NCBI GenBank assembly: GCA_965243395.1
Contig: CBDEUS010000001.1
Location: forward strand, 512,001 to 576,000
DNA: 64,000 nucleotides
Reading direction: 5' to 3'
DNA from: Gammaproteobacteria bacterium
Lineage (GTDB): Bacteria; Pseudomonadota; Gammaproteobacteria; UBA4575
Within the stretch, counting starts at the first letter, position 1. Each line of letters starts with the position of its first letter. Shown in pieces: positions 1 to 64,000 of this stretch. The notes below the pieces were generated by a model. The model saw nothing but the letters and a program-made list of their open reading frames with translations, did not search any database and was not told where the DNA came from. The translations under genes were made by a program, and so were the position numbers.

Positions 1-710
1 CGGTTTTCTTCTGGTAATAATATTTCTACTTGGCTATCTGCATCAACAACAATAGGACGATTACTTAATGTATGTGGACAAATTGGAACCAATACAATCG
101 CACCTAAATTCGGATGCAAAATAGGGCCACCACCTGACAGTGCATAAGCTGTAGAGCCTGTCGGAGTGGCAACTATGTATCCATCAGCACGCAAGGTATT
201 TACATGCTTTTGATTCACGCTAGTTTCTAGCTCTATCATACGAACCATCTGCATGGCGTGCACGACAACATCGTTGATAGCATTACAAGATTTAATTATT
301 TTGTTATCACGAATTAAACTAGCTTGTAAGACAAAACGACTTTCTTCGTAATAATTGCCTAACAAAATTTCATCAAGCTGTTCGGCCATATCCTTTGGAC
401 TAATTTCAGCTAGGAAACCTAAATGTCCAAGATTAATTCCTAGCAAGGGTATGTCCTGCTGAATTAGTTTATGTCCGGCGTGTAAAATTGTGCCGTCTCC
501 GCCTACGACAATTGCTAAGTCACTATTACTTGCAATTTCTTCAGTACTGCTCGAGCTTTGTGAGCTGGATGTTAAAAATGATGTAGATACGGCATCCGTA
601 TAGATTTCTAACTTTCGATCTTGCAGATATTGGAACAGGGCACAAATTGTGCCCGCAATATTGGGATCGTCAGGTTTAGAAATAATACCGATTTTGGAAA
701 ACTGGCTCAC
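1..710 (-). CDS. nadK: NAD(+) kinase (3' part runs off the window start)
   Basis: Manual minus-strand translation from GTG at 710 (MSQFSKIGIISKPDD...) contains VGGDGT, GINLGHLGFL and TPTGSTAYALSGGGP motifs; divergent from hrcA. Not in the ORF track because it is truncated. Confidence 0.93.
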   Translation of the reverse strand, partial: MSQFSKIGIISKPDDPNIAGTICALFQYLQDRKLEIYTDAVSTSFLTSSSQSSSSTEEIASNSDLAIVVGGDGTILHAGHKLIQQDIPLLGINLGHLGFLAEISPKDMAEQLDEILLGNYYEESRFVLQASLIRDNKIIKSCNAINDVVVHAMQMVRMIELETSVNQKHVNTLRADGYIVATPTGSTAYALSGGGPILHPNLGAIVLVPICPHTLSNRPIVVDADSQVEILLPEEN

Positions 711-836
711 GAGTGGTTCTATGTCTTTGATTTTTTTTAAAGCTATCATGGATTTTCTGGTGACACCATGGGGGATCTAAGCGTTAAGCGGATATGAGCC
801 TTCTTGACATGATGAAGTGAGACTGCAATCATTCTT

Positions 837-863
837 TTAGCACTCTCATGCATGGAGTGCTAA
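837..863 (+). promoter_or_regulatory. CIRCE operator (HrcA binding site)
   Basis: Perfect TTAGCACTC-N9-GAGTGCTAA immediately upstream of hrcA; TTGACA -35-like hexamer at 804-809. Confidence 0.95.
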
Positions 864-866
864 ATT

Positions 867-1961
867 TTGACCAAACGACAACATGCTGTTGCCATCAAAA
901 GAATGAGCCCAAACCGAGAACTTAACAATTCGTTAAATGATCGTGCACAACACTTATTAAAGGTGTTGGTGCAAAGTTATATTTCTGATGGCCAACCGAT
1001 GGGTTCACGCAACCTGGCTAAAATGTCTGACCTGGAAATAAGTCCAGCAACAATACGAAATGTTATGGCGGACTTGGAAGAGTTGGGACTTGTTGAATCA
1101 CCCCATACCTCAGCTGGGCGCGTACCAACCACTAAAGGATACCGTTTGTTTGTTGATACCATGTTGACAGTGCAACCCCTCACAACTGATCTCGTCAAGC
1201 GTGTGTCCAAAGATCTTCAATCAGATCTAGGTACTAATAGTTTGGTAGAAAGCGCATCAATGTTACTTTCTGGTTTAACCAGCATGGCGGGTGTAGTCAC
1301 ACTTCCAAAACATGACCGAGTTGAATTAAGGCAAATAGAATTTTTACCTTTATCGGATCGACGTGTATTGGCAATTTTAATTGTTAATCAAAAAGAAGTG
1401 CAAAACCGCATTATTCATACCGATCGTGAATATACTCCTTCAGAGTTACAACAAGCGGCAAATTATTTAAATGAATTATGTGCGGGCCAAGACTTAGTCG
1501 TGGCACGCCAGAAAATTTTACAGGAACTCGATCATGTACGTGAAAACATGAATGAGCTTATGCGTTCTGCTGTTGAAATGGGCGAGAAGATATTTTCAGG
1601 TTCAGATATGGATAAACCTGATTACGTTGTAGTTGGCCAAACGAATTTAATGGAGTATGAAGAGCTTTCCGATATATATAAGTTACGTAGTTTATTCGAT
1701 GCGTTTAATCAGAAACGTGAGTTTTTAAACCTTTTAGATCGATGTATCTGTGCGGAAGGCATACAAATTTTTATTGGCCAAGAATCAGGACACAAAGCAC
1801 TAGACGATTGCAGTGTTGTGACATCCCCTTATACTGTTGATGATGAAATCATGGGCGTGCTCGCAGTGGTGGGACCCACGCGAATGTCTTACGAAAGAGT
1901 AATACCAATTGTTGATCTAACCGCTAAGCTCTTAGGAGAAGCACTAAATAATCATAGCTGA
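867..1961 (+). CDS. hrcA: Heat-inducible transcription repressor HrcA (start may be ATG 903)
   Basis: SPATIRNVMADLEELGL...PHTSAGRVPT.KGYR and C-terminal VVGPTRMSYERVI motifs; CIRCE upstream, grpE-dnaK downstream. Confidence 0.97.
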   Translation: MTKRQHAVAIKRMSPNRELNNSLNDRAQHLLKVLVQSYISDGQPMGSRNLAKMSDLEISPATIRNVMADLEELGLVESPHTSAGRVPTTKGYRLFVDTMLTVQPLTTDLVKRVSKDLQSDLGTNSLVESASMLLSGLTSMAGVVTLPKHDRVELRQIEFLPLSDRRVLAILIVNQKEVQNRIIHTDREYTPSELQQAANYLNELCAGQDLVVARQKILQELDHVRENMNELMRSAVEMGEKIFSGSDMDKPDYVVVGQTNLMEYEELSDIYKLRSLFDAFNQKREFLNLLDRCICAEGIQIFIGQESGHKALDDCSVVTSPYTVDDEIMGVLAVVGPTRMSYERVIPIVDLTAKLLGEALNNHS

Positions 1962-1994
1962 TGCATCCGTTTTCTCGGATTGCTAGTGCATTTA

Positions 1995-2022
1995 CTTGAA
2001 TTTTGAAAATTAGTCTACATAT
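1995..2022 (+). promoter_or_regulatory. Putative sigma-32 promoter for grpE
   Basis: CTTGAA-N14-CTACATAT resembles the RpoH consensus CTTGAA-N13/17-CCCCATNT. Confidence 0.5.
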
Positions 2023-2060
2023 AGCCATATGTATTACTCAATATTATTGAATAAAAGATT

Positions 2061-2600
2061 ATGACCGATATTGAACAAAATGTTGACACAGAAGACTCGA
2101 ATCAAGATGAGTCTTCTTCTGAGCCTGCTAATAACGACCTTGCTAAACAATTGGAAGACGCGCAACAACTTGCGGCAGACAGTCAAGACAAAATGATACG
2201 TATCCAGGCGGAAATGGAAAATTTACGAAAACGAACAGAACGTGATGTAACTAATGCCCATAAATATGCAAATGAAAAATTTGCTAATGAATTGTTACAA
2301 GTAAAAGATAGTTTAGAGATGGGTCTTAATATGAGTGAAGAAGAAATCAATCTCGAAAAACTGAAAGAAGGTACTGAACTTACATTAAAAATGTTAAGCA
2401 GCGCATTTGAAAAATTTTCAATTGAAGAAATCAATCCAATAGGCGAGGCTTTTGATCCCAATCTTCATGAAGCCATGACCATGCAGGAAAGCACTGAACA
2501 TGAACCGAATACCGTGCTAACTGTTATGCAGAAAGGCTATACCTTACACGGCCGTCTAATTCGACCTGCGATGGTTATCGTCTCTAAAGCAGCTAAATAA
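2061..2600 (+). CDS. grpE: Nucleotide exchange factor GrpE
   Basis: AEMENLRKR, FDPNLHEAM and QKGYTLHGRLIRPAMVIV motifs; synteny. Confidence 0.98.
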   Translation: MTDIEQNVDTEDSNQDESSSEPANNDLAKQLEDAQQLAADSQDKMIRIQAEMENLRKRTERDVTNAHKYANEKFANELLQVKDSLEMGLNMSEEEINLEKLKEGTELTLKMLSSAFEKFSIEEINPIGEAFDPNLHEAMTMQESTEHEPNTVLTVMQKGYTLHGRLIRPAMVIVSKAAK

Positions 2601-2652
2601 CAGTTTCGAGAATAAAATGGGGCAAAAAAGGCGATATTTTTATTAATTTATG

Positions 2653-2680
2653 CTTGAAAAAGGCTATTTCGGCCCAATTT
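2653..2680 (+). promoter_or_regulatory. Putative sigma-32 promoter for dnaK
   Basis: CTTGAA-N14-CCCAATTT upstream of dnaK. Confidence 0.6.
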
Positions 2681-2746
2681 TAAAGAATAAATAAGTATTT
2701 GATTAAAATTTAACCAACCATATTTTGAGATTTTTGGAGAACAGCG

Positions 2747-4660
2747 ATGGGTAAGATCATTGGGATAGATTTAGGTACCACCAACTCATGCGTGGCCGTC
2801 ATGGAAGGTACTTCACCTAAAGTCATTGAGAATAGTGAAGGTGATAGAACCACACCTTCTATTGTGGCATTCACTGAAGATGATGAGGTGCTTGTTGGTC
2901 AAGCGGCAAAACGTCAATCGGTTACTAATCCTCAAAATACTTTATACGCTATAAAACGCTTAGTAGGCCGTCGTTATGAAGAGGACGCGGTGCAAAAAGA
3001 TATCAAGCTTGTTCCTTATAAAATTATCAAAGCAGATAACGGTGATGCATGGGTAGAAGTGGGTGGTAAAAAAATGGCTCCACCTGAAGTTTCTGCACGT
3101 GTATTAATGAAAATGAAAAAAACAGCTGAAGATTATCTCGGTGAAGAGGTAACAGAAGCCGTTATTACTGTACCGGCATATTTTAATGACTCGCAACGTC
3201 AAGCGACTAAAGACGCAGGTAAAATTGCCGGACTTGAAGTAAAAAGAATTATCAATGAGCCAACAGCCGCCGCATTGGCTTATGGCATGGACAAAAAACG
3301 CGGTGATAGCAAAATTGCTGTCTACGATTTAGGTGGTGGTACTTTTGATATTTCGATAATCGAAATTGCTGAAGTTGATGGCGAACACCAATTCGAAGTG
3401 TTATCTACAAATGGTGATACTTTCTTAGGTGGTGAAGATTTTGATATGCGTTTAATTGACTACCTTGCAGACGAGTTTAAAAAAGATCAAGGCTTTGATC
3501 TACACAATGACCCGCTTGCATTGCAAAGACTTAAAGAAGCGGCTGAAAAAGCTAAAATCGAATTATCTTCTGGTCAGCAAACAGAAGTTAATCTACCTTA
3601 TATCACTGCGGATGCTTCAGGCCCTAAACATTTAAATATTAAATTAACGCGTGCCAAGCTTGAGTCACTTGTTGACGAATTAGTGCAACGTACGATTCCA
3701 CCCTGTAAGCAAGCACTTGAGGATGCCGGTTTGTCGGCATCTGATATCGATGATGTCATTTTAGTTGGTGGTCAAACACGTATGCCAAAAGTGCAGGAAA
3801 CTGTACAAGACTTTTTTGGTAAAGAGCCACGTAAAGATGTAAATCCTGATGAAGCTGTGGCTGTAGGTGCTGCTATCCAAGCTGGTGTACTGGGTGGTGA
3901 TGTTAAAGACGTATTGTTGTTAGATGTCACTCCACTTTCATTGGGTATTGAAACCTTAGGTGGAGTTATGACGAAATTAATTGAAAAGAACACAACGATA
4001 CCTACCAATGCTCAACAAGTGTTTTCTACAGCAGAAAATAATCAAACGGCTGTAACCGTGCATGTTCTGCAAGGTGAACGTGAGCAAGCTACTGCGAATA
4101 AATCTTTAGGTCGTTTTGACTTAACAGATATTCCTCCTGCACAACGTGGTGTGCCGCAAATTGAAGTGACTTTTGATATTGATGCGAATGGTATTTTAAA
4201 TGTTTCAGCAAAAGACAAAGCAACGGGTAAAGAGCAATCGATAGTGATCAAAGCTTCCAGTGGCTTATCTGATGATGAAATTGAAAATATGGTCAAAGAT
4301 GCTGAAGCGCATGCTGAAGAAGACAAGAAATTTAGTGAGCTGGTTGCAGCCCGTAATACTGCAGACCAAATGATTCATGCAACGGAAAAATCTCTTGAAG
4401 AAATGGGAGATAAAGTTGAGCAAGAAGAACGCATGCAAATAGAAAATGCAGTTAAAGATCTTAAAGAAGTTTTAGATAAAGATGATAAAGATGTTATTGA
4501 AACAAAAACTCAAGCATTGGCAGAAGCGTCAAGTAAGTTAGCAGAGCGCATGTATGCGCAAGATGCTGCGAGTGGAGAAGCAGGCTCACAAGATGCCAAT
4601 GCCGCCGCAGATGACGATGTGGTAGATGCAGAGTTTGAAGAAGTTGATGACAACAAATAG
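2747..4660 (+). CDS. dnaK: Chaperone DnaK (Hsp70)
   Basis: [19 protein letters not shown] and the DAEFEEV C-terminus. Confidence 0.99.
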
Positions 4661-4688
4661 CATTTAAGTTGCTATAAAACTTAATTAG

Positions 4689-4723
4689 AAAATCCGAGTA
4701 CGTGAAGACGTCCTCGGATTTTT
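4689..4723 (+). terminator. Hairpin/intrinsic terminator between dnaK and dnaJ
   Basis: AAAATCCGAG ... CTCGGATTTTT inverted repeat. Confidence 0.6.
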
Positions 4724-4750
4724 CATATTTAGCTAAATAAATTTAAAAGC

Positions 4751-5875
4751 ATGGATAAAAAAGATTATTACGATGTTCTTGGGGTAGAACGAAACGCAAG
4801 TGAAGGAGAATTGAAAAAAACCTTCCGACGTCTTGCAATGAAATATCACCCTGATCGTAATCCAGGTGATAAAGAAGCCGAAGAAAAATTTAAAGAAGCT
4901 AAAGAAGCCTATGAAGTGTTAGGGGATCCTAGTAAACGCCAAGCTTATGATCAATTTGGTCACGCGGGTGTGCAAGGAGGTGTTGGAGGCGGCGCAGCAG
5001 ATTTTGGCGATATATTTGGCGATATCTTCGGTGACATATTTGGGGGTGGTCGCGGGGGAGGACAGCGTGTCTATCGTGGTGCAGACCTTCAATACAGTTT
5101 GCAAGTAAGTCTCGAAGAAGCCGTATTTGGCGCTGAGTCAACAATCGAGATTCCAAAGCAAACTACTTGTGAAAAATGTGATGGTTCAGGCGCTGCACCA
5201 AACTCAACAATCGAAACCTGTGAAACTTGCGGTGGTGTTGGACAAGTTCGCATGCAGCAAGGTTTCTTTTCAATTCAACAGACATGTCCTACATGCAGAG
5301 GCAAAGGTAAGATCATTAAAGTACCTTGTGATTATTGTAATGGCACCGGTCGCACCAAACAAAATAAAAAATTATCCATTAAAGTCCCAGCTGGTGTAGA
5401 TACAGGAGATCGAATTCGTTTATCGGGTGAAGGTGAAGCGGGACCTAATAACGGTCCACCAGGCGACCTTTATGTGGAAATTAATGTGCGCTCACATGAA
5501 TTATTTACCCGTGATGATAATGATCTGTTGTGCCAAGTCCCCATTAGTTTCAGTCTAGCTGCATTGGGTGGTGAAATTGAGGTACCGACACTTAATGGGA
5601 AAGTTAAGTTGAAAATACCCAGCGAAACGCAATCAGGGCGACTATTTAGATTACGTGGTAAAGGCGTAAAACCGGTAAGGGGTGGTATTACAGGTGATAT
5701 GTTATGCACCACCATCGTTGAAACACCAATTAACTTAACTAAAAAGCAAAAAGATCTCATCCAGGAATTTTCTACAGAATTAGAAAAAGGTGGAAATCGT
5801 CATAGCCCTAAATCTCATTCATGGACGGATAATGTAAGGGGCTTCTTTGATAACTTAAAATTCTGGGACGAATGA
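4751..5875 (+). CDS. dnaJ: Chaperone DnaJ
   Basis: J-domain HPD motif, G/F region, four CxxCxGxG zinc repeats. Confidence 0.99.
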
Positions 5876-5995
5876 AATACGCCTTTTAACTCAATACTTT
5901 GTTGCAATGTTTTTTCCGTTACTCATTTACTTCGTGTAAACTCCGTTACTCAAAAACATTGCGCCTCGTCTTGAGTTAAAATTCGTTATTTCATT
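5871..5995. repeat. Long imperfect palindromic element, copy 1
   Basis: Nested stems AATGAAATA/TATTTCATT, TTTTAACTCAA/TTGAGTTAAAA, GCAATGTTTTT/AAAAACATTGC and TTTAC/GTAAA; shares identical CTCAATACTTTGTT and GCCTCGTCTTGAG with the element at 41620-41736. Confidence 0.85.
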
Positions 5996-6008
5996 TATCA
6001 GAATATAA

Positions 6009-7395
<1,387 letters not shown>

Positions 7396-7419
7396 CCAAA
7401 CGCTACATTGGAGTACATC

Positions 7420-7782
7420 ATGGCATTAACTTATGTTTTGCTTTTATTTTCTGGCTTGTTTATTGGTATAGCGGCATCATTTACTGGTCTGGGGGGCGGA
7501 TTTTTAATGGTGCCTTTATTAATTGCACTTGGCTATACCGCGCAAAAAGCGGTAGGCACCTCTTTTCTAGCTATTTTGATCATTGCAGTTTCTGCTGTAT
7601 TCGCACATTCAAAATTTGCCAATGTAGATTTTAAAATTGCCATAGCTTTAGGTTTAGGAGGAATTATTGGTGCACAAATAGGCCCTTATTTATTAGAGCA
7701 TGTATCTACCGCAAATTTTAAAAAGATATTTTCATTTATATTGATCGCATTCGCAGGCTATCTATTTTTCAGCAAAACATAA
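7420..7782 (+). CDS. Half-size TauE/SafE-family sulfite exporter-like membrane protein
   Basis: GLGGGFLMVP and AQKAVGTS motifs, about 4 TM segments; GGAG RBS before ATG 7420. Confidence 0.8.
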   Translation: MALTYVLLLFSGLFIGIAASFTGLGGGFLMVPLLIALGYTAQKAVGTSFLAILIIAVSAVFAHSKFANVDFKIAIALGLGGIIGAQIGPYLLEHVSTANFKKIFSFILIAFAGYLFFSKT

Positions 7783-8102
7783 TGGACATTGAAACAGACG
7801 AAGATGGGTTTTTATTAGATCCCGGAGATTGGACAGAAGAAATTGCTGAATATATAGCGGAAAAAGAAAATGTAGAATTAACTGATGAGCGTTGGTATTT
7901 AATACACCTCATTCGCGAGTATTATTCGTATTATGGCGCTGTTCCAGAATTACGTAAAATACTAAAAAAATTAAAAGAAGAATTAGGCCGGGAAAAAGCA
8001 ACTCGCAAATATGTCTATGGCCTTTTCCCTTATGGCTACGGTCAGCAAGGGTGCAAAATAGCCGGTATGCGGCAACCTAAAAAACTCTGGTTGGACTTAT
8101 AA
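7782..8102 (+). CDS. DsrC/TusE-family sulfur relay-like protein lacking the C-terminal Cys
   Basis: ETDEDGFLLDP.DW.E.IA...A..E...LT, LFPYG and GCKIAG motifs; ends KKLWLDL rather than the usual P..C(V/I). TAATG overlap with the upstream gene. Confidence 0.88.
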   Translation: MDIETDEDGFLLDPGDWTEEIAEYIAEKENVELTDERWYLIHLIREYYSYYGAVPELRKILKKLKEELGREKATRKYVYGLFPYGYGQQGCKIAGMRQPKKLWLDL

Positions 8103-8126
8103 TTAATATTTTAGCTTGATAAGAAT

Positions 8127-8345
8127 ATGAAATTTCGGATTTTAATTTTGATATTAAACGCACTGCTCTTTATTGGATGTAGTGATCAATCATATGTTGA
8201 AGAAAAACCTCACTCTTCAAAACTCAGTGATGACAATGTGTTTAAAGGTTATGAATCTGCTTTAGACAAGGCTAAAGGGGTTGAGCAAACGATTATGGAT
8301 GCGGCGGAACAACGAAGAAAAGAATTAGAAGATCGTGGATATTAG
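8127..8345 (+). CDS. Small hypothetical lipoprotein
   Basis: Hydrophobic N-terminus with a lipobox-like LFIG-C, then a helical charged region. Confidence 0.7.
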   Translation: MKFRILILILNALLFIGCSDQSYVEEKPHSSKLSDDNVFKGYESALDKAKGVEQTIMDAAEQRRKELEDRGY

Positions 8346-8443
8346 ACTTATTTCTAATAAGTTTCGAGATGGAAAGAAAAGCGCTATATTTAGAATTGAA
8401 TAAACACAATTGGCTAAAAGTAAACATAAACTTAGATTAAAGC

Positions 8444-8737
8444 ATGCCTAATTGTCCATTTTGTGATTTCATAATTTCAGGCAAGGATGTCAAAAATACT
8501 ATTAGCTTTAAGTCATATAGCAGTTGTCCAAATTGCGACGGTCATTACACAATAGACCGAGCAACTAAACGTAGACAAATAATTGCAATTCTCATAGCAC
8601 TAATTTCTCTAACGTTTACAATTGGATGGTGCTTCTTAAATCAAGAATGGCTGATACCAAGTATTGTAAGTTATATTGTACTTATTGGGTTTATTATATG
8701 GGCCAATCGCAAAGTTCGTTATATTGCGTACAAATGA
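8444..8737 (+). CDS. Hypothetical zinc-ribbon membrane protein
   Basis: CPFC ... CPNC pair followed by two TM helices. Confidence 0.65.
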   Translation: MPNCPFCDFIISGKDVKNTISFKSYSSCPNCDGHYTIDRATKRRQIIAILIALISLTFTIGWCFLNQEWLIPSIVSYIVLIGFIIWANRKVRYIAYK

Positions 8738-8762
8738 CTCTTATGACTATAAGGAGACTAGT

Positions 8763-8921
8763 ATTAAATTTGACTGGCTTTCAACGCTACTGGTTACTTT
8801 ACTCATAGCAACACTGTTAGCATTTTTTACTGGAATTTTTCCTTATCCATATGGTTGGATTATTCTTACAATTGTGCTCATCGCTAGGCTAAGAGCTATT
8901 AGTAGAATGAATGACAGTTAA
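8763..8921 (+). CDS. Small two-TM membrane protein (probable ATT start)
   Basis: AAGGAG at 8751-8756 lies 6 nt before an in-frame ATT at 8763; product KFDWLSTLLVTLLIATLLAFFTGIFPYPYGWIILTIVLIARL. Confidence 0.55.
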   Translation: MKFDWLSTLLVTLLIATLLAFFTGIFPYPYGWIILTIVLIARLRAISRMNDS

Positions 8922-9360
8922 AGACTTAAAACAATTATTTTTTTAGTTCTAAGAACTTTGATCTGATGCAACACCCATGTTTCAGCTCATAATCGAACAT
9001 CCATGGACTAATATCTCTTGATTCACGATTAACAATAATTAGAAAATATTCATTTGGGCAACAATAAGGCCTTATGCATTAAAACTATTAAATATAGAAA
9101 GAATAAGTCCTGATAGTCCTATTGCGAATAAAATAAAATCTGGATAAAAAACTTTTCTTAAATAATTATTAATTTTTGTTTTCATTTTTTATTATTATCT
9201 TTTGCTTTTACAGCTAGTTGTTATTCTGCAATAGCGTTTTAATGTTGGTTTTATCAGTTATAAATTGTTATTTAAACTGTTCCCATACAATATACGCTGC
9301 TGCTAAGCCCATAATTAAAAATATAAATTCATACATTTTTCTAACGAGTTAAATTGATTT

Positions 9361-9541
9361 AAAAAGCCCCGCGGGGTTTGGGCGGGGCGTGATTAATCGT
9401 AAATCCGGCGGAGGAGGTTTACGATTGTTATACGATACGAAAGTATTTAATTTCTAAAATACAGTTCGCAACCGCGTACAAATAGAGTTAGCAACAAACG
9501 TACCAAACAAAGCATGTCTGCAAATCAGTCACATACGTTGT
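9361..9541 (-). ncRNA. Candidate small RNA with CCUCCUCC-loop hairpin and intrinsic terminator
   Basis: Minus strand: TATACT -10-like hexamer (9548-9553), 9-bp stem AATCGTAAA/TTTACGATT enclosing CCTCCTCC, then a GCCCCGC/GCGGGGC hairpin followed by TTTTT. Confidence 0.45.
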
Positions 9542-9737
9542 TAATTAAGTATATTTTTCCGATACTGAAAACTTTTTGTGCATAGATGCACTAAATATTG
9601 ACATCCATACCGGCTGCAACGAGGAGTGCTAGTTCGCTTAAAATTGGTCAGAATTTGGGCAAAAACAAAATTGTTTGTTTCACTAGGCGTTTGATTTGAG
9701 TACAATTCTCCCGGTCCACACCGACTGCATAAAAATT

Positions 9738-9766
9738 ACGGGATGACCATAGGTCGTCCCGTTTTT
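9738..9766 (+). terminator. Terminator-like attenuator hairpin in the carA leader
   Basis: ACGGGATGACC-ATA-GGTCGTCCCGT followed by a T run, between a TTCACT/TACAAT promoter-like pair (9679-9706) and the carA start. Confidence 0.65.
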
Positions 9767-9813
9767 ATATCTGCGCCTGTGGTAATTGGGTGTATAAAGA
9801 GGAGAGCAATTTT

Positions 9814-10965
9814 TTGAGCCAACAACCCGCCTTGCTTGCCTTAGAAGACGGGAGTCTTTTTTGGGGAAGCTCTATTGGTATATCGGGTTTGTCGGTAGGG
9901 GAAGTTGTTTTCAATACTTCCATGACAGGATATCAAGAAATTCTCACCGATCCCTCTTACGCTCAACAAATAATTACCTTGACCTACCCACATATTGGCA
10001 ATGTCGGTGCCAATGATGAAGATGAAGAATCACCCAAAATTTTTGCCACTGGGTTAGTTATTCGCGACTTACCAGTGCAGGTTAGCAATTGGCGTCAAGA
10101 GTCTGATTTATCTTCTTATTTGCAAAAAAATAATGTTGTTTCAATTGCCAATATTGATACACGCAGGCTGACCCGAATTTTGCGTGAAAAAGGTGCGCAA
10201 AACGGTGCCATTATGGCAGGTAAAAAGATGAGTGAGATTAATGAAGAGGAGGCATTAGCTGCAGCCAAATCATTTCCCGGCTTAAAAGGTATGGATTTGG
10301 CAAAAGAGGTTACAACTACCAAACCTTATCATTGGGATGAAGGCTGTTGGTCATTAGAGGAGGGGTATAAAAACAATCAAGAGCAAAAAAAATTCAAAGT
10401 TTTCGCCTATGACTTTGGAGTGAAACGTAACATTCTTCGTATTCTTCATGACTTGGGTTGTGAACTGGAAGTGATCCCTGCAAAGACTTCGGCAAGTGAA
10501 GTGTTGGCAAAAAAACCGGATGGTGTATTTCTTTCTAATGGGCCTGGTGATCCTGAACCCTGTGACTATGCAATCAAAGCTATTCAAGAAATTGTTGCAG
10601 CAGGTATACCCACTTTTGGGATTTGTCTAGGGCACCAACTTTTAGGTTTAGCGTGTGGGGCAAATACTATCAAAATGAAATTTGGTCATCATGGCGCGAA
10701 TCATCCAGTACAAGACTTAAAAACTAAAACGGTAATGATTAGCAGTCAGAATCATGGTTTTGCTGTAGACGAAAAAACTTTGCCAAGCGAATTAGAGGCC
10801 ACTCACCGTTCTTTGTTTGATGGTTCTTTACAAGGCATACGCCATACACAAAAACCTGCTTATAGTTTTCAAGGTCATCCTGAAGCCAGTCCTGGGCCGC
10901 AAGATGTAAGACCATTGTTCAACGAATTTATCAAGATGATGCAAGCATATAAGCAGGCAGAATAA
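9814..10965 (+). CDS. carA: Carbamoyl-phosphate synthase small subunit
   Basis: [29 protein letters not shown] and [11 protein letters not shown] motifs; TTG 9814 follows an AGGAG RBS (ORF track start 9790). Confidence 0.98.
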
Positions 10966-10978
10966 ATAGTTTAGTCCA

Positions 10979-13900
10979 ATGCCTAAGCGAACTGATATAA
11001 AAAGTATATTAATAATAGGTGCCGGACCGATTGTTATTGGTCAGGCTTGTGAGTTCGATTATTCCGGTGCGCAAGCATGTAAAGCGCTAAAAGAAGAGGG
11101 GTATCGCGTCATATTAGTAAATTCGAATCCGGCAACGATAATGACGGATCCTGAAATGGCAGATGCGATTTATATCGAACCTATTATGTGGCAAACGGTT
11201 GCTGAAATAATTCAAAAAGAAAAACCGGATGTATTGTTACCCACCATGGGTGGACAAACTGCATTAAATTGTGCGTTGGATTTAGATCGCGAAGGTGTAC
11301 TCGAAAAATTTAATGTGCAAATGATTGGCGCCAATAAAGAAGCTATTGATATGGCAGAAGATCGCGAGCTGTTTCGTGAAGCGATGAATGAGATTGGACT
11401 GAAGTCTGCACGTTCTGCTTTAGCACATAGTTTAGAAGAAGCGATTCAACAACAACCAAGTTTAGGATTTCCAACCATAATAAGACCATCTTTTACTATG
11501 GGGGGAAGTGGTGGAGGAATTGCGTATAACTTAGAAGAATTTAAGGCCATTGTTGAGCATGGGCTAGATCTCTCGCCGACAACAGAAGTTTTATTGGAAG
11601 AATCTCTATTAGGTTGGAAAGAATTTGAAATGGAAGTAGTGCGCGATAAAAATGATAACTGCATTATTATCTGTTCGATTGAAAATTTTGATCCTATGGG
11701 AGTGCATACCGGTGATTCTATTACCGTTGCACCGGCGCAAACATTAACGGATAAGGAATACCAAATTATGCGTAATGCTTCCTTAGCCGTGTTGCGCAAA
11801 ATCGGTGTAGACACTGGAGGCTCCAATGTGCAGTTTGCAATTAACCCTGATGATGGACGCATGGTGATTATTGAAATGAATCCACGTGTGTCGCGATCAT
11901 CCGCATTGGCATCAAAAGCAACTGGATTTCCTATTGCAAAAATTGCAGCAAAACTAGCTGTAGGTTATACCTTGGATGAATTACAAAATGAAATTACTGG
12001 TGGAGCCACACCAGCATCTTTTGAGCCAACCATTGACTATGTAGTAACAAAAATTCCACGCTTCACTTTTGAGAAATTTCCACAGGCTAAAGCTAAGTTA
12101 AGTACGCAAATGAAATCGGTTGGAGAAGTAATGGCGATTGGCCGCACGTTTCAAGAGTCATTTCAAAAAGCATTACGTGGTTTGGAAGTTGGCGTCGATG
12201 GATTAGATCCCATGTATGACGAATATGATGAAGAGCATCTGAGCCTTTTAGTTACTGAGTTGCAAGAGCCTGGGCCGCATCGTGCATGGTATGTGGCGGA
12301 TGCGATGCGACTGGGTCAAAGTGTTGATGAGCTTTATTCTGCAACAGCGATTGATCCATGGTTTTTAGCCCAGTTGAAGGAACTCATCGATATTGAAAAA
12401 GAGCTTTTGACTAAATCATTAAATGATTTAGAGCTAGAGTTAATGCGAAATATAAAACGTAAAGGATTTTCAGATCGTAGAATCGCAAAACTGGTTAACG
12501 CTAATGAAAAAGAAGTGCGAGCAAAGAGAGCGGATTTAAATATTCATCCTATATATAAGAGAGTGGATACCTGTGCTGCTGAATTTGCTACCAGTACGGC
12601 TTATATGTATTCAAGTTACGACGAAGAATGTGAAGCGCAGCCTTCTGATAAAAAGAAAATCATAGTTCTTGGTGGTGGGCCAAATAGAATTGGTCAGGGA
12701 ATAGAGTTTGATTATTGTTGTGTACATGCAGCTTTTGCAATGCGTGAGGATGGATACGAAACCATTATGGTGAATTGTAATCCTGAAACGGTTTCGACTG
12801 ATTATGACACCTCCGATCGATTGTATTTTGAACCACTTACATTAGAAGATGTTCTAGAGATAGTACACATCGAAAAACCACATGGTGTAATTGTTCAATT
12901 CGGTGGACAAACTCCCTTAAAGCTTGCTCAAGCATTAGAAGAAGCTGGTGTACCCATCATAGGCACTACACCCGATTCCATTGATCTTGCTGAAGATCGT
13001 GAACGTTTTTTGCAATTAGTCAATGACTTGAAATTATTGCAACCACCCAATGCAACGGCTACGAGCACTGAACAGGCCGTACATGCGGCGAATAATATTG
13101 GTTATCCCGTTGTGGTCAGGCCATCTTATGTTTTGGGTGGGCGAGCAATGGAAATTGTTTATAACCAGACAGACTTGGAACGTTATATGCGCGAGGCAGT
13201 AAAAGTTTCGAATGACGCACCTGTTTTAATTGACCATTTTCTTGCTGACGCTGTAGAAGTGGATTTGGATGCTATTTGCGATGGTAAAGATGTTTTGATT
13301 GGCGGCATTATGCAGCATATTGAACAAGCAGGAATTCACTCCGGTGATAGTGCGTGTTCGTTACCGCCATACAACCTAAGTGAAAAAGTGCAAGACGAAA
13401 TGCGTGAGCAGGCACGAAAACTTGCATTATCCTTGCAAGTTAAGGGTTTAATGAACATTCAGTTTGCTATTAAAGATGAAAAAGTTTATCTCATCGAAGT
13501 AAATCCGCGTGCTTCGCGAACAGTGCCTTTTGTTTCAAAGGCTATTGGAATTCCATTGGCAAAAATTGCAGCACGGTGTATGGCCGGACAAAGTCTCAAG
13601 GAGCAGAATGCAACACATGAGATTACGCCAAAATACTTTTCTGTTAAGGAAGCTGTATTTCCATTTATTAAATTCAGTGGAGTGGATCCAATCTTAGGAC
13701 CAGAAATGAAATCCACTGGGGAAGTAATGGGTGTGGGAGATACATTTGGAGAAGCATTTGGTAAATCACAATACGCAGCAGGGGCTACTTTCCCACAATC
13801 AGGTAGTGCGCTAATAAGTGTACGAGAAGATGATAAAGCACAAGCTTCGGAACTAGCTAAGGAGTTAAGTAGCATGGGTTTTAATTTGGTTGCTACAAAA

Positions 13901-14200
13901 GGTACCGCTCAGGTACTTCGCGAAAAAGGTATTACTTGTGATGCCGTTAATAAAGTAAGACAAGGACGGCCTCATATTGTTGATATGATTATCGATGGTA
14001 AGATTGATTTAATTGTAAATACTACTGAAGGTAAACAGGCAATAGCAGATTCGTTTACAATTAGAAGAGAAGCACTACAGCATAAAGTGTGTTACACCAC
14101 TACAATGGCAGGTGCTTGGGCATTAAAGGATGCTATGCAACAGTCTGGACATTATGAAGTTTATCGATTGCAAGATTTGCATAAACAAACCAAGCACTAA
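10979..14200 (+). CDS. carB: Carbamoyl-phosphate synthase large subunit
   Basis: [30 protein letters not shown] start, duplicated ATP-grasp halves, MGS domain. Confidence 0.99.
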
Positions 14201-14221
14201 ATTAAATAATTAGATTAAGAT

Positions 14222-14704
14222 ATGAATAGAGTTCCATTAACGATTAACGGTGCAGACAAATTACGCAGCGAATTGGATGAATTAAAAACCGTTAAGCGCC
14301 CAAAAGTTATAGAGGCGATTGCAACAGCACGCGCACATGGTGATTTAAAAGAGAATGCAGAGTACCACGCTGCGCGAGAACAACAGTCTTTTATTGAGGG
14401 AAGAATAAAAGAGATTGAAGGCAAATTATCCAATGCTGAAATTATTGATGTAACAAAACTTAATGCAAATGGAAGAGTTGTATTCGGTACTACTGTTGTA
14501 TTGGCCGAGGAAGAAACGGGTGATGAAGTTACTTATACAATCGTTGGTGAAGATGAAGCAGATATTAAACAAGGGATGATTTCTGTTACTTCTCCCATTG
14601 CACGTGCAATGATTGGTAAAGAAGAAGGTGAAATTGCAGTTGTGGATGCGCCTGCAGGCCAAAAAGAATATGAAATTGTTGAGGTTATTTACGGTACTAA
14701 ATAA
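14222..14704 (+). CDS. greA: Transcription elongation factor GreA
   Basis: [13 protein letters not shown] motif; follows carB. Confidence 0.98.
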
Positions 14705-14727
14705 TTTCATGAACTCTGATATTTCAT

Positions 14728-15336
14728 ATGCAGAGTAAATCCTGGAATAAAGAACATGCAGATGATCCTTATGTGCAACGTGCACATAAAGAAGGTTGGC
14801 GCTCACGGGCAGTTTATAAGCTAGAAGAACTCGATCAAAAATATAATCTCATTCAATCCGGAATGAATGTTGTAGATTTAGGAGCTGCACCTGGTGGCTG
14901 GAGTCAGTATGTTGCTCAAAAAGTGGGGAAATCAGGCAAAGTCATTGCAATGGATGTATTAGACATGGATCCAATCAATAACGTCGAATACTTAAAAGGG
15001 GACTTTACCGAGCAAGGTGTATATGAATCTTTACAAGAATTGTTGGGTCTAAAGCCTGTAGACCTTGTTTTATCCGATATGGCCCCCAATATTAGTGGTA
15101 TTACTAGTGTTGATCAGCCTAAAGCCATGCATCTTGCTGAGTTAGCCGCTGATTTTTCGATGCAAGTATTAGCTTCTGACGGCGGTCTGTTAGTGAAACT
15201 GTTTCAAGGTGCTGGATTTGACGATTATGTAAAAATGTTACGCTCAAATTTCAATAAGGTATTGATTCGTAAGCCGGACGCGTCCAGGGCACGTAGTCGT
15301 GAGATGTATGCCCTGGCTACTCAAATTAAGTTATAG
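14728..15336 (+). CDS. rlmE: 23S rRNA Um2552 methyltransferase RlmE (FtsJ)
   Basis: RSRAVYKL, VVDLGAAPGGWSQ, SDMAPN and KP.ASR..S.E.Y motifs; upstream of ftsH. Confidence 0.97.
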   Translation: MQSKSWNKEHADDPYVQRAHKEGWRSRAVYKLEELDQKYNLIQSGMNVVDLGAAPGGWSQYVAQKVGKSGKVIAMDVLDMDPINNVEYLKGDFTEQGVYESLQELLGLKPVDLVLSDMAPNISGITSVDQPKAMHLAELAADFSMQVLASDGGLLVKLFQGAGFDDYVKMLRSNFNKVLIRKPDASRARSREMYALATQIKL

Positions 15337-15386
15337 TAAGGTCGATATAGATTTAAGTGATTGAATTTTAAGTAGAGGTAAATTCT

Positions 15387-17312
15387 TTGAACGACATGGT
15401 TAAAAATTTATTGCTTTGGGCGGTGATTGCAGTTGTCTTAATGACTGTTTTCAACAATTTTGCACCACGCCCAGAGACTCCTAATGAATTAGCTTATTCA
15501 GAGTTTCTTAAAGAAGTTAGATCTAACAATATTCAATCCGTTTTCATCAGTCCGGATAATCGACAGATTACGGGTGTAATGGCAAATGGTGAAAAGTTTG
15601 AAACCAATAATCCTAATGATGACAAACTCATCGACACCTTAGATAAGTACAATGTAAATTTTGAAGCTGGAGAAGCAAAACCGCGTTCACTTTTATTAGA
15701 TATCTTAATCAGTTGGTTCCCCATGCTGCTTTTAATTGGCGTGTGGATTTTCTTCATGCGACAAATGCAAGGTGGAGGATCTGGACGTGGCGCAATGTCA
15801 TTTGGCAAAAGCAAAGCACGTTTAATGGGCGAAGACCAAATTAAAGTAACTTTTAATGATGTTGCAGGTGTTGAAGAAGCAAAAGAAGAAGTTTCAGAAT
15901 TAGTCGAATTTTTACGCGACCCAGGTAAGTTTCAAAAGTTAGGTGGGAAAATCCCACGTGGCGTACTAATGGTGGGATCACCCGGTACTGGTAAAACATT
16001 GCTTGCAAAAGCCATTGCCGGTGAAGCAAAAGTTCCATTCTTTACTATTTCTGGATCTGACTTTGTTGAAATGTTTGTCGGTGTGGGTGCGTCGCGTGTA
16101 CGCGATATGTTTAGTCAGGCTAAAAAACATTCTCCATGCATTATATTCATTGATGAAATTGATGCAGTTGGTCGCCATCGTGGTGCTGGTTTAGGTGGCG
16201 GACATGATGAACGTGAGCAAACTCTAAACCAGTTGCTAGTTGAAATGGATGGTTTTGATGGCAATGAAGGTGTAATAGTCATTGCTGCAACCAACCGACC
16301 CGATGTTTTAGATCCTGCATTATTACGACCTGGTCGATTTGATCGTCAAGTAACTGTGCCATTACCTGATATTCGCGGTCGTGAGCAAATTCTTAAAGTG
16401 CATATGCGTAAAGTACCTGTGGGTAAAGATGTACGTGCAGATTACATTGCTCGAGGAACACCAGGTTTTTCAGGAGCGGATCTCGCGAACTTAGTAAACG
16501 AAGCAGCACTATTTGCGGCGCGGGCGAATAAACGAACTGTGGATATGGAAGAGTTTGAGCGCGCCAAAGATAAAATTCTTATGGGTGCCGAGCGTAAGTC
16601 TATGGTCATGGACGAAGATGAGAAGCGCAATACGGCTTATCATGAATCGGGGCATGCAATTGTTGGGCGTTTAGTTCCTGAACATGATCCCGTATATAAA
16701 GTAACTATTATCCCTCGGGGTCGCGCACTGGGTGTGACAATGTTTTTGCCTGAAGAAGACCGTTACAGTCATAGTAAACAGCGTTTGGAAAGTCAGATTT
16801 CTACTTTATTTGGCGGTCGGCTTGCAGAAGAACTTATTTTTGGAAAAGAAGCGGTAACGACAGGGGCGTCAAATGATATTGAACGTGCGACGGAACTTGC
16901 ACGCGCCATGGTAACTAAGTGGGGGTTATCGGAAAAAATGGGGCCACTTGCTTATGGTGAAGAAGACGGTGAAGTGTTCCTAGGACATTCAGTGACACAG
17001 CATAAATCTGTTTCTGACGATACAGCGAATTCTATTGACCTAGAAGTTCGACGCATTATCGATGACAACTATGAACGTGCAAAGACCTTGTTAGTTGAAA
17101 ACATGGATAAGTTGCACGTCATGGCAAAAGCATTAATGAAATATGAAACCATCGATAAGAAACAAATTGATGACATCATGGAAGGCAAAGAACCACGCCC
17201 TCCTGAAGGTTGGATGGATGATGACGGGCCTACATCCGGTACTACAGAAAGTAATACTAAAGATGAGCCAAAGGATACGGGCCCAATAGGTGGTCCGGCA
17301 AGTGAGCATTAA
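15387..17312 (+). CDS. ftsH: ATP-dependent zinc metalloprotease FtsH
   Basis: Two TM helices, Walker [12 protein letters not shown] motif, HESGH zinc motif. Confidence 0.99.
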
Positions 17313-17342
17313 TTAAAGCTTTTTTGTACATAAATACACGTT

Positions 17343-17379
17343 AAAGCGACCCAAAGTTGGTCTTTGAGGTCGCTTTTTT
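17343..17379 (+). terminator. Intrinsic terminator after ftsH
   Basis: AAAGCGACC-CAAAG ... CTTTG-A-GGTCGCTTTTTT. Confidence 0.85.
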
Positions 17380-17500
17380 ATTGGTTTTCTTATACCTATC
17401 ATATAAAAAGTACTTTCTTATCGTATAACTGAGCAATCAGCGTACTTTTCTTTCCAAATTCTATAAAATTCATTATCGAATAGTATTTTTACAAAGATTT

Positions 17501-18835
17501 ATGAGTCGAAAATACTTTGGAACAGACGGAATACGCGGTCGTGTAGGTGATGGTGTAATGACACCGGAGTTCGTATTGAAACTTGGCTGGGCTGTAGGCC
17601 GAGTTTTATGCAATAAGAAAAACGACATTGTTTTAATCGGTAAAGACACTCGTATTTCTGGCTATATGTTTGAGTCAGTTTTAGAAGCAGGTCTTTCAGC
17701 AGCCGGCGTCAATGCCCGCTTATTAGGACCCATGCCAACACCTGCAGTGGCATACTTAACAAGAACTCTACGAGCAGCCGCAGGTATTGTTATAAGTGCT
17801 TCTCATAATCCTTTTTATGATAACGGTTTGAAGTTTTTTTCTTCAGAAGGAAAAAAACTTCAAGACTCAGTTGAGTTACAAATAGAAGCTCAACTTGAAA
17901 AATCTTTAGAAGTAGTTGCATCTAACGAGCTTGGCAAAGTGGAGCGCATAAATGATGCTGCTGGTCGATACATAGAATTTTGTAAAAGTACTATTCCAAC
18001 AAAAATCAAACTTAACGGCTTAAAACTCGTTGTCGATTGTGCGCATGGTGCGACTTACCATATCGCGCCAAATGTATTTACTGAATTAGGGGCTGAGGTT
18101 ATCAGTCTTTCCTCAAAACCTGATGGTTTAAATATTAATGAAAATTGTGGTGCAACCAATCCAAAAGCGCTTTGTAAATCAGTAATTGAACATCACGCGG
18201 ATTTGGGAATTGCGATTGATGGGGATGGTGATCGTCTTATTATGGTGGATGGTACGGGGACCATTGTGGATGGAGACGAACTCTTATATATCATCGCTCA
18301 GGCTCGCAAGAGTCAAAATCTTTTGCAGGGTGGCGTAGTTGGCACACTAATGAGTAACTTAGGCTTAGAGCATGCGTTGCGTGAAAAAGATATTGAGTTT
18401 GGCCGAGCCGCAGTTGGAGATCGTTATGTGATGGAAATGCTTAATGAACGCTCATGGATTTTAGGTGGTGAATCTTCAGGACATATTATTTGTTTAGATC
18501 AAACTACAACCGGTGATGCAATTGTTTCAGCATTGCAGGTTCTGCAAGTATTAGTTAATCAACAAGTAAGTTTGCAAGATGCTAAGTCGGGTATGAGCAA
18601 ATATCCTCAGACCTTAATAAATGTACCTGTTCAAGCCGAAATAGACTTAGAGAATACACCTCAAATTCAGCAAGCAGTAAAAGATGCGGAATCGGATCTT
18701 GCTGACACAGGAAGAGTGCTCTTACGACCTTCTGGGACCGAACCTTTAGTAAGGGTCATGGTAGAAGGTATGGATGCACCGAAAGTACAGCAATTGGCAC
18801 AGCAAATCGCGGATAGTGTGGCCACCGCCTGCTGA
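17501..18835 (+). CDS. glmM: Phosphoglucosamine mutase
   Basis: [31 protein letters not shown] and RPSGTEP motifs. Confidence 0.98.
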
Positions 18836-18916
18836 TTGATACCCAATATAGAATTTGCCTAAAGCTGCGGTCATCGGTAAGCTGCGCGCCTTTGCTAATT
18901 TACTATTAACTCAAAT

Positions 18917-19669
18917 ATGCGACGACCACTGGTAGCGGGAAACTGGAAATTAAATGGTTCTTTGAGCAGCATTTCTGAGCTGATCTCGGGGATTCGTGAA
19001 AGGCAAGAGCAAGTCAAAAATGCGGAACTTGCGGTGTGCCCGCCATTTGTTTATTTATCTTACGTCCAGAGTTTGTTGCAAGGAAGTGATATCTCTTTGG
19101 GTGCGCAGGATTGTTCTGACCAAGAAAGCGGAGCATACACTGGAGAAGTCGCAGCAGAAATGATCAAAGAGTTCGGTTGCACATATAACATTATTGGTCA
19201 TTCAGAACGTCGGCATATTTACGGAGATAGCAATGAAACCGTTGCTACAAAATTTGCACATGTAATTAAAAATGAATTAACCCCTATTCTGTGTGTGGGT
19301 GAAACATTGCAGGATAGAGAGGAAGGCCATACAGAAGTTGTTATCGCAAAACAAATTAACGCAGTGCTTGATTTATTTGGAGTTAAAGCTTTTGCAAAAG
19401 CAATAATCGCATACGAACCAGTGTGGGCAATTGGCACAGGTAAAACAGCTACGCCTGAACAAGCACAAGAAGTGCATGAAGAGATTCGTTTGATCATTGG
19501 TGCACAAAATAAAGATATTGCAGCGAATATTCGAATTCTTTATGGTGGTAGCATGAAACCGGAAAATGCAAAACAATTACTTGACCAGCCAGACATCGAT
19601 GGTGGTTTAATTGGGGGCGCTGCTTTGAAAGCGGAAGACTTTATAGGGATTGCAAAAGCTGCAAACTAA
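18917..19669 (+). CDS. tpiA: Triosephosphate isomerase
   Basis: AGNWK, GHSERR, AYEPVWAIGTG and YGGS motifs. Confidence 0.99.
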   Translation: MRRPLVAGNWKLNGSLSSISELISGIRERQEQVKNAELAVCPPFVYLSYVQSLLQGSDISLGAQDCSDQESGAYTGEVAAEMIKEFGCTYNIIGHSERRHIYGDSNETVATKFAHVIKNELTPILCVGETLQDREEGHTEVVIAKQINAVLDLFGVKAFAKAIIAYEPVWAIGTGKTATPEQAQEVHEEIRLIIGAQNKDIAANIRILYGGSMKPENAKQLLDQPDIDGGLIGGAALKAEDFIGIAKAAN

Positions 19670-19716
19670 CTCGAAAAAATTTATCTACAAATTCATTTTT
19701 TAATATAAGAAGTACA

Positions 19717-20166
19717 ATGTTATATAGCATTTTAGTAGCCATAGATGTATTACTTGCAATTGCCATAATTGTCTTGGTGCTTATTCAGCATGGTAAAGGT
19801 GCTGATGCTGGGGCTGCATTTGGCAGTGGTGCATCGGGTACGGTATTTGGTGCACAAGGTTCTGCATCATTTTTAACTAAAGTTACAACGGTATTAGCAG
19901 TGCTGTTTTTTATTAATAGTTTATGGCTTGCCCACCTCGCCAGTAACCGCCCTGTTGCTGAAAGTGTTATTGATGCAATAGAAGAAACTGCAACAGAAGC
20001 TCCTGTTACAGATCTACCGACAAGTGATGTACCTGATGTTGATGCAACAACTGATGACTCTGACACTGAAGGCTCAATGAGCGAACTTCAGGAAGGCGCA
20101 GAATCTGTGAAAGAAGAAATGGAAAGTACTATTAATGATGAAACGCCAGATGACGTCCCAGAGTAA
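19717..20166 (+). CDS. secG: Preprotein translocase subunit SecG
   Basis: LIQHGKGADAGAAFGSGASGTVFG motif between two TMs; acidic tail; tpiA-secG-tRNA-Leu synteny. Confidence 0.97.
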   Translation: MLYSILVAIDVLLAIAIIVLVLIQHGKGADAGAAFGSGASGTVFGAQGSASFLTKVTTVLAVLFFINSLWLAHLASNRPVAESVIDAIEETATEAPVTDLPTSDVPDVDATTDDSDTEGSMSELQEGAESVKEEMESTINDETPDDVPE

Positions 20167-20228
20167 AAGAGCAAGTTAGAAATTGATTAAGTGGTAATGA
20201 AAATTTTATTGTATTAGTTAATGGTCTA

Positions 20229-20324
20229 CTAAAATACAAATGCCATTACCAATGCAATAAGAACAATTACAACACCTACAATTATCGCAGTCATGTCGAA
20301 TTTTTTATATTCTTCTTGATCCAT
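20229..20324 (-). CDS. Putative 31-aa single-pass membrane protein
   Basis: MDQEEYKKFDMTAIIVGVVIVLIALVMAFVF, preceded by an AAGGA RBS-like sequence on the minus strand; below the ORF track cutoff. Confidence 0.5.
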   Translation of the reverse strand: MDQEEYKKFDMTAIIVGVVIVLIALVMAFVF

Positions 20325-20553
20325 ATTTCTTTTCCTTAAACTCTGGTAATCGATTTACTTGGCTGAATAGCTTGTTTAGCCGTTTATGATCCCATGAACT
20401 ATTAATATTGTCTATACTGACAATTAATGAATTTAAACCTATTTCTCATATGGATTGACGCGTTCAATCTATACAAAATTACCTCATCTTATAGCTGTAT
20501 CAATGAAAAAAGACCGCTGCCTGAATACCTTAGGATAAAATAATGAATCTGAA

Positions 20554-20640
20554 GCCGATGTGGCGGAATTGGTAGACGCGCTAGCTTGAGGGGCTAGTGA
20601 GGGCAACCTCGTGCCGGTTCGAGTCCGGCCATCGGCACCA
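20554..20640 (+). tRNA. tRNA-Leu (GAG)
   Basis: Acceptor stem GCCGATG/CATCGGC, anticodon arm CTAGC-TTGAGGG-GCTAG, long variable arm, GGTTCGAGTCC T-arm, encoded CCA. Confidence 0.98.
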
Positions 20641-20990
20641 GTGCTAGCACTAGGTATTGTGCGGTGTTCAGGACTAGGGTTTTAGATGTACTAAGCATGG
20701 GCAGATAGGTCTCATGAAAGCTGTGTAAGTGTAGCGGGTACAACGGATGAGACCTGGTATTACTTAAAAACCATGGCCGAGAGTTGTAAGTAGATGTCAA
20801 AATGTTGTTGCTGGTTAAACTTTAACAGCTGGCTGGTTAAATATTCATCAATCCTAGCGTCAATAATCCAGCATAAGATCTTGTAGGCACATAACTAGTA
20901 CAATGACCGCCTTCTATTAAGGCATGGATTAAGATACGGACAAATTTGTAAAAGCCTGGAAAAAATTTCAGGGAACTAGAGAATCTCAAA

Positions 20991-21347
20991 GTGATTGAAA
21001 ATTATCTCCCAGTTTTAATTTTTATTGGTATTGCCTCGATCATGGGCCTCATACCTTTGTTACTTGGTTTAAAACTTGGTCCCAGAAAAGCAGATGCTGC
21101 CAAGGATTCACCTTATGAATGTGGTTTTGAAGCTTTTGAAGATGCACGAATGCAGTTTGATGTGCGTTATTACTTGGTTGCGATTCTATTTATTATTTTT
21201 GATTTAGAAATTGCTTTTTTATTTCCCTGGGCTGTTGCTATTCGTGAAGTAGGCTTAATTGGTTTTATTTCAATGGCTATATTTTTAATACTTTTAACAA
21301 TTGGCTTTATATATGAATGGAAAAAGGGTGCACTAGATTGGGACTAA
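20991..21347 (+). CDS. nuoA: NADH-quinone oxidoreductase subunit A
   Basis: [18 protein letters not shown] and [10 protein letters not shown] motifs. Confidence 0.98.
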
Positions 21348-21374
21348 TCCTGATTGAGACATATTAAATATTAA

Positions 21375-21905
21375 ATGACCAATTCAAACTTATTACGAAA
21401 TACTACTATGAACCCCCTAGAGAAGAGTTTTTACGATCAAGGTTTTAATGAACAAGGCTACGCGACTACAAAGCTTGATGATCTAATGAACTGGGCTCGA
21501 ACAGGGTCTATGTGGCCCATGACATTTGGTTTAGCATGTTGCGCGGTTGAAATGATGCATGCGGGTGCTGCACGTTACGACCTTGATCGCTTTGGTGTGA
21601 TGTTTCGACCGAGCCCCCGACAATCAGATGTAATGATTGTTGCAGGAACATTAGTGAACAAAATGGCTCCTGCATTAAGAAAAGTTTACGATCAAATGGC
21701 TGATCCAAAATGGGTAATTTCTATGGGGTCATGTGCGAATGGGGGTGGTTACTATCACTACTCATATTCTGTAGTAAGGGGATGTGACCGTATTATACCG
21801 GTTGATGTTTACGTGCCGGGATGTCCGCCAACAGCAGAAGCATTGTTGTATGGAATTTTGCAGTTGCAAAATAAAATACGTCGCACAAATACTATAAAAA
21901 GATAA
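21375..21905 (+). CDS. nuoB: NADH-quinone oxidoreductase subunit B
   Basis: [16 protein letters not shown] and PGCPP N2 ligands. Confidence 0.98.
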
Positions 21906-21916
21906 GTGCATCTAAT

Positions 21917-22663
21917 ATGCAGAACGATCTCCATCATCTTGGTTCTGAGTTAAAACGTGTTTTCACAGTTTCATTACGATCTGTCGAGATTCAACATAAC
22001 GAAATTACAGTTGCGGTTAAAGCAAATGAATTAATCCAAATTCTTGAACAATTGAAATCTAATGAGATATTTAAATTTGATCAGTTGATCGACTTAGCAG
22101 GAATCGATTATTTAGAGTTTGGCACAGATGAATGGAATACTGATACTGCGACATCATCAGGATTTAGCCGCGGTGTTGAAAAAACTTCTTTTGGTCGATT
22201 TACGTTTGATGATGCTAAGCAAAATACAAAAATGGATGGACCACGTTATGCAGTGGTCTATCATTTATTATCAGTAGCAAATAATCTACGTTTACGCGTC
22301 AAAGTATTTTGTGAAGATGATCATCTTCCAATTTTACCTTCGGTAACACACATCTGGGCCTGTGCAGACTGGTATGAACGCGAAGCGTTTGATTTGTTTG
22401 GAATAGTGTTTGAAGGTCATCCAGATTTGCGTCGCATTCTTACTGACTACGGTTTTACCGGGCATCCTTTCCGTAAAGATTTCCCACTGATCGGTCATGT
22501 AGAAGTTCGTTATGACCCTGATCAAAAACGTGTGATATATCAACCTGTTTCAATTGAACCAAGAATTAATGTGCCGAAAGTGATCCGTGAGGATCATCGA
22601 TTCGAAGATGGTGTTAATGATCAATCAGATGGAGCATCAAAAAAGGAATCTGCTGATGTCTGA
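21917..22663 (+). CDS. nuoC: NADH-quinone oxidoreductase subunit C
   Basis: [36 protein letters not shown] motif. Confidence 0.97.
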
Positions 22664-23909
22664 GTTGCGAAACTACACGATGAACTTCGGACCGCAGCAT
22701 CCTGCAGCGCATGGTGTTTTGCGTCTGGTGTTGGAAATGGAGGGTGAAGTCATTCAACGCGCGGATCCACATATCGGTTTATTGCATCGTGCAACGGAAA
22801 AACTTGCAGAAAGTAAACCCTATAACCAAAGCATAGGGTATATGGATAGACTTGATTATGTTTCGATGATGTCTAATGAACATGCATATGTGCTTGCAAT
22901 TGAAAAACTTGCTGGCATTGAAGTGCCGGTTCGTGCGCAATATATACGTGTAATGTTTGATGAGATCACTCGCATACTTAACCATTTGCTCTGGATAGGA
23001 GCTCATGGTTTAGATATTGGAGCTATGACAATCTTTTTATATGCTTTCAGGGAACGTGAAGATTTAATGGATTGTTATGAAGCTGTCTCCGGTGCGCGTT
23101 TACACGCAACGTATTATCGACCTGGTGGCGTATATCGTGACTTACCAAACGAAATGCCAAAGTACGTTGAGTCACGTTGGCATAATAAAAAAGAAGTTAA
23201 AAAATTAAATTCGGCACGCACGGGTTCCTTATTAGATTTTCTTGAAGATTTCACTCAGCGATTTCCAGGGTGTGTTGATGAATATGAAACTTTATTAACT
23301 GATAACCGCATATGGAAGCAACGCACAGTCGATATTGGAATTGTTAGCCCAGAACGCGCATTGCAGCTTGGTTTTACAGGCCCAATGTTACGAGGTTCTG
23401 GTATCGAATGGGATTTGCGCCGCAAACAACCTTATGAAACCTATGATCAACTAGATTTTAAAATTCCAATCGGTGTGAATGGTGATTGTTACGATCGTTA
23501 CTTAGTACGTATTGAAGAAATGCGTCAATCAAATGAAATTATTAAGCAATGTATAACATGGCTGCGCACACACCCGGGACCAGTAATGGTTGAAAACCAT
23601 AAATTTTCACCCCCTTCGCGTGGTGAAATGAAAATGGGTATGGAAGAACTTATTCATCATTTTAAATTATTTACTGAAGGCTATTGTTTGCCTGAAGGTG
23701 AAGTTTATGCAGCAATTGAACATCCAAAAGGTGAATTTGGTATTTACTTAGTTTCTGATGGCGCGAATAAACCTTATCGTATGAAAATTCGTGCTCCGGG
23801 TTTTGCGCACCTTGCATCATTAGATGAAATGTCGCGTGGTCATATGCTGGCTGATGTAGTGGCAATCATAGGTACACAAGACATTGTATTTGGAGAAATT
23901 GATCGATGA
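22656..23909 (+). CDS. nuoD: NADH-quinone oxidoreductase subunit D
   Basis: [20 protein letters not shown] and the [10 protein letters not shown]-terminus; ATG 22656 after AAGGA is the likely start (ORF track 22587). Confidence 0.98.
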
Positions 23910-24406
23910 GTGAGTCATCTAAAACAGCACTATTATCTGATCATCTACGCGAAGAGATTGATGCTTGGATGTCGAGATATCCAATTGATCAGCAACAATC
24001 CGCAGTACTAGGCGCATTACGTGCACTGCAGCATGAAGAAGGATATTTGCCGGTAGATAAGATGGATGCAATTGCTGAGTATTTAGATATGCCTCCAATT
24101 GCTGTGTATGAAGTAGCTTCATTTTATTCCATGTTTGAGCTTAAACCGGTTGGTAAGCACACAATTGCAGTGTGTACAAATTTGTCTTGTATGTTACGAG
24201 GCGCAGATGAAATTTTGAATCATCTTGAAACTAAGCTTGAAATCAAACTAGGCGAAAGTACTGGAGACGGAAAGTTTTATTTGAAAAAAGAAGAAGAATG
24301 TTTAGCCGCATGTTGCGGTGCACCTATGATGCAAGTAGACCACGTATATAAAGAGAATCTTACTATTGAAAAAGTCGACCAAATATTAGAAGAGCTTGAA
24401 GATTAA
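23906..24406 (+). CDS. nuoE: NADH-quinone oxidoreductase subunit E
   Basis: [14 protein letters not shown] and ECLAAC 2Fe-2S ligands. Confidence 0.97.
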
Positions 24407-24423
24407 TTTAATAGAATAAAAAA

Positions 24424-25722
24424 ATGCAATTAAACAACGTTTGCTATCAGACTTTAAAATTTGACGAACCCTGGACATTGGAAAATTACAGGAGTGTAGG
24501 GGGTTATTCTGCACTGGAAAAAATTCTGCAACAAAACATTTCTGCTGATGAAGTTTTAGAGCAGGTAAAAGCATCTGGTTTGCGTGGCAGAGGAGGGGCA
24601 GGATTTCCGACTGGCCTGAAGTGGAGTTTTATGCCACGAGATCCTGAAATTGAAAGCTATGTTGTGTGTAATTCTGATGAGTCTGAACCTGGTACTTGTA
24701 AAGACCGTGACATATTAAGATTTAATCCGCATTCAGTCATAGAAGGAATGACCATCGCAGCTTATGCAATGCGTTTAGGCGTTGGCTATAACTATTTGCG
24801 TGGTGAGTTTTTAGATGAACCTTATAAACGATTTGCTGAAGCGTTGAATGAAGCTTATGCAGCAGGTTATTTGGGTGACAATATTCTTGATAGCGATTTT
24901 ACTTTTTATCTATATGACACTTTAGGTGCCGGTGCATATATATGTGGTGAAGAAACTGCATTGTTAGAGTCTTTAGAGGGCAAAAAAGGTCAGCCACGTT
25001 TTAAACCTCCATTCCCTGCAAATGTGGGTTTATATGGGAAACCCACTACAGTCAATAACACGGAAACATTTGCTTCTGTACCAAGTATTATCCGTGAAGG
25101 TGCAGACTGGTTTGCTTCACTAGGTGTTGAAAAAAGTGGTGGTACAAAATGTTTTTCAGTTTCAGGTCATGTAAATAAACCTGGAAATTATGAAGTGCCA
25201 TTAGGCATGCCGTTCTCAGAGTTGCTTGATTTGGCCGGTGGTATTTTGGATGGCAAAAAATTAAAAGCCGTAATTCCGGGCGGATCATCTGTGCCGGTGG
25301 TTCCTGGTGACATCATGATGGCAACCAATATGGATTATGAATCCATTTCGCAAGCTGGCTCGCTATTAGGTTCGGGAGCAGTGGTTGTGATGGATGAAAC
25401 TACCGATATGGTAAAAGTTTTACAGCGAATTTCACGTTTTTATTTTTCAGAATCCTGTGGACAGTGCACACCCTGTAGAGAAGGAACCGGGTGGCTATAT
25501 CGTATGCTTAGCAGAATAGTTGAAGGTGATGGTTTACCTGAAGATATAGATAAATTAGATGATGTAGCTAAAAAAATTGAAGGTAGAACAATTTGTGCTT
25601 TAGGCGATGCGGCAGCGATGCCTGTATATAGTTTTATAAAACACTATCGTGACGAATTTGCCTATTACATTGAACATGGTCATAGCATGCTTGATGCAGA
25701 AAAACAAAAAGATGCGGCTTAA
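24424..25722 (+). CDS. nuoF: NADH-quinone oxidoreductase subunit F
   Basis: [27 protein letters not shown] and [12 protein letters not shown] motifs. Confidence 0.98.
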
Positions 25723-25737
25723 TTATTTTTAAATAAC

Positions 25738-28125
25738 ATGTCTGAAGATACGATTACATTATTTGTTAATGATCAAGAAGTCACTGCACGTAAAGGTGCT
25801 ATGGTGATTGAAGTTACTGATCAACATGACATTGATGTCCCTCGTTTTTGCTATCACAAAAAATTATCCGTTGCTGCAAACTGTCGTATGTGCATGGTTG
25901 AAGTTGAGAATGTGCCAAAACCTTTACCTGCTTGTGCAACGCCTGTTGCTGAAGGAATGAAGGTGTATACCAAATCGACACTCGCATTGGATGCTCAAAA
26001 AAGCACAATGGAATTTTTGCTAATTAATCATCCATTAGATTGTCCTGTTTGTGATCAAGGCGGAGAGTGTGAGCTACAAGATGTTGCCATGGGTTATGGC
26101 AATGATGTTTCTCGATTTACAGAGAGGAAACGTGTAGTTGCAGATAAAGAATTAGGGCCATTAGTGTCTACAGATATGACCCGATGTATTCACTGTACGC
26201 GCTGTGTCCGGTTTGGCACTGAAATCGCAGGTATAAGCGAACTGGGTGCGACCGGTCGTGGTGAATTTATGGAAATTGGGACCTTTGTTGAAAAATCACT
26301 TAGTTCAGAATTATCAGGAAATGTTATCGATGTATGTCCAGTCGGTGCTTTGAATGCAAAACCTTCGCGTATGACGGCACGAGCCTGGGAGATGCTTCAG
26401 TCTCCAAGTGTAATTCCACATGATGGAATGGGTTCGAATGTTTATTTGCACACTTTACGAAATCAGGTGATGCGTGTAGTGCCAAGGGAAAACGAAGAAA
26501 TCAATGAAACTTGGATTTCGGATCGTGACCGATTTAGCTATGAAGGATTGAATAGCTCAGATCGTGCCACACAGCCCTTGCAAAAAACGGATCAAGGATG
26601 GCAAACATGTGATTGGGATTCTTGTTTAACGAATATAGCCAGTTCGCTTAAAGAGTTTCAGGCTGATGACATTGGAGTGCTAGCTGCCCCACATTCAACT
26701 TTAGAAGAACTTTTCTTGTTACAAAAAATGTTTCGAAAAATAGGTGTGAATAATATCGATCATCGCACGCAACAACTTGATTTTGCAGACCAGGAAGCCA
26801 TGCCGTTGTTTCCTTATCTCGGGCAGTCCATACAATCGATTGAAAATAACGACAGTATTTTTTTAGTAGGCAGCAATATTCGATTAGAAAATCCGATGTT
26901 AGCGCATCGAATTCGCAAAGCGAATGGAAAAGTTAATGGTAGAAGATGTGAAGTTTTCACGCTTAACCCTCAGATGTTCGAATTCCATTTTAAGTTGGAA
27001 CAAACTTGGTGTGCGGCACCACAAATTTGGATAAATATTTTAGCGGAAATAGCTAAATGTGCACAAACAACTGATGGTTTACCTAATGAAATTAAATCAA
27101 TTGTTGATAGTGTATCTGTCTCCGTTGACGCACAGCAAATTTATAATTCATTAAAGTTTGGCAAACAAACAAGTGTAATAGTTGGTGCTATTGCAGAAAG
27201 TCATCCACAAGCTTCTGCATTACGTTGTCTGAGTAATTTTATAGCTAAGGTTACTGATTCAACTTTTTCTATTCTGGCACGCTCCGGAAATACTGCGGGG
27301 GCATGGCTGGCAGGGGTCTTACCGCATCGTACACACGCAGGAAAAAGTTCATTGAGCAATGGCTTGAATGCTTATGAAATGATTATTAATTCTAGAAAGG
27401 CATACTTTTTATTTAATTTAGAACCAGAATTTGATTTTACCAATGCAACGGCTGCAATTCAGGCAATGCAAAAAGCAGATTATGTAGTTGTGTGTTCGCC
27501 TTATATAAATGAAGAGCTTAAACAGTATGCAAATCTGATTTTACCTATCGCAACATTTGCAGAAACGGATGGCACCTTTGTAAACAATGAAGGTCGATGG
27601 CAAAGTGTGGCAAAAGCTGTTTCTGCGCCAGGTCAGGCGCGACCAGGTTGGAAAGTTTTACGAGTTTTAGCAAATAAGCTGGGGTGTGATGAAGTACAGT
27701 ACCAGTCAAGTGATGAAATTCGTGATGAACTAAAACAAAATTTTGATAGTGCAGAAGCATTTGATAGCAATTTAAAAGATTTTAATCATATAACTGTGTT
27801 GTCTAGTGAAGAGGCAATATATCGCGTATCTGATTCACCAGTTTATGCACTCGATAATGTTTTGCGACGTGCAATTTCTTTGCAGCAAGCAGTGGAAGAT
27901 TCTCAAAACTATATTGCAATGTCTGAACAGCAAGCCATTGACTTGAATGTTCAAAACGAAAAAGTTGTAAGAGTGGTTCAAGGGAACCATGAAGCAACAT
28001 TACCTTTACGTATTGCTAACGAAATTTCATATAACTGTGTATGGATACAAAAGAGTGGAACGATGAGTGATTCACTAGGTGAAGCAATTGCACCTGTAGA
28101 AATCCAAAGGACCGCAAATGCTTGA
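25738..28125 (+). CDS. nuoG: NADH-quinone oxidoreductase subunit G
   Basis: PRFCYH...[23 protein letters not shown] and [11 protein letters not shown] motifs. Confidence 0.98.
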
Positions 28126-29170
28126 ATGGGTCCAAAGCTTTTTAGCAGCCGTACCTCCATTACTACTGTTAACGGCTTATATGTTTATTTTTGTATTGGT
28201 GTTATTTGGCTGTGTTGCCTATGTAACCTTGGCTGAACGTAGGGTGATCGGTTTTATGCAGGTACGCGTGGGTCCAAACAGAGTAGGACCAAGAGGTTTC
28301 GGTCAACCCATTGCTGATGCATTAAAATTAATGTTTAAAGAAATGATTTTGCCGAATGATGCAGATCGTTTCCTGTTTCGATTGGCGCCATTGTTATCCA
28401 TGATTCCTGCTTTAGCGGCATGGGCTGTGATTCCATTTGCTGAGGGGTGGAATTTTGCCGATATCAATGCAGGATTATTGTATGTCCTAGCGATGACCTC
28501 ATTAGGTGTGTATGGAGTGATCGTTGCAGGTTGGGCTTCAAATTCAAAATACGCATTATTAGGTGCACTACGCTCTGCTGCTCAAATTGTTGCTTATGAA
28601 ATAGCAATGGGGTTTGCATTGGTGGGTGTGCTGATGGCGAGTGGTAGTTTAAATTTAGGCGATATTATTGAAGCACAAAAAGGAAGTGTCTTGCATTGGT
28701 ATTGGCTTCCATTATTCCCATTGTTTTTGGCTTATCTCATATCTGGTGTAGCAGAAACCAATCGTTCACCTTTTGATGTTGTGGAAGGGGAATCCGAAAT
28801 TGTGGCTGGGTTTCATGTTGAATATTCAGGAATGGGGTTTGCACTTTTCTTCTTAGCTGAATATGCAAATATTATTTTAATTTCTGCATTAACAGCTCTG
28901 TTATTTCTTGGAGGGTGGTTGAGTCCGTTTCCAGAGAGCTGGGCGAGTCTTCCCTATATTGGGTTTGTGCTTGGGCATGGTCCGCATATGTTTATTGCCA
29001 AGACTTGTTTCTTTATTTTTTGTTTTCTTTGGTTTCGTGCGACATTTCCGCGTTACCGTTACGATCAAATAATGCGTTTAGGATGGAAAATTTTATTGCC
29101 GGTTACATTGATTTGGATTTTTGTAGAAGGTGTTCTTCTTTATTTTGAAGTACCCCCTTGGTTTGATTAA
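28118..29170 (+). CDS. nuoH: NADH-quinone oxidoreductase subunit H
   Basis: ERR..G.MQ.R.GPNRVG, AETNR.PFD..EGESE and PRYRYDQ motifs. Confidence 0.98.
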
Positions 29171-29173
29171 TAA

Positions 29174-29662
29174 ATGAAAAGTCTTATTAACATAATTAAA
29201 AGTTTCACCCTTTTTGAGTTGCTCAAAGGTATGAGCTTAACGGGCAGACGTTTCGTATCTAAAAAATTTACCGTCCAATATCCTGAAGAAAAAACACCAC
29301 AGTCACCACGTTTTCGTGGATTGCATGCTTTACGCAGATATCCTAGCGGTGAAGAGCGTTGTATAGGTTGCAAACTTTGCGAAGCTGTATGTCCGGCATT
29401 GGCTATAACGATTGATTCTGAAGAGCGTGAAGATGGTAGCCGCCGTACGACACGATATGACATTGATTTATTTAAATGTGTCTATTGTGGATTTTGTGAA
29501 GAAGCATGCCCGGTTGATGCAATTGTGGAAACGAGAATTTTTGAGTATTCATTTTTTGAGCGAGGTACTCAAGTGATGACGAAAGACATGTTGCTTGAAG
29601 TAGGAAGGAAGCATGAAGAGCAAATTGCGAATGATCGCCAGGTAGATGCTCAGTATAGGTAG
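29174..29662 (+). CDS. nuoI: NADH-quinone oxidoreductase subunit I
   Basis: Two CxxCxxCxxxCP 4Fe-4S motifs. Confidence 0.98.
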
Positions 29663-29671
29663 TACTAATAA

Positions 29672-30256
29672 ATGTTAATTCAATCTGCAGTTTTTTATTT
29701 TTTTGCAATTATTCTAGTTTCATCTGCTGTTGCAATGATCACTGTTCGTAATCCTGTGCATGCAGCGTTATTTTTAGTGCTGGCTTTTTTTACCAGTGGC
29801 GCAATTTGGATTATGTTGGAAGCCGAGTTTTTAGGTATTACCTTGGTCCTTGTCTATGTTGGTGCCGTGATGGTGTTGTTTTTGTTTGTTGTGATGATGT
29901 TGGATATCAACATTGCAAAAATGCGCGCCGGTTTTGCAAAATATTTACCTGTTGGACTTATTGTAGGTGCCATTATGGCGGCAGAAATGGTGATAATTTT
30001 AGGCAAATCTAATTTCGAGCATGCGCAAGTTAGTCCAAAGCCTCCAGACTATAGTAATACCCAAGAATTAGGCGAATTACTTTTTACTGAATATGTATAT
30101 CCGTTTGAAATAGCAGGTGTAATTTTATTGGTTGCGATCATAGCAGCCATTACATTAACGATGCGTAAACGCACGGTGTCTAAACATCAAAAACCGCATC
30201 AGCAAATTCATGCAGATAAGACAAAGCGTGTAAGGCTAGTAGACATAGAAAAATAG
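29672..30256 (+). CDS. nuoJ: NADH-quinone oxidoreductase subunit J
   Basis: NPVHAALFL and VYVGAVMVLFLFVVMML motifs. Confidence 0.97.
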   Translation: MLIQSAVFYFFAIILVSSAVAMITVRNPVHAALFLVLAFFTSGAIWIMLEAEFLGITLVLVYVGAVMVLFLFVVMMLDINIAKMRAGFAKYLPVGLIVGAIMAAEMVIILGKSNFEHAQVSPKPPDYSNTQELGELLFTEYVYPFEIAGVILLVAIIAAITLTMRKRTVSKHQKPHQQIHADKTKRVRLVDIEK

Positions 30257-30304
30257 CAATTAATAAATAAAAACAATAAATATTAAGCTAAAAAATTTAA
30301 TTCG

Positions 30305-30610
30305 ATGATTACGCTGACACATTTTCTTGCACTAGGTGCAATTTTGTTCTCGCTTAGTATTGCGGGAATATTTCTCAATCGAAAAAATGTCATTTTATTG
30401 CTAATGGCTATTGAATTGATGCTATTAGCAGTAAATATGAATTTCATAGCCTTCTCTCATTATTTAGACGATCTTGCAGGTCAAGTATTCGTATTTTTTA
30501 TTCTCACTGTGGCTGCGGCCGAGGCTGCAATTGGTTTAGCTATATTAGTTGTTCTTTATCGCAATCGATCTACGATTAATGTTCAGGATCTTGAAGAGTT
30601 AAAAGGTTAA
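30305..30610 (+). CDS. nuoK: NADH-quinone oxidoreductase subunit K
   Basis: IELMLLAVN and [12 protein letters not shown] motifs. Confidence 0.98.
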
Positions 30611-30623
30611 ACAGAGAAGTTAA

Positions 30624-32573
30624 ATGAAAACGCTTTGTTTAATAATTGTATTAGCACCTTTGCTAGCCGCAATCATTGCAGGATTGTTTGGGCGTGTAAT
30701 AGGGCGGAGTGGTGCGCATTGGGTAACTATTATTGGTGTCGCGATCTCATTTTTTTTAAGTTTAATAGTCTTTAAACAGATTATATTTGATCAAGTTGAA
30801 CCTGCCTCGTTTGATGTATATGAATGGCTGTCTTTAGGGGCATTAACTTTTAAGGTTGGATTTTTGATTGACGCCTTAACGGTTACCATGATGGTGGTCG
30901 TGACCTTCGTGTCTTTGATGGTGCATATCTACACCATTGGCTATATGCATGATGATCCTGGCTATCAGCGTTTCTTTTCCTACATCTCATTGTTTACCTT
31001 TTCCATGCTTATGCTGGTTATGGCAAACAACTTCATGCAACTGTTTTTTGGTTGGGAGGCAGTCGGCTTGGTTTCATATTTATTAATCGGGTTCTGGTAC
31101 ACGAGAGAGAGTGCAATATTTGCCAATCTGAAAGCGTTTCTAGTCAACCGAGTCGGCGATTTTGGTTTTATTTTAGGTATTGCAGCCGTTTTAGCTGTGT
31201 TCAATAGCTTGGATTATGAATCTGTATTTTCCCAAGCGCCATTAATTAACACACAAACATTTTCAATCACTGAAAATATTCAGTGGCCTGTAATGACAGT
31301 CATATGCCTGTTGTTGTTTGTGGGTGCGATGGGTAAATCTGCTCAAGTACCCTTACATGTTTGGTTACCCGATTCTATGGAAGGTCCAACACCTATTTCT
31401 GCATTAATTCACGCAGCCACAATGGTAACCGCGGGTATTTTTATGGTGGCACGAATGTCACCTTTATTTGAATTAAGCGAAACAGCTTTATCGGTTGTTT
31501 TAGTAATTGGTGCCGTCACTGCATTTTTCATGGGGCTAATCGGCATAGTGCAGAATGATATTAAACGCGTGATTGCATATTCCACGCTTTCGCAATTGGG
31601 TTATATGACGGTTGCATTAGGCGCCTCGGCCTACTCAATCGCAATCTTTCATTTGTTCACTCATGCATTCTTCAAAGCTCTTCTATTCTTAGGAGCGGGG
31701 TCTGTCATAGCCGCACTGCATCATGAGCAAGATATGCAAAAGATGGGAGGCTTAAAAAAGTATATGCCTATCACTTATTGGACGATGGTCATTGGAACAC
31801 TCGCACTGATAGGTACACCTTTCTTTGCTGGATTTTATTCCAAAGATGCCATTATCGAAGCTGTAAAGTACTCCAATATTTATGGGCATCAATTTGCATA
31901 TTGGATGGTATTGGCAGGGGTTTTCGTAACCGCATTTTATTCATTCCGTTTGTTGTTTTTAACATTTCATGGCGAAAGTCGAATGGACAAACATACCGAA
32001 GAACATGTGAAAGAATCTCCAAAAGTAATTACTGTGCCCTTGATCTTATTAGCAATTCCTTCTGTCATCGCGGGTTACTTTATTGGCAGCATCGCAATAG
32101 GTGATTACTTTGCAGAAAGTATTTTTGTGGCTGAATCACACCGAGCTGTTGCAGAACTGCAATCTCATTACCATGGGGTAATTAAGTTCACTTTGCATGC
32201 TTTTGCAGTACCTACACTTTACTTAGCGGCGGCGGGTGTCGTCCTTGCTTGGATTTTTTATATCTACAAACCACAACTCGCGGAAACACTAAAACAAAAA
32301 TTCAAAGCGATTCATACACTCTTATATAACAAGTATGGCATTGATGAGTTGTACCAAGCTTTGTTTGCAACAGGGTTTAAAAAAATTGGCGCCTTCTGTG
32401 ATTCCTTTGGTGATCGATTATTAATTGATGGATTGGTCGTTAATGGTTCCGCAAAAATCGTTAACTGGTTTTCATCTAAAGTGCGCGGGATTCAAACCGG
32501 TTATCTTTACCACTATGCCTTTGCCATGATCATTGGTTTATTAATTCTTATGAGCAAACTCTTTTTGCAATAG
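30624..32573 (+). CDS. nuoL: NADH-quinone oxidoreductase subunit L
   Basis: GKSAQVPLHVWLPDSMEGPTPISALIHAATMV motif. Confidence 0.98.
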   Translation: MKTLCLIIVLAPLLAAIIAGLFGRVIGRSGAHWVTIIGVAISFFLSLIVFKQIIFDQVEPASFDVYEWLSLGALTFKVGFLIDALTVTMMVVVTFVSLMVHIYTIGYMHDDPGYQRFFSYISLFTFSMLMLVMANNFMQLFFGWEAVGLVSYLLIGFWYTRESAIFANLKAFLVNRVGDFGFILGIAAVLAVFNSLDYESVFSQAPLINTQTFSITENIQWPVMTVICLLLFVGAMGKSAQVPLHVWLPDSMEGPTPISALIHAATMVTAGIFMVARMSPLFELSETALSVVLVIGAVTAFFMGLIGIVQNDIKRVIAYSTLSQLGYMTVALGASAYSIAIFHLFTHAFFKALLFLGAGSVIAALHHEQDMQKMGGLKKYMPITYWTMVIGTLALIGTPFFAGFYSKDAIIEAVKYSNIYGHQFAYWMVLAGVFVTAFYSFRLLFLTFHGESRMDKHTEEHVKESPKVITVPLILLAIPSVIAGYFIGSIAIGDYFAESIFVAESHRAVAELQSHYHGVIKFTLHAFAVPTLYLAAAGVVLAWIFYIYKPQLAETLKQKFKAIHTLLYNKYGIDELYQALFATGFKKIGAFCDSFGDRLLIDGLVVNGSAKIVNWFSSKVRGIQTGYLYHYAFAMIIGLLILMSKLFLQ

Positions 32574-32578
32574 TTACT

Positions 32579-34090
32579 ATGCTTACCTCTTTGCCAATTT
32601 TAAGTACATTAATATGGCTGCCTATCATAGGTGGTTTGTTGGTACTCGTTGCAAAGAAAGTTTCAGTCTCTAGTGTACCCTGGTTGTCATTGCTTATAGC
32701 CATCGCAACTTTTCTTGTGAGCATAGTATTAGCGAAAGGTTTTGATAGCAGTCAACATGCTATGCAGTTTTATGAGCACTTTGCATGGATAAAGGTTTTC
32801 GATATTTATTATGCCCTTGGTGTTGACGGTATTGCAGTTCCACTAATACTGCTCACCACTGTAATGACGGTGCTTGTGATCATCGCAGGATGGGAAATTT
32901 CAAAAGAGCGAATAGCAGAATATTTCGCAGCTTTTTTGATTCTCGAAGGATTAATGATCGGAGTGTTTTGCGCATTGGATGCAATTCTTTTTTATATCTT
33001 CTTCGAAGGTATGTTGATCCCTATGTTTTTAATTATTGGGATATGGGGTGGTCCAAGAAGGGTGTATGCAACGATCAAGTTTTTCTTGTATACCTTCTTT
33101 GGTTCGGTATTTTTATTGATCGCATTAATATATTTATATCTCAATGCCGGGACTTTCGAAATCGCGGCTCTACAACTTGCAACACTAGATCAGACTCAAC
33201 AATTATTTTTATTTTTGGCATTCTTTATAGCTTTTGCGGTTAAGATTCCAATGTGGCCGGTACATACCTGGCTGCCCGATGCACACGTAGAAGCCCCCAC
33301 AGGTGGGTCAGTAATTTTGGCGGCCATAATGTTGAAAGTTGGTGGGTACGGCTTTTTACGTTTTAGTATTCCAATAACACCATATGCAAGTAGTCAACTT
33401 GCCTATTTAATCATTGCAATTTCGCTCATCGCGGTTGTGTATATCGGTTATGTAGCTTTGGCGCAGCGCGATATGAAAAAACTTATTGCCTATTCTTCGA
33501 TAGCACATATGGGGTTTGTTACTCTCGGCTTTTTCGTTATTTATAAATTAACGTTTGCCAACAGTTCATACTCAGAACTGGCTCTACAAGGCGGTATGGT
33601 GCAAATGATCTCACATGGATTTATATCGGGGGCGATGTTCTTGTGTGTGGGGGTTTTATACGATCGTATGCATAGTCGACAAATTGCAGATTATGGTGGC
33701 GTGGTTAATACCATGCCAAAGTTTGCAACGTTCTTTGTAATTTTTGCTATGGCGAATGCAGGATTACCAGGTACTTCTGGTTTCGTGGGTGAATTCATGG
33801 TGATTCTGGCTAGTTTCAAAGCCAATGTTTGGATTGCGTTCTTGGCGGCGACCACTTTAATTCTTGGTGCGGCCTATACGCTTTGGATGATTAAACGCGT
33901 GTTATTTGGCTCAGTAGCAAATGATGAAGTAGCCAAACTCAAAGATATTAATACACGAGAGTTTTTCTGTTTATTTGTTCTAACAATATTAGTTCTCTGG
34001 ATCGGGCTTTGGCCAGCACCCTTAATTGAAATGATGGATGCTTCAGTTACAAACTTGTTATATCAAGCTCATCAAACAAACCTTCCATAA
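32579..34090 (+). CDS. nuoM: NADH-quinone oxidoreductase subunit M
   Basis: KIPMWPVHTWLPDAHVEAPTGGS motif. Confidence 0.98.
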   Translation: MLTSLPILSTLIWLPIIGGLLVLVAKKVSVSSVPWLSLLIAIATFLVSIVLAKGFDSSQHAMQFYEHFAWIKVFDIYYALGVDGIAVPLILLTTVMTVLVIIAGWEISKERIAEYFAAFLILEGLMIGVFCALDAILFYIFFEGMLIPMFLIIGIWGGPRRVYATIKFFLYTFFGSVFLLIALIYLYLNAGTFEIAALQLATLDQTQQLFLFLAFFIAFAVKIPMWPVHTWLPDAHVEAPTGGSVILAAIMLKVGGYGFLRFSIPITPYASSQLAYLIIAISLIAVVYIGYVALAQRDMKKLIAYSSIAHMGFVTLGFFVIYKLTFANSSYSELALQGGMVQMISHGFISGAMFLCVGVLYDRMHSRQIADYGGVVNTMPKFATFFVIFAMANAGLPGTSGFVGEFMVILASFKANVWIAFLAATTLILGAAYTLWMIKRVLFGSVANDEVAKLKDINTREFFCLFVLTILVLWIGLWPAPLIEMMDASVTNLLYQAHQTNLP

Positions 34091-34096
34091 AAAATT

Positions 34097-35587
34097 ATGA
34101 ACAGCTTAGATATATATTCACTTGAATCACTTCCTGATTTCTCAAATTCATTGATGGATTGGTTTGTGCTGATGCCAGAAATATTTATGTTATTAGCGGC
34201 ATCTTCAATTCTAATGATTGGTTTGTTTACGGGTCGCAAGAATGAGCTTATTACTTATCTATTGAGCTTAGCTACCTTACTGGTGATGATTTATTTATTA
34301 GTAGGGGCTAATAAATATAATGATTCAATACTGTTTGATGGAATGTATGTGATAGATAGTCTGGCTAATTTCATCAAAATATTAGTATGCATAACGGTTA
34401 TAGCTATATTTATTTATGTGCGACCATACTTAGTAAATCGAAATTTTGCTAAGCCAGAGTTTTATATTCTAGGTTTGTTTGCAACGCTTGGTATGCTGAT
34501 CATGGCATCAGCACAAAATTTCATTACGATTTATCTGGGCCTAGAATTGCTTTCTTTATGTCTATACGCACTTGTTGCTTATGTACGTGATTCCAATAAT
34601 GCTTCTGAAGCAGCCATTAAGTATTTTGTATTGGGTGCCATAGCTTCGGGAATGCTTTTGTATGGCATGTCTATCTTATACGGTATTACGGGTTCCTTAA
34701 GTTTGAATGAGATTAGTCTCTATTTAGCTGATCAAAGTGATATCAATATCGGTTTAATTTTTGCCTTAACATTTATTGTTATAGGTGTGGCATTCAAATT
34801 TGGTGCAGTACCTTTTCATATGTGGGTTCCTGATGTTTATCAAGGCGCGCCTACAGCAGTAACCCTTTTCATTGCAACCGCTCCAAAATTTGCGGCGTTT
34901 GTGATGGCAATACGTTTGCTAAGCGATGGGTTGCAACCCTTATATATTGATTGGCAGCAAATGCTGATCATTCTTGCAGTTTTGTCATTAATTTTAGGAA
35001 ATGTCATAGCTATAGCGCAAACTCATATTAAACGCATGCTGGCATACTCAACTATTTCACATATTGGTTTTGTCTTGCTTGGACTGCTATCGGGTGAAGA
35101 TTTTGCTTATGCATCTGCATTGTTTTATACCGCGGTATACGTATTAATGGCGGCAGGTACCTTTGCAGTACTACTAATGCTTAAAAATGATGCTAGTGAT
35201 CGTTATGAAGATGTCGATAAGCTAACTGATTTTAAAGGTTTAAGTCAGTCACATCCGTGGTTAGCTTTTTTGATGTTGCTGTTAATGTTTTCAATGGCGG
35301 GAGTACCGTTAACAGTAGGATTTTATGCAAAATTGTATGTACTACAAAGTTTGGTGTACAACGATTTTATTTGGTTAGCAGTATTGGCGGTAGTTATGTC
35401 TATCGTGGGAGCTTTTTATTACTTGCGTGTAATTAAATACATGTACTTTGACGAGATAGAAGACACTTTAACATCACAAAATGCACCGATAGCGACGGCA
35501 GTACTTTCTATCAATGGGTTATTAATTGTCGGTTTGTTTATTTTTCCAAACTATTTGCTCAATTATTGTGTAAGCGTGTTTGGTTAA
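34097..35587 (+). CDS. nuoN: NADH-quinone oxidoreductase subunit N
   Basis: EAAIKYF, FK.GAVPFHMWVPDVYQGAP and KRMLAYSTI motifs. Confidence 0.98.
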   Translation: MNSLDIYSLESLPDFSNSLMDWFVLMPEIFMLLAASSILMIGLFTGRKNELITYLLSLATLLVMIYLLVGANKYNDSILFDGMYVIDSLANFIKILVCITVIAIFIYVRPYLVNRNFAKPEFYILGLFATLGMLIMASAQNFITIYLGLELLSLCLYALVAYVRDSNNASEAAIKYFVLGAIASGMLLYGMSILYGITGSLSLNEISLYLADQSDINIGLIFALTFIVIGVAFKFGAVPFHMWVPDVYQGAPTAVTLFIATAPKFAAFVMAIRLLSDGLQPLYIDWQQMLIILAVLSLILGNVIAIAQTHIKRMLAYSTISHIGFVLLGLLSGEDFAYASALFYTAVYVLMAAGTFAVLLMLKNDASDRYEDVDKLTDFKGLSQSHPWLAFLMLLLMFSMAGVPLTVGFYAKLYVLQSLVYNDFIWLAVLAVVMSIVGAFYYLRVIKYMYFDEIEDTLTSQNAPIATAVLSINGLLIVGLFIFPNYLLNYCVSVFG

Positions 35588-35642
35588 TAAATTGAGAAAG
35601 AATTGTGTTGCTTGATTTACGACTCATACCGAGTCGCAGGAT

Positions 35643-35719
35643 TGGTAGCGGGGGCAGGATTTGAACCTGCGACCTTCGGGTTATGAGCCCGACGAGCTGC
35701 CAGACTGCTCCACCCCGCA
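35643..35719 (-). tRNA. Initiator tRNA-fMet (CAT)
   Basis: Reverse complement TGCGGGGTGGAGCAGTCTGGCAGCTCGTCGGGCTCATAACCCGAAGGTCGCAGGTTCAAATCCTGCCCCCGCTACCA; three G-C pairs in the anticodon stem and a 1:72 mismatch are initiator hallmarks. Confidence 0.97.
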
Positions 35720-35736
35720 TCGATCTGAGGCGCAAA

Positions 35737-35765
35737 AGTGTACTCAGGTGAGATTGATAATTCAA
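35737..35765 (-). promoter_or_regulatory. Sigma-70 promoter of tRNA-fMet
   Basis: Minus strand TTGAAT-N17-TACACT followed by a GC-rich discriminator (GCGCC). Confidence 0.65.
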
Positions 35766-35857
35766 GCTACTGTTTTATAAGAAAAACTTACGGCCTTTCA
35801 CAAAATGAAAGTTTTTGGAGTTAAGATATATAAGACTATGTGGCGCTTCTTGAACTA

Positions 35858-36172
35858 ATGCTGATTACATTTGAATCAAAAGCCTATGCAAATATCACCA
35901 TGTTTGGGGATATCGCAAAAAAATTGATCAAATATATGGGGCATAGTGGCTCTGTACCGGGCGCTATATTGGCTGAAGACTTGTCTGTTGCACTGGAGCA
36001 TTTACGATCATCTGTGCAATCTGAGATGGTTAATGAGCAGGCAAATGAATCGAAACGAGAACAAGAAGATAGTGAAAATTATGTGAGCATAGATAAGCGA
36101 GCGAAGCCACTGATTGAATTACTTGAAGCCGCGATTGCACAAAATGTTGACGTTATGTGGGATCAATCATAA
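35858..36172 (+). CDS. DUF1840-family protein
   Basis: MLITFESKAYANITMFGDIA..L..MGHSG.VPGAI...RA.PLIELL..A......VMW pattern. Confidence 0.85.
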   Translation: MLITFESKAYANITMFGDIAKKLIKYMGHSGSVPGAILAEDLSVALEHLRSSVQSEMVNEQANESKREQEDSENYVSIDKRAKPLIELLEAAIAQNVDVMWDQS

Positions 36173-36381
36173 GTTCACCCTCATAAAAACATCGCAAAAA
36201 TCTTATTAAATATATGTAAATAAATGATGCATTTACAGCTAGTTAGAGCATATAGTTAAGATTCTATTGTATTTTTACTAGGGTATTCAGTTCAGTTAAT
36301 AACACGGTATAATGGACCATTAAAAATAATACATACCGTCAAATTAGAATATCAATAAAGACTTAATTAAGGAGTTTGCAA

Positions 36382-36744
36382 ATGAGTGAAGCCAGCTTAT
36401 ATGAGCGTCTCGGTGGAGGAGACAAAATCAGAGATATCGTTGCCGATGTATGGGCAAATCATACTAGTAACCCTAAGGTTAAAAATCGTTATGTGAATAG
36501 TGACGGTGAAAAGGTTAAGCAAGTGGTATGGGAATTTTTCTGTTCGGGTATCGGTGGGCCTCAAGAGTACACGGGTCAAGACATGCTTACTGCTCACACG
36601 GGTATGAATATCAATGATACCGAATTCAATGCTGTATGCGATGACGTGCTAGCTGCATTAGACAAGAATAATGTGGGTCAGAAGGAAAGAGATGAAGTGC
36701 TTTGTATCCTCTATTCCATGAAAGGCGATATTGTCGACGTATAA
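36382..36744 (+). CDS. Group 1 truncated (2/2) hemoglobin
   Basis: SLYERLGG, GGPQEYTG.DM..AH.GMNI...EF motifs with proximal His; AAGGAG RBS. Confidence 0.92.
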   Translation: MSEASLYERLGGGDKIRDIVADVWANHTSNPKVKNRYVNSDGEKVKQVVWEFFCSGIGGPQEYTGQDMLTAHTGMNINDTEFNAVCDDVLAALDKNNVGQKERDEVLCILYSMKGDIVDV

Positions 36745-36764
36745 TTAGCTGTTTTAGAAAGCCT

Positions 36765-36795
36765 AAAAAAAGCCCGAGTTCACCCGGGCTTTTTT
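36765..36795 (+). terminator. Intrinsic terminator after the truncated hemoglobin gene
   Basis: AAAAAAAGCCCG ... CGGGCTTTTTT. Confidence 0.85.
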
Positions 36796-36884
36796 ATGCG
36801 TGTTAATTTATCCATCAGGTTGCGATTAGCCCATCTCCAAATTTTAGCCATCGGTCCGCATCACTTTATATATTGGACCATAGC

Positions 36885-36913
36885 TTGATGACTTGATGCT
36901 TTTTACCTATACT
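36885..36913 (+). promoter_or_regulatory. Sigma-70 promoter of the rimP-nusA-infB operon
   Basis: TTGATG-N17-TATACT. Confidence 0.6.
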
Positions 36914-36957
36914 AACTGCGTTTTAGTTTTGCTAAGTCATTGTTTTTCAATGATTCG

Positions 36958-36982
36958 AAAGGGCCCTATAAGGGCCTTTTTT
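36958..36982 (+). promoter_or_regulatory. rimP-leader terminator-like hairpin
   Basis: GGCCCT-ATA-AGGGCC followed by TTTTTT about 50 nt upstream of rimP, where gammaproteobacterial rimP leaders lie. Confidence 0.65.
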
Positions 36983-37032
36983 ATTGGTTAAGAAAATATA
37001 GCCAATAATTTAGCTATACATATATATAAGAG

Positions 37033-37515
37033 GTGAACTTGTTTAATGATCCATATGGCATTGTCCCGATAGTTGAACCTGTCATTGTAGGGATGGGTTA
37101 TGACTTTTGGGGCATAGAGTGTCAGGTGAGTGCGAATACCGCACAAGTGAGGATATTTATTGATCAGAAAAAGGGCATAACACTGGATGATTGTTCGCGA
37201 GTCAGTCAACAACTCAGTGCAGTATTGGATGTTGAGGACCCTGTTGAGGTGCCTTATACATTGGAAATTTCATCACCCGGGATCAATCGCAAGCTATTTA
37301 CAACCGAGCAAATGAAACGCTCTGTGGGTAGTGAGGTGAAGGTGAAAACGAGTTGGCCAATAGAAGAGCGAAGAAATATTCGTGGAGTTTTGCAACATGT
37401 CGATGAGGAAAACATAACTGTTCTAACCGATGAAGCTGAAAGTTTTGTTATTCCGGTTGCTGCCATTAAAAACGCAAGACTGAATGTAGATTTAAATTTA
37501 AAAGTTAACCATTAA
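37033..37515 (+). CDS. rimP: Ribosome maturation factor RimP
   Basis: GITLDDC..VS.Q.SAVLDVEDP...PY.LEISSPG..R motif. Confidence 0.97.
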   Translation: MNLFNDPYGIVPIVEPVIVGMGYDFWGIECQVSANTAQVRIFIDQKKGITLDDCSRVSQQLSAVLDVEDPVEVPYTLEISSPGINRKLFTTEQMKRSVGSEVKVKTSWPIEERRNIRGVLQHVDEENITVLTDEAESFVIPVAAIKNARLNVDLNLKVNH

Positions 37516-37538
37516 ATTTTTTAAGTTAGCAAGTAATT

Positions 37539-39044
37539 ATGAACAAAGAAATTTTACTCGTAGCCGACGCAGTTTCTAACGAGAAAGGTGTCGACAAAGA
37601 TATTATTTTCCAAGCCATAGAAGCGGCATTAGCTACTGCCGCTCGAAAAAAACATGGTATGGAAATGGACATACGTGTCGCAATTGATCGCGAATCTGGC
37701 GATTATGAATCTTTTCGTCGTTGGGAAGTGTTAGATGATGAAGATCCTGAATTTGAATCTACTGAAAGACAAATTCTTTATAGCTACGCAATTCAAAATC
37801 ATCCGGATATTCAAATAGGCGAATACATAGAAGAGCCGGTCGAGTCGGTTGCATTTGGAAGGATTTCTGCGCATACGGCTAAACAGGTCATTGTGCAAAA
37901 AATTCGCGAAGCTGAACGTTCACAAATTGTTGATATTTTCCAAGACCGCGTCGGTGAATTAGTAATGGGTGTGGTTAAACGCACGGATCATTCTGGCACT
38001 TATATTGATCTTGGAAATAATGCGGAAGGATATATACCACGTGATCATATGATTGCACGTGAGGCGATGCGTCCGGGTGATCGAGTGCGTGCATTCTTGC
38101 ATGAAGTCCGTGAAGAAGTGCGTGGCCCACAATTATTTTTAACACGTACTGCACCAGAGTTTTTAATTGAATTGTTTAAGCTTGAAGTTCCTGAAGTTGG
38201 GCAAGGCTTGATTGAAGTACTTTCAGCTGCACGTGATCCAGGGTTGCGCGCCAAAATTGCGGTGAAATCTAATGACCCTCGATTAGATCCTGTGGGTGCA
38301 TGTGTGGGAATGCGTGGTTCTCGGGTGCAATCTGTTTCCAACGAACTTGCGGGTGAACGTATAGATATTATTCTCTGGGATGAAAACCCAGCACAATATG
38401 TTATCAACGCAATGTCGCCAGCAGCAGTAACTTCTATCGTAGTAGATGAAGATAAAAATAGTATGGACATTGCAGTTGAAGATGAAAAGCTTTCTCAAGC
38501 CATTGGTCGGGGTGGACAAAATGTCAAGCTTGCGAGCCAGTTAACAGGTTGGGAACTTAACGTAATGACTGAAGGTCAGGCGGAAGAAAAAAGTGAAGTC
38601 GAGACACGTCAAATTGTGGAAATGTTTATGTCCCAACTTGATGTCGATGAAGAAGTAGCTGTAATTCTTGCTCAGGAAGGTTTTTCAAGTGTTGAAGAAG
38701 TAGCATATGTGCCACCTAAAGAACTGGTGGAAGTGGAAGAGTTTGATGAAGAGATTGTTGAAGAACTGCGCGCACGAGCAAGAGATGTGCTGCTAACCAC
38801 TGCATTGGCTACAGAAGAAAAATATGCGGATGCTGAGCCATCAGCAGATCTTTTAAATATGGAAGGCATGGATAAAGATCTTGCATTCGAGCTTGCTTGC
38901 AGAGGCATAGCCACTATGGAAGATTTGGCTGAACAGTCTGTAGATGAACTGTTAGAAATTGAAGGTTTGGATTCTGATCGTGCAGGTGCATTAATTATGG
39001 CGGCACGTGCTCCTTGGTTTGAAAACGATAGTGCAACTACTTAA
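37539..39044 (+). CDS. nusA: Transcription termination/antitermination factor NusA
   Basis: MNKEILLV, FGRI.A.TAKQVI.QK, ARDPG.RAKIAV, DPVGACVGMRGSRV and AIGRGGQNV motifs. Confidence 0.99.
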   Translation: MNKEILLVADAVSNEKGVDKDIIFQAIEAALATAARKKHGMEMDIRVAIDRESGDYESFRRWEVLDDEDPEFESTERQILYSYAIQNHPDIQIGEYIEEPVESVAFGRISAHTAKQVIVQKIREAERSQIVDIFQDRVGELVMGVVKRTDHSGTYIDLGNNAEGYIPRDHMIAREAMRPGDRVRAFLHEVREEVRGPQLFLTRTAPEFLIELFKLEVPEVGQGLIEVLSAARDPGLRAKIAVKSNDPRLDPVGACVGMRGSRVQSVSNELAGERIDIILWDENPAQYVINAMSPAAVTSIVVDEDKNSMDIAVEDEKLSQAIGRGGQNVKLASQLTGWELNVMTEGQAEEKSEVETRQIVEMFMSQLDVDEEVAVILAQEGFSSVEEVAYVPPKELVEVEEFDEEIVEELRARARDVLLTTALATEEKYADAEPSADLLNMEGMDKDLAFELACRGIATMEDLAEQSVDELLEIEGLDSDRAGALIMAARAPWFENDSATT

Positions 39045-39081
39045 TTAATATTTTAGTTATCAAATTTATACCTAATAAATA

Positions 39082-41619
39082 ATGAGTGAAGTAACGGTCA
39101 AACAGCTTGCAGATGTAGTGAATACACCTGTTGAAAAATTACTGGAGCAGCTTTCTGAAGCTGGTTTAGAGTTTAGTGCTGCTGACCAAATGGTTTCAGA
39201 TGAGCAAAAAATGCAATTGCTCGATCATTTGCGCAACAGTCGTGCAAAAGCAACAAAAAGTGTTTCAAGTGAAGGAAAAAAAATCACTTTACGCAGAAAA
39301 AGCACTTCACAGTTAAAGGTCGGGGGCTCTACTGGCAGAAATGCTAGTGGCGCGAATACCGTTAATGTCGAAGTTCGACGTAAGCGTACCTATGTTAAGC
39401 GTAGTGTTGTACTGGAAGAAGCTGCTAAAGAAGAACAAAAACGTGCTGAGCAACAAGCTGTTCGTGAAAAAGAAATTGCTGAACAACTAGAGCAAGCGGC
39501 TAAAGAAAAAGAAAAAGCAGAAAAAGCCAAACAGCAAGCTGAAGAAGAAGCTCAAAAAGCACTACAAGAGCAACAAGAAGTTGAAGTAGTTAAACAAAAA
39601 ACTCCTGAGCAAGAGGCGGTAGAGCAAGCTGCTGCAGAAGAAGCAGAAGCTGAAGTTGACCAGCCAGTTCCTAGCATTGAGGATGCGCCTCCTGTAGAAG
39701 TAGAAAAAGTTGTAAAAGAAGAAAAGAAGTCTAGTAAACCTAAAAGACAAGAACTGCATGTTGCAAGTGACAAGCGCGGTAAACGTAAGACTAAACCTAA
39801 ACAGCGTCGACCCGGCAAAGTCGCTCCCAGCGAAAAACACCAATTTGAAAAACCTGTTGAGCCTATTAAACGAGAAATATTAGTTCCTGAAAGTATTTCC
39901 GTTTCTGATCTTGCACAAAAAATGGCAATTAAAGCTGCAGAAGTTATTGCCGTGATGATGAAAATGGGGGTAATGGCAACGATCAATCAAATCATTGATC
40001 AAGATACGGCCATATTGGTCGTTGAAGAGATTGGCCATGAAGCCAAACCAATGGAAGCAACCAGCATAGAAGATGATGTTTTGCAGGTTGACTATGATGA
40101 ATCTGAAGCAAAAACAAGAAATCCTGTAGTAACCGTCATGGGTCATGTGGACCACGGTAAAACATCATTACTAGATTATATTCGTAGTACTAAAGTTGCG
40201 TCTGGAGAAGCAGGTGGTATTACACAACACATTGGTGCATACAGTGTAAGTACCGACAAGGGCACAATCACATTTTTGGATACACCTGGTCATGCTGCAT
40301 TTACCGCAATGCGCGCGCGAGGAGCACAAGCTACTGACATTGTAGTTTTAGTCGTTGCAGCAGATGACGGAGTAATGCCACAAACAAAAGAAGCTGTTGA
40401 ACATTCGCGTGCCGCAGAAGTACCTATGATTGTGGCAGTGAATAAAACAGATAAAGAAGACTCAGATCCGGAACGTGTACGTAATGAACTTGCTGCATTA
40501 GAAGTGCTCCCTGAAGATTGGGGTGGCGATACTATTTTTATAAATGTATCTGCACATACGGGTAAAGGTATCGATGAATTATTAGAGGCCATTATTTTGC
40601 AAGCTGAAATTTTGGAGCTTAAAGCTGTTGATCATGGCCCAGCATCTGGAATCGTAATCGAGTCTTCTCTTGATAAAGGCCGTGGCCCGGTTGCAACTGT
40701 ATTAGTTCAACAGGGCATGTTATCTAAGGGTGATATGTTATTAACAGGTGAAGAATTTGGGCGAATTCGTGCAATGTTTGATGAAGATGGCAATGAAATT
40801 GATAATGCCGGCCCTTCAACTCCAGTAGTAGTACTAGGCTTGTCAGGTGCTGCAAATGCAGGTGAAGAAGCCATAGTTGTTGCTGATGAGCGAAAAGTTC
40901 GTGAAATAGTTGATTTACGAAAGAGTAAATCCAGGGATTCAAAATTTGCTGCCCAACAAGCTTCTAAATTAGAAGACGTGTTTAGTCAAATGGGTGAAGG
41001 GGACACGGCAGCAGTCAATGTATTAATTAAAGCTGATGTTCAAGGTAGTGCCGAGGCACTTAAAGATTCGTTAGAAAAACTTTCTACAGAGGAAGTTAAG
41101 GTTAAAATTGTTATGGCGAGTGTTGGGGGAATAAATGAATCAGATGTAAATCTTGCAGAGGCTTCTAAGGCAATAATTATAGGTTTCAACGTGCGTGCTG
41201 ATAATGCTGCAAAAAGAACTGCAGGAGATGTTGGAGTAGAAATTCGATATTACAGTATCATTTATGAAGCGATTGATGATGTTAAGCTTGCAATGGGCGG
41301 TTTGTTGTCTCCTGAGTTGCGTGAAGAGATTATTGGTCTCGCAGAAGTAAAGGATGTGTTTAGATCTTCTAAAATGGGCGCAGTTGCAGGCACACAGGTT
41401 GTTGAAGGCGTCATAAAACGTGGCAATCCAATTCGCGTATTACGAGACAATGTAGTTGTTTATGAGGGAGAGTTAGAATCATTGCGACGCCACAAAGATG
41501 ACGTCAATGAAGTAAAGTCCGGTACAGAATGCGGTATCGCAGTCAAAAACTATAATGATGTACAGGTGGGGGATCAGATTGAAGTTTATGAGCGGACTGA
41601 AATCGCCCGCACAATTTAG
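39082..41619 (+). CDS. infB: Translation initiation factor IF-2
   Basis: [23 protein letters not shown] and DTPGHAAF GTPase motifs. Confidence 0.99.
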
Positions 41620-41736
41620 GAAACCCTGATTTATCTCAATACTTTGTTAAAATTTCTCGAATTCGCTCATGTATAATTCAATACACATCGCTCTTCTCGA
41701 AATTTTTTGCCTCGTCTTGAGAAAAATCAGAATTTC
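41620..41736. repeat. Long imperfect palindromic element, copy 2
   Basis: Stems CTGATTT/AAATCAG, TCTCAA/TTGAGA, AAAATTTC/GAAATTTT and TGTAT/ATACA; identical CTCAATACTTTGTT (41635-41648) and GCCTCGTCTTGAG (41709-41721) as in copy 1. Confidence 0.85.
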
Positions 41737-41760
41737 TTTTAGTTCAAGCTAAGCCAGTTA

Positions 41761-42111
41761 ATGCAAGATCAATCCAGTAGACCGCTCCGCGTAGGGGAAC
41801 AACTGCGTCGCGAAATTACTAATCTATTACGCAATGAAGTTAAAGATCCTCGTATTTCAGAAGTCATTATTTATGATGTTGTGGTAAGCAAAGACTTAGG
41901 TATAGCAAAAGTATATTTTAGTCCAATGGAGTTGCAACAGGATGCAGCTGAAGTGAAAGAAGGCTTGCAAAGTGCCAGTGGGTTTTTGCGAACCCAACTA
42001 AGCAGAGCATTGCGTATGCGTAAAATTCCTGAGTTACGTTTTATTTTAGATGAAACTGAAGCTACCAGTGATCGTATTGAACAACTCATTCAACAAGGTC
42101 TGAATAAATAA
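41761..42111 (+). CDS. rbfA: Ribosome-binding factor A
   Basis: R..RV.E...REI, KDPRI, SKDL..AKVY and R.IPELRF..D motifs. Confidence 0.97.
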   Translation: MQDQSSRPLRVGEQLRREITNLLRNEVKDPRISEVIIYDVVVSKDLGIAKVYFSPMELQQDAAEVKEGLQSASGFLRTQLSRALRMRKIPELRFILDETEATSDRIEQLIQQGLNK

Positions 42112-42114
42112 TAA

Positions 42115-43023
42115 ATGTCTAGACGCCGAAGTAAGGGCCGTGATTTAAACGGCTTATTACTATTGGATAAATCTTCCGGCGAATCCTCAAATCGTGCATT
42201 ACAAAAAGTTAAAGCTCTATTTAATGCTAATAAAGCGGGCCATACTGGAACTTTGGACCCATTAGCAACAGGTTTATTAATTATTTGCTTTGGTCGCGCA
42301 ACAAAAATTTCTGATTTTCTATTGAACGCCGATAAACAATATCTAGTTACATTTAAACTTGGTATTAAAACTTCTTCAGGAGATATCGATGGTGAAGTAT
42401 TAGAGCAATGCGATACATCATCAATCACTCAAGAACAAATCAAGCAAGCGGCTGCAAAATTAACGGGTGATATAGAACAGACGCCACCAATGATTTCAGC
42501 CTTAAAACACCAAGGGAAAAGGTTATATGAATTAGCGCGTAAAGGTATTGTTGTGGACCGAAATCCTAGAAATGTAACGATTCATAATTTTGATCTCATT
42601 GATCGGCAGCAAGATTATGTCACTATGAATGTAACGTGTTCCAAAGGGACTTATGTTAGAACGTTGGTAGAAGATCTTGGGGAAATATTAGCTTGTGGAG
42701 CCCATGTCACAGCATTAAGACGTACAGCATTAGGGCCATTTATCGACCCGGCTATGTATAAAATAGATGAAATTGAGCAGTTAGCTAAAAAGGGAGAATG
42801 TTCGTTAGACAAAGTTTTATTGCCTACAGAGGAAGCTATAAAAGAGTATCCCGCAGTATCTATTGATGATGCAATGATACTAGATATTGAGCATGGAAGA
42901 CCCATTCAAATAGTTGAACTGTCTATGCATAAGAAGGTGAGGGTTTATGATGAGGAAATGCAGTTTTATGGAGTTGCAAGTTTAAATGAGCAAGGAAAAA
43001 CAGCAGTGAAAAGATTGAATTAG
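42115..43023 (+). CDS. truB: tRNA pseudouridine(55) synthase
   Basis: KAGHTGTLDPLATG, PPMISALK..GK.LYE.AR and CSKGTYVRTL motifs. Confidence 0.98.
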   Translation: MSRRRSKGRDLNGLLLLDKSSGESSNRALQKVKALFNANKAGHTGTLDPLATGLLIICFGRATKISDFLLNADKQYLVTFKLGIKTSSGDIDGEVLEQCDTSSITQEQIKQAAAKLTGDIEQTPPMISALKHQGKRLYELARKGIVVDRNPRNVTIHNFDLIDRQQDYVTMNVTCSKGTYVRTLVEDLGEILACGAHVTALRRTALGPFIDPAMYKIDEIEQLAKKGECSLDKVLLPTEEAIKEYPAVSIDDAMILDIEHGRPIQIVELSMHKKVRVYDEEMQFYGVASLNEQGKTAVKRLN

Positions 43024-43182
43024 TGTTCTCAGTACCCCTTTCAGAATAGGTACTTATGTGATTTATCTGGCAAGATATTTCGCTTGTTCACAGGGGCTTA
43101 CATGGTAGAATCGCCCCTCAAATTGTAGGCAGTATTGCAAATAGCAGGATTAAGGATAGTAAAGATAGGGCAAGAAAATAAG

Positions 43183-43452
43183 ATGACTATATCAGCAGAA
43201 GACAGAGCAGAAATTGTAAAGAAATATCAGCGTGACAGTAACGACACGGGATCCCCAGAAGTACAAGTGGCACTTTTATCAGCACGTATCACGCATTTAA
43301 GTGATCACTTTGATAAGCATAAAAAAGATCATCATTCGCGACATGGTTTATTGAAAATGGTAAATCACCGCCGCAAGCTTCTTGATTATTTGCGCTCAAA
43401 AGATCAAAAGCGTTATCAAGATTTAATCAGTTCTTTAGGGTTAAGACGCTAA
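43183..43452 (+). CDS. rpsO: 30S ribosomal protein S15
   Basis: [12 protein letters not shown] and [11 protein letters not shown] motifs, LGLRR end; ATG 43183 gives the canonical 89 aa. Confidence 0.98.
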
Positions 43453-43525
43453 TACTTCGCTCTCTTTATTAAGAGCGTTGATAGTGGTCTTTTCCTTTAT
43501 GTATTCAACCAACGACATGCATTAC

Positions 43526-43558
43526 ATTTCATGGACACATGAGAGTGTCATATGAAAT
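43526..43558 (+). promoter_or_regulatory. Hairpin in the pnp leader (possible processing/autoregulation site)
   Basis: ATTTCAT-G-GACAC ... GTGTC-AT-ATGAAAT; its position matches the RNase III-processed pnp leader known in E. coli (inference). Confidence 0.4.
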
Positions 43559-43596
43559 TTTGCCCGATGAAAATTTAAATAAATTGGAAAGTAACA

Positions 43597-45690
43597 GTGA
43601 GTAAAATTACAAAGACATTTGCATATGGAGAACACCAAGTCACTTTGGAAACAGGTGAAATCGCAAGGCAGGCTGATGGGGCTGTGATGGTAGATATGGG
43701 CGGTACAACTGTAATGGTTACTGCTGTAGGGCAAAAAGAAGCTGAACTTGGTCGTGATTTTTTTCCGTTAACCGTGAACTATCAAGAAAAAACTTATGCG
43801 GCTGGAAAAATTCCAGGTGGTTTCTTTAAACGTGAGGGACGCCCAACAGAAAAAGAAACCTTAACTTGTCGTTTAATTGATCGTCCGATCCGTCCCATGT
43901 TTCCTAAAGACTTTGTCAATGAAGTACAAATCATTGCAAATGTAATGTCTATGAACACCGATATAGACCCTGATATACCAGCCATGATTGGCGCATCTGC
44001 TGCGTTGTCGATTTCAGGTATACCTTTTAATGGCCCAATGGGTGCCGCACGTGTGGGTTATATCGATGGAAATTATGTTTTAAATCCAAGTTACTCACAA
44101 TTAAAAAATTCGCGTTTGGATTTAGTTGTCGCGGGAACACAAAGTGCGGTGTTAATGGTGGAATCAGAAGCAGACATTCTTCCTGAAGACGTAATGTTAG
44201 GTGCGGTCATGTTTGGTCATGAAAATTTACAAACTGCAATTAGTGCAATTAGTGAGTTTGCAGCAGATGTAAATACACCTGCGTGGGATTGGGAAGCTCC
44301 CGAGGAAGATAAGTCGTTAACCGAAAAAGTCAATCAAGCTTGCTCCGCGCAATTAGGTGAGGCATATCAAATTGCTGAAAAACTTACGCGGCAGGGAAAA
44401 GTAGGCGAAATTCGAAATGCTGCTGTTGAATCTATTGCTATAAAAGATGAGCAAGGAGAGGAAAAAGGTCCATCCGAAGCTGAAGTATTGGCAGCATTTA
44501 AAAAAGAAGAAAAGAAAATCGTACGTGGTCGTATCCTTGCTGGTGAAAAACGAATTGATGGTCGAGAAAAAAATGCAGTAAGACCCATCTCAGTTCGTAC
44601 AGGCGTATTACCACGAACACATGGAAGTGCATTGTTCACCCGCGGAGAAACACAAGCATTAGTGGTAACGACTTTAGGTACAGGTAGAGATGCTCAAATC
44701 ATTGATGCTATAGAGGGAGAGTATAAAGACAACTTCATGCTGCATTATAATTTTCCACCATTCTGTGTTGGCGAAACAGGTTTTGTGGGATCACCAAAAC
44801 GCCGTGAAATCGGTCATGGAAAGTTAGCAAAACGGGGAATACAGGCGGTTGTTCCTAATGAAGAAGAATTTCCCTATGTAATCAGAGTAGTTTCTGAAAT
44901 TACTGAATCCAATGGATCAAGTTCAATGGCGAGTGTTTGCGGTACGAGTTTGTCATTAATGGATGCTGGTGTACCTCTTAAGGCTCCTGTCGCGGGTATC
45001 GCAATGGGCTTAATCAAAGATGGTGATGAATTTGCTGTACTAAGTGATATTTTAGGTGATGAAGATCATTTAGGTGATATGGACTTCAAAGTTGCAGGCA
45101 CAACTGAAGGTGTAACAGCACTGCAAATGGATATCAAAATTGAAGGAATCACAAAAGAAATCATGGATCAGGCACTGACGCAAGCAAAAGAAGGGCGTTT
45201 ACATATTCTCGGTGAAATGGCAAAAGATATTTCATCTGCACGTGAAGAAATGTCTGAATATGCTCCTCGGTTTACAGTATTAAAAATCAACCCGGACAAG
45301 ATTCGTGACGTTATTGGCAAAGGTGGTGCAACCATTCGTCAGCTTACCGAAGAAACCGGCACAACGATCGACATTGACGATGACGGCAATGTAAAAATTG
45401 CCTCGGTTGATAAAGCTGCCGGAGATGATGCAAAGAAACGCATCGAAGACATTACTGCAGACGTTGAAGTGGGTAAAACGTATGAAGGTAAAGTAGTTAA
45501 GATTATGGATTTTGGTGCATTTGTAAGTGTTCTACCTGGAAAAGATGGGTTGGTTCATATTTCACAAATCTCACACGAACGTGTTGAAAATGTTACGGAT
45601 GAATTAGCAGAAGGTGACATCATTAAAGTCAAAGTGCTAGAAATAGATAAACAAGGACGTATTCGACTCAGTATGAAAGCAGTAGAATAA
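43597..45690 (+). CDS. pnp: Polyribonucleotide nucleotidyltransferase
   Basis: [27 protein letters not shown] and [12 protein letters not shown] motifs, KH and S1 domains. Confidence 0.99.
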
Positions 45691-45711
45691 AAATTTATTA
45701 CTGCAAAAATT

Positions 45712-45739
45712 AAAAAGGGCGCATATTGCGCCTTTTTTT
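45712..45739 (+). terminator. Intrinsic terminator after pnp
   Basis: AAAAAGGGCGCA ... TGCGCCTTTTTTT. Confidence 0.88.
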
Positions 45740-45811
45740 ATGTCCGATTTCGGACTTAAGTTACTACTTACACTATGTAAGAAATTAGTTTTGTGAAATT
45801 GATTCACATTA

Positions 45812-46210
45812 ATGTTGCGTCAAACCGATTGGAGTCAATATGATTTGCCAAATGGTGCTGAGGAAAAAATAAAATCTGTTTTCTCGCTTGCAGGTTTGTT
45901 TGATATTCGCTTTTTGTTAGATAGCTTTATCAATGACGAAATAAATATGACACTTAAATCCGCAGAAGCTGTAAGTCCTCAATTGCTCGCAAAACCAAAA
46001 AATGATTTATGTCCTCTACACTTAATTTTGCCTGAATATGATACTGCTGAATTTTTTAGGCAAACAAAACAGTATCAGGATAAATTGCTGGAAGAAAAAC
46101 AAACATGTCATTTGAAAGTAGTGCATGAGAAAGATCATCTGACAATCATTGAACATTTAATCAATGATGATGACGAGCTATTAAATTACATATTGAAACA
46201 TATGGGGTAA
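45812..46210 (+). pseudogene. C-terminal remnant of an alpha/beta hydrolase (arylformamidase/esterase-like)
   Basis: TDW..Y.LP, SLAGLFD, VSP, EFFRQ and DH.TII resemble the C-terminal half of kynurenine formamidase-like hydrolases; no HGG or GxSxG motif, and an in-frame stop lies four codons upstream. Confidence 0.6.
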
Positions 46211-46216
46211 GAATTT

Positions 46217-46597
46217 ATGGAACATTCCACTATTTTAGATGCTGTAAAAAAAGCTTCTGAGTCATGGCAGGCTAATTTCAATGCGGGTGATGCTGCGGGG
46301 TGCACGAGTCATTATGAGGAAGATGCCATTATGAAGGTTAAGCCATTTGGTACATTTAAAGGTCATGATCAAATCATGGCGTTTTGGCAAAAAATTATTG
46401 AGGATGGTTTTACTGAAGTCGAATATATAGATCCACAATACGAAGTACTTGATGATACAAGTGCAGTGCTCAATTCTGGATGGCGTATGAATAAAGCTTC
46501 TGGAGTGATTACCAAAGAGCTTTGGGTTATTCAAGATAATGGCACAGTCAAATTGCGTGAAGATGATTTCGAAATAACTAATACAAAAGATAAATAA
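46217..46597 (+). CDS. NTF2/SnoaL-like (DUF4440-type) protein
   Basis: W...FNAGDAAGC...YEEDA....PFG...G...I..FW pattern of the NTF2 fold. Confidence 0.75.
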   Translation: MEHSTILDAVKKASESWQANFNAGDAAGCTSHYEEDAIMKVKPFGTFKGHDQIMAFWQKIIEDGFTEVEYIDPQYEVLDDTSAVLNSGWRMNKASGVITKELWVIQDNGTVKLREDDFEITNTKDK

Positions 46598-46648
46598 TAC
46601 TGGTCTTAGTATTGGCTGTTAGCAAATATTTAGTTCAAAATACACTTC

Positions 46649-47059
46649 ATGAGTGACAAACAAAAAATTAATAAAACAGACGAAGAATGGCGTAAGGAAC
46701 TAACGCCGGAGCAGTTTTATATTTGTAGACAAAAAGGAACAGAGTCTGCATTCAGTGGCAAATTTAATGCGCATAAAGAAAATGGTAGGTATGTTTGCGT
46801 TGCATGTAAAACACCATTATTCAATTCGGACCACAAGTTTGATTCAGGTTCTGGTTGGCCAAGTTTTTTTCAACCATTGAATAAAGAATGCATTCAAGAA
46901 GAGTTTGATGAATCATTTGGCATGCGTAGAACCGAGGTGATGTGTAATGTTTGTGGTGCACATTTAGGGCATGTATTTGAAGATGGGCCGCAGCCCACTG
47001 GCCTCAGATATTGCATTAATTCCATTGCCCTGGACTTTGATCCTGAAAAAAACATTTAA
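46649..47059 (+). CDS. msrB: Peptide methionine-R-sulfoxide reductase
   Basis: KFDSGSGWPSF and HLGHVF.DGP.PTGLRYCINS motifs, two CxxC. Confidence 0.98.
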   Translation: MSDKQKINKTDEEWRKELTPEQFYICRQKGTESAFSGKFNAHKENGRYVCVACKTPLFNSDHKFDSGSGWPSFFQPLNKECIQEEFDESFGMRRTEVMCNVCGAHLGHVFEDGPQPTGLRYCINSIALDFDPEKNI

Positions 47060-47256
47060 TCCTAGCCTAGATTTGTACAATCCAAATACCAAGATTGCCT
47101 GTCCAAGTGACGTGGTGGAGGCGGGGTGAATTATATTTATCTTCAATAAGTTACTTGCTGGACTCCGAGTTCGCTCGAGCTAGTTTTGATTTGGAGCCTT
47201 TTTTGATATCAGGCTCAAAATTGTTGAACCTATGCTACAAAAACACCCATTACGAA

Positions 47257-47265
47257 TGTTATAAT
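47257..47265 (+). promoter_or_regulatory. Extended -10 promoter upstream of the monooxygenase gene
   Basis: TG-T-TATAAT, about 110 nt upstream of a GGAGGT RBS and ATG 47378. Confidence 0.5.
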
Positions 47266-47377
47266 TTTCTTAAATATCAGTATGCTGGCTCAATAAAATA
47301 ATAAGTGCTTCATACTCGATAACGAATATCGTAACCCTATTTTTCTATAATCTACTTTCTTCTTGATGGAGGTAAAC

Positions 47378-48526
47378 ATGAAGAAACTATTAATCAACGC
47401 GCGCTATTTTTTAGCCCCGTTTTTAATATTAGCGAGTTTATTCGGTGTATTAGCGGGGGGTCCATGGGTATGGACCGGCGTATTACTACTGGGACTGGGT
47501 ATCATCATAGACACCCTGACAACAGCACAAACACCCGGCGCGGGATTTGACGAAAACGGCGACACCAACGGCATCGTGCCCTTACTGAATGGCACCATGT
47601 ACGGCATGCTGGCGGTATTTGTCCTTTTGCAACTGGCCCTTGCCTGGCGCATCTGGCAATACACCAACGGCGTCCCTGTTGTACCGGGGGGTGAAACCAT
47701 CCTGGGCCTTGCGGTTCAAGACGGCATCACCGGCAGCCAACTTGTAGGCGCAGTACTATCCACCGGCATCTTTGCCGGCATCGGCATCATCTACGGACAC
47801 GAACTGGCGCACACCAAAGGCTTCAGCTTCGTGATTGCGCGCTGGATGATGGCATTAAGTGGCAAAGCCCACTTCTGCTACGCGCACGTATACAACCACC
47901 ACCTAGAACTCGGTCACCAAGACGACCCAGCGACCGCGCCACGCGGGCGCAGCATGTACGCCCACTACCCACTATCCGGGTTGGGGCAAAGCAAATTCCT
48001 CTTCATGATGGAAAAACAACGTCTTGAAAGACTAGGAGTACCCTTCCTATCCTGGCAAAACCGCTGGATCCGAGGCTACTTCATGGCATTGCCAACCGTA
48101 CTTCTGTTCTGGTTCGTAGGCGGCTGGCTTGGCATGCTCTGCTTAGCGGGCGTATGGCTGATCTCCAACTTCGAACTCGAAGTCCTCAACTACCTTGAGC
48201 ACTACGGATTGATTCGCGAGAAAGGCCAACCGATTGACTACCGTCATAGCTGGGACAACTCCACCGCGTTTACCAGCTGGTTCTTTATCGAGATTGGTCG
48301 CCAGGCCGACCATCACGATCGCGGCGAGACCCACTTTTGGGAACTCGACGAAGTGGGTGCACCGAACTGCGGACGCGGCTACTTCACCCTGTTTGCATTA
48401 GGCTTATTGCCACCGGTGTTTCATGCCTACATGAAGCAACAGTTGGCGAAGTGGGATGACGAGATGGCCTCTGAGGGCGAACTTAAGATCGCGGACCAGA
48501 TGAATAAACAGGCCGGGTACGCTTAA
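47378..48526 (+). CDS. Integral-membrane non-heme diiron monooxygenase (AlkB/XylM, fatty-acid-desaturase superfamily)
   Basis: His boxes HELAH, AHVYNHH, NYLEHYG and QADHH; DPATAPRG motif; XylM-like termini (RYFLAP..., WD...ASEGE...A...NKQAG). Confidence 0.9.
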   Translation: MKKLLINARYFLAPFLILASLFGVLAGGPWVWTGVLLLGLGIIIDTLTTAQTPGAGFDENGDTNGIVPLLNGTMYGMLAVFVLLQLALAWRIWQYTNGVPVVPGGETILGLAVQDGITGSQLVGAVLSTGIFAGIGIIYGHELAHTKGFSFVIARWMMALSGKAHFCYAHVYNHHLELGHQDDPATAPRGRSMYAHYPLSGLGQSKFLFMMEKQRLERLGVPFLSWQNRWIRGYFMALPTVLLFWFVGGWLGMLCLAGVWLISNFELEVLNYLEHYGLIREKGQPIDYRHSWDNSTAFTSWFFIEIGRQADHHDRGETHFWELDEVGAPNCGRGYFTLFALGLLPPVFHAYMKQQLAKWDDEMASEGELKIADQMNKQAGYA

Positions 48527-48550
48527 TTCGTACTCCAAGTTTAAGTTGCG

Positions 48551-48598
48551 TGCTTAGTTCACCTGTTCAAAATTTGGGCAGGTGAGGTGAGCATTTTT
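48551..48598 (+). terminator. Long hairpin with U-tract after the monooxygenase gene
   Basis: TGCTTA..TCACCTGTTCAAA / TTTGGGCAGGTGA..TGAGCA followed by TTTTT. Confidence 0.7.
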
Positions 48599-48674
48599 AG
48601 TCAAAAAGCTATTAAAATCTGAAAAAAAACGGCAAACTATAGCCATATAATTAAGTAGAACAGGAGTTCCAACA

Positions 48675-48854
48675 ATGAAAGTAACTTATGATGCAGACAC
48701 ATGCAGTCATGCAGGAGAGTGTGTAAAAGGTTCACCCACAGTATTTAAAGTAGAAGACGGTCAATTTGTAATTGATACTGACGCTGCGCCGGAAGCAGAA
48801 ATTCGTGAAACTGTTTCTAAGTGCCCATCAGGTGCTTTAAAAATAGAAGGTTAG
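48675..48854 (+). CDS. Small divergent mono-cluster ferredoxin (YjdI/Fer4_19-like), 59 aa
   Basis: Manual translation MKVTYDADTCSHAGECVKGSPTVFKVEDGQFVIDTDAAPEAEIRETVSKCPSGALKIEG with CxHxxxC ... CPSGAL; AGGAG RBS; missed by the ORF track. Confidence 0.85.
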   Translation: MKVTYDADTCSHAGECVKGSPTVFKVEDGQFVIDTDAAPEAEIRETVSKCPSGALKIEG

Positions 48855-49007
48855 ACTGATAAGAATCAGTTTTAGAGTTTTACTTTAGTGCTGATTAACA
48901 CTAAAGTTTTAAATAAATAAAAATGAATGGTTGAGGAGTGTTTTTTACAGAGCACACTTAACATTGTTTAAAATTATCCTAATGAAGTTTGTCAATTAGG
49001 GGGAGAT

Positions 49008-49661
49008 ATGATTGGAGATCAACTAAGAACAAAAATGATTTTGAGCGGACATCCAAGTTGTCCAAACACAGGAAAATGTTTACAAACTGCTGGTGAAAAA
49101 GGTGTTGATGTAGAAACCGTGGTGATCAGCGGAATGGATGACAGTGATTTTCTAGCAAAATCTCCTTATGGCATCGGTCCTGTACTACAAGATATTGACT
49201 TTATTGTTTATGGGACAACTGCTGTGATGTCATATCTTGATGATAAAGGCTTTGGCCCATCTCTTGTTCCACGGAATGGCGTACATCGAGCAGTGATGTA
49301 TCAATGGGCTGGTATAGCAACTGAAAAAGTTCAGGCCATGATGGGAGATAACATGGATAAAGATGGACTTGGTACGTTGTTTGACGGTTTAGAAGCACAA
49401 GTTAAAAATCCACCTAAGAAAGGTGATTTTATTTGTGGTGATTTTTCATTGGCTGATATTCACTGGGCTGCTTGCTGTAACTTACTAGAGCACTCTGGTG
49501 CTGGTGATTTAATAAGTTCTCGCTCCGGTGTTAGTGCCTGGTATGACAAAGTAAAATCGCACCCATCAACTAGTAAAGAAAAGCTTGAGCCATACAGCTG
49601 CTTGCCAACTGCAAGTGATGTAAGTTCTGGTACTTTGCGAGATATTTCAATAAACGTTTAG
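49008..49661 (+). CDS. Glutathione S-transferase-fold protein
   Basis: N-terminal SPYG..PVLQD.D..V....AV.SYLDD and C-terminal FICGDFSLADI...W...VKSHPS patterns of cytosolic GSTs; GGGGAG RBS. Confidence 0.85.
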   Translation: MIGDQLRTKMILSGHPSCPNTGKCLQTAGEKGVDVETVVISGMDDSDFLAKSPYGIGPVLQDIDFIVYGTTAVMSYLDDKGFGPSLVPRNGVHRAVMYQWAGIATEKVQAMMGDNMDKDGLGTLFDGLEAQVKNPPKKGDFICGDFSLADIHWAACCNLLEHSGAGDLISSRSGVSAWYDKVKSHPSTSKEKLEPYSCLPTASDVSSGTLRDISINV

Positions 49662-49732
49662 AAAATATTTCTTTTTTAAACACATACAAGCGTTCTCAAT
49701 ACTGGAAAGGACGCCAGTGAGTACTCGAAATC

Positions 49733-50812
49733 ATGTTTGGACTATTCGGCGGTAATAAAGACTGGCATGCAACCATCAATGCTGGTGAGCACACTATCAC
49801 GGTTAAAGCCGGTGACAATTTATTAAATGCTGCACTTGAGGCAGGTATACCTTGGCCTCATGATTGCCGTGTAGGGAGTTGCAGTACCTGTCAGTGCACA
49901 CTGAAAAGTGGCAAAATCAAAGCATTAACTGATTTTTCTTATGTGTTAGATCCTGACCAACTTAAAAGTGGCAGGATATTGGCATGTCAAACACGTTTAA
50001 AAACTGATGTAGAAATTGAGGTAGAGCTCAGTGATGCTCCTGCAGTTGAGCTTAAATCCTATGACGGCAAAATTATCAGTGCCAAAAACCTTACCCATGA
50101 CATTAAAGAATTAGTGATTAAATGTGATGGTGATGTTGATCACTCAGGAATGGCGGGACAATATTCAGAAGTAAAAATTGAATCAATTGAGGAACCTCGA
50201 TCCTATTCTTATGCAAAGGCTCCAAAGCAAGAGAAGCCAGGCGAGTTTACTTTTTATGTGCGTTTGGTGCCGAATGGTAAATTCACCGAGTGGCTATTTG
50301 CGGAAGATAGGGTGGGTGAAAGCGTTAAACTAACAGGACCGTATGGGCAATTTTATCGTCGTGAAGAAGACTCAACGATGGTTTGTATTGCTGGTGGAAG
50401 TGGGATGAGTGCGATTAAGGCAATATTGGAGGACTCTGCAGCACAGCAAATTAAGCGCGATTGTCTATATTTGTTTGGCGCACGTACCCAAGATGATCTT
50501 TATTGTATAGATGATATGGCTACCATTGGTACCAAGTGGAATAAAGATAATTCCTTTGAATTTGTACCAGTACTTAATATGGAACCAGAAGACAGTAATT
50601 GGGACGGTGCGAGGGGCTTGGTAACAGATTATTTGAAGTCAGCCTATGTGGATACTGGTAAAATAAACATGGGTAAGTCCCAAGGTTATTTATGTGGTCC
50701 ACCACCGATGATTGATGCGGCAATTGATGTAATGGTGGACCAGGGAATGAATAAAGAGAACATATTCTTTGATAAGTTCTTGGATGCGAGTTCAATGCCC
50801 GGAGGGCGTTAG
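49733..50812 (+). CDS. XylA-type 2Fe-2S ferredoxin/FAD-NAD(P)H reductase
   Basis: CRVGSCSTC ... LAC plant-type 2Fe-2S ligands, RSYS FAD motif, IAGGSG and YLCGPPPM motifs. Confidence 0.93.
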   Translation: MFGLFGGNKDWHATINAGEHTITVKAGDNLLNAALEAGIPWPHDCRVGSCSTCQCTLKSGKIKALTDFSYVLDPDQLKSGRILACQTRLKTDVEIEVELSDAPAVELKSYDGKIISAKNLTHDIKELVIKCDGDVDHSGMAGQYSEVKIESIEEPRSYSYAKAPKQEKPGEFTFYVRLVPNGKFTEWLFAEDRVGESVKLTGPYGQFYRREEDSTMVCIAGGSGMSAIKAILEDSAAQQIKRDCLYLFGARTQDDLYCIDDMATIGTKWNKDNSFEFVPVLNMEPEDSNWDGARGLVTDYLKSAYVDTGKINMGKSQGYLCGPPPMIDAAIDVMVDQGMNKENIFFDKFLDASSMPGGR

Positions 50813-50843
50813 GTATATTTATAAAGAGTATTAGGAGACGGTT

Positions 50844-51071
50844 ATGCGTACATTACAAGCATTAGGAGTAATGGCACTTTGGACCATTGCATTTTTAGGA
50901 ATTATGAACTGGCTTAATGTTGGCGCGCACAATAGAGAATGGTATTGGGCGCTTGGTACAGCACTGATGTTCATAATTATGATCATAGGTAATTTCTGGA
51001 TCTTTTTTGCAATTGGTAAAGAAGAACCATGGGATTGGGTCAAAAATAAAGAAAGTGGTGGTGAAGAATAG
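50844..51071 (+). CDS. Small two-TM hypothetical membrane protein
   Basis: AGGAG RBS, two hydrophobic helices, Trp-rich; last gene before the shared terminator. Confidence 0.75.
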   Translation: MRTLQALGVMALWTIAFLGIMNWLNVGAHNREWYWALGTALMFIIMIIGNFWIFFAIGKEEPWDWVKNKESGGEE

Positions 51072-51098
51072 TATTCACTATATTTTCAAGTTGAAAAT

Positions 51099-51134
51099 AA
51101 AAAAGGCTGCAATACTAAATGCGGCCTTTTTTTT
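51099..51134. terminator. Bidirectional intrinsic terminator
   Basis: AAAAAAGGCTGCA ... TGCGGCCTTTTTTTT between convergent genes. Confidence 0.85.
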
Positions 51135-52050
51135 ATTCGATAGTCTTACTTGAATAAGGGATTTTTTTAGTTTTTGGGATTTTTTCGACATCCCAATTTT
51201 CAATTGCCCAGCTCCACACTTGTGATAGAGATTCTTTAGCTAGGTTTTTGGGTGTCTCCTGGCCCAAGTCTTGTAAAGCCTGAAGCAGAATATTTACACA
51301 GTTATGTTTAGTAATTGCGCTTGCTTTCGTCTGTTTGCTTAATTTCTGCCCATGTTCATTCACTATGACGGGAACATGTAAAAAATCTGGAATAGGAAGT
51401 TGTAATAGTTTACATATATAAATTTGAATTGGTGCAAATGGCATTAAATCTATACCTCTAACAATCTCCGTAATTCCCTGCATTGCATCGTCTATAACTA
51501 CCGCTAAAGAATAACTCGGTAAATTAAATTTACGGTAAATTACTATGTCACCAATTTCATTCTGTAAATTGTGAATTTGTAAGCCATAGTGTAAATCTTG
51601 ATAAGACACGTCTTTTTTATCAACACGCAAGCGTAAGTTAAAATTTGTGTCAGTCAACGGTAGTTGTTTATTAGCGCAAATACCGGGGTAATGTTTACCT
51701 AAATCAGTTTTTTGTGGGTTATGTTCTAATTCTTTACGTGTGCACGAGCATGCATATATGTGCTGCTGTTGAATAAGTGTATCTAACGAAGAATGATAAT
51801 TTTCAAAACGAGTAGATTGATAAAGTGGTTCTTGGTCCCATTTAAATTGATAGATTTCAAGTGTGGATATAATATCTTCTGCCGCACCATGCACTTCTCT
51901 TGGTGGGTCGATGTCCTCAATGCGAATAAGCCACTCGCCATTATTATGTTTAGCTTGTAAATAACTTGCAGTTGCTGCAACAAGTGAGCCGTAATGCAAT
52001 GGCCCAGTAGGTGAAGGTGCGAATCTTCCTACATATCGAGGTTTTTTCAC
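51133..52050 (-). CDS. gluQ: Glutamyl-Q tRNA(Asp) synthetase
   Basis: YVGRFAPSPTGPLHYGS, RIEDID.PR and KLSKQ motifs, no anticodon-binding domain; downstream of dksA. Confidence 0.95.
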   Translation of the reverse strand: MKKPRYVGRFAPSPTGPLHYGSLVAATASYLQAKHNNGEWLIRIEDIDPPREVHGAAEDIISTLEIYQFKWDQEPLYQSTRFENYHSSLDTLIQQQHIYACSCTRKELEHNPQKTDLGKHYPGICANKQLPLTDTNFNLRLRVDKKDVSYQDLHYGLQIHNLQNEIGDIVIYRKFNLPSYSLAVVIDDAMQGITEIVRGIDLMPFAPIQIYICKLLQLPIPDFLHVPVIVNEHGQKLSKQTKASAITKHNCVNILLQALQDLGQETPKNLAKESLSQVWSWAIENWDVEKIPKTKKIPYSSKTIE

Positions 52051-52096
52051 ACTGTATCTACAAACATTTTAAGTTTGAAAACATAGTTAAAATAAA

Positions 52097-52948
52097 CTAT
52101 GTAAATATTTGTTTTTCCTTAATTTCTTGAAGAGTTTTGCAGTCGATGCATAAAGTAGCAGTGGGTCTCGCTTCAAGGCGTTTGATGCCAATTTCTATTC
52201 CACACGATTCACAATACCCGTAGTCTTCGGCATCAATTGAGGCAAGTGTTTTATTAATTTTTCTTATTAGTTTGCTTTCACGGTCGCGTGTACGAAGCTC
52301 CAAGCTAAATTCTTCTTCCTGAGTAGCGCGATCAGCTGGGTCGGCAAATTGACTTGCATCGTTCTTCATTTGATCAACCGTGCGATTCACCTCATCTAAC
52401 AATTCTTGTTTCCACGTAAGAAGAATATTTCTGAAATGTTCTAACTGTTTATCGCTCATATAGCTTTCACCGCGATGCATGGTGTAGGGAGTAATACCTT
52501 CAACAGGTAGTTCTACAGGCGAGCGTTTATTAAGTAGTTCGATACGCTTCTTCTTTTTTTCTTCCCTTTTTGCCTGTAATTTTTGTTCTTGCAGTTCGGC
52601 TTTTGTGGGTTTTTTTTCTGCGGCTTTTTTTGCACTTACCTTCTTTGTGGCAGCCTTCTTTTTGGGTGCAGCCTTTTTCTTTACCGCAGCCTTCTTTTTG
52701 GGTGCAGCCTTTTTCTTTACCGCAGCCTTCTTTTTGGGTGCAGCCTTTTTCTTTACCGCAGCCTTTTTCTTGGGTGCAGCCTTTTTCTTTACCGCAGCCT
52801 TCTTTTTGGGTGCAGCTTTTTTCTTTACCGCAGCCTTCTTTTTGGGTGCAGCTTTTTTCTTTACCGCAGCCTTCTTCTTGGGTGCAGCCTTTTTCTTCGC
52901 TGCGGCCTTCTTCTTAGGTGTGGTTTTTTTCTTTGTCTTGGCTGGCAT
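52097..52948 (-). CDS. dksA: RNA polymerase-binding transcription factor DksA with N-terminal Lys/Ala/Pro repeat extension
   Basis: ADPADRATQEEE coiled-coil tip, CESC...CIDC zinc finger, RLEARPTA motif; likely start ATG 52948 (ORF track 53005). Confidence 0.95.
   Translation of the reverse strand: MPAKTKKKTTPKKKAAAKKKAAPKKKAAVKKKAAPKKKAAVKKKAAPKKKAAVKKKAAPKKKAAVKKKAAPKKKAAVKKKAAPKKKAAVKKKAAPKKKAATKKVSAKKAAEKKPTKAELQEQKLQAKREEKKKKRIELLNKRSPVELPVEGITPYTMHRGESYMSDKQLEHFRNILLTWKQELLDEVNRTVDQMKNDASQFADPADRATQEEEFSLELRTRDRESKLIRKINKTLASIDAEDYGYCESCGIEIGIKRLEARPTATLCIDCKTLQEIKEKQIFT
52646..52915 (-). repeat. In-frame tandem repeat, 15 x 18 bp (36-bp higher-order unit), encoding KKKAA[P/V]
   Basis: Plus-strand unit GCAGCCTTCTTTTTGGGTGCAGCCTTTTTCTTTACC repeated with a few synonymous changes. 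Confidence 0.95.
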
Positions 52949-53054
52949 GAATGACCCTCTTAAAATGAAGCCCGCTTTTATGCCAGATCTATCGCTCGGT
53001 GGCAAGCTACGATTTTAGGTAAGTCAGAAGTGATGTTGAAAATTGGCTTATTTA

Positions 53055-54434
53055 CTAAGATTTAGACTTTTCAGTAGATTTTTTTTCTACTCTGGCCGTA
53101 AGCTGCCCTTTTGCAAGCTGAACCGAAATTTCATCATTTATCGCTATTTGGCGGCTATCGCGTAAAATTTGGCCAGTATTTTCATTACTGGCAATGGCAT
53201 AGCCACGGCTTAGAGTGCCAAGGGGGCTGAATGCATCTAGTGTTCGTGTCAGGCCTTGCAGGGCCTGTTGCTTTTGTTGAAGCTTGGTTTTTACAAGCGA
53301 ATAAATTTCTTTTTGGAGCTGTATTAACTTCATATTAGCTTCTCGAATCCGCACTTTAGGAGATTGATTTTCTAATTTGAGTGTCAATTCATTTAATAAA
53401 TTAGAAAGTTCAGAGGTATTGAGCCTGACAGCACTATATACACGTCTTTGCAGTTCATTAAGGTGCTCTTGTTTACGCAGAATTGTTTGTTTTGGGTGCA
53501 ACCGCTCCAAACGTTGATACAACCAATCAATAGTTTGATGTTTCACACTTATTGAATCATTTATAAGGTACGTTAATGTGCTTTCAAATTGTTGAAACGA
53601 TTCACTAAGTTCGTCTTGATGAGGAGTAATTAATTCAGCAGCTGCGGAAGGAGTAGGTGCGCGAAGATCAGCAACAAAGTCCGCAATTGTGAAATCTACT
53701 TCATGCCCGATACCTGTAACAATAGGAATTTGTGAATGGAAAATTGCACGAGCAACGGTTTCTTCATTAAAAGACCAAAGATCTTCAATTGAACCTCCAC
53801 CACGTGCTAAAAGAACGATGTCACTTGCTCTTGATTTATTAATTGCATGTATTGCATCTACAATTGCCTCAGCAGAATTCTCTCCCTGTACAGGTACAGC
53901 GTAAATACGTATGCTCAATAGTGGATAGCGGCGTTTTAATACACTGATAATGTCACGAATAGCAGCACCCGATGCAGAAGTTACGATACTGATAACATTT
54001 GGAAACTCTGGAAGTTTTTGTTTATTTTCACTGTCAAATAAGCCTTCAAGTTTAAGTTTATGTTTTAATTCTTCATATTTTCTTTGCAGGATTCCTACAC
54101 CTGCTTCTTCCATGTGTTCAATTGTGAGTTGGTATTCTCCCCTGGGTTCATATACACCTACACGCGCACGTACTAAAACATGCATGCCATCCTCGGGCTG
54201 AAAGGGCAATAAACGATTAGCACTACGAAACATGGCGCAACGTACTTGAGCCTGTGCATCTTTCAATGAAAAATAAATGTGCCCTGAAGCTGGAAAAGCA
54301 ACGTTAGAAAGTTCACCTTCCACCCAAAGTAGAGGAAAGTTTTGCTGTAGAAGTTGCTTAACCTCACGATTGAGTTGCTGAACGGAGTATATTTCTCGTT
54401 CTTCAAAATCCATGCTTACTTGCTCGATATCCAT
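53055..54434 (-). CDS. xseA: Exodeoxyribonuclease VII large subunit
   Basis: WVEGELSN...SGHIYFSLKD, RGGGSIEDLW and GHEVDFTIADFVAD.RAPTPSAAAE motifs. Confidence 0.98.
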   Translation of the reverse strand: MDIEQVSMDFEEREIYSVQQLNREVKQLLQQNFPLLWVEGELSNVAFPASGHIYFSLKDAQAQVRCAMFRSANRLLPFQPEDGMHVLVRARVGVYEPRGEYQLTIEHMEEAGVGILQRKYEELKHKLKLEGLFDSENKQKLPEFPNVISIVTSASGAAIRDIISVLKRRYPLLSIRIYAVPVQGENSAEAIVDAIHAINKSRASDIVLLARGGGSIEDLWSFNEETVARAIFHSQIPIVTGIGHEVDFTIADFVADLRAPTPSAAAELITPHQDELSESFQQFESTLTYLINDSISVKHQTIDWLYQRLERLHPKQTILRKQEHLNELQRRVYSAVRLNTSELSNLLNELTLKLENQSPKVRIREANMKLIQLQKEIYSLVKTKLQQKQQALQGLTRTLDAFSPLGTLSRGYAIASNENTGQILRDSRQIAINDEISVQLAKGQLTARVEKKSTEKSKS

Positions 54435-54492
54435 AGTGGCTATAGTACGCGATCTTTATAGGAGTAGTGGCAGAAATAATCGCTAATTAACA

Positions 54493-54521
54493 TTTACCAC
54501 TCCTAGCTCAGTCACTATAAT
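54493..54521 (+). promoter_or_regulatory. Sigma-70 promoter of guaBA
   Basis: TTTACC-N17-TATAAT followed by a GC-rich discriminator GAGCCGCC. Confidence 0.65.
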
Positions 54522-54549
54522 GAGCCGCCACTTTGGCACAGGATGGCTT

Positions 54550-56007
54550 ATGCGAATTCGACAAGACGCGCTTACTTTTGACGATGTTTCACTCGTCCCT
54601 GCCCACTCAAGCGTCTTGCCGCTCGATGTAAATCTAAAAACCCAACTGACGAGGGAAATTTCATTAAATATGCCTTTGGTATCTGCTGCGATGGATACTG
54701 TGACGGAAGCGCGCCTTGCAATTTCGATGGCTCAAGAGGGTGGTTTTGGTGTTATTCATAAAAACTTAACTGTCGACCAACAAGCCAATGAAGTTAGCCT
54801 GGTGAAAAAGTTCGAAAGTGGTGTGATTAAAGAACCGATTTGTGTTGAACCCGGCACTAGTATTGGGGAAGTTTTAGAACTTACGAGAGAGAAAAATATA
54901 TCGGGTGTACCCGTTGTCTCGGGTGAATCACTTGTTGGTATTGTTACTAGTAGAGACCTACGTTTTGAAAAACGTAGAGACGAGCCTGTTTCAAAAATTA
55001 TGACTCCGCAAGAACGTTTAGTTACGGTCAAAGAGGGTGCAGACAAAGATGAAATTAAAAAACTTTTACACGAACACCGTATAGAAAAAGTTTTAGTTGT
55101 TAATAATGATTTTGAGCTACGTGGCTTAATTACCGTAAAAGATATTCAAAAATCAAAGGATTTTCCACTGGCATGTAAAGATCATGAAGGAAGATTGATC
55201 GTTGGGGCAGCAGTTGGTGTAGGAACTAATACGGATGAGCGTGTGAACGCCTTAGTACAGGCTGGAGTTGATGTTATTGTCGTTGATACCGCACACGGAC
55301 ATTCACAGGCGGTGCTAGACCGAGTCACTTGGGTAAAAAATAACTTTCCGGAAGTTCAGGTTATTGGCGGGAATATAGCTACAGGAGAAGCTGCAAAAGA
55401 TTTGATCAAAGCAGGTGCTGATGCTGTTAAAGTTGGAATTGGTCCTGGATCTATTTGTACGACTAGAATTGTTGCAGGTGTAGGGGTGCCACAAATCAGT
55501 GCTGTTGATCATGTTTGTGAAGCGGTTAAAGGTGAAGTACCTGTGGTAGCTGATGGCGGTATACGTTATTCGGGTGATATTGCTAAAGCCATAGCCGCTG
55601 GTGCAAATACTGTAATGATTGGAGGATTGTTCGCGGGAACAAAAGAAGCACCTGGAGAAGTGGAACTTTACCAAGGGCGTTCATATAAAAGTTATCGTGG
55701 TATGGGTTCACTTGCAGCAATGCAACAAGGATCAAGTGATCGTTATTTCCAGGATGATGAGGCTGGTGTAGATAAATTTGTGCCTGAGGGTATTGAGGGG
55801 CGTGTGCCTTATAAAGGTACGGTGGTTAATATATTGCAACAACTGCTAGGTGGATTACGCTCAAGCATGGGATATGTAGGATGTGGAAATATTGAAGACA
55901 TGCGTACTAAGCCTGAGTTTGTGAAAATTTCGGCTGCAGGTAATCGAGAAAGCCATGTACATGATGTAACGATTACGAAAGAAGCACCGAATTATCACGT
56001 CGAATAA
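54550..56007 (+). CDS. guaB: IMP dehydrogenase
   Basis: [19 protein letters not shown] pair, [11 protein letters not shown] and YRGMGS motifs; ATG 54550 preferred because 54520 overlaps the -10 box. Confidence 0.99.
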
Positions 56008-56039
56008 CTACACTTTTCCATTTATATTTTTGACGTTAC

Positions 56040-57605
56040 ATGAAAAATATTCATGCTGATAAAGTATTAATTCTAGATTTTGGGTCTCAATATACTCAAC
56101 TCATTGCAAGGCGTGTTCGTGAACTTGGAACCTATAGTGAAATATATCCGTGGGATATCTCTCTAGATAAAATTACTGCGTTCAATGCCAAAGGCATTAT
56201 CCTCTCGGGTGGGCCAGAGTCTGTCACACTACAAGATACGCCAGAAATTTCTAATGAAGTTTTAAATTTAGGTATTCCAATTCTTGGAGTCTGCTATGGC
56301 ATGCAAACACTTGTCAAAAGAATGGGAGGTGAAGTTGAAGTATCCAATCATCGTGAATTTGGCTATGCACATGTGAATGTTGAAAGTGGTAGTGAGTTAT
56401 TAACGGGGCTAACAGATGATGCATCAAAAAATGTATTAGATGTTTGGATGTCACATGGAGACCGGGTAGCGCAATTGCCTGAAGACTTTAAGGTGATTGC
56501 CAGAACTGAAAATGCTCCCATTGCCGCTATCGAGAATCATCAAAAGAAAATATATGGATTGCAGTTTCATCCAGAAGTTACGCACACCAAACAGGGAAAG
56601 CAGATACTACAGCGCTTTGTTCACGAAATATGTGGTTGCGGCTCTGACTGGACCGCAGCAAATATTGTTCAAGAATCCATTGAAAATATAAAGAACCAGA
56701 TTGGAGATGAGCAAGTTGTTTTAGGACTATCTGGAGGAGTGGATTCATCTGTCGTAGCAGCGTTGTTGCATAGGGCGATAGGTGATCAGTTGACGTGTAT
56801 TTTTGTTGATACTGGTTTATTGCGTTTAAATGAAGGCGATCAGGTTATGGAAACATTTACGCAGCACATGGGTGTAAATGTCATACGTGTTGATGCCGAA
56901 GAGAGATATTTAGAAGAGTTGAAAGGAGTGATTGACCCAGAAGAAAAACGAAAAATAATTGGCAATTTATTCATTAAAATCTTTGAAGAAGAGTCTGCTA
57001 AATTAAGCAATGCAAAATGGTTAGCGCAAGGAACAATATATCCAGATGTAATTGAGTCTGCGGGGGCCTCTACTGGTAAGGCACACTTGATTAAGTCACA
57101 CCATAATGTGGGAGGATTACCCAAAGAAATGAAATTAAAACTTGTTGAACCCTTGCGTGAACTTTTTAAAGATGAAGTACGTAAGATTGGTGATGAGTTA
57201 GGCCTCCCTCATGAAATAATATTCCGGCATCCATTTCCTGGCCCAGGACTAGGTGTCCGCATTTTAGGTGAAGTTAAAAAACAATATGCAGATTTACTAC
57301 GATTAGCAGATGACATTTTTATTTCTGAACTTCGAAAACAGAAATTATATGACGAAGTTTCACAAGCTTTTGCTGTATTTTTGCCAGTAAAATCTGTCGG
57401 CGTGATGGGCGACGGTAGAAAATACGATTATGTTATTGCTTTGCGTGCTGTAGAAACGATTGACTTCATGACTGCACGTTGGGCGCATTTACCTTATGAA
57501 TTCCTGGATCATGTGTCGCGTAGAATCATTAATGAAATAAGTGGTATCTCACGTGTTACCTATGATATTTCAGGAAAACCACCTGCTACGATCGAGTGGG
57601 AATAA
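56040..57605 (+). CDS. guaA: GMP synthase (glutamine-hydrolyzing)
   Basis: LDFGSQY, GVCYGMQ, QFHPEV, SGGVDS and KPPATIEWE motifs. Confidence 0.99.
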
Positions 57606-57618
57606 TTTTTTCTAAATT

Positions 57619-58083
57619 TTGATTGACGATAAACAATGGATGCATGAAGCACTTGCTTTGGCTGAGCATGCGCAAGATCAAAACGAAGTTCCAGTGGGAG
57701 CAGTGATTGTTCTCAATAATAAAGTTATTGGCAAAGGATGGAACCAACCTATTTCAAAGAATGACCCAAGCGCACATGCAGAGATCATCGCAATTCGTGA
57801 TGCAGCTAAAGAAATTAAAAATTATCGATTGTTAGACGCTACACTTTATGTAACGTTGGAGCCATGTTTGATGTGTGTAGGCGCAATTTTGCATGCACGA
57901 ATTAAAAAGCTGGTGTTCGGAGCATTTGATCCAAAAACTGGTGCAGTAAGCTCGGTATTTAATGTGCTCACAGATTCAAGACATAACCATAATGTAGAAG
58001 TCCAGGGCGGTATTCTAGAAACGCAATGCGCGGAATTGCTGCAAACATTTTTTAAACAACGGAGATTAAGGAGAAGTAAGTAA
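57619..58083 (+). CDS. tadA: tRNA adenosine(34) deaminase
   Basis: EVPVGAV, HAE, TLEPCLMC and DPKTGA motifs. Confidence 0.97.
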   Translation: MIDDKQWMHEALALAEHAQDQNEVPVGAVIVLNNKVIGKGWNQPISKNDPSAHAEIIAIRDAAKEIKNYRLLDATLYVTLEPCLMCVGAILHARIKKLVFGAFDPKTGAVSSVFNVLTDSRHNHNVEVQGGILETQCAELLQTFFKQRRLRRSK

Positions 58084-58109
58084 AAACAATCGTTAAATTT
58101 GTCTTACTT

Positions 58110-59405
58110 TTAGACCGCTAGCGGTATAAAGAAAATTCCTTTGCATTCCGGCTCCAATGAGTAATCAAGTAATTCAAACTTAGTGTTGCTGAGTAATGTA
58201 GCTAAAACTACTTTTATTTGTAACATTGCAAATGCTTTTCCAACACATAAACGCATTCCTCCCCCGAACGGGGTCCATTCGTATATTGAAGGTTTAAAGT
58301 TTCTAAATCTTTCGGGGTCAAATTCACTTGGCTTTTCATATATAGAGTTATTACGGTGCAGCAAATAAGGACAATTTGCTAAAATAGTGCCTGGTTCCAA
58401 TTGATAGGGGCCTAATTGATAATTAGATTTTACTAGACGCAGACCTGCGCTCCAAAGTAGTGGAGAAATACGCAGGCTCTCCATAATCACCATATCAAGA
58501 TATGGAAGCTTGGAAACATTTTTGTGGGTAACAAAACCATCGCTCAAAACGCTATCAAGCTCAGTTTTAATTTTTTTTAAAATTGTTTCATTGGAAAGAA
58601 TCCAGGATAAACTCCAAGTTAGCATTGAAGAAGTAGTAGCAACACCACCGATCATTAGCATGATTATCTCTTCGGTCATATCGTTGATGGGTAATTTTTC
58701 ATCATCTTCTTGAAAAGAGCGAATTAAAGATGAAAAAAGACTTGCTTTAGCATTGATATTCAGATGTTTTTTTTCATTTATTTTATTAATTTCAGCTTCA
58801 ATCTTTGTATCGATTTTATTTTTTAAATCAAACATTATTTGTGCACGTTCTTCATCAGATGTTTCACGCATCTCTATTTTCATAACGTTTTTGCATACTG
58901 ATTGAAGTTGACTTGAATCATCAATGCCAAATGCTTCGCTAATAATTGTTTTGTAAACCATATCACGCAAGAACTGATACAGTTCAAATGAACGATCTTT
59001 AGGAAATTCTTTTATTGTATCCAAAGTATTGTCGCGCATGAGTTCCGTGTGGAATTCTATATTTGTAAAAGGTTTGCCAACAATTTTTCTTCTATGGGTA
59101 TACTCATCTTCATCAAGTGCAAGAATGGATCTTGGTAATATACCGTATGCAAACTGTATTAAATTCGCTTCACCTGCATGCAGATCAGTTCCGTCAGAAG
59201 TAAATAACTTTTGCAAGAGTTTAGGGTCTCCAATCAATATCCATTTTCCATTAGCAGGCGTATTTGGTAATCCAAATGTTCCGATTTCTAAATTAAGCGT
59301 ATTGCCAAATTCTTCATGCCATTTGTCTAAATATGGGAAAGGGTTAGTGAGGAAAATATCAGCTAACTGTTTCTCGTCAAGATTTGGTCCGGCTGGGATA
59401 TTCAT
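58110..59405 (-). CDS. Cytochrome P450
   Basis: Heme-thiolate motif PFGGGMRLCVG, K-helix ESLR, FDPERF; atypical I-helix GGVATT. Confidence 0.93.
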   Translation of the reverse strand: MNIPAGPNLDEKQLADIFLTNPFPYLDKWHEEFGNTLNLEIGTFGLPNTPANGKWILIGDPKLLQKLFTSDGTDLHAGEANLIQFAYGILPRSILALDEDEYTHRRKIVGKPFTNIEFHTELMRDNTLDTIKEFPKDRSFELYQFLRDMVYKTIISEAFGIDDSSQLQSVCKNVMKIEMRETSDEERAQIMFDLKNKIDTKIEAEINKINEKKHLNINAKASLFSSLIRSFQEDDEKLPINDMTEEIIMLMIGGVATTSSMLTWSLSWILSNETILKKIKTELDSVLSDGFVTHKNVSKLPYLDMVIMESLRISPLLWSAGLRLVKSNYQLGPYQLEPGTILANCPYLLHRNNSIYEKPSEFDPERFRNFKPSIYEWTPFGGGMRLCVGKAFAMLQIKVVLATLLSNTKFELLDYSLEPECKGIFFIPLAV

Positions 59406-59471
59406 TCTTTAGCACTTGGTTAAAATAATATTTTTACAACTGTATTAAGCAATGTTTTAGAGTACATTTAT

Positions 59472-60887
59472 TTAATTTTGAGCGACTATGTTGTAGAGCT
59501 CACCTTTGCTTTCGAGCCAAACCAATAGATCAAAATAGTTTCGTATGTTTTGAACATAGATCACGGGTTCATGTCCACGAGCATAACCAAAGCGTGTTTT
59601 TTCATACCACTTTTTGTTACTTAATAGTGGTAGATACTTTCTTACATCCAACCATAGATCAGGATTGTCTCCAGCTGATTGAGTAAGAATCCTTGCATCT
59701 TCAAGATGGCCAAAGCCAACATTATAGGCCGCCAGAGCCATCCAGGTGCGATCAGGCTCCGTAATGCGTGCGGGTATTTTCTCTCGCATAGATAAAAAAT
59801 ATTCTGTCCCGCCAATTACACTATTTTGTGGATCTACACGATTTTCAATTTTAAGTTGTTTTGCAGTATCGCGTGTCAGCATCATTAAACCTTTTACACC
59901 AGTAGGTGAAACTGCTTTCGAATTCCACAATGATTCTTGATAACTCACCGCTGCAAGAAAACGCCAATCTTGATCATACTCAACTGCCGCTTCTTTAAAG
60001 AGTCTTTCATACTTTGGGAGTCGTTCCCGAACATGCTTAAGGAAGGTGTGACTATCTATAGGTGTAATGTCGTTTACATGGCCAAAATATTTATCTCTTA
60101 AGTGATTAAGAGTTCCATCGCCTTCTATTTGGTTGAAAAACTTATTTATAGCTTTTTGTAATGATGTGTCATCAGATTTCTTGAATGCCCATGCTAATGA
60201 CTGTTCTGGCCCAAAATTGAAACCAATTCTTAAATTTGGAAAGTATCTTCGAGTGACTGCAAACTCAGTTGAGTCTGTGATCGTGTAATCAATTAAGTTA
60301 TCCGCAGTAAGTAACATTAACTCTTCGGTTGATAGGTCTGGGTATTCTTTCCAATCTAACCTTGGGAAAAACTCTTTGTGGTCAAGTAGCATTTGGGCGT
60401 GGGTGCTACCTTCGACTACTGCTATTGATTTATCCTGTAAATCATTAATTGACTTGGGTTTTTTCTTATCTACTCTGTAGGCTATTTGAGATACTACTTT
60501 AATGTATTCAGGACCAAAATCTACATAAGCCTCACGTTGTTTAGTATGAGTAATCCCAGCGGCACCAATGTGGGCTTCTCCATCCACAATGCTCGGTAAA
60601 ATCTGATGGAATTCATTTTGAATCACAATTTCCAGCTCAACCCCAAGATAATCAGCAAACTGTTTTGCTAGCTCATACTCAATTCCAGTAGGGCCATTGG
60701 GTCCTATGAAATAAGTAGTAGGGCCATTGCGTGTAACTACAATTAATTTATTGGCGCGTTTTATTTCATGAAGGATAGACGTGGTATATTGTTTATTAAC
60801 AACAACAAGCGCACCTAATATAAATACAGCAAAAATAAAAACACTAATTTTTTGCAATCTAGATTTCATTATTAAATTCAATGACAT
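59472..60887 (-). CDS. mltF: Membrane-bound lytic murein transglycosylase F
   Basis: N-terminal SBP3-like domain plus SLT domain (YQESLW...AVSPTGVKGLMMLT, AAYNVG, GYARG.EPV.YV). Confidence 0.95.
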   Translation of the reverse strand: MSLNLIMKSRLQKISVFIFAVFILGALVVVNKQYTTSILHEIKRANKLIVVTRNGPTTYFIGPNGPTGIEYELAKQFADYLGVELEIVIQNEFHQILPSIVDGEAHIGAAGITHTKQREAYVDFGPEYIKVVSQIAYRVDKKKPKSINDLQDKSIAVVEGSTHAQMLLDHKEFFPRLDWKEYPDLSTEELMLLTADNLIDYTITDSTEFAVTRRYFPNLRIGFNFGPEQSLAWAFKKSDDTSLQKAINKFFNQIEGDGTLNHLRDKYFGHVNDITPIDSHTFLKHVRERLPKYERLFKEAAVEYDQDWRFLAAVSYQESLWNSKAVSPTGVKGLMMLTRDTAKQLKIENRVDPQNSVIGGTEYFLSMREKIPARITEPDRTWMALAAYNVGFGHLEDARILTQSAGDNPDLWLDVRKYLPLLSNKKWYEKTRFGYARGHEPVIYVQNIRNYFDLLVWLESKGELYNIVAQN

Positions 60888-61290
60888 TCTTAATTATTAT
60901 ATTAGATGATTAATTCCAACTTGAGTTCGGTAGATCATGTGTGAATACAGAGAGCGCTGTAACATGCTTTACAAGTGTGCATCAATTTGCAGGAAAACTG
61001 TAATGAAATTTTCTATTTCTAAATAAAAAATTTATACAAACTAGTACAAGTGGCTGCAGTGTATTTAGAGTAATTAGTTAAGCAGTAACGCTAAATAACT
61101 ATTCTTTAGTGATTAAATGTAGGAATTGTTCAGAAAATTAAAGTTTTTCACTTAATTTTTGTTTTCGGCGGTTTGTAATTTTAATTAAAACCTTAGTCTG
61201 TATACCGTAGTCTTTAAAAAAGGCAGCACGGAGATTTTAGCGATTGATAACTAACTAGTAGTGAAAGAGTTTATAGATCATTACAAGCCA

Positions 61291-61315
61291 AAATATTTGA
61301 TAATTTCAAATATTT
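61291..61315. promoter_or_regulatory. Perfect inverted repeat (candidate operator) in the divergent mltF/TPP-enzyme intergenic region
   Basis: AAATATTTGA-TAATT-TCAAATATTT (10-bp arms, 5-bp spacer). Confidence 0.35.
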
Positions 61316-61599
61316 ATCTTGAGTATTACTTTAAAGTCCATCTCGCTAACTAAGTGACTATGCATGCTATAAAAATTTACTAAATATCATTAAGTTACGA
61401 AATAACTTGAGAAATTGTAAATAAACCTATGTTAAATACATGTAAATTGTTGTAATTTCTTATATAACAATGAGAAATAAATGTGTATTTTTTTTGAATA
61501 GTTGTCTATCGAGACAATCTCAAGAACCTACCAACTACAAACTCAAGTAGTCTAATAAAAATAATAATCACAAAGCCTGCTTAGCATTAGAAGAGAGAG

Positions 61600-63519
61600 A
61601 TGGCTGTAAAGGGAGAAGATAATAATACTGCTTCATTAATCGATGTTGTTACTGAGGATGATGATGCTTTAGAGCAAGCATTGGGTGAAGTAATAGACTT
61701 ACCTACGGCTAATGATTCACAAGCTTTTGGTGTTTCTAAAAGCATTTCTAGTGAATCCTATGAAGTGGGTGATCTACTTGTATCTTACTTAGAGCAAATT
61801 GGTGTGGAATATGTTTTTGGTATTCCAGGTGGTGCTATTGAACCTTTATATAATGCACTTGCGCGTAGTGAGCGACGAGGTGGAGCAAAATCTGTTGTAG
61901 CACGCCATGAAACAGGCGCAGCTTTTATGGCTGATGGTTATTCACGTAATAGTGGAAATTTAGGCGTGTGCTGTGCAACCGCAGGACCTGGAGCAACAAA
62001 CTTAATAACAGGTGTTGCATCGGCTTATGATAATCATTCGCCAATGTTGGTGATTACTGCCCAAACTGCAATTGAAAATTTTGGTCGTAATGCCGCACAA
62101 GAGTCAGCAGATACAGGAATCAATACTGTTGCAATGTTTGAGCATTGTACGCACTACAGCACTTTAGTTTCGCATATAAATCAATTCGAACAGAAGCTCG
62201 CATCGGCGATTATGACTGCATTTCGTTCTCCAATGGGCCCAGCACATTTGAGTATTCCACTTGATGTTTTAAGGCATGTGAGTCCTGCAGAGTATCCTTC
62301 TTATGACCTTGCTAGTTTATTGTGGCAGCCTAGTCCAATTGATATGGACAGTTTTAATATTTTCTGTGGTGAGCTCGCATCATCTGAAAACTTAGTTTTC
62401 ATTATTGGTGAAGGGTGTTCGCAGGGAATTGGCTCGATATTAAGCACAGCACTAAAGTTCAATGCCAAAATAGTAACAACGCCACATGCAAAAGGCTTGG
62501 TAAGCCCATACCATCCTTTGTTCCGCGGGGTACTGGGTTTTGCAGGTCATGAAAGTGCAATTGAAGCAATCGATGGTAATGTAGATACTATTGTTGCTAT
62601 CGGAACAACATTGAGTGAAACCGCAAGTAATACTTGGGATCAAAAAGTATTAAATCAAAAATTAATACATATAGATTCGTCCGAAGATAATTTAATGCAC
62701 TCACCCATGGCACGCCTGCATGTCAGAGGCGATATTGCAAAAATCTTTGAAAGTGTAGAAGAAAAATTTAATATCTCTAAACCGACTAATTCTGATAGTC
62801 GTATTATGAGTCCTGAAACAAATTCAAAAAAAGCCTCGTCCAAAGAAAAAAACTTAAAACATCATTTTGTTATGAATGATGTGGAAAAGTGTCGCGATAA
62901 TTCCATTCCATTGAAACCTCAGAGATTGATGCAGCTTCTGCCAAAGATATTTCCACCCGAAACAAAATATCTTTGTGACTCAGGGAATAGTATGGCTTGG
63001 TCAATCCACTATCTCCATCCATACGATAGAAGACTTGCGGGGTCGAGAGACGAGAGTGGTGGTTTATTCTGGACATGTTTGGAATTTGGTTCTATGGGAT
63101 GGGCAATTGGTTCATCCATTGGTACTGCGCTTGCAAATAGAAAAAACCCTGTCGCGTGTCTTACTGGGGATGGCTCAATGCTAATGTATGGCGGGGAGAT
63201 TACTGTTGCACTACAAGAAAAACTACCTGTCGTTTTTATAATACTCAATGATTCGGAATATGGAATGGTCAAGCATGGTCAAAGATTAGGTCATGCTGAA
63301 AGGGTAGGGTATTCGCTACCAAGAATTAATTTTGTTGAATATGCCCAATCTATGGGGATGAATGCCTGTCATATTAGTTCTGTAGCAGACCTGGAGAATT
63401 TAGATGTAAAAGAATTAATTGCTAATGGCCCAGCAATTTTAGATGTAGCTATTGATAAGGAAGAAGTGCCTCCTATAAATAGTAGACTTAAAGCATTAGG
63501 CACTATCCACGAAGACTGA
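61600..63519 (+). CDS. Thiamine-pyrophosphate-dependent enzyme, acetolactate-synthase-like
   Basis: FGIPGG, ARHETGAAFMADGY, GPGATN and the GDGS...ILND TPP motif; no regulatory small subunit gene follows. Confidence 0.9.
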   Translation: MAVKGEDNNTASLIDVVTEDDDALEQALGEVIDLPTANDSQAFGVSKSISSESYEVGDLLVSYLEQIGVEYVFGIPGGAIEPLYNALARSERRGGAKSVVARHETGAAFMADGYSRNSGNLGVCCATAGPGATNLITGVASAYDNHSPMLVITAQTAIENFGRNAAQESADTGINTVAMFEHCTHYSTLVSHINQFEQKLASAIMTAFRSPMGPAHLSIPLDVLRHVSPAEYPSYDLASLLWQPSPIDMDSFNIFCGELASSENLVFIIGEGCSQGIGSILSTALKFNAKIVTTPHAKGLVSPYHPLFRGVLGFAGHESAIEAIDGNVDTIVAIGTTLSETASNTWDQKVLNQKLIHIDSSEDNLMHSPMARLHVRGDIAKIFESVEEKFNISKPTNSDSRIMSPETNSKKASSKEKNLKHHFVMNDVEKCRDNSIPLKPQRLMQLLPKIFPPETKYLCDSGNSMAWSIHYLHPYDRRLAGSRDESGGLFWTCLEFGSMGWAIGSSIGTALANRKNPVACLTGDGSMLMYGGEITVALQEKLPVVFIILNDSEYGMVKHGQRLGHAERVGYSLPRINFVEYAQSMGMNACHISSVADLENLDVKELIANGPAILDVAIDKEEVPPINSRLKALGTIHED

Positions 63520-63620
63520 GAAATTCTTAGTAATTATCCTTTGCCAATAATTCTATTGGCTATAATAATAAAGTATTTGCAACCCATACTTAGTGACGTA
63601 TCGGTAAATAAATTGTAACG

Positions 63621-64000
63621 ATGACTACTGCTGATAAAGATAAACAAGAAGTTATACATTCAAAAATCTGGAATGAGGATCCAGAGCCAGATAATCCTTT
63701 CGCAGCAAAAAAATGTTATTGCGCAGGATATGATGTATACGGAGACTTGTTAGGAAAAGCGAGTTGGGTGGAATATTTGTTTCTCTTGTTTAAACTTGAA
63801 AAACCAACAGAGGAGCAAGCAAAGTTGCTTGAAACTATTGCGATTGCAATCGCCAATCCAGGGATTCGTGATCATAGTGTTCGTGCAGCTATGAATGCGG
63901 GTGTTGGTGGTTCCACTGCAGCCTCTGCACTGATGGCTGCACTAGCTGTAGGTGCCGGACAGTATGGGGGTGCCAGGGAAGTTTTTTTGGTAATGGAGTT
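63621..64000 (+). CDS. Citrate-synthase/citryl-CoA-lyase-fold protein (partial, runs off the window end)
   Basis: Manual translation MTTADKDKQEVIHSKIW...CAGYDVYGDLLGKASWVEYLFLLF...P...A.LLE...ANPG.RD.SVRAAM.A...ALMAALAVGAGQYGGAREV, resembling the citrate synthase N-terminal scaffold. Confidence 0.7.
   Translation, partial: MTTADKDKQEVIHSKIWNEDPEPDNPFAAKKCYCAGYDVYGDLLGKASWVEYLFLLFKLEKPTEEQAKLLETIAIAIANPGIRDHSVRAAMNAGVGGSTAASALMAALAVGAGQYGGAREVFLVME

What the first reader, a model, noticed from the sequence alone, without database searches (positions are those of the whole stretch)
47257..51134. Candidate undescribed membrane diiron monooxygenase system: oxygenase + mini-ferredoxin + GST + XylA-type reductase + small membrane subunit
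Seen: five co-directional genes, from an extended -10 promoter to a shared terminator. Known: AlkB uses rubredoxin and rubredoxin reductase, XylM/CymAa use a single ferredoxin-reductase fusion, and neither canonical operon includes a GST or a YjdI-like ferredoxin. Monooxygenase + GST coupling is known from isoprene degradation (soluble diiron IsoA-F with IsoI/IsoJ), where GST opens the epoxide. Inference: a distinct clade that either epoxidises an alkene or hydroxylates/demethylates a small heteroatom-methyl or halogenated substrate, then captures the reactive product with glutathione. No alcohol or aldehyde dehydrogenase is adjacent, unlike alk/xyl upper pathways. The substrate cannot be read from sequence.
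Basis: partly seen in the sequence, partly recalled or inferred. Interest (0 to 1): 0.85.

Follow-up and report, generated by a model that had tools for sequence, protein, structure and literature searches.

The report
New AlkB/XylM-like oxygenase system with GST
A membrane iron oxygenase distantly related to alkane and xylene hydroxylases sits here with its own electron-supply genes, a glutathione-transferase-like partner found in no sampled genome that lacks it, and a tiny membrane protein; its substrate is unknown, and the gene is kept as two near-identical, unusually GC-rich copies.

Summary
The five co-directional genes exist as described.

**What the oxygenase is.** It is an AlkB/XylM-superfamily membrane di-iron enzyme, about 30% identical to solved AlkB and to plasmid AlkB/XylM. 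It forms its own clade, outside canonical AlkB and XylM. One of the nine canonical iron-ligand histidines is glutamine in 15 of 15 clade members, against histidine in 123 of 124 other superfamily members.

**Partners.**
- The reductase is XylA-type, 40% identical.
- The ferredoxin–GST–reductase–small-membrane-protein cassette follows the oxygenase in 21 of 80 related loci.
- It persists elsewhere in the genome where the oxygenase lies apart.
- In 300 sampled gammaproteobacterial genomes the GST occurs only where the oxygenase clade occurs: 9 versus 11 genomes, none without it.
- The GST has an invariant cysteine at the catalytic position, which fits the proposed epoxide or electrophile capture poorly.

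**Copy number and composition.** The oxygenase ORF has two copies, identical at 1151 of 1152 nt. Their GC3 is 0.65 in a genome averaging 0.30, a pattern shared only with the duplicated tuf genes. This indicates GC-biased gene conversion, not transfer.

Substrate unknown. New variant of a known kind.

The parts
47257..47265 (+). TGTTATAAT, extended -10 promoter-like element upstream of the oxygenase. A second TATAAT lies at 47346-47351.
   Evidence: Read. Not listed by the consensus scan because there is no -35. Function not tested.
47378..48526 (+). Integral-membrane di-iron oxygenase, 382 aa, of a new AlkB/XylM-superfamily clade (copy A).
- His boxes: HELAH, HVYNHH, NYLEHYG.
- Box 3 reads QADHH, with Gln309 where the family has His.
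   Evidence: - Pfam PF00487, E 6.6e-29.
- Solved AlkB 8sbb, E 1.3e-26.
- Motif census.
- Trees.
- GC3 0.65.
- Second copy identical at 1151 of 1152 nt at G000:C2:722704-723855.
48550..48600 (+). Strong hairpin followed by a U-run directly after the oxygenase stop codon. Terminator- or attenuator-like.
   Evidence: Fold -28.5 kcal/mol, z -4.6; 0 of 200 shuffles fold as well.
48675..48854 (+). 59-aa Fer4_19 (YjdI-type) mini-ferredoxin.
   Evidence: - Pfam PF06902, E 4.6e-17.
- C10-x-H12-x-G-x-C16 ... C50-P-S-G-A is invariant in 26 of 26 orthologues.
49008..49661 (+). GST-like protein 'GSTa', 217 aa, with invariant Cys18 at the catalytic position.
   Evidence: - Pfam GST_N_3, E 5.4e-9.
- Nearest solved structures are phi-class GSTs and SspA.
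- Cys18 is present in 22 of 22 orthologues.
- Found only in genomes with the oxygenase clade: 9 versus 11 of 300.
49733..50812 (+). NAD(P)H-dependent reductase with an N-terminal plant-type [2Fe-2S] domain plus FAD and NAD domains (XylA/BenC type).
   Evidence: - Pfam Fer2, FAD_binding_6, NAD_binding_1.
- NCBIfam BenC, AntC and MmoC matches, all below their cut-offs.
- 40% identical to the reductase next to xylM on pWW53.
- Carbazole and benzoate dioxygenase reductases in the PDB, E 1e-41 to 1e-39.
50844..51071 (+). 75-aa protein with two hydrophobic stretches, probably a membrane partner of the oxygenase. No known family.
   Evidence: - 23 aligned homologues, mean column identity 59%.
- A paralogue, 39% identical (E 3e-12), follows the third oxygenase copy.
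51099..51139 (.). Hairpin flanked by A and U runs, between the cluster and the convergent gluQ-type gene. Bidirectional terminator-like.
   Evidence: - Fold -22.2 kcal/mol, z -6.1.
- Only sub-threshold Rfam leader/terminator-type hits here.
46649..47059 (+). msrB (SelR domain), the conserved upstream neighbour. In relatives the oxygenase copy A sits exactly between msrB and the ferredoxin, or is missing from that spot.
   Evidence: Pfam SelR, E 5e-52. Synteny.
36376..36744 (+). Truncated (bacterial-like) globin, an orthologue of the globin that lies directly between oxygenase and ferredoxin in other lineages.
   Evidence: - Pfam Bac_globin, E 2.9e-14.
- 65% identical to the L090 globin.
- A globin follows the oxygenase in 10 of 80 loci and in G036.

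Best explanation
This is the main locus of a multi-component, O2-dependent membrane oxygenase system built on a previously uncharacterised clade of the AlkB/XylM (class III di-iron) superfamily.

**Likely working, and how firm each step is**
1. NAD(P)H reduces the FAD of the XylA-type reductase. Its [2Fe-2S] domain passes single electrons to the di-iron centre of the membrane oxygenase, directly or through the Fer4_19 ferredoxin. This rests on homology and on fused relatives.
2. The oxygenase activates O2 and oxidises a hydrophobic substrate reached from the membrane, by hydroxylation or possibly desaturation. The Gln-for-His ligand is an altered feature of the site. This is inference.
3. The clade-exclusive Cys-type GST-like protein GSTa, with its paralogues GSTb and GSTc at the third oxygenase locus, does thiol-dependent chemistry on the product or on the enzyme. 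This is inference and the weakest step.
4. The 75-aa membrane protein is a small subunit or anchor. This is inferred from conservation only.
5. A truncated globin, adjacent in other lineages, probably helps with O2 supply. This is inference.

**Regulation and standing.** Three oxygenase genes sit under three different upstream regions:
- an extended -10 element here;
- a divergent MerR-type regulator at copy B;
- FNR-type boxes at the 61% paralogue.

The system is near-universal in this order and retained in 1.1-Mb genomes. That points to a core physiological reaction rather than an occasional catabolic add-on.

**The GC anomaly.** Copies A and B are homogenised by gene conversion. That, not foreign origin, explains the ORF's 54% GC in a 39% GC genome.

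The substrate is not determined.
For: **Family and clade**
- Pfam FA_desaturase.
- Solved AlkB structures match at E 1.3e-26 and 2.9e-24.
- 54 plasmid records match, all below 60% identity, annotated AlkB, XylM or fatty acid desaturase.
- Library of 1.84 billion representatives: own cluster at 72% identity, then 33-36%.
- FastTree, 138 rows: clade of 14 rows at support 100 on a stem of 1.17.
- IQ-TREE quick, 51 rows: clade of 15 rows at SH-aLRT 100, XylM 100, AlkB 100.

**Electron donor**
- The reductase is 40-41% identical to the reductases encoded next to xylM and next to a plasmid AlkB-like gene.
- Three of the closest outsiders that I scanned (P0133, P0148, P0171) are fused to complete Fer2-FAD-NAD reductases.
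- An AlkB class fused to ferredoxin and ferredoxin reductase has been shown active (PMC8918992, passages).

**Partnership**
- The cassette lies in cis in 21 of 80 loci.
- In G017, G023, G041 and G043 the order pnp-(msrB)-fdx-GSTa-reductase-tm75 is kept with no oxygenase there; the oxygenase lies elsewhere.
- An adjacent GSTa-reductase pair is present in 5 of 5 further genomes whose oxygenase has the other context.
- Class sample of 300 genomes: oxygenase clade in 11, GSTa in 9, all 9 among the 11, none without it.
- GSTb, GSTc and a tm75 paralogue flank the 61% paralogue. They are orthologous to genes of the single compact cluster in soil MAGs, Cocleimonas and G016.

**Core status**
- 47 of 52 genomes of the order have it; the 5 without are fragmented assemblies.
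- The oxygenase is 86-88% identical between G000 and G017/G023, against 79-81% for PNPase.

**Active site**: 8 of 9 canonical His are kept. Gln309 is in 15 of 15 clade rows, against His in 123 of 124 others.

**Gene conversion**
- Copies A and B are 99.4-100% identical in 13 of 13 other genomes, while A copies differ by 10-26% between genomes.
- The identity tract is the ORF only.
- GC3 is 0.65, against a mean of 0.297 (sd 0.047) over 1951 ORFs.
- The only comparable ORFs are the two tuf copies at 0.61. Single-copy rpl, rps, rpoBC and fusA genes are at 0.23-0.31.
- The single-copy paralogue is at 0.35.
Against: - No activity, expression or binding data exist.
- One canonical iron ligand is missing. 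By itself that could mean altered or even lost catalysis, although invariance over the whole clade argues for function.
- The ferredoxin is absent from some clusters (G016, G036), so it may be dispensable.
- G036 and G297 have the oxygenase without GSTa, so the GST is not needed by every member.
- GSTa may serve the neighbouring 1-Cys-type MsrB rather than the oxygenase, since msrB-fdx-GSTa synteny holds in many genomes. Against that, GSTa stays with the oxygenase where msrB is absent.
- A hairpin after the oxygenase gene questions co-transcription.
- Genomes of one order are kin, so the co-occurrence counts overstate independence.
Confidence: 0.62

Rival explanations
1. The oxygenase epoxidises an alkene, or hydroxylates or demethylates a small heteroatom-methyl or halogenated compound such as isoprene, DMS or a halomethane. 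A GST then conjugates glutathione to the reactive product.
For: - The GST partnership with the oxygenase clade is strict.
- Three paralogous GST-like genes belong to the system. From memory, this resembles the two GSTs (IsoI, IsoJ) of isoprene clusters; abstracts name isoGHIJ beside isoABCDEF.
- The genome encodes glutathione synthetase.
- The hosts are marine, sponge-associated and sediment bacteria, where such volatiles occur (record titles).
- An OmpW-family gene lies near the third locus and a FadL/TodX gene upstream in Cocleimonas. Both families carry hydrophobic compounds (from memory).
Against: - GSTa carries an invariant Cys, not Ser or Tyr, at the catalytic position.
- The Glu-Ser pair that I recall as glutathione-binding reads Gly-Thr.
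- GSTb and GSTc have Asp or His at that position in the sequences seen.
- No dehydrogenase, CoA-transferase or formaldehyde-handling gene accompanies the cluster in the loci annotated.
- The system is retained in 1.1-1.2 Mb genomes and is more conserved than PNPase. That is unusual for a peripheral detoxifying route.
Confidence: 0.2
2. The GST-like proteins are non-catalytic scaffold or adaptor subunits. They dock the soluble reductase or ferredoxin onto the membrane oxygenase, as proposed for the GST-like NdmE in the NdmCDE N-demethylase.
For: [quoted passage not shown]
- The best NCBIfam matches of GSTa, far below their cut-offs, are FzlA and SspA. From memory, both are protein-binding GST-fold proteins.
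- The G-site motif is altered.
- GSTa lies directly upstream of the reductase in nearly all genomes examined.
- Co-occurrence with the oxygenase is exclusive.
Against: - An invariant Cys at the catalytic position in 22 of 22 orthologues suggests chemistry.
- XylM-type enzymes work with the reductase alone (from memory).
- G036 and G297 lack GSTa.
- No fusion of GST with oxygenase or reductase was found. The search for longer forms gave nothing, which is weak evidence.
Confidence: 0.2
3. The enzyme is a housekeeping lipid-modifying enzyme that desaturates or hydroxylates an endogenous membrane lipid, not a catabolic hydrocarbon oxygenase.
For: - Near-universal in the order: 47 of 52 genomes.
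- Kept in 1.1-Mb genomes.
- Very strong sequence conservation.
- Copy B lies next to fabA in 47 of 80 loci.
- Isoforms sit under different regulators, including an FNR-type one beside cbb3 oxidase genes.
- The Gln at the first position of the third His box is the hallmark of front-end desaturases (PMC4404247, passage).
Against: - All detectable sequence affinity is to AlkB/XylM-type enzymes, with the NYxEHYG motif.
- No acyl-lipid, acyl carrier or lipid-transfer gene other than fabA is linked.
- fabA adjacency may be inherited synteny.
- The ubiquinone-hydroxylase variant of this idea is not supported: G000 has two Ubi-type flavin hydroxylases and Coq7.
Confidence: 0.18
4. It is an ordinary n-alkane hydroxylase (AlkB) used to grow on alkanes, merely annotated poorly.
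For: - Sources name relatives 'alkane 1-monooxygenase'.
- The His-box architecture and NYxEHYG motif are present.
- One rubredoxin gene exists elsewhere in the genome.
Against: - It lies outside the canonical AlkB clade, which has support 100.
- Identity is 28-34%.
- Gln replaces a ligand His described as invariant and indispensable in AlkB (PMC10110569, passages).
- None of 80 loci holds a rubredoxin or Zn-alcohol dehydrogenase. An aldehyde dehydrogenase occurs in only 10 loci of one lineage, 3.5-5 kb away on the other strand.
Confidence: 0.1
5. The high-GC oxygenase ORF is a recent horizontal acquisition or an assembly chimera. The cluster is therefore a chance juxtaposition.
For: The ORF alone is 54% GC between neighbours of 37-42%. 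The change is sharp at the ORF borders.
Against: - The same two contexts with near-identical copies occur in 13 of 13 other genomes checked, and the copies differ between genomes.
- Single-copy relatives have GC3 like their own genomes.
- The duplicated tuf and a duplicated binding-protein gene show the same GC3 rise in this genome, while single-copy highly expressed genes do not.
- The accessory cassette co-occurs with the oxygenase across families.
Confidence: 0.03

Closest known systems
XylMA xylene/toluene side-chain monooxygenase (TOL-type plasmids)
   Same: - Integral-membrane His-box di-iron hydroxylase plus a single Fer2-FAD-NAD reductase.
- The reductase is 40% identical to the one next to xylM on pWW53.
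- The clade groups loosely with the XylM side of the family: 24-row group, SH-aLRT 94.
- Glu305 is shared with XylM.
   Different: - The oxygenase is only about 29-32% identical and does not nest in the XylM group, which has support 100.
- Gln replaces the first His of box 3.
- It has extra partners: Fer4_19 ferredoxin, three GST-like proteins, a 75-aa membrane protein and a truncated globin.
- It lacks the flanking benzyl-alcohol and benzaldehyde dehydrogenases seen on pWW53.
AlkB alkane 1-monooxygenase (AlkB-AlkG-AlkT; solved structures 8sbb, 8f6t)
   Same: - Same superfamily and motif order: HELxH, Hx3HH, NYxEHYG, xxxHH.
- E 1.3e-26 to the solved structure.
   Different: - Separate clade.
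- No rubredoxin or rubredoxin reductase in the locus, unlike the alkB-rubredoxin-aldehyde dehydrogenase order on a Pseudomonas plasmid.
- One of the nine ligand His is Gln. Those His are stated to be invariant and indispensable in AlkB (PMC10110569).
AlkB-type hydroxylases fused to ferredoxin and ferredoxin reductase (ferr_ferrR_AlkB class)
   Same: - The electron path runs through a Fer2-FAD-NAD module rather than rubredoxin.
- The nearest non-clade relatives include such fusions (P0133, P0148, P0171).
- The class was reported active (PMC8918992, passages).
   Different: - Here the components are separate genes.
- Identity is 30-35%.
- The fusions carry the canonical RHSHHH box and have no known GST partner.
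NdmCDE caffeine N7-demethylase with GST-like NdmE
   Same: An oxygenase and a reductase accompanied by a dedicated GST-like protein (PMC4408171, passages).
   Different: - NdmC is a soluble non-haem iron oxygenase of the Rieske-oxygenase family, not a membrane di-iron enzyme.
- No sequence relation was tested.
- The structural role is only postulated there and untested here.
Isoprene monooxygenase cluster (isoABCDEF with isoGHIJ)
   Same: A monooxygenase genetically coupled to glutathione transferases (abstracts).
   Different: - IsoA-F is a soluble di-iron monooxygenase.
- The iso clusters carry dehydrogenase and CoA-transferase-type genes (isoH, isoG; from memory).
- The GST here is Cys-type.
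Front-end fatty-acid desaturases
   Same: Gln instead of His at the first position of the third His box (PMC4404247, passage).
   Different: No close sequence relation. They are cytochrome-b5-linked eukaryotic-type enzymes (from memory). The shared change is most likely convergent.

Membership tests
AlkB/XylM superfamily (membrane class III di-iron, Pfam FA_desaturase) | Match to PF00487 above its cut-off | tested here: met
   101.9 bits against a cut-off of 29.7, E 6.6e-29.
AlkB/XylM superfamily | Four His-rich motifs supplying nine His ligands (2 + 3 + 1 + 3) | tested here: not met
   - Eight His are kept: H141, H145, H170, H174, H175, H275, H312, H313.
- The first His of box 3 is Gln309 in 15 of 15 clade rows, against His in 123 of 124 others.
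- I mapped the nine ligands from motif counts. The paper's own residue list is in a supplementary figure that I did not see.
AlkB/XylM superfamily | NYxEHYG motif | tested here: met
   NYLEHYG at 271-277, invariant in alignment A2.
AlkB/XylM superfamily | AlkB fold (six transmembrane helices with a cytosolic di-iron cap) | not tested
   Structure prediction accepted no jobs.
Canonical AlkB (AlkBGT) | Nests with characterised AlkB in a tree | tested here: not met
   The AlkB group has support 100 and excludes the clade.
Canonical AlkB (AlkBGT) | Rubredoxin partner encoded with it | tested here: not met
   None of 80 loci has a rubredoxin within 6 kb. One rubredoxin lies elsewhere in G000.
Canonical AlkB (AlkBGT) | n-Alkane terminal hydroxylation | not testable with these tools
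   Needs an enzyme assay.
XylMA | Adjacent Fer2-FAD-NAD reductase of XylA type | tested here: met
   40% identity, E 3e-90, to the gene next to xylM on pWW53.
XylMA | Nests with XylM in a tree | tested here: not met
   The XylM group (4 rows, support 100) excludes it. Both sit in a wider 24-row group at SH-aLRT 94.
XylMA | Upper-pathway alcohol and aldehyde dehydrogenases alongside | tested here: not met
   None of 80 loci has a Zn-alcohol dehydrogenase. An aldehyde dehydrogenase occurs only in 10 loci of one lineage and is not adjacent. Compare pWW53.
Glutathione S-transferase (conjugating classes) | GST N- and C-terminal domains | tested here: met
   - GST_N_3 36.7 bits (cut-off 22).
- GST_C_3 21.5 bits (cut-off 21.6).
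- Phi-class GSTs in the PDB, E 5e-12.
Glutathione S-transferase (conjugating classes) | Catalytic Ser or Tyr at the start of helix 1 | tested here: not met
   Cys18 aligns with the Ser of the phi-class PMST motif. I recall that Ser as the catalytic residue; no call labels it. Cys18 is invariant in 22 of 22 orthologues.
Fer4_19 (YjdI-type) ferredoxin | Pfam PF06902 match and cluster ligands | tested here: met
   62.2 bits against a cut-off of 24. The C-x-H-x-G-x-C ... CP pattern is invariant in 26 of 26 sequences.
NdmCDE-like oxygenase with a structural GST | Physical complex of the GST-like protein with oxygenase and reductase | not testable with these tools
Isoprene-type monooxygenase and GST pathway | Soluble di-iron monooxygenase subunits and isoG/isoH-type genes | tested here: not met
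   The oxygenase is a membrane His-box enzyme. No dehydrogenase or CoA-transferase Pfam hits occur in the annotated clusters. isoG and isoH were not searched by profile.

The most novel reading that the evidence does not exclude
The oxygenase clade, with its exclusive Cys-GST trio, small membrane subunit and truncated globin, is the key enzyme of an unrecognised major reaction in SUP05-related heterotrophs, sponge and invertebrate symbionts and sediment bacteria. The reaction would be oxidation of an abundant small marine compound, such as DMS or another methyl-thioether, isoprene or other phytoplankton volatiles, or a halocarbon. A glutathione-dependent second step would follow, run at low oxygen.

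Expression would be high enough for the gene to be kept, like tuf, as two copies homogenised by conversion. The His-to-Gln ligand change would mark a new reactivity within membrane di-iron enzymes.
Probability: 0.2. Interest if true: 0.9.

Novelty: new variant of a known kind. Interest (0 to 1): 0.64.

Why it matters
AlkB/XylM-type enzymes are the main tools bacteria use to attack unactivated C-H bonds in hydrocarbons. Marine surveys routinely count any 'alkB' as alkane degradation.

This clade is annotated as alkane 1-monooxygenase or fatty acid desaturase. It differs in four respects:
- it is a separate lineage with a changed iron ligand;
- it has a dedicated set of partners not reported with AlkB in the papers I searched;
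- it is a core gene of small-genome marine and symbiotic gammaproteobacteria;
- it is held in copies that convert each other.

If its substrate is a common marine volatile or sulfur compound, it would add a missing sink to a biogeochemical budget. If it is an endogenous lipid, it would be a new membrane-lipid modification.

Either way it is a clean case for testing what a Gln ligand does in a His-rich di-iron site, and what a GST-fold protein does beside an oxygenase.

The GC3 pattern (oxygenase, tuf and a binding-protein gene raised; ribosomal protein and RNA polymerase genes not) is also a compact natural example of GC-biased gene conversion in a bacterium.

Tried and rejected
- **Horizontal transfer or chimera as the cause of the GC jump**: rejected.
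- **Codon adaptation to high expression as the cause**: rpl, rps, rpoBC and fusA genes have GC3 of 0.23-0.31, so rejected as the sole cause.
- **Ubiquinone hydroxylase role**: G000 already has two Ubi-type hydroxylases and Coq7.
- **Autotrophy context**: no RuBisCO large subunit found in G000, which is 100% complete.
- **Riboswitch or known RNA element** in the cluster or upstream of copy B: only sub-threshold hits, at the terminator.
- **Fused forms of the oxygenase among longer proteins**: none found, which is weak evidence.
- **Expression**: no RNA holder was listed among 24 runs.
- **FNR consensus TTGAT-N4-ATCAA with up to 1 mismatch**: no site in the GSTb upstream region. The variant CTGAT-N4-ATCAG occurs there twice.
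- **Literature**: searches for alkB with GST, ferredoxin reductase and Thiotrichales; Porisulfidus; Thioglobus with alkane 1-monooxygenase; and SUP05 with alkB (with passages in 69 and 70) gave no description of this clade or cluster.
  - Structure prediction took no jobs.
  - The protein atlas did not hold the two sequences.
  - So fold, binding, atlas neighbours and source names of relatives are untested.
- **MerR-type regulator at copy B**: its B12-binding match is below the Pfam cut-off (30.6 against 32.1 bits) and absent in two relatives. I make no claim of light or B12 control.

Full report
**Observation.** The window holds five co-directional + strand ORFs between msrB (46649-47059) and a convergent gluQ-type gene.
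- 47378-48526: FA_desaturase-family membrane protein.
- 48675-48854: Fer4_19 ferredoxin.
- 49008-49661: GST-like protein.
- 49733-50812: Fer2-FAD-NAD reductase.
- 50844-51071: 75-aa hydrophobic ORF without any family.

The start of the first gene is best placed at ATG 47378, 5 nt after GGAGG. TGTTATAAT is at 47257-47265. A hairpin with A and U runs at 51099-51139 folds well (z -6.1).

A stronger hairpin plus U-run lies right after the oxygenase stop codon (48550-48600, z -4.6), and a weaker one after the ferredoxin. The 'one promoter, one terminator' picture is therefore too simple. In relatives that lack the oxygenase at this spot, the four downstream genes must have their own promoter.

**A compositional anomaly, and what it means.** The oxygenase ORF alone is 54% GC with GC3 0.65. 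All neighbours are 33-43% GC with GC3 0.20-0.40.

The window's genome (G000, 2.58 Mb, 38.6% GC) has a second copy on the other contig. It is identical at 1151 of 1152 nt. The identity starts 3 nt before the ATG and ends at the stop codon.

Among 1951 ORFs of at least 150 aa, mean GC3 is 0.297 (sd 0.047). The four highest are the two oxygenase copies (0.65) and the two tuf copies (0.61). A duplicated Peripla_BP_6 binding-protein gene is at 0.48. Single-copy rplK, rplA, rplJ, rpoB, rpoC, rpsL, rpsG and fusA, which lie between the tuf copies, are at 0.23-0.31.

These three pairs are the only dispersed repeats of at least 400 nt and 95% identity in the genome.

In 13 of 13 other genomes that have both contexts, the two copies are 99.4-100% identical. 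The tract runs from 10-17 nt upstream of the ATG to at most about 95 nt past the stop. A copies of different genomes are only 74-90% identical (18 pairs).

Single-copy relatives in low-GC genomes have genome-like GC3 of 0.25-0.41. The divergent paralogue in G000 has 0.35.

I read this as long-running concerted evolution with GC-biased gene conversion. It is neither horizontal transfer nor codon adaptation. That bacterial recombination is GC-biased I recall from the literature; my search did not retrieve a paper on it.

**What the oxygenase is.**
- The only solved relatives are two AlkB structures (E 1.3e-26 and 2.9e-24).
- 54 plasmid records match, all below 60% identity, annotated AlkB, XylM or fatty acid desaturase. 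The best is 34% over 76% of the length.
- In the 50%-clustered library of 1.84 billion proteins, the hits fall from the query's own cluster (72%, 636 bits, plus fragments) straight to 33-36% identity (193 bits and below).
- FastTree on 138 rows: 119 library representatives of at least 330 aa, 11 clade sequences, and 8 reference or own sequences. The clade of 14 rows has support 100 on a stem of 1.17 changes per column. It is separate from canonical AlkB (15 rows, 100) and XylM (4 rows, 100).
- IQ-TREE quick on 51 chosen rows agrees: clade of 15 rows at SH-aLRT 100. It loosely joins the clade with XylM and two other groups (24 rows, 94).

**Active site.** HELxH, Hx3HH and NYxEHYG are intact. 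The first His of the last box (RHSDHH in AlkB, NHINHH in XylM) is Gln309 in 15 of 15 clade rows and His in 123 of 124 others. H165 and H319 are invariant in all 15 clade rows but variable among the other 124 (His in 15 and 7). Glu305 is shared with XylM.

Guo et al. state that nine His from four motifs bind the two irons, and that they are invariant and indispensable (PMC10110569, passages). Their residue list is in a supplementary figure that I could not see. My assignment of Gln309 to a ligand position rests on the motif count.

The same His-to-Gln change at the first position of the third box is the known mark of front-end desaturases (PMC4404247, passage).

**The partners belong to the oxygenase.** The 80 best related loci from public genomes fall into three groups.
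- 21 loci have oxygenase-fdx-GST-reductase in this order. The small ORF is present in 20 of them.
- 47 loci have a second context: fabA on the opposite strand upstream, usually with a MerR-type regulator, then the oxygenase, often followed by a 241-aa protein of no family.
- 12 loci are other contexts or cut contigs.

G000 has one copy in each of the first two contexts.

In genomes whose only copy is in the fabA context, the cassette pnp-(msrB)-fdx-GSTa-reductase-tm75 is still there, simply without the oxygenase (G017, G023, G041, G043). An adjacent GSTa-reductase pair was found in all 5 such genomes tested through loci, including genomes of 1.1-1.2 Mb.

In an evenly drawn sample of 300 gammaproteobacterial genomes at least 90% complete:
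- the oxygenase clade (E up to 1e-90) is in 11;
- GSTa (E up to 1e-30) is in 9;
- all 9 are among the 11, and none of the other 289 has GSTa;
- the two carriers without GSTa are the most divergent, at 58-60% identity.

These genomes come from about eight families, and kin are not independent.

Within the window's order, 47 of 52 genomes have the oxygenase. The 5 without are assemblies of 80-250 contigs. In one of them (G020), gene fragments sit on short contigs, two at contig starts.

**A larger system.** G000 has a third, 61% identical oxygenase gene. Two further GST-like genes (195 and 264 aa) precede it, and a 70-aa paralogue of the small membrane protein follows it (39% identity, E 3e-12). 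It lies beside ccoNOP.

The three GST-like proteins are paralogues of one another. Each is orthologous to one of three GSTs in a single compact cluster found in soil MAGs, an uncultured Cocleimonas and G016. That cluster reads oxygenase-globin-fdx-GSTa-reductase-tm-GSTb-GSTc-orf145, and G016 lacks the globin, fdx and reductase there.

A truncated globin follows the oxygenase directly in 10 of 80 loci and in G036, whose cluster is just oxygenase-globin-reductase. G000's orthologue (65%) is at window 36376-36744.

Upstream of GSTb, a divergent Crp-family gene has an N-terminal C-x2-C-x5-C cluster. From memory, that is the FNR oxygen-sensing signature. Two perfect CTGAT-N4-ATCAG palindromes lie in the intergenic region, against 0.02 expected in the locus.

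**Electron supply.** The reductase is 40% and 41% identical over its full length to the reductases next to xylM (pWW53) and next to a plasmid AlkB-like gene. Three of the closest non-clade relatives that I scanned are fused to complete Fer2-FAD-NAD modules. Such fusions have been shown active (PMC8918992, passages).

The ferredoxin keeps C-x-H-x-G-x-C ... CP in 26 of 26 orthologues but is missing from some clusters. I therefore treat it as an optional or regulatory shuttle.

**The GST.** GSTa is nearest to phi-class GSTs and SspA and, far below the cut-offs, to FzlA and SspA models. Cys18 aligns with the catalytic Ser of phi-class enzymes and is invariant in 22 of 22 orthologues. The residue before it varies. 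The usual Glu-Ser pair reads Gly-Thr (the roles of these motifs are from memory).

A catalytic Cys points to thiol transfer, deglutathionylation or reduction rather than conjugation. That weakens the 'capture of an epoxide' idea without excluding a multi-GST route in which other members conjugate and GSTa removes glutathione, as I recall for the Lig enzymes of lignin ether cleavage. A purely structural role, as postulated for NdmE (PMC4408171, passages), remains open. The complex prediction that could have informed this was unavailable.

**What it most likely does.** The shown parts are family, clade, motif change, partnership, distribution and concerted evolution. The inferred parts are electron flow from NAD(P)H through the reductase (and perhaps the ferredoxin) to the di-iron site, O2-dependent oxidation of a hydrophobic substrate, thiol chemistry by GSTa, and a membrane subunit role for tm75.

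Several features mark it as a central reaction of these bacteria:
- it is retained in streamlined genomes;
- it is more conserved than PNPase (86-88% against 79-81% between G000 and G017/G023);
- it comes as isoforms under a MerR-type regulator and an FNR-type regulator;
- a globin is linked to it;
- it is one of only three gene pairs the genome keeps as converting duplicates.

G000 has no RuBisCO, has glutathione synthetase and one rubredoxin, and has a full set of ubiquinone hydroxylases. I could not decide between an external small substrate and an endogenous lipid.

**Limits.**
- There is no expression evidence: no RNA run was listed.
- Structure and complex prediction, atlas, cluster-member names and earlier-findings tools gave no answers.
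- Trees are FastTree or IQ-TREE quick only, without bootstraps or AU tests.
- Library representatives carry no names.
- Paper supplements were not available.

**Verdict.** This is a new, well-delimited variant of the AlkB/XylM kind, with an unusual ligand set and an exclusive GST-fold partner, and its substrate is unknown.

Noticed in passing
G000:C2:1187370-1188573 and 1203909-1205112; G000:C1:591742-593121 and C2:1003805-1005184: Besides the oxygenase, the only dispersed duplicated genes in the genome are tuf (99.6% identical, GC3 0.61) and a 449-aa Peripla_BP_6 binding protein (100% identical, GC3 0.48). Single-copy translation and transcription genes between the tuf copies have GC3 of 0.23-0.31. 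This is a compact signal of GC-biased gene conversion.
   Followed up: yes
L013 (G000:C2:714000-732000) 7439-8413 (-) and 9967-10692 (+): Copy B of the oxygenase is flanked by two genes.
- A divergent MerR-family regulator whose C-terminal B12-binding-like match is below the Pfam cut-off.
- A conserved 241-aa protein of no family.

A CDGSH iron-sulfur protein and fabA lie just upstream.
   Followed up: partly
L014 (G000:C2:658000-672000) 4296-5033 (-), 5148-5161, 5208-5221: An FNR-type regulator (N-terminal C-x2-C-x5-C) lies divergent from GSTb-GSTc-oxygenase paralogue-tm70. Two perfect CTGAT-N4-ATCAG palindromes sit between them. ccoNOP follows, and an OmpW-family gene and a globin-like ORF lie upstream. 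This suggests low-oxygen control of the paralogue.
   Followed up: partly
window 52097-53005 (-): The DksA-type protein has an N-terminal extension of about 130 aa made of Lys/Ala-rich repeats (KKKAAPKKKAAV...), reminiscent of histone-H1-like tails. It is also seen as a strong AT-skew dip in the composition profile.
   Followed up: no
G000 contig ends (C1:1-9348, C2:1-10404; C1:1272337-1279210, C2:1292134-1299313): Both contigs begin and end in the same tandem repeats, with periods of about 387 and 318 nt and 53-57% GC. The repeats lie inside giant ORFs of 5018 and 3156 aa. The assembly is evidently broken inside two repeat-rich giant genes.
   Followed up: no
window 46649-47059 (+): MsrB here has GSGWP where I recall two-Cys MsrBs having GCGWP. 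It is therefore probably a 1-Cys MsrB, which would need glutathione/glutaredoxin-type or thioredoxin recycling. It sits next to the fdx-GSTa-reductase cassette in many genomes, so GSTa could also serve it.
   Followed up: no
window 36376-36744 (+); G000:C2:1163536-1163886; G000:C2:660515-660871: The genome holds three truncated-globin-like ORFs. The one in the window is orthologous to the globin that is adjacent to the oxygenase in other lineages. Another lies about 4 kb upstream of the third oxygenase locus.
   Followed up: partly
L094 169-5750 (uncultured Cocleimonas record): Upstream of the compact oxygenase cluster lie a FadL/TodX-type outer-membrane channel, an acyl-CoA dehydrogenase, and a PAS histidine kinase with a LuxR-type response regulator. 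This is the only annotated locus with hints of uptake and beta-oxidation of a hydrophobic compound.
   Followed up: no
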